Of a stretch of 18,918 nt of DNA, positions 1-18,918 are shown in pieces. Under the pieces are notes generated by a model that saw only the letters and a list, made by a program, of their open reading frames with translations, made no database searches and was not told the DNA's origin. A program made the position numbers and the translations under genes. How positions within the stretch are numbered: position 1 is the first letter of the stretch; the number at the start of each line of letters is the position of its first letter. Origin of the DNA: Nanohaloarchaea archaeon B1-Br10_U2g1 (GTDB lineage: Archaea; Nanohalarchaeota; Nanosalinia; Nanosalinales; Nanosalinaceae); contig LKMN01000014.1 in the NCBI GenBank assembly GCA_001563875.1, positions 1-18,918 on the forward strand, in the 5' to 3' direction.

Positions 1-1
1 A

Positions 2-130
2 TGGTCCACCCGGGATTCGAACCCGGGACCGCCGCCTAACTTAAGGCAACACACAATCCTCTTATTTGAGGCCATTTTTTTGTGTGAGGTCCGTATAAGG
101 ACGGTGCTCTAACCCCTGAGCTAGTGGACC
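2..130 (-). tRNA. tRNA-Ile(UAU) with a 56-nt intron at canonical position 37/38 (exons 130-94 and 37-2); CCA apparently not encoded
   Basis: Minus strand folds as acceptor GGTCCAC/GTGGACC + A73, D arm GCTC-AGGGGTTA-GAGC, anticodon stem CCGTC/GGCGG with loop CT-TAT-A|A, variable CGGTC, T arm CCGGG-TTCGAAT-CCCGG. Anticodon TAT at 97-95. The base after A73 is T. Confidence 0.95.
38..93 (-). other. tRNA intron with bulge-helix-bulge (BHB) splice motif
   Basis: C32-T33-T34-A35 pairs with intron TAAG (4-bp central helix); 3-nt bulges TA|C and TT|A put both cuts at 37/38. The intron body forms CACACAA/TTGTGTG and CCTC/GAGG stems. Confidence 0.92.
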
Positions 131-141
131 TTGGTGTAGTC

Positions 142-160
142 AAACCAGTAGAACTGGTTT
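142..160. repeat. Perfect 8-bp inverted repeat AAACCAGT-AGA-ACTGGTTT upstream of the tRNA
   Basis: Read directly from sequence; function (leader hairpin or operator) unknown. Confidence 0.6.
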
Positions 161-282
161 TTCATCCCACTGTAAATCTTGTTTAAGGGTGTAATCTAAA
201 AAAGGCTTTCTACTTTCGGCTCTAAGTCTTTGGTTAGGTTAATAAATCTTCTACAGGAATACCTTGTTATAAACAGTTTTTT

Positions 283-289
283 AGGTGAT
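283..289 (+). promoter_or_regulatory. Shine-Dalgarno AGGTGAT of psmA
   Basis: Archaeal-type GGTGA ending 9 nt before ATG 299; similar motifs precede rrp4 (1921-1925), rrp41 (2617-2621) and pfdB (4798-4803). Confidence 0.7.
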
Positions 290-298
290 CTTTAAACT

Positions 299-1006
299 AT
301 GCAGATGACGAACCAGCAGGCACAGTACGACCGTGGAATCACTATCTTCTCACCTGACGGGAGATTGTTCCAAGTAGAATACGCAAAAGAAGCAGTTAAA
401 AAAGGTGCGACAGCGATCGGGCTTGTCTACGATGAAGGCGTGGTCTTGGCGGCGACAAGAAGCAACCAAGAACTGAAAGTTAGAAACCCTGAGAAAGTTT
501 TCAAGGTAGACGACCATATAGGGATCGTTACCTCAGGACTTGTAGCCGATGGCAGGACCCTTGTAGACGAGACACGGCAGGAAGCACAGAGATACTTAAT
601 GACTTACGACGAGGAGATTCCTACACCTGTACTTGCTACGTTCGTCGCAGACCGTTGTCAACAGTTCACACAGTACGGAGGAGTAAGACCTTACGGAGTA
701 TCAACAATATCTGGAGGAGTTAAAGACGGTAATCCTAAAGTTTATCAGACAGATCCTTCCGGAACTCTTTCACAGTGGAACGCTGTAGCGATAGGAAGAG
801 AAGGCAGCAACGTAACCGAACACCTAGAAGAGAATTGGGAAGAAGATCTCGGTGAAGAAGAGGCAATAGAACTAGCTATAGATGCACTGAAAGAAGGAAA
901 CGAGGAGTTAGAGACCGAGAATATCGAGCTGGCAGTAGTCGATCTTGAAGACAACTACCAGAGACTTGAGCCCGAAGAGCTTGAAGACAGAGGTCTAGGG
1001 GCTTAA
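299..1006 (+). CDS. psmA: 20S proteasome alpha subunit
   Basis: Signature YDRGITIFSPDGRLFQVEYA, SGLVADGR, QYGGVRPYGVS, TDPSG; position at the head of the conserved superoperon. Confidence 0.98.
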   Translation: MQMTNQQAQYDRGITIFSPDGRLFQVEYAKEAVKKGATAIGLVYDEGVVLAATRSNQELKVRNPEKVFKVDDHIGIVTSGLVADGRTLVDETRQEAQRYLMTYDEEIPTPVLATFVADRCQQFTQYGGVRPYGVSTISGGVKDGNPKVYQTDPSGTLSQWNAVAIGREGSNVTEHLEENWEEDLGEEEAIELAIDALKEGNEELETENIELAVVDLEDNYQRLEPEELEDRGLGA

Positions 1007-1039
1007 ACCCTTACACTCTCTCTACATTTTTAATTCGAT

Positions 1040-1052
1040 AAACTGTTTAAGG
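1040..1052 (+). promoter_or_regulatory. Putative BRE/TATA promoter (AAACTG-TTTAAG) for a leaderless SBDS transcript
   Basis: TTTAAG at 1046-1051 is 24-29 nt before ATG 1075, there is no SD, and a T-tract at 1027-1031 may terminate psmA. Confidence 0.55.
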
Positions 1053-1074
1053 ATTCTACAACAAGGTTCTAAAT

Positions 1075-1761
1075 ATGGACACTTCGGATGCTATCAAAGT
1101 TCAGTACCGTGGAGACAAAACCTTTGAAATACTGGTTGAACCGGACTTAGCGAAAGAGGCAAAACTTGAAGGAAAAGACCACAGTATTCAGAGACTTCTC
1201 TTTGTACAAGAAGTTTTTGTCGACGCCGGTGAAGGCGAAAGAGCTTCTGTAGACGAGCTGGACGAAGAGTTCAGTACTAAACAGATCATGGAGGCTGCGG
1301 AAGAGATATTCGAGAAAGGTGATATGCAGCTTACAACCGATCAGAAGGCAGAGATCCGTGAGGAGAAATGGAGACAGCTCGTAGATATGATAGCACGTAG
1401 AGCACAAGACCCGAAAACAGGAAACCCTCATCCTCCTCAGAGAGTAGAAAACGCTTTGGAAGAAGCAGGCTTCAACGTTACGTCTGACGACGACATAAAC
1501 GAGAAGTTCGAGGAAGCTATAACCGAGCTAAGACCGATAATACCGATTTCACTGGACGAAAAAACTGTAGCTGTCAGAATCCCTGTTGATGATGCTGGAA
1601 AAGCATACGACAGACTTCAACAGGTTGCCGACCTGAAGGATGAACAGTGGGGTAACGAATACTTTATGGCAAGAGTAACGCTTCCAGCAGGAGTGCTATC
1701 CGAGTTAATGGACGATCTGCAGGAGATGACGTCCGGTAAGACCGAGATGAAAGAAGTTTGA
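1075..1761 (+). CDS. sdo1: Ribosome maturation factor SBDS/Sdo1
   Basis: FEILVEPD, GERAS, QLTTDQK, DPKTGNPHPPQRVENALEEAG, LRPIIPI motifs; conserved position between psmA and rrp4. Confidence 0.96.
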   Translation: MDTSDAIKVQYRGDKTFEILVEPDLAKEAKLEGKDHSIQRLLFVQEVFVDAGEGERASVDELDEEFSTKQIMEAAEEIFEKGDMQLTTDQKAEIREEKWRQLVDMIARRAQDPKTGNPHPPQRVENALEEAGFNVTSDDDINEKFEEAITELRPIIPISLDEKTVAVRIPVDDAGKAYDRLQQVADLKDEQWGNEYFMARVTLPAGVLSELMDDLQEMTSGKTEMKEV

Positions 1762-1935
1762 AACTTCAGAGCAGTCTCAATACCTCTCAACTCCAACTAG
1801 AGTAGACGCCTTCCGAGGTTCCGAAACTTTCAAATAGTATAAAAGAGTTCACACCTTTTCTAATATTATAAAAACGGATTTATCTCATTTTGTGAGAAAA
1901 AGACGAAAAACTAACTTTAAAGGTGTAAAATTTGT

Positions 1936-2625
1936 ATGTCAAGAGTTAAAGAAGAAAAAGATTTAGTTACGCCTGGAGAAACAGTATTTGAAGGGGAAGA
2001 ACTTTACCCCAACTCCGGTGTGTACGAAGAAAACGGTAAAATCATTTCTAAACACGTAGGCGTAGTCGAATACGGTAAAAACTCGGTAAGAGTTGTTCCA
2101 ATGTCAGGAAGATACATTCCGAGCGAAGGAGACATTGTAATCGCAGAGATTTCTAGTGTAGGATTCTCCAACTGGAGAGCAGAGATGAACTCCGCTTATG
2201 AAGGAATGCTGAAAATCGATGTAGCAGTAGATGAATACATCGACCTGGAAGAAGACGATTTAACAGACTACTTCGACGTAGGGGACGCAATAGTAGTAGA
2301 GGTATCCTCAGTAACAGACGGCATGGACGTTAACCTATCAATGGAAGACAGAAGATGCAGAAAACTAAGAGGAGGAAGGGTAATAGAGATTTACCCAAGC
2401 AAAGTACCTAGAGTAATCGGAAAGAAAGGTACAATGGTCAAACAGATCAAGAAGAAAACCGGCTCAAAGATAATTGTAGGCCAGAACGGACTAGTATGGA
2501 TCCATGGAGAGAACGCAAACCTAGCCGCAAAAGCTGTCAAGAAGGTTGAAAGAGAAGCACACGTAGACGGACTAACTGACAAAATCGGTGAATGGCTTGA
2601 CGAACAGCTAGAGGAAGGTGAGTAA
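1936..2625 (+). CDS. rrp4: Exosome cap RNA-binding subunit Rrp4 (S1 + KH)
   Basis: LVTPGE, GRYIPSEGDIVIAEI (S1 start), PSKVPRVIGKKGTM (KH GxxG), IIVGQNGLVWI. Confidence 0.97.
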   Translation: MSRVKEEKDLVTPGETVFEGEELYPNSGVYEENGKIISKHVGVVEYGKNSVRVVPMSGRYIPSEGDIVIAEISSVGFSNWRAEMNSAYEGMLKIDVAVDEYIDLEEDDLTDYFDVGDAIVVEVSSVTDGMDVNLSMEDRRCRKLRGGRVIEIYPSKVPRVIGKKGTMVKQIKKKTGSKIIVGQNGLVWIHGENANLAAKAVKKVEREAHVDGLTDKIGEWLDEQLEEGE

Positions 2626-2627
2626 AA

Positions 2628-3359
2628 ATGGCAGAAAAAGAAGTAGAATTTTTCGATGAAGAAGGAAAAAGAGTAGACGGAAGAAAACCCAACGAACTAA
2701 GAGAAACAAAGATGGAAGTAGGAGTCCTAGAAGAAGCAGACGGATCAGCAATGGTAGAAACAGGTAACACAAGGGTGGTGGCATCAGTATTTGGACCACA
2801 AAAACTACATCCAAGACACCTACAGGAAAGTGACAGAGCAGTAATCAAGATGCGATACAACATGGCGCCGTTCTCAGTAGACGACCGGATGAGGCCAGGA
2901 CCAAACCGTAGAGCAAAAGAAATCGGATTAGTAGCCAAGAAAGCTCTAGAACCTGTAGTAGAACTTGAAAACTATCCTAAAGCAGGGATCGATATCTCTA
3001 TGGAAGTAGTAGAGTCAGACGGAGGAACAAGAGTGACAGGAATCAACGCAGCAGCACTAGCACTAGCAGACGCAGGAATCCCAATGAAAGGAATGATTAG
3101 TGCAACAGCAGCAGGAGTAGTTGAAGACAAAGTAGTTCTGGATGTCAACGGAATCGAAGACAAACAAGGAAACGCAGATATACCGATTGCAACCATCAAC
3201 GGAGGAGATGAAATCACGCTTCTACAGATGGACGGAGATATCACACCAGAGATGCTTGACGAAGGACTAGAACTAGCACGAGAAGGCTGTAAAAACCTTT
3301 ACGAACAACAGAAGAAAGCACTAGTAGAAAAATACGAAGCAATCAGAGGCGAATACTAA
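2628..3359 (+). CDS. rrp41: Exosome phosphorolytic core subunit Rrp41
   Basis: RVDGRKPNELR, ADGSA, RYNMAPFSV, PGPNRR, phosphate-binding DGGTR, LALADAGIPM, acidic ED...AD catalytic region, LLQMDG. Confidence 0.98.
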   Translation: MAEKEVEFFDEEGKRVDGRKPNELRETKMEVGVLEEADGSAMVETGNTRVVASVFGPQKLHPRHLQESDRAVIKMRYNMAPFSVDDRMRPGPNRRAKEIGLVAKKALEPVVELENYPKAGIDISMEVVESDGGTRVTGINAAALALADAGIPMKGMISATAAGVVEDKVVLDVNGIEDKQGNADIPIATINGGDEITLLQMDGDITPEMLDEGLELAREGCKNLYEQQKKALVEKYEAIRGEY

Positions 3360-4150
3360 TGAAGATAAACCAGAGAACAATCAGAAAAATGGTTGAAGAC
3401 GGAGATAGACTCGATGGAAGAGACCTAGACGAACTTAGAGATATAGAAGTCGAAACCGACTACATCAACGAGACAGCAGAAGGATCAGCAAAAGTAACAA
3501 TCGGAGATACACAAGTAGTCGTAGGACTCAAAGTCGGAGCAGAAGAACCGTTCCCAGACCGACCGAACGAAGGAACAATCGTAACAAACGCAGAGCTAGC
3601 TCCAATGGCATCCCGAGAATACGAGTCAGGACCGCCACAGGAAGCAGGAGTAGAACTAGCAAGAGTAGTAGACAGAGGTATCAGAGAAAGCGAAGCAGTA
3701 GACCTTGAAGAGCTGTGTATAGAGCCAGGAGAAAAAGTCTTAACACTCTTCTTGGATGTACACGTTCTCAACGACGACGGCAACCTGATCGATGCATCAT
3801 CGCTTGGAGCTATGGCAGCAATCAAGACAGGATACATCCCTGTATACGATGAAGAGACAGGAACACTTGAAAGAGGAGAGAAAGACAGAGACATACCTCT
3901 AGAAGAGAACCCTGTAACCGTTACAGCATCCAAGATCAACGGTAAAACCGTCTGGGATCTCACAAGCGAAGAAGAGGACGCCCGTGACGCAAGACTAACC
4001 GTATCACTTAACGAACACGGAAACGTTGTAGCGATGCAGAAGGGAGAGACAGAGCCACTGACACATGAAGAAGTAATGGAAATAGTCAAGGCCTCAGAAG
4101 AAAAAACCCGGGAGCTAAGAACTGTTCTTCAGCAAGCAGCTGGGGAATAA
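3359..4150 (+). CDS. rrp42: Exosome core subunit Rrp42
   Basis: RLDGR, AEGSA, PFPDRPNEG, ESGPP, ELARVVDRGIRES, DDGNLIDA, AMQKG; start overlaps the rrp41 stop (TAATG). Confidence 0.98.
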   Translation: MKINQRTIRKMVEDGDRLDGRDLDELRDIEVETDYINETAEGSAKVTIGDTQVVVGLKVGAEEPFPDRPNEGTIVTNAELAPMASREYESGPPQEAGVELARVVDRGIRESEAVDLEELCIEPGEKVLTLFLDVHVLNDDGNLIDASSLGAMAAIKTGYIPVYDEETGTLERGEKDRDIPLEENPVTVTASKINGKTVWDLTSEEEDARDARLTVSLNEHGNVVAMQKGETEPLTHEEVMEIVKASEEKTRELRTVLQQAAGE

Positions 4151-4186
4151 AAAACTTAGCCCCCCACTACCCTTTAAGTGGTTATA

Positions 4187-4444
4187 ATGGCAAGAAAGAA
4201 CAAGTCCTCAAAACGGTTCGGATCCCGTTACGGAAGAAAGATTAGGGAAAACGTTGACGAAGCCGAATCCAGAGAAGACAAATATGAAAGAGTGGCTCCA
4301 GGAGTATGGAAAGATAAAGAAACCGGGAAGAAGTTCACCGGAGGAGCGTACAAACCAGATACAGGAGCGGAAGAAATCCTCAAGAAAGCTCTACAGGTCG
4401 AAACCGAAGAGCTCGAAGAAGCTAAGGAAGCAATCGAGGAGTAG
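4187..4444 (+). CDS. rpl37ae: 50S ribosomal protein L37Ae (eL43), cysteine-free variant
   Basis: RFGSRYGRKIR, GVW and FTGGAYKP match eL43; it lies between rrp42 and rpoP as expected. ATG 4187 preferred over GTG 4178. Confidence 0.9.
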   Translation: MARKNKSSKRFGSRYGRKIRENVDEAESREDKYERVAPGVWKDKETGKKFTGGAYKPDTGAEEILKKALQVETEELEEAKEAIEE

Positions 4445-4447
4445 ACA

Positions 4448-4588
4448 GTGACAGGCTACAAATGTGTAAACTGTGAGGAAGACGTAGAACTAGACCCTGT
4501 ATCAGACAAGATTATCTGTCCAAAATGCAGCCACCGAGTTTTACTGAAGAAGAGACCAGAAGATCCTAACACCGTTAAAGCGGAATGA
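4448..4588 (+). CDS. rpoP: RNA polymerase subunit P (Rpo12), 46 aa; not in the supplied ORF track
   Basis: Hand translation from GTG 4448: MTGYKCVNCEEDVELDPVSDKIICPKCSHRVLLKKRPEDPNTVKAE*. YxCxxC...CPxC..RVLLKKR zinc ribbon; GAGGAG SD upstream; stop overlaps the pcc1 start (ATGA). Confidence 0.95.
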   Translation: MTGYKCVNCEEDVELDPVSDKIICPKCSHRVLLKKRPEDPNTVKAE

Positions 4589-4803
4589 GATCGGTTGTCG
4601 AAGTAGAGACACGGAACCCTGATCAGATAAGCAAGATAATTTCAAAAAGTCTTGAATCGGACAAAAACGTCAACTACAGTATAGAAACAGAAGAAGATAG
4701 AATTATAGTGAAGACGGTTACTGAAGGCCTGGGAGCGCTCAGAGGATGTACAGATACTGTTTTCAGGCTTGTAACCCTTGCCGAAAAAACATACTATAGG
4801 TGA
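4585..4803 (+). CDS. pcc1: KEOPS complex subunit Pcc1 (t6A37 synthesis)
   Basis: 72-aa protein with strand-helix-strand-strand-helix pattern and LGALRGCTDTVFRLV, like the Pcc1 LRAxxNSxLR helix; conserved position between rpoP and pfdB. Confidence 0.8.
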   Translation: MRSVVEVETRNPDQISKIISKSLESDKNVNYSIETEEDRIIVKTVTEGLGALRGCTDTVFRLVTLAEKTYYR

Positions 4804-4811
4804 ATAAGAAG

Positions 4812-5141
4812 ATGTCAGAGAACGATGCACAAAAAGTTATGATGGAGCTACAACAGGACCAACAACGTATCCAACAGGTTCTACAACAGAAAGAAGAAAC
4901 TGAGACAGAGCTCCATGAATCTAAAAGAGCTCTTGAAGAACTAAAAAACGATGATGACGGAAACGTATACAGACAGGTAGGGAACATACTTGTCTCTAAA
5001 GACCGTGAAACACTAAAGAACGATCTTGAAGAAAAAATAGAAGATCTTGAAGTCCGTAAAAAGAGCTTGGATAAAAAAGAGGAAAAACTACAGAAAAAGA
5101 TGCAAGAGTCCCAGAAAAAACTTCAGGGAAGCTTCCAGTGA
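4812..5141 (+). CDS. pfdB: Prefoldin beta subunit
   Basis: Q-rich coiled coil, RALEEL, VYRQVGNILV hairpin, second coiled coil. ATG 4812 chosen because SD AGGTGA sits at 4798-4803. Confidence 0.93.
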   Translation: MSENDAQKVMMELQQDQQRIQQVLQQKEETETELHESKRALEELKNDDDGNVYRQVGNILVSKDRETLKNDLEEKIEDLEVRKKSLDKKEEKLQKKMQESQKKLQGSFQ

Positions 5142-5151
5142 GTGGTTGAAA

Positions 5152-5397
5152 ATGCAAAAAGTTTCGACCGTAACACAGAGGATGAGAGATCTAGCAGAGA
5201 ACGGCTCCGTGCCCTCAAACGTTGGAGACCTATTGAAGGAAGCTGCCGAAAAGCTTGAGGATGAGGATGAGGAACTGTCCGTAAGAGTTAATACTGCGGC
5301 TTCAATGCTTGATCAGATAAGCAACGACCCTAACATAAAACAGCACACAAGAACAGAGATCTGGAACCTTGCATCGAAGGTTGAAAACCTAGACTAA
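5152..5397 (+). CDS. UPF0147 family protein
   Basis: SVPSNV...VRVNTAASMLDQISNDPNIKQHTRTEIWN matches the UPF0147 pattern (VPRNI...LDEISNDPNMP.HTRT.IW). Likely start ATG 5152, not 5047. Confidence 0.88.
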   Translation: MQKVSTVTQRMRDLAENGSVPSNVGDLLKEAAEKLEDEDEELSVRVNTAASMLDQISNDPNIKQHTRTEIWNLASKVENLD

Positions 5398-5461
5398 CCG
5401 GATTAATACAAAAGTATAAAAAACTCGGAAAACGACTTTTAACTGAGAGGTAACTAAAATT

Positions 5462-5824
5462 ATGGACCTAGGATTTCTTAAATCCGGAGACAACGAAACA
5501 GAAGAAGTAATAGACGACGACTTTGTGGAACTAGACGCAGAGATGACAGAAAAAACACAGAAAGTAGTAATAAGAGCTGAAACACTGAAAGAGTTCGAAG
5601 ACATTGAAAACGTCCAAGAACATCTAAGGAATAAACACGTCGTCTGGGTAAACATCAAGCCTCTTAAGAACAAAGACATGGCCGACTTAAAGAGAGCGGT
5701 TAAAAGGCTAAAGAAGACTGTGAAAGCCGTTGAAGGAGACATGGCTGGTGTGGACGAAGACTGGATCGTTGTATGTCCAAGCTATGCAGAAATTGAGAGA
5801 AGCAGTGAAAACGTAGAGAACTAA
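5462..5824 (+). CDS. sepF: Cell division protein SepF (archaeal FtsZ anchor)
   Basis: Short N-terminal amphipathic segment (MDLGFLK), DDFVEL, then core EDIENVQEHLRNKHVVWVNIKPL...LKRAVKRLK...GDMAGVDEDWIVVCPS. Confidence 0.88.
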   Translation: MDLGFLKSGDNETEEVIDDDFVELDAEMTEKTQKVVIRAETLKEFEDIENVQEHLRNKHVVWVNIKPLKNKDMADLKRAVKRLKKTVKAVEGDMAGVDEDWIVVCPSYAEIERSSENVEN

Positions 5825-5829
5825 ACTTT

Positions 5830-6444
5830 CTACTCTATAAATTTCTGTAAATTCTCTGTTTCAAAATAGCTAAGCCTGTTGTCAGGCATTCTTTTTTGAA
5901 AGCTTTCGATCAGTTCCGGGTAATCCTGACTAACCTTTTCTTTAGGCGTAATATGCTCATAACGGAACTCCTGGTCTTCATCACCGTCCACCTGAACAAC
6001 CAGGCCAGACACCTGACTAGGAGGCTCCAGTATCTGTACAACTCCATACTGTCCATGTCGCTCTTCCAAGTTAATCGAGATGTAGAGATCTTCTACTCTG
6101 GATCTGAAGAAGTTGGCAACTGAGATACTGTTTCTCCAAGCCTTACCTATTAAATCGTCTCTGTCAGCGTGTCTATAGAAGTCGATTTCACCATCAACCT
6201 TCCCCGATATCTGGCTTGACACCTCAGAGTACCGGATACTGTTCTCTGACTCATCTAAGCCCTTGATACTGTACTTTTCATCCCAGAGACGGTTATTCTT
6301 ATCTTCGGCCTCTATACTGATAGATTTCAAACCGGTTTTAGTAGAGTCGTAGAAAGGACGTATGAATACATCCGGATTATCAGCAGCCTCCATATAATCT
6401 TCTATAAGTTCTGACAAGTTCTCTACACGGGCTCTTGGTTCCAT
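5830..6444 (-). CDS. Hypothetical protein, 204 aa
   Basis: Fills the gap between sepF and the next gene, has acidic composition like its neighbours, and a TATA-like TTTAAA 23-28 nt upstream. No family recognised. Confidence 0.75.
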   Translation of the reverse strand: MEPRARVENLSELIEDYMEAADNPDVFIRPFYDSTKTGLKSISIEAEDKNNRLWDEKYSIKGLDESENSIRYSEVSSQISGKVDGEIDFYRHADRDDLIGKAWRNSISVANFFRSRVEDLYISINLEERHGQYGVVQILEPPSQVSGLVVQVDGDEDQEFRYEHITPKEKVSQDYPELIESFQKRMPDNRLSYFETENLQKFIE

Positions 6445-6461
6445 AACCGAAAAGTTATTCT

Positions 6462-6484
6462 AACGGTTTAAATTGAAAACCGTT
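6462..6484 (-). promoter_or_regulatory. Putative TATA box (TTTAAA, 6472-6467) overlapped by a perfect 8-bp dyad AACGGTTT-N7-AAACCGTT
   Basis: Dyad read directly; spacing to ATG 6444 fits a leaderless promoter. Confidence 0.55.
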
Positions 6485-6516
6485 CTACCGAACATATTTT
6501 AAAGAATACTAAACCT

Positions 6517-6537
6517 GTTTCAGGACTGGTCTGAAAC
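6517..6537. repeat. Inverted repeat GTTTCAG-N7-CTGAAAC just downstream of the zinc-finger gene; possible 3' hairpin or operator
   Basis: 7-bp perfect stem starting 14 nt past the stop at 6551. Confidence 0.4.
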
Positions 6538-6550
6538 CTTATCTAAAGTC

Positions 6551-6778
6551 CTAAATTTTCTCCAAACCCATCTCTTCTCTGACATCCTCCATCTTCTGTT
6601 CTAGGTCAGCAACTCTGTCATCTATATCACCTGCTCCAAACCTTACTAACTCTCTTATACAGTCTTTACAGTATATCTCTCCGTTGAACTCTATTGCATC
6701 TTCAGGAAGTACGTCTGGTTCTTCACCGCCCATATCAATAAGTTTGTCGCACTTAGAACATCTTATCCGGTATACCAT
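6551..6778 (-). CDS. Small C4 zinc-finger protein with C-terminal coiled coil, 75 aa
   Basis: CSKC...CKDC and heptad tail IDDRVADLEQKMEDVREEM; own promoter-like GAAAAAAC-TTTAAC at 6813-6800. Confidence 0.8.
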   Translation of the reverse strand: MVYRIRCSKCDKLIDMGGEEPDVLPEDAIEFNGEIYCKDCIRELVRFGAGDIDDRVADLEQKMEDVREEMGLEKI

Positions 6779-6817
6779 AACTGATGTTCGGACACACTAG
6801 TTAAAGTTTTTTCCCTA

Positions 6818-8695
6818 TCAGTTCAACCTTATCACATCAAGGTTCTGAGGCGCTGACGTATCTATCCTTAATGACTTATGTAGAGTTGAAGCTAGCTGGA
6901 AGCATTTCTTCTCCTCTCCGTGGTTTGTAAGAACTTTGTTCGGTGTGGACCTAAGGTTTCTTGCAAAGTTAATTATTTGTTGCCGGTCTGAGTGCGCAGA
7001 GAATCCTGATACCGTTGCTACATCCATGTTCACATCCACTCTTTCACCGTTAACCTTTATCTGGTCCGTACCGTTCTGTATATCTCTTCCAAGCGTGCCT
7101 TGTGCTTGGTAACCTACAAAGATCATAGTGTTCTTCTCATTTGGAGCTAGATACTTGAGATAGCTCATTACAGGACCCCCTGTAACCATTCCTGATGTCG
7201 TAAGTATTACTGAGGGCCCTCCTTCATAGACTTCTTCTCTCTCCGAATGGCTTCCGATAGGCCTTAACTGTTCCTTTAGGAAAGGTGAGTCCCTATCTTT
7301 CATTACTTTCTTCTGAACCTTTTCTGAAAGGTACTCAGGGTATGCTGTATGCAGTGCGTTTGCATCGTTTATCATACCGTCCATATAGACAGGGTAGTCA
7401 AAGTAGCTTCTGTCAAGTTCGTCAGCAAGCATTCCTATAATTTCCTGTGAACGACCTACGGCGAATACAGGTACAAGAACCTTCCCTCCCTTGTTCAGTG
7501 TCTGTTTCATCTTGGAGAGGAACTTTTTCTGTGCGTTCTCTCTTGGCTGTTGTTTATCGTCGTTACCTCCATAGGTTGACTCAGTAATCATTGTCTCAAC
7601 CCTCTGGAAGTTGGTGTCTGCCGGCCTCAACATTTCCGACTGGTCGTAGTTGTAGTCTCCTGTGTAGAGAATGTTGTGTAGGCCCTCACCGATATGAAGA
7701 TGTACTAGAGAGCTTCCAACTATATGGCCTGCGTTCTTTAGAGTTAGGCGCATATCAGGAGTAATATCTGTTACGTCACCATAATCAGGCGTTATTGTTC
7801 TCTTTACTGCCTTCTTAATATCTGAGGAGTCATAAGGAGCTTTTGCAGACTCTGAATGAGCTATACCTATATAGTCAAGTGTCTGCATGATCATCATGTC
7901 GCGGGTAGGCTTTGTACAGTAAAGCGGACCATCGTATCCCATCTTGTACAGGTAAGGGATCATACCTGCGTGGTCCATATGTGCGTGGCTTAGTATAACA
8001 GCATCCAGCCTCTGTAAATCAAGTTCCGGCGCATTTAAGTAAGGATAGTTCTCCTGTGAACCGGATTTGGCTGAAGGATCTATACCTGCATCCATAAGCA
8101 CATCTGACTCTTCTGTCTGTACCAGGAAACATGATCTGCCTACCTGTCGGCATCCTCCAAGTCCTCCTATTCTTATCCATTCATCTCCCACACTTTTGTC
8201 CAGTCTTATCTTCTTGCCCACATCGTGGAGGAACTCTTTACGGAACTCTGGATCCTCTACGGTGAGCTCTCTTGCTCTATTAACTACTTTTGATTTTATA
8301 GCAGGTACTCTCTCTACCTGAGGAGACCATAGCGAGGCTTTCTTTATCTCTTCTAAACCTTTTCCTCTATTACCTATTACCTCTCCCGGTTTTTCAGCTC
8401 TAATTATCACTTTTCCTAGTGAAGGCTGAAATATTAGATCGTCAAGACCTGCATCATCACTTATAACATCTTTTATCCTATCTTCTGCTACTCCCGGATC
8501 TTTGAAGAGCTTTGAAGATGGTCTTACATCTACCCTCTTTTTTACCTCTGAAACAATCTTTTTGACAGTGTCAGAACTGTCCAAGAAAAATTCTTTGCTG
8601 TCCGTGTATATTACGATGTCAGAAGCTTCAAACCTTATATCAGATATATCTGCTTTTGACGGTAGAAACCTCTCTACATCTTTTAGTTCTTCCAT
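6818..8695 (-). CDS. fttA: aCPSF1 / FttA beta-CASP ribonuclease, transcription termination factor
   Basis: Two N-terminal KH domains (AEKPGEVIGNRG), LGGCRQVGRSC, SHAHMDH, AGHIVGS, YTGD, ESTYG, FAVGRSQE, GFSAHSD, NHGE; conserved position after psmB. Confidence 0.97.
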   Translation of the reverse strand: MEELKDVERFLPSKADISDIRFEASDIVIYTDSKEFFLDSSDTVKKIVSEVKKRVDVRPSSKLFKDPGVAEDRIKDVISDDAGLDDLIFQPSLGKVIIRAEKPGEVIGNRGKGLEEIKKASLWSPQVERVPAIKSKVVNRARELTVEDPEFRKEFLHDVGKKIRLDKSVGDEWIRIGGLGGCRQVGRSCFLVQTEESDVLMDAGIDPSAKSGSQENYPYLNAPELDLQRLDAVILSHAHMDHAGMIPYLYKMGYDGPLYCTKPTRDMMIMQTLDYIGIAHSESAKAPYDSSDIKKAVKRTITPDYGDVTDITPDMRLTLKNAGHIVGSSLVHLHIGEGLHNILYTGDYNYDQSEMLRPADTNFQRVETMITESTYGGNDDKQQPRENAQKKFLSKMKQTLNKGGKVLVPVFAVGRSQEIIGMLADELDRSYFDYPVYMDGMINDANALHTAYPEYLSEKVQKKVMKDRDSPFLKEQLRPIGSHSEREEVYEGGPSVILTTSGMVTGGPVMSYLKYLAPNEKNTMIFVGYQAQGTLGRDIQNGTDQIKVNGERVDVNMDVATVSGFSAHSDRQQIINFARNLRSTPNKVLTNHGEEKKCFQLASTLHKSLRIDTSAPQNLDVIRLN

Positions 8696-8745
8696 AATAC
8701 TTTTACCTTCAAATTATTCGTTAAACTGTATATTTAGATGTAAGC

Positions 8746-9390
8746 CTACTCTAGGTGAGACTTTACCTCCTTCTCTTCTATGACTTCGTATCCATCACTG
8801 GTTATTTCTGCTACCATTATACCGTTTCCGGATGCGGTGTCTCTTTCCATTGCTGACTGTACAGCCCTTACTGCCAGTTCTTTACCTTCTTCATGGCTCA
8901 TTTCTTCTTCGTATCCGTCTTCGAATACTCCGTATGCCATCTGGCTTCCGGATCCTGTTGCAGTGAACTTTTCGTGTTTCATCAGTCCTCCTGCAGGATC
9001 AAGGTCGTATAAGACTCCTTTATCTTCGTTGACTCCTCCAAGCACGAACTGGTTGAAGAACGGCATCATTTTGTGGTTGTGTAGTATGTTCGCTAGAAGC
9101 GTTCCTGCACCTTTAACTGTAAGCTCTTTGGTGTCAAGCCTATGAAGCTTTAACTGAGACCTCATTATTCTAACTATCTTCTGGGCGTCTCCAACACTTC
9201 CTGCTATCGTTAAACCGATGTTGTCATCAAGTCTGTAGACCTTTTTAGCGTATTTGGAAGCAGTAAGTCTTCCCATAGAGGCTCTTTTATCTGCCGCTAA
9301 GATCACGCCGTCTTCTGTTGTTAGTCCTACAGTTGTTGTACCTGTTTTGAATCCTTCTACATCCTTATCTTCTATTTGTTTATTCTGCAT
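8746..9390 (-). CDS. psmB: 20S proteasome beta subunit with 17-aa propeptide
   Basis: KTG|TTTVG processing site, AADKRAS, AGSVGDAQ, ATGSGS, AMERDTASG. Confidence 0.98.
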   Translation of the reverse strand: MQNKQIEDKDVEGFKTGTTTVGLTTEDGVILAADKRASMGRLTASKYAKKVYRLDDNIGLTIAGSVGDAQKIVRIMRSQLKLHRLDTKELTVKGAGTLLANILHNHKMMPFFNQFVLGGVNEDKGVLYDLDPAGGLMKHEKFTATGSGSQMAYGVFEDGYEEEMSHEEGKELAVRAVQSAMERDTASGNGIMVAEITSDGYEVIEEKEVKSHLE

Positions 9391-9418
9391 CTAAAAACAC
9401 CCGAGAAAGCTGCAGGTC

Positions 9419-9444
9419 GAGATCTTTCAACCTGAAAGGGTCTC
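9419..9444. repeat. Hairpin GAGATCTTTCA-ACC-TGAAAGGGTCTC in the psmB/helicase divergent spacer
   Basis: About 10-11 bp stem with one bulge; lies 25 nt downstream (minus strand) of TTTAAA at 9474-9469. Confidence 0.55.
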
Positions 9445-9554
9445 TATAATCAGGGTTATACATTCAGATTTAAATAGGTGTTCCGGTTTGAATGTTCCCG
9501 AGCTACTAAAAGCTAACGCGACAATTAATTGATATAAAAGGCAGTATTTTACAG

Positions 9555-10667
9555 ATGAGTTTTAAACAATTACAGGTTTCTAGACCGATAGTCCAGAAAC
9601 TGGAAGCAGAAGGAATTACAGACCCTACAGAAGTACAAGAAAAATCTATACCACTAATATTTGAAGGAAAAGATGTTTTAGTCGAATCAGAAACCGGTTC
9701 CGGTAAGACATTCGGCTTCTCGATACCGGTAGTCCAAGAAGTAGAAGGAAACGATACACAAGCGCTTATACTATCACCTACCAGAGAACTAGCCAAACAG
9801 ATCAATGAAGAAATCGAGAAGATAACAGCCGAAGAACAGGAAACAGTAGTAATCTACGGAGGAGTGTCCTACAAGCCGCAGATAGAGGGAGCCAAGAAAT
9901 CAAACATAGTTGTAGGAACCCCTGGAAGAGTTCTAGACCTGTTGGAACAAGGCGAGATAGATCTCAGCAGCCTCGAATACTTCGTGCTAGACGAGGCAGA
10001 CAGAATGATGGATATGGGATTCCAGGACGAACTAGAAGGGATACTAAGCTTCTGTCCGGAAGAACGCCAAAACCTATTGTTCGGAGCAACAATACCTAGA
10101 GACCTAAAACGGCTATGCGAGAAATACAGTATTGATCCTGAGATAATCCGTATAAAGAGAAAGAAACATACAAGGAATCTTGATGAAAAATACCTAGATA
10201 TCGATGGAAATAAGAAACTTTCAGCGCTCTACACACTTCTAGAAGATAGAGACAGAGATCTGTCAATAGTTTTCTGTAGAACAAAGAACACAACACGATG
10301 GGTCGCAAAGAAGCTTCGTAAAAATGGTGTAAACGCTCAAGCACTTAACGGAGATATGAGCCAGCACAAGAGAGAGGAGATGATGGAACGATTTGAAAAC
10401 GGAGAGGTCAATGTAATCGTGGCCACAGATGTAGCTGCTAGAGGGATACATGTTGACAATGTGACGCACGTATTCAACTACGATGTGCCTGATACGCCCG
10501 ACACCTACACCCATAGAATAGGCCGTGCCGGAAGACAAGGTAAAGAAGGTGAAGCAGTGACCCTACTGGAAAACAAACAACACTCACAGTTCAGACAGAT
10601 AAAGAGAAAGCACAAGGGCAAGATTAAACGGATGGACAAGCCGAACCTGAAACAGATCCAGATGTGA
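9555..10667 (+). CDS. DEAD-box RNA helicase, minimal two-RecA core
   Basis: Q motif (F...PTEVQ), SETGSGKT, PTRELA, GG, TPGR, LDEADRM, GAT (motif III), IVFCRTK, TDVAARG, HRIGRAGR; short basic tail and no DbpA-type domain. Confidence 0.96.
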   Translation: MSFKQLQVSRPIVQKLEAEGITDPTEVQEKSIPLIFEGKDVLVESETGSGKTFGFSIPVVQEVEGNDTQALILSPTRELAKQINEEIEKITAEEQETVVIYGGVSYKPQIEGAKKSNIVVGTPGRVLDLLEQGEIDLSSLEYFVLDEADRMMDMGFQDELEGILSFCPEERQNLLFGATIPRDLKRLCEKYSIDPEIIRIKRKKHTRNLDEKYLDIDGNKKLSALYTLLEDRDRDLSIVFCRTKNTTRWVAKKLRKNGVNAQALNGDMSQHKREEMMERFENGEVNVIVATDVAARGIHVDNVTHVFNYDVPDTPDTYTHRIGRAGRQGKEGEAVTLLENKQHSQFRQIKRKHKGKIKRMDKPNLKQIQM

Positions 10668-10695
10668 GAAGTTTAAGAGGTTTCTCCCCTCCTCC

Positions 10696-10719
10696 TCAAC
10701 CCTTGTTGATTAAGAAAAA
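10696..10719 (-). terminator. Putative terminator region between convergent proS and helicase
   Basis: Minus-strand TTTTTCTT (10719-10712) shortly after the proS stop, next to a small hairpin TCAAC-CCTT-GTTGA (10696-10709). Confidence 0.4.
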
Positions 10720-10731
10720 TACATTATTGGT

Positions 10732-12231
10732 CTAATAGTTCTTAGCGAAGTAAGCCCATCTTTTAGCTTTTTTACCACATACGGCGCAATCGCCAGTTAT
10801 CTCTTCCTCTCCATCTTGTATGGATTCTGGCTTAGAGTCTTCTTGAAAAGGTAGGACAACTATTTCTGCGCTTACCTGGTCTTTTACCTCTTCTTCACAG
10901 CTTTCTTGCCCGCACCAACGTGTCTTCACGTATCCGCGGTTTTTGCCTATAGTCCCGAGTATCTCTTCTTTACTTGCTGCTTTACGGATATTCTCTTGCT
11001 GGTAGTTCTCTAGCTCGTTGTACATTGATTTTTGTATATCGTTCAGAGTATCTTCCACTGTTTCAACGAAGTCGCCTAGTTCTACACCCATTTCTTTTTC
11101 TCCGTTGTCTCTTCTAACATATGTCACTGTTTCGTCTTCCATCTCATTAGGTCCTATTTCAACCCTCAAAGGAACTCCTTTCAGTTCGTGTTCGTTGAAC
11201 TTGTAACCTGGTGTCCTGTGTTCTCTGTCGTCAAGCTCTACACGGATACTTTCTTTACATCCGCATCCTCTGGCATGTTGAACTGCGTTTTTGACCTTCT
11301 CTGAATATCCGAGTACTTCTTCTTTGTTGTCTTCATTGAATATGGGCACTACAACAACCTGTGTTGGTGCTACTGTTGGAGGCAGTTTTAGGCCGTTGTC
11401 ATCTCCGTGAGCCATGATTAGGGCTCCGACTGTCCTTGTGGATAGTCCCCATGAGGTGGTCCAACAAGTCTGTCGTTCTTCGTCTTCATCCATAAACTCG
11501 ATTTCGAAGGCTTCTGCAAAATGTTGTCCTAGCTGGTGACTGGTTCCGCTTTGTATACTTTTTCCATCAGGCATCAGTGTTTCGATAGTTGTTGTGTATT
11601 TAGCTCCCGGGAACTTGTCGTGTTCAGGCTTGTATCCCAGGACGCTTGGTATAGCTAAGTGCTTTTCTATCACTTCACGGTACTGCTCTAGACGCAGCAT
11701 TGTCTCCTCGTCCGCTTCTTCTTCTGTCTGATGAGCGGTGTGTCCTTCCTGCCATAGGAACTCTCTAGTCCTCAGGAAAGGTCTTGTGTCTGTTGCCTCC
11801 CATCTAACAACGTTGGCCCACTGATTAAGTCTTAGAGGTAGGTCTCTGTGACTTCTAATCCATTTGCTCATGAACGGGGCGATCATTGACTCGCTGGTAG
11901 GTCTTACCGCAAGCTTTTCCTCTAGCTCGTCGTTTCCTCCATGTGTTACCCATGCAACTTCGGGGTCGAATCCTTCAACAATATCTGCTTCCTTTTCTAA
12001 ATAGTTTTCCGGTATGAAAAGCGGGAAGTAAGCGTTATCAACGCCAGTTTCCTCTATTTTCTGGTTGAACTCGCCCTTAATTGATTCCCAGAGCTTTAGT
12101 CCATACGGTTTTATCACCATACATCCTTGTACCGGTGCATAATCCGCTAAATCAGCTTTCTGTACTACTTGTGTATACCATTCTGAAGGGTTCTGATCTT
12201 TCTTTACCGTGATCCCAAGTTCCTGAGACAT
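10732..12231 (-). CDS. proS: Proline--tRNA ligase, archaeal/eukaryotic type
   Basis: EWYTQVV, YFPLFIP, GFDPEVAWVTHGG, VRPTSE, NQWANVVRWE, FLRTREFLWQEGHT, SWGLSTR, C-terminal Zn domain (WC..C..CAVC) ending FAKNY. Confidence 0.98.
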   Translation of the reverse strand: MSQELGITVKKDQNPSEWYTQVVQKADLADYAPVQGCMVIKPYGLKLWESIKGEFNQKIEETGVDNAYFPLFIPENYLEKEADIVEGFDPEVAWVTHGGNDELEEKLAVRPTSESMIAPFMSKWIRSHRDLPLRLNQWANVVRWEATDTRPFLRTREFLWQEGHTAHQTEEEADEETMLRLEQYREVIEKHLAIPSVLGYKPEHDKFPGAKYTTTIETLMPDGKSIQSGTSHQLGQHFAEAFEIEFMDEDEERQTCWTTSWGLSTRTVGALIMAHGDDNGLKLPPTVAPTQVVVVPIFNEDNKEEVLGYSEKVKNAVQHARGCGCKESIRVELDDREHRTPGYKFNEHELKGVPLRVEIGPNEMEDETVTYVRRDNGEKEMGVELGDFVETVEDTLNDIQKSMYNELENYQQENIRKAASKEEILGTIGKNRGYVKTRWCGQESCEEEVKDQVSAEIVVLPFQEDSKPESIQDGEEEITGDCAVCGKKAKRWAYFAKNY

Positions 12232-12341
12232 TTTAAGTGTTTACCTCTACACTGTTTAGAAGCTCCAAGAAACTATTTCAAGGTTTTGAATAACCAGACA
12301 AAGCTTTAATACAAAGGTCTTTAGGTTACAGAAAAACCTTG

Positions 12342-12351
12342 TTTATATAAA
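12342..12351. promoter_or_regulatory. Palindromic TATA element TTTATATAAA in the proS/mre11 divergent spacer
   Basis: Perfect palindrome preceded by purine-rich GAAAAACC on the plus strand; could serve either direction. Confidence 0.45.
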
Positions 12352-12433
12352 ATGTTTTGTAGGAGCTGTCGAAACCGTTGATAGAAAGCTCAAATAACGA
12401 TAAAAGTTTTGGATTCGCCGTACAGGTTTAGAG

Positions 12434-13591
12434 ATGGATATATCGATAATAAGTGATACACATTTCGGGTATAAATGGGGTGACGAACGGGGCGAAGACA
12501 GCTTCGTGAACGCTGCAGAAGCCTTTGAAAAGGCTAAAGACTCCGATATAATAATCCTTCCAGGAGATATATTCGATAAAAAAATACCTAAACAAGAAGT
12601 TCTCGACAGAGCGGCAGAGGTATTTTCCATCGCTATGGAAGGCGAAAGAACTGTTGAAGCCGACAAAGAGCTTGGAATCCATGGTAATGGGGTTCCTGTG
12701 GTTGCTATACACGGAACACATGAGAGAAGGCCTCGAGAATACACAAACCCTATCGAGTTAATGGATAAAACCGGACATCTGCACCATATTGATAATGAAA
12801 GGGTTGTATTCAAGAAGGACGGCGAAAAGGTTGCTGTTCACGGTATGTCAGGTGTTCCAGAACGTTACGCGCCAAAAGTTCTTGAAAAGTTTGGTCCTCA
12901 GCCTGTTGAAGGCGCCTTCAATATACTAGTTGTACATCAGTCTATCGAAGGATTTGTCTACACCAGTGAAGACCATGACTGCTTGAAGCTAGAGGACTTT
13001 CCTAATGGGTTCGATCTTATTGTAAACGGACATATCCACTGGTACAATCTGGATCGTTTCCCCGGAGACAAACCATTGATACTTCCCGGATCCACTGTAA
13101 CAACTCAGATGCGGAAGGTCGAGGCGGAGAAATCCAAGGGCTTTGTAAGACTTAATACTGAGAAAGAGGAGCTTGAGTTTATTGAGCTTGATTCACCTAG
13201 AAACGTTGAGTACATCGAGTTAGAGGTCAACGGTGAAACTTGGACGGAGGTTAAAAAAGAAGCTGTACGGAAACTGGGAGATATTGATGGAGAAAAACCT
13301 CTTGTAAACCTCAAGATTAAAGGAGAGACCGAAGGACGAGTTAATCCTCGAGAACTGAAAGACCGTTTCCGAGATACCATGTTTCTAAACGTTAACTCTT
13401 CAGTTGAGAAGAAGACAGGCGAAAGAACAAGTATAGAGAAGAAAACAGATCCTTGGGAGAAGGGTAAACAGATACTGAGCGATGAGGTTGACTCTGAGAT
13501 AGGTGTGAACGGAGACGAATTCCTTGAACTTTTAGAGAACGGTAGGCCTGGCGAGGCTGCCGAACTGTTGAAGGAGGCGTTGAAAGAGTGA
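12434..13591 (+). CDS. mre11: DNA double-strand break repair nuclease Mre11
   Basis: Phosphoesterase motifs SDTHFG, PGDIFD, HGTHE, VHQ, NGHIH, PGS; overlaps the rad50 start (GTGA). Confidence 0.95.
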   Translation: MDISIISDTHFGYKWGDERGEDSFVNAAEAFEKAKDSDIIILPGDIFDKKIPKQEVLDRAAEVFSIAMEGERTVEADKELGIHGNGVPVVAIHGTHERRPREYTNPIELMDKTGHLHHIDNERVVFKKDGEKVAVHGMSGVPERYAPKVLEKFGPQPVEGAFNILVVHQSIEGFVYTSEDHDCLKLEDFPNGFDLIVNGHIHWYNLDRFPGDKPLILPGSTVTTQMRKVEAEKSKGFVRLNTEKEELEFIELDSPRNVEYIELEVNGETWTEVKKEAVRKLGDIDGEKPLVNLKIKGETEGRVNPRELKDRFRDTMFLNVNSSVEKKTGERTSIEKKTDPWEKGKQILSDEVDSEIGVNGDEFLELLENGRPGEAAELLKEALKE

Positions 13592-15852
13592 TAACCCGGG
13601 TAGAGCTCAAGAACTGGAAGTCCCACCATGAAAACAGCCTAGAGTTTGGGGAAGGGGTAAACGGTTTGATAGGTACGATGGGATCCGGAAAGTCCAGTGT
13701 TTTGGAGGCCGTTGTCTTCGGACTTTTTGGAACCACTCCTAAACATAACTCTAGAGAGGTAAAGCTCGATGATCTCATTAGAAGAACTCCTTCAGAAGCT
13801 GAGAAGGCGGAGATACAAGTAGAGTTCATGGTTGACAACGAAGACTACTCGGTTAAAAGAGATATTGAAAGAGGTAAAGGAACAACTAGGAGCGAGTTGA
13901 GAAAGAATGGAGAGCTTATTGAAGCGCCTTCAACCCGTGATGTAACAAAACAGGTCGAAAAGCTTCTAGGCCTAGATTTCAAATCCTTTACACGAGCAAT
14001 CTACTCAGAACAGAACCGCTTAGATCTATTCCTGAATATGAGGCCTGGAGATCGTAAAGAGCGTATAGACCAGCTTTTAAAGCTTGACAGGTTTGAAACC
14101 GCTCGTAAAAACATTGTCAAAGTAGAGAACAATCTGGAAAATGATAAAAAACTGGGAGAAAAGGAGTTAAAGAATCTTGAAGACCAGCTTGATAAAGAAG
14201 AGTTCGAGAAGCTTGACAAGAAAACTCTTGAGAAGAAAGAGGAGCTACAAGAGCTTGAGACAGAAGTAGAAGAACTCGATGAAAAGTTTGAACAGAAGAA
14301 AGAGGAACTAGACAAACTCAAAGATCTGGAAGAATCCTTTGAAAAGCTTGAAAAAAGAGAAACCAAGCTGAACACACGGAAGGAATCCATTCAAAACCGA
14401 ACAAAAGAGATCAAAAAGATTTTAAAAGATTTTGAAGACCCTAAGAAAGAATTGAAGAGTAAAAAGAAGACAAAAGTAGTGCTGGAAGAGTTGAAAGCAG
14501 ATATCGAAGACCTTGAAAGAGAGAAACAGTTTAAAGAGAAAAAACTGGAAGATCTAGAAGACAGTATCGAGGAGCTGGGTGAAGAGGCCGAAAGATTTGA
14601 ACGGTTCGAAGAAATAGATAAGGAACTAGAGAAGAAGAAAAAAGCTGCAGAAAAGATCAAACAGAAAGGAAACCGTTTATACGCAGAGAGAAAGGAGCTT
14701 GAGAAAAGTGTTGGGACCTTGAAAGGTTCAGAGAAAGACTGTCCTGTATGTGGACAGGATATGGATAAAAAGCACAGAAAAGAAGTGATGAGAAGCCACC
14801 ACAAGAAAGCCGAGAAACTGAAGAAGAAAGAGAATAAACTACGCAAAAAACTTGAAGCCTCTAAGAAATCTGTTTCAAAACTTGAAAAGAAAAGAGACAA
14901 ACTATTAGAGTATCGTTCCTCCAAGGAAAAACTTGAAGAGAAAAAAGAGGAGTTGAAGAAACAGGGAGAAGAGAAAGAGGAACTCGAAGACGATTTAGAA
15001 GAGAAAAGAAAGTATTTTTCCGAAGACAGGTTAGAAGAAGTTAAGAAGGATGTTAGGAAGCTTGAGAGAGCTGAGGAACTGGAAGAACTAGAGGAGAAGT
15101 TGGAACACTTGGATGAAAAACTCTCTGAGACACGTGAAGAGCTTGAAGGGATAGACTTTGAGAGCGAAGAGCTTGAAAATCTTAGAGAGAAAGTTTCAAA
15201 GGTTAAAGAAAGCCGTTCTGTCAAGAAGAAGGAGTTAGAAAACGGTAAGGAGCTTCTGAAAGAGCAGAAAAAACGTTTAGACCAGATGGAAAATCAGTTC
15301 AAGAAGCTGGACGATATACAGAGAGATATTGAGAAACTGGATAGTCTTCTCGACTTTGTCCACGATTATAGAAACGGTCTAGAGAAGACCCAGGTATCCC
15401 TAAGGGAACTGTTCGTAAAACAGCTGAACGGCCTGATGGACGGTATCTGGAAGCAGTTATACCCTTACGACGATTATTACAGCATAAGGCTGAACGCCGA
15501 ACAGGAGTACCGGTTGCAGGTGTTGGACTCCGAAAACAACTGGGTAAACGCAGAGGCCGAAGTATCGGGTGGTGAGCGGCATTCGGCAGCACTGGTTATG
15601 CGTCTAGCATTAACCTTTACGCTTTCTCCTAAGCTCCAGGTTATCATGCTTGACGAACCTACACACAATATGGATTCATCAGCTGTAGAAGAGTTAGCGG
15701 AAACACTTCGGCAGAGAAGCTCAGACCTTATCGAACAGATGTTTATAGTGACTCACGACCCGGCTCTAGAATCCTCGGTTACAGGAAACCTGTACCGCCT
15801 AGACAAGAAAAATACAGAGACCGGTCTAACAGAGGTAAGAGAGGTAAAGTAA
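13588..15852 (+). CDS. rad50: DNA double-strand break repair ATPase Rad50
   Basis: LKNWKSH, Walker A GTMGSGKSS, Q-loop YSEQ, long coiled coil with zinc hook CPVCG (14740-14754), VSGGE, MLDEPT, VTHD. Confidence 0.96.
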   Translation: MITRVELKNWKSHHENSLEFGEGVNGLIGTMGSGKSSVLEAVVFGLFGTTPKHNSREVKLDDLIRRTPSEAEKAEIQVEFMVDNEDYSVKRDIERGKGTTRSELRKNGELIEAPSTRDVTKQVEKLLGLDFKSFTRAIYSEQNRLDLFLNMRPGDRKERIDQLLKLDRFETARKNIVKVENNLENDKKLGEKELKNLEDQLDKEEFEKLDKKTLEKKEELQELETEVEELDEKFEQKKEELDKLKDLEESFEKLEKRETKLNTRKESIQNRTKEIKKILKDFEDPKKELKSKKKTKVVLEELKADIEDLEREKQFKEKKLEDLEDSIEELGEEAERFERFEEIDKELEKKKKAAEKIKQKGNRLYAERKELEKSVGTLKGSEKDCPVCGQDMDKKHRKEVMRSHHKKAEKLKKKENKLRKKLEASKKSVSKLEKKRDKLLEYRSSKEKLEEKKEELKKQGEEKEELEDDLEEKRKYFSEDRLEEVKKDVRKLERAEELEELEEKLEHLDEKLSETREELEGIDFESEELENLREKVSKVKESRSVKKKELENGKELLKEQKKRLDQMENQFKKLDDIQRDIEKLDSLLDFVHDYRNGLEKTQVSLRELFVKQLNGLMDGIWKQLYPYDDYYSIRLNAEQEYRLQVLDSENNWVNAEAEVSGGERHSAALVMRLALTFTLSPKLQVIMLDEPTHNMDSSAVEELAETLRQRSSDLIEQMFIVTHDPALESSVTGNLYRLDKKNTETGLTEVREVK

Positions 15853-15988
15853 TTTCTAGCTAAAGGCCTCTACATCCTCATCTTTATGTTTATGTTTCGA
15901 ACTCATTCACTCGATATCCGGAGAGAAAGTCCTAGGTTCTCTCACAACCTATATAGTTGCGTTTAATCTGGACGCCTTGAGAGGTTTC

Positions 15989-15996
15989 AATAAAAA
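15989..15996 (-). terminator. Putative U-tract terminator of the surface-protein gene
   Basis: Minus-strand TTTTTATT about 20 nt after the stop at 16015. Confidence 0.35.
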
Positions 15997-16014
15997 TTAT
16001 TTAATCACAAAGTT

Positions 16015-18918
16015 CTAAATCCGGAAGAAGAATATTGCGGTAGCAGTCAGCATCAGCACCATTACTTGTAAAATTCCTATTCCTGGTATTGCCTCAGGCT
16101 CTCCTTCTACTACATCATCTGGATCAACCTCTTCTACTACGTCAACATTTACCGAGTCTGATCCTTCTACTTCCCCATCAACGCTTTCAGCCTGGATCTC
16201 AAGTTCGCTGTTATCTATATCGATATTTCCTCCTGTCATGGCTATAGTGAACCTTTCGGACTCCTGAGGACCCAAGGTTACTTCGAAGCTTGAGCCTGAC
16301 TCCTCTACAAACTCTGAGTGTGTAAAGATCTGTGGATCGTCCTCATATGTGTTGTCAACCATCTCTACTTCGAAAGTTCTTTCCACGTTGTCAACGTTTA
16401 GTACCGTGAGCCCTGTTGTCCTTTCTTCTCCTAGTCCTACTTGTACGTTACTTTCATCCAGTACCACCGGCCATGTATCATACCATGTACCTCCGAAGCA
16501 TGAAATGCTTCCACCGTCTACATCTTCAAAGTTTATCTGTTCTCCTTGTTCGTAAAGTGCTCTGTCCTCTGAAGGATCGAATTCGTAGCTGCCGTCATCT
16601 TCAGGAGTGTTTTGGCTTTCACTACCATCGAATACACAGTAGTCAGTGCTTGAAGCCGCACCTTTAACGCTTCTATCGGTTTCAACTAATTCGCTGCTGG
16701 ACTGCTGTGTAACCAAGTGTTCTCCTTCATCGTCTCCTACACAGAAACCTAGTGAGGCAGTGTAGTCTCTGTTTGTTCCTGTAGGTACAGGTGTGATATC
16801 CTCTGACTGGAAGTTGGTGTTGCTATCCCAGCTATCGCCTTCAGGATCTGATTCATATCTTTCGTATTCAGAGAATCTTTGGTAGTTCTGTGACATATAG
16901 TCGTTCCAGGAGTCATCGATACCTCCTGTTACAGCGTGAGGATGGTTCTGTACATAATCCTCATCCAGCCATCTCTTGGCGTCGGTACCGTATAAAGTGT
17001 TTTCACGGCAGAAGCTTTCAGAGTCTTCTCCTTGTTTGAAGTCTTGGTCGTACCATGTGCCTAGTCCGTCCGGATTGGTTGAACAGAATTCATCGTCTTG
17101 TTTAAGACGTCCTTCTTCCTCTCCCGGTTCGTTCAGCTGGTGGTATGAGTCATCTCCGAAGTCTGATCTTACGAACTTTTCTTCCTCACTTATGAAGCAC
17201 ATGTCTCTTTCTGTTGCACAAGCGTAGTGTCCTTCGTACTGTTCTGACTCGTTCGGTGCTTCTCCCATCTCCTCTATTAGGTACTCTCTTTGATCATCTC
17301 CACATACAGGAGGTTCTAAAGGCTCTCTCATCTGTCCGTCTTCGTCTTTTTCCCATGAGATCTCAGCAAAGTTCACGTGTGAGCTTTCTCTTTGCTCTAC
17401 AACTTCTCCCTGTTCTAGATCGTACGCCGTATGATAGTCTAGGTCGTATCCAAGACCAGAGTCAGGTCCTGTTAGATCTATATCAAACGTTATGAAGTCT
17501 CTCCATCCCTCCTCAGAATCGCTGCTTATACCGGGATGTGTTTCATCTATATTTCCTTGCTGCCAGTGGTAGTAGACATCGTCAGGATCTATCCAGAAAC
17601 CATCTCCTTCTCTGATCTCCACACCGTAGTCGTCTTCTCCGAGATTTTGTGCCGCTACAACGGCTAAAGAGTTTGAGAACGCTCTATCATCTTTAAGCAC
17701 CGAGCTATCCGTATACTCGCTTCTAGTAGGTCCTGTGTAGTCTTCCTGGTAATGTATACCTGTATCACTGCTGGTGTAAGTTCCTGAGTCAGAGTCTCCA
17801 AACGTTGTGTAAGGTACGCCCGTAGCATCTACCGCCCAGTCTCTATCTTCAGTATAGGCGTACTGTATTGCGCTGTCTTCATCTGCGTGAGTATCCTGAT
17901 ACCACTCAGTGTTAGCGGAGTCGTAGTCGTTATGATCACTGTCTCTCTGATGACCATATCTTGAGTCTCCATCTATACGCCTTATCTGGTTGACATAACC
18001 TTCAAATACGGGATCTATAGATACTAAGTTGCCTGTAGCGAACTCATTAAACGTATGGTGTTTATCTTCTCCCTGCGGGTGGTAGTCCGCATCCCTAACA
18101 TATCCATCTGTTTCCCCATGTATTGACTCGAAGAAGCCGAAGTAATGGCCGTCTCTAGCGTTCAGGCCGTCAGAACCGTCCGTTCCATCGGTTCCCCGGA
18201 TTTCGTCTTCGTGGTCTCCACATTCAACACCAGGACCACAGTCGGCCAAAAGGCTTGTTCCAAGCTCTTCGCCTTTAGGACTATAGTAGTTGTCTGCAGC
18301 GCTAGGATGCTCGGCGTAGTAGTAGTCTATATGATGATATTCCTCGCCAGTATTCATAGTCTCTGTTCCTGACGCTTCAGTTCTCTGATTGTCAGGATCT
18401 AGATTGATGTCATGGTTGTTCCCGTTTCTCAAATATTCGTTCACCCTTGGGTCATCGAGATCGTACCACTGTCCTCCATAGCCTTCGTTGTTAGGGTTGT
18501 TATGTCTGTAATTGTACGGCTTGTCGTCATATTCTGTATCAACATTAGAATCCCTGATATTGAGACATACCTGCCAGTCAGGACTGTCTCCACCTTCTTC
18601 ATATCCTTCCTCTGTGAAGTACTGATGCTTACCAATAGATGCTACGTTCTTTACTGTTCCTTCAGCGAACGCAAAATGTTTGTTCACACATGCGTTCTCA
18701 TCTATCTCTTGGTCGAACTGATCTGTCTGACCATCGTCCCATTCAAGACATGTTTGCTCGTGAAGCAGGTAATCATCAACAGTATCTTGGTCAACCTGAG
18801 GTCCTTCCATCAGTATCTTGTGCTGGTCGTCTTTAGCTCCACAGGACTGAGGTAGAGGTGCTATATTGTCTCCTTCTTGCATGTAGTCACAGTCAATCAG
18901 GTCGTCTCCTCTATCGTC
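16015..18918 (-). CDS. Large acidic cell-surface protein, 5'-truncated by the window edge; C-terminal Ig-like region and PGF-CTERM-like anchor
   Basis: Frame stays open upstream of ATG 18882 to the edge (DDRGDDLIDCDY). Very D/E-rich with 14 Cys in the listed 955 aa; beta-rich stalk; ends AIPGIGILQVMVLMLTATAIFFFRI (PG motif, hydrophobic helix, Arg). Confidence 0.88.
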   Translation of the reverse strand, partial: DDRGDDLIDCDYMQEGDNIAPLPQSCGAKDDQHKILMEGPQVDQDTVDDYLLHEQTCLEWDDGQTDQFDQEIDENACVNKHFAFAEGTVKNVASIGKHQYFTEEGYEEGGDSPDWQVCLNIRDSNVDTEYDDKPYNYRHNNPNNEGYGGQWYDLDDPRVNEYLRNGNNHDINLDPDNQRTEASGTETMNTGEEYHHIDYYYAEHPSAADNYYSPKGEELGTSLLADCGPGVECGDHEDEIRGTDGTDGSDGLNARDGHYFGFFESIHGETDGYVRDADYHPQGEDKHHTFNEFATGNLVSIDPVFEGYVNQIRRIDGDSRYGHQRDSDHNDYDSANTEWYQDTHADEDSAIQYAYTEDRDWAVDATGVPYTTFGDSDSGTYTSSDTGIHYQEDYTGPTRSEYTDSSVLKDDRAFSNSLAVVAAQNLGEDDYGVEIREGDGFWIDPDDVYYHWQQGNIDETHPGISSDSEEGWRDFITFDIDLTGPDSGLGYDLDYHTAYDLEQGEVVEQRESSHVNFAEISWEKDEDGQMREPLEPPVCGDDQREYLIEEMGEAPNESEQYEGHYACATERDMCFISEEEKFVRSDFGDDSYHQLNEPGEEEGRLKQDDEFCSTNPDGLGTWYDQDFKQGEDSESFCRENTLYGTDAKRWLDEDYVQNHPHAVTGGIDDSWNDYMSQNYQRFSEYERYESDPEGDSWDSNTNFQSEDITPVPTGTNRDYTASLGFCVGDDEGEHLVTQQSSSELVETDRSVKGAASSTDYCVFDGSESQNTPEDDGSYEFDPSEDRALYEQGEQINFEDVDGGSISCFGGTWYDTWPVVLDESNVQVGLGEERTTGLTVLNVDNVERTFEVEMVDNTYEDDPQIFTHSEFVEESGSSFEVTLGPQESERFTIAMTGGNIDIDNSELEIQAESVDGEVEGSDSVNVDVVEEVDPDDVVEGEPEAIPGIGILQVMVLMLTATAIFFFRI

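Follow-up and report, generated by a model that had tools for sequence, protein, structure and literature searches.

How isoleucine is inserted at AUA without misreading AUG is a classic problem of the genetic code, and it is posed again by a tRNA gene with a UAU anticodon that lies at the very end of a nanohaloarchaeal contig. Most archaea read AUA with a tRNA-Ile2(CAU) modified by TiaS, which allows isoleucine to be inserted without AUG being read. The questions raised by this locus are whether the gene is real, whether this agmatidine route has been kept beside it, what AUA means in the organism, and how a tRNA with U34 would keep to AUA.

The window, that is, the whole stretch of DNA that was analysed (18,918 nucleotides), is one entire contig of the assembly of Nanohaloarchaea archaeon B1-Br10_U2g1, hereafter the host genome, which comprises 709,831 bases in 26 contigs and is 96.75% complete and 0.28% contaminated. 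The window also carries housekeeping genes of the usual archaeal kind, for the proteasome alpha and beta subunits, SBDS, Rrp4/41/42, L37ae, prefoldin, SepF, FttA/aCPSF1 and ProRS, together with a metallophosphoesterase adjoining an AAA ATPase, a pair taken to be Mre11 and Rad50. The proteome is acidic (D+E 0.19 versus K+R 0.11).

Results

An intron-bearing tRNA-Ile(UAU) gene

Positions 130..2 of the window, on the minus strand, give a full-length match to the Rfam family RF00005 (52.4 bits, E 6.4e-9; gathering score 29), in which model positions 1-71 of 71 are covered and the alignment carries a 57-nt insertion after tRNA position 37. When introns were allowed, ARAGORN called a tRNA-Ile(tat) at c[2,130] with a 56-nt intron; in its default mode, with introns off, it called no tRNA in the window, because the intron hides the gene. 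The original prediction was of a clean cloverleaf with a UAU anticodon, A73 and an intron at 37/38, and direct reading of the sequence finds TAT where that prediction had placed the anticodon, at 97-95.

The gene (2..130, minus strand) is 129 nt long with its intron and 73 nt when spliced. The 5' exon (94..130, minus strand), delimited by the sequence and the Rfam alignment, holds tRNA positions 1-37, namely the 5' strand of the acceptor stem, the D arm, the 5' strand of the anticodon stem and C32-A37. It is followed by the intron (38..93, minus strand), on which Rfam, ARAGORN and a constrained fold agree, and by the 3' exon (2..37, minus strand; Rfam and ARAGORN), which holds A38-A73, that is, the 3' strand of the anticodon stem, the variable loop, the T arm, the 3' strand of the acceptor stem and the discriminator. 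By direct reading, the acceptor stem is GGUCCAC/GUGGACC with the discriminator A73, and the D arm (GCUC-AGGGGUUA-GAGC) is regular; the anticodon stem is CCGUC/GGCGG and the T arm is CCGGG-UUCGAAU-CCCGG. The anticodon U34 A35 U36 (TAT, 95..97, minus strand), given by both Rfam and ARAGORN, lies in a loop that reads C32 U33 U34 A35 U36 A37, intron, A38, and this loop has 7 nt once spliced, with U33 and A37 on either side of the anticodon. By these sequence measures, the locus is confirmed as a real tRNA-Ile(UAU) gene with one intron that is predicted to be removable. The CCA end is not seen in the gene before the contig terminus.

Conservation of the gene and support at the contig end

The relatives examined were 41 genomes from the order to which the host belongs. 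When they were searched at the DNA level with the 129-nt gene, 37 gave matches, and loci were taken from 30; at least 30 of the 41 relatives have a UAU anticodon-arm locus, seen as 28 full genes and two genes cut by contig ends. All 28 full orthologues read CCUUAUA, with an invariant anticodon, and have an intron of 37-128 nt followed by A38. The intron stands at the same place, 37/38, in every one of the 28, which is the conservation in related genomes that had been named beforehand as a check on the assignment.

Covariation was assessed in 17 of the 28 orthologues, chosen for introns of 37-61 nt. Across the cloverleaf, the central helix of the bulge-helix-bulge (BHB) motif and the intron helix, 97.6% of cells are paired, and the figure is 100% for the acceptor and T stems. 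Compensatory changes occur in 11 of 30 pairs (four in the acceptor stem, two in the T stem and five in the intron helix, where all five aligned pairs covary). The observed pairing and covariation values were reached by none of 500 shuffles, and slid controls were 27-47% paired. This pattern indicates that purifying selection acts on the tRNA-Ile(UAU) gene throughout the phylum, its stems being kept by compensatory changes.

Contigs assembled from the DNA runs X1 and X2 (one sample) and X3 (another sample) all cover 95-97, and no other letter is found there; X4 contigs leave 43-98 uncovered. CAT in place of TAT at 97-95, the reading that would have overturned the assignment, is therefore not what the X1-X3 contigs contain, and since all 28 orthologues read CCUUAUA and no variant appears in these contigs, the TAT is not a sequencing slip. 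The location of the gene at bases 2-130, i.e. at the contig terminus, could point to an assembly artefact or a pseudogene, as could the summed contig depth, which is many times higher over the exons than over the intron and flank and suggests that many strains share the exons and that the assembly breaks here. However, one contig of the independent run X3 spans 5-128, with differences from the window confined to the intron, and the gene is intact inside seven closed single-contig genomes (G017, G018, G020, G002, G011, G015 and G007). The artefact or pseudogene reading was rejected on these two grounds, and the probability that we leave to it is negligible.

Predicted fold of the intron

The fold of the intron was computed with the four cloverleaf stems imposed and the remainder left free. 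In this predicted fold, C32-A35 (CUUA; 96..99, minus strand) pair with UAAG of the intron (40..43, minus strand) in a 4-bp BHB central helix that is also backed by pair counts among the orthologues, and the helix is flanked by two bulges of 3 nt each, U36-A37-C on the 5' side (93..95, minus strand), where C is the first intron base, and U-U-A38 on the 3' side (37..39, minus strand). Cut positions within such bulges follow a general BHB rule, by which cuts are expected after A37 and before A38, so that the exons would end at 37 and 38. ARAGORN placed the cut at 38/39, one base later, a choice that leaves the anticodon unchanged; we favour 37/38 because of the BHB geometry and because A38 is invariant in the 28 orthologues. 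Beyond the bulges, the intron forms a rod consisting of GG/CC, C:G, a 7-bp helix CACACAA/UUGUGUG (80..86 and 50..56, minus strand), on which the compensatory changes in the intron fall, and a small hairpin.

The BHB had originally been described as perfect, and this holds for the two-bulge, 4-bp design at 37/38 but not for the outer helix, so that the motif is better called near-canonical. The outer helix is short: besides GG/CC and C:G it contains a mismatch (A x C) and, facing the 5' bulge, either one unpaired U or a G.U pair; by comparison with the strict hBHBh' form, h (the anticodon stem) is a perfect 5 bp, and h' has 2-3 bp with the A x C mismatch. Among the 17 aligned orthologues, a C32:G pair is seen in all 17, U33 has A or G as its partner in 16 and A35 meets U in 12, and U34 pairs in the precursor with G (nine) or A (seven), i.e. 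in 16 of 17. Constrained folds of all 28 orthologues gave the canonical two-bulge form in 16, a shifted register in six, another shift in one and no central helix in five.

The fold energy of the 129-nt stretch beats 200 of 200 shuffles (z -4.12). Its unconstrained minimum-energy fold is not a cloverleaf. In the unconstrained ensemble the anticodon stem forms in 0 of 28 orthologues, and RNAalifold prefers an invariant hairpin, G29-C32/GGAC; we ascribe this to the limits of the energy model and do not count it against a tRNA. The 5' end of the intron reads N-GGAC, with bases 2-4 being GGA in 28 of 28 orthologues and GGAC being found in 27 of 28, and the intron helix is followed by a near-invariant 3' element, given as UGC or GCC, while the remaining intron drifts. 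N-GGAC and the 3' element could form the BHB outer helix between them, or they could pair with the exon strands G29-C32 and A38-C41, and the latter pairing is the one preferred by RNAalifold and by the unconstrained ensemble. These columns show no variation, and the data are therefore silent on which of the alternative pairings matters.

Search for the agmatidine route

TiaS was searched for through one domain family, TiaS_FLD (ferredoxin-like domain, PF08489). This profile search found no full-length tiaS gene in the host genome, where nothing scored above the cut-off and the best match (15 bits) has three internal stops, and it found none in the 41 genomes of the same order (0/41), seven of which are single-contig. 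Among phylum genomes at least 85% complete, one of 42 gave a match, a weak one (23 bits) to a 189-aa protein that lies on a 2-kb contig and matches no other Pfam family. The positive control was satisfactory, with matches in four of four archaeal control genomes.

The tRNA census of the host genome is incomplete, consisting of 31 genes (ARAGORN with introns) and lacking Asn, Tyr and Ala(UGC), whose genes most likely lie in assembly gaps. Within it, two CAU tRNAs are credible. One (C14:2543-2617) bears the initiator signature, with A1:U72 and GGG/CCC in the anticodon stem. The other (C9:1384-1521) has G1:C72 and a 65-nt intron in which TGATGA occurs together with 8 nt that could pair with the anticodon loop of this same tRNA, and as the only non-initiator CAU tRNA it is therefore the elongator tRNA-Met. 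In the closed genome of the relative G017 (1,027,595 bases), ARAGORN called 35 tRNAs, of which two are CAU, one GAU and one UAU, and a scan for tRNA 5' halves, defined by the acceptor, U8, the D arm and the stem and loop of the anticodon arm, disclosed no credible third CAU tRNA. The same scan recovered Asn(GUU) and Ala(UGC), both miscalled by ARAGORN, and is thus able to see disguised tRNA genes. Since the census of the host genome is incomplete, the statement that it has no third CAU tRNA rests on the closed G017 genome and on the lack of TiaS.

Other searches of the host genome brought little more. Neither a strict T-arm/acceptor scan nor a D-arm scan, which caught 12 of the 31 known genes, revealed further tRNAs, and an HMM built from the 31 tRNAs gave one weak extra piece (C23:7855-7917) and no further halves. 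ARAGORN at lowered thresholds and a loose anticodon-arm scan were dropped, as they returned hundreds of chance matches, and a whole-genome Rfam search was unusable as a census because its first-look filter misses intron-bearing genes and it omitted the tRNA of the window itself.

The original prediction held that the TiaS route had been replaced by UAU decoding, and would have been undone by a host genome that keeps tiaS together with tRNA-Ile2(CAU); neither was found there, with no PF08489 match above the cut-off and two CAU tRNAs only, and G017 likewise has no credible tRNA-Ile2(CAU). Judged by these searches, the agmatidine route is gone from the lineage, with no TiaS and no tRNA-Ile2(CAU). 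It could be argued that AUA is read by a hidden tRNA-Ile2(CAU) whose modifying enzyme is unrelated to TiaS, and that the UAU gene is silent or redundant: several tRNAs of these genomes are overlooked or miscalled by ARAGORN, the interruption of some G017 tRNA genes elsewhere than in the anticodon loop shows that the phylum does have hidden ones, and a non-homologous C34-modifying enzyme could escape a search by sequence. Yet the 5'-half scan saw two credible CAU tRNAs only in the closed genome even though it recovered the miscalled Asn and Ala genes, and a redundant gene does not fit with purifying selection and compensatory stem changes across the phylum. Codon usage also argues against this explanation, since ATA is the commonest isoleucine codon of the host genome (5836 of 10228 isoleucine codons, 57%, 36.8 per 1000, in a mechanical set of ORFs of at least 200 aa that includes some false frames), which calls for an abundant cognate tRNA; in G017, ATA makes up 45% of isoleucine codons (ORFs of at least 200 aa). 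We therefore consider a hidden tRNA-Ile2(CAU) very improbable.

Meaning of AUA

The meaning of AUA was read from FttA/aCPSF1, for which distant representatives were used because homologues of at least 72% identity, all of them nanohaloarchaeal and the nearest bearing the names Nanohaloarchaea, Ca. Nanohalobium and Ca. Nanosalina, are unsuitable for such a test. At its 27 ATA positions, 47 distant full-length homologues have I at 0.41, V at 0.20, L at 0.17 and M at 0.04, and at its eight ATT positions they have I at 0.49, L at 0.24, V at 0.17 and M at 0.03. The ATA positions resemble the ATT positions and do not line up with Met, and ATA, as judged from the 27 positions of this one gene, therefore means isoleucine.

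The same numbers bear on the idea that the tRNA is charged with methionine, or that AUA, as in mitochondria, has been reassigned or is ambiguous. In favour of this idea, the D arm AGCUCAGGGGUUAGAGC is identical in the UAU tRNA and the elongator CAU tRNA on C9, and the T arms of the two differ by one loop base and one stem base. Against it, Ile, Val and Leu fill 78% of the cells at the 27 ATA positions of FttA and Met 4%, the ATT positions being alike, and A73 and the UAU anticodon, which are isoleucine identity elements, fit a tRNA for isoleucine; charging with methionine or reassignment of AUA thus has next to no likelihood.

Processing and modification enzymes

Both a splicing endonuclease and a ligase are encoded in the host genome, the former as a single EndA of 185 aa (TIGR00324, 110.9 bits) and the latter as an RtcB whose gene is cut by a contig end (PF01139, 338.8 bits). 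Sua5 and Kae1 are encoded side by side, and a full-length Elp3 (TIGR01211, 637 bits) and TruD/Pus7 are present. In yeast, psi34 and psi36 of tRNA-Ile(UAU) are made by the TruA/Pus1 family in an intron-dependent manner. This family (PF01416) was not found in the host genome or in any of 28 nanohaloarchaeal genomes with a completeness of 90% or more, and the same search was positive in eight of 13 other archaea; a Pus1-type synthase for psi34 and psi36 of the eukaryotic type is thus missing from the genomes searched. The orthologue introns also show no sign of a box C/D guide, as box C (TGATGA) is absent from 28 of 28 and the pairing with the anticodon loop extends over just 4 nt.

Discussion

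The results favour the view, to which we assign a probability of roughly 0.88, that this locus is a functional tRNA-Ile(UAU) gene and that its product is the dedicated, and probably the only, AUA reader of the nanohaloarchaeon. In the model that we propose, the 129-nt precursor would fold as a cloverleaf in which the intron lengthens the anticodon arm and forms a BHB with it, EndA would cut after A37 and before A38, RtcB would join the exons, and the CCA end would be added. Sua5 and Kae1 could then make t6A37, IleRS would charge the tRNA with isoleucine, and U34 would pair with the A of AUA. What we infer from sequence in this model is that the gene is transcribed, that it is spliced at precisely 37/38 and that the tRNA receives isoleucine, as well as the chemical state of U34. 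The original prediction had further proposed that the t6A context forms only after splicing, but this argument is weak, as U36-A37 are contiguous in the 5' exon and the first intron base is A in 10 of the 28 orthologues, where U36-A37-A is already present in the precursor.

UAU decoding of AUA is itself already known in other archaea. The original prediction laid stress on its rarity, and this was overstated, as UAU isoleucine tRNAs have been published for Korarchaeum and for ARMAN-2, -4 and -5 besides Nanoarchaeum equitans. The closest parallel is ARMAN. As described by Fujishima et al. (2011, PMC3239211), ARMAN-2, -4 and -5 contain tRNA-Ile(UAU) but neither tRNA-Ile(CAU) nor TiaS, and the authors regard the UAU tRNA as a replacement of the agmatidine route; the pre-tRNA-Ile(UAU) of ARMAN-2 (Ca. 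Micrarchaeum) is reported to carry a 25-nt intron at 37/38 with a strict hBHBh' motif, cut in vitro by its own endonuclease. The nanohaloarchaeal case is alike in being that of a small DPANN-type archaeon with a UAU anticodon, a 37/38 intron and neither tRNA-Ile(CAU) nor TiaS. It differs from the account in that paper in three respects: the intron is 56 nt long here (37-128 nt across the phylum) and has a long rod helix and an imperfect outer helix, in contrast to the 25 nt and strict hBHBh' of ARMAN-2; one EndA of 185 aa was found here, whereas the ARMAN endonuclease is the three-unit epsilon2 type; and splicing is predicted here, whereas that of ARMAN-2 was carried out in vitro.

N. equitans and Ca. 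Korarchaeum cryptofilum are likewise reported to encode a UAU isoleucine tRNA (PMC3895270, PMC6000648), the Korarchaeum gene having one intron (PMC6000648). In the published surveys cited these are single species, whereas here the whole sampled phylum is involved and AUA is the main isoleucine codon. In addition, the Korarchaeum UAU tRNA is described as closest to its own tRNA-Ile(GAU) (PMC6000648), whereas the D and T arms of the nanohaloarchaeal tRNA match the elongator tRNA-Met. The eukaryotic (yeast) tRNA-Ile(UAU) is similar in having a UAU anticodon and a 37/38 intron and in reading AUA without a modified C. It is said to bear psi at the wobble position (PMC3575796). It differs from the present case in that a search of 28 near-complete nanohaloarchaeal genomes found the TruA/Pus1 family in none of them. 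A bacterial counterpart is the tRNA-Ile2(UAU) of Mycoplasma mobile (Taniguchi et al. 2013, PMC3575796), where, as here, the C34-modifying enzyme has been lost and a UAU tRNA serves AUA; according to that report, it has no intron, U34 was shown to be unmodified and IleRS is adapted via Arg865. A literature search turned up no published report of nanohaloarchaeal tRNA-Ile(UAU) or TiaS loss among the matches listed, and the phylum-wide occurrence in Nanohaloarchaeota appears not to be in print.

How AUG is avoided is a real question in this lineage, because nanohaloarchaea keep Elp3 and use AUA as the main isoleucine codon. Mandal et al. (2014, PMC3895270) report that when a haloarchaeal tRNA-Ile is given U34 by mutation, it gains cnm5U and binds AUA, AUU and AUG; since a cnm5U34 tRNA-Ile binds AUG and the host genome encodes a full-length Elp3, faithful reading of AUA is not self-evident. 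One explanation, which would add to that of a dedicated AUA reader, is that the intron has been kept because modification of U34 (and/or U36) needs the intron-containing precursor, and that this modification prevents misreading of AUG. Several observations are in line with it: the intron stays at 37/38 in all 28 orthologues despite lengths from 37 to 128 nt, its bases 2-4 are invariant (and GGAC nearly so) while the rest drifts, 16 of 17 aligned precursors have U34 in a pair with A or G, and the other short-intron tRNAs of the host genome are Met and Trp, classes with introns that guide wobble methylation. The tRNA-Ile(UAU) genes published for ARMAN-2 and Korarchaeum are also described as intron-bearing (PMC3239211, PMC6000648), and the misbinding of AUG reported for cnm5U34 tRNA-Ile in haloarchaea (PMC3895270) would make special handling of U34 sensible. 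On the other side, none of the 28 introns contains box C (TGATGA), TruA/Pus1 is found in none of the 28 near-complete phylum genomes, pairing between anticodon and intron is a property of every canonical 37/38 BHB intron, and the intron may be merely inherited, its loss needing a precise deletion; M. mobile, moreover, is reported to read AUA with an unmodified U34 (PMC3575796), so that modification is not strictly needed. Intron-dependent modification of U34 in this lineage is not supported by these results, and we look upon it as unlikely, though conceivable.

A more elaborate version, which we hold to be improbable, casts the intron as a required anticodon chaperone. Through the alternative pairings of N-GGAC and the 3' element, the precursor would then have two states, with U34-U36 either hidden in the BHB helix or shown in the loop of a small hairpin, and one of these states might direct or block wobble modification, for example by keeping Elp3 from making cnm5U or by letting another enzyme act. 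If true, archaea would possess an equivalent of the intron-dependent modification known from eukaryotic tRNA-Ile(UAU), and this would account for the frequent retention of introns in the published archaeal and eukaryotic tRNA-Ile(UAU) genes.

For the annotation of these genomes, the finding means that default tRNA finders miss this gene and that several other tRNA genes are miscalled. For the genetic code, a dedicated tRNA-Ile(UAU) would add nanohaloarchaea, a whole phylum, to the short list of organisms that use a UAU anticodon instead of a modified cytidine. Since AUA is the most used isoleucine codon here and not a rare one, misreading of AUG would be costly, and the state of U34 is worth measuring; cultured nanohaloarchaeon-host pairs exist, which makes the question testable.

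Results

Exons, introns and strain depth at the tRNA-Ile(UAU) gene

When depth was summed over metagenome contigs, the exons of the tRNA-Ile(UAU) gene (window positions 1-42 and 99-130) were covered many times more deeply than the intron region (43-98) and the flank. There are many co-existing strains with the same tRNA-Ile(UAU) exons and different introns, and this sharing of exons among strains that differ in the intron probably accounts for the contig ending at precisely this gene. In the same window, a 955-aa ORF (16015-18882, minus strand) runs open to the contig end, and no Pfam family was found in it at an E-value of 1e-5.

Introns in other tRNA genes of the same genome

Outside the window, an elongator-type tRNA(CAU) gene of the same assembly (contig C9:1384-1521, minus strand) carries a 65-nt intron. 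This tRNA and the tRNA-Ile(UAU) of the window have identical D arms and nearly identical T arms. Its intron contains TGATGA, together with an 8-nt stretch, UUAUGAGC, that complements the anticodon loop of the same tRNA from G31 to A38.

A further intron, of 426 nt and at the canonical position 37/38, lies in a tRNA-Thr(UGU) gene, also outside the window (contig C19:3482-3982, plus strand). Inspection by eye revealed a strict bulge-helix-bulge with flanking helices (hBHBh') at its ends, consisting of a CUUG/CAAG helix, UAC and ACA bulges and a 7-bp outer helix. Nearly the whole intron is occupied by an ORF of 133 aa (positions 238-639 of locus L089, plus strand), which is matched at 143 bits by PF11645 (PDDEXK_5), a PD-(D/E)XK endonuclease family. 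Relatives of this ORF occur in only five of 70 genomes of the phylum, the present one included, and in all five the distance from the homologue to a tRNA-Thr(UGU) or tRNA-Asn(GUU) gene is no more than about 150 nt. The intron ORF looks like a mobile, homing-type endonuclease linked to tRNA genes.

tRNA splicing and modification enzymes

The tRNA splicing endonuclease EndA is represented in the assembly by a single gene of 185 aa (contig C14:3476-4033, equivalent to 1252-1809 of locus L085, plus strand); the initiator tRNA-Met gene (C14:2543-2617) is some 0.9 kb away. The EndA product matches the C-terminal half of endonuclease models of 335-350 aa, and a search of the assembly with PF01974 found no second EndA subunit. 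Pseudouridine synthases of the TruA/Pus1 type (PF01416) were found in none of the 28 nanohaloarchaeal genomes that are at least 90% complete; the same search recovered them in 8 of 13 other archaea. This negative result suggests that the nanohaloarchaeal phylum does not rely on the usual enzyme for psi38-40.

Discussion

tRNA genes of a closed nanohaloarchaeal genome

In the closed genome of a nanohaloarchaeal relative (contig C1 of G017), several tRNA genes are followed immediately downstream by partial copies of tRNA 3' ends, comprising the T arm and acceptor strand, and about 55 nt interrupt the T loop of one tRNA-Pro(UGG)-like gene; sites of one or the other kind lie at approximately 156.5, 158.8, 227.8, 236.0, 554.8-555.5, 590.7 and 700.5 kb. 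ARAGORN, run with introns allowed, miscalls the tRNA-Asn(GUU) gene (285340-285525, minus strand) as Ala(agc) and the tRNA-Ala(UGC) gene (259729-259878, minus strand) as Cys(gca); the true anticodon loops of both are visible in their 5' halves. Automated tRNA tables are likely to be wrong for the nanohaloarchaeal phylum.
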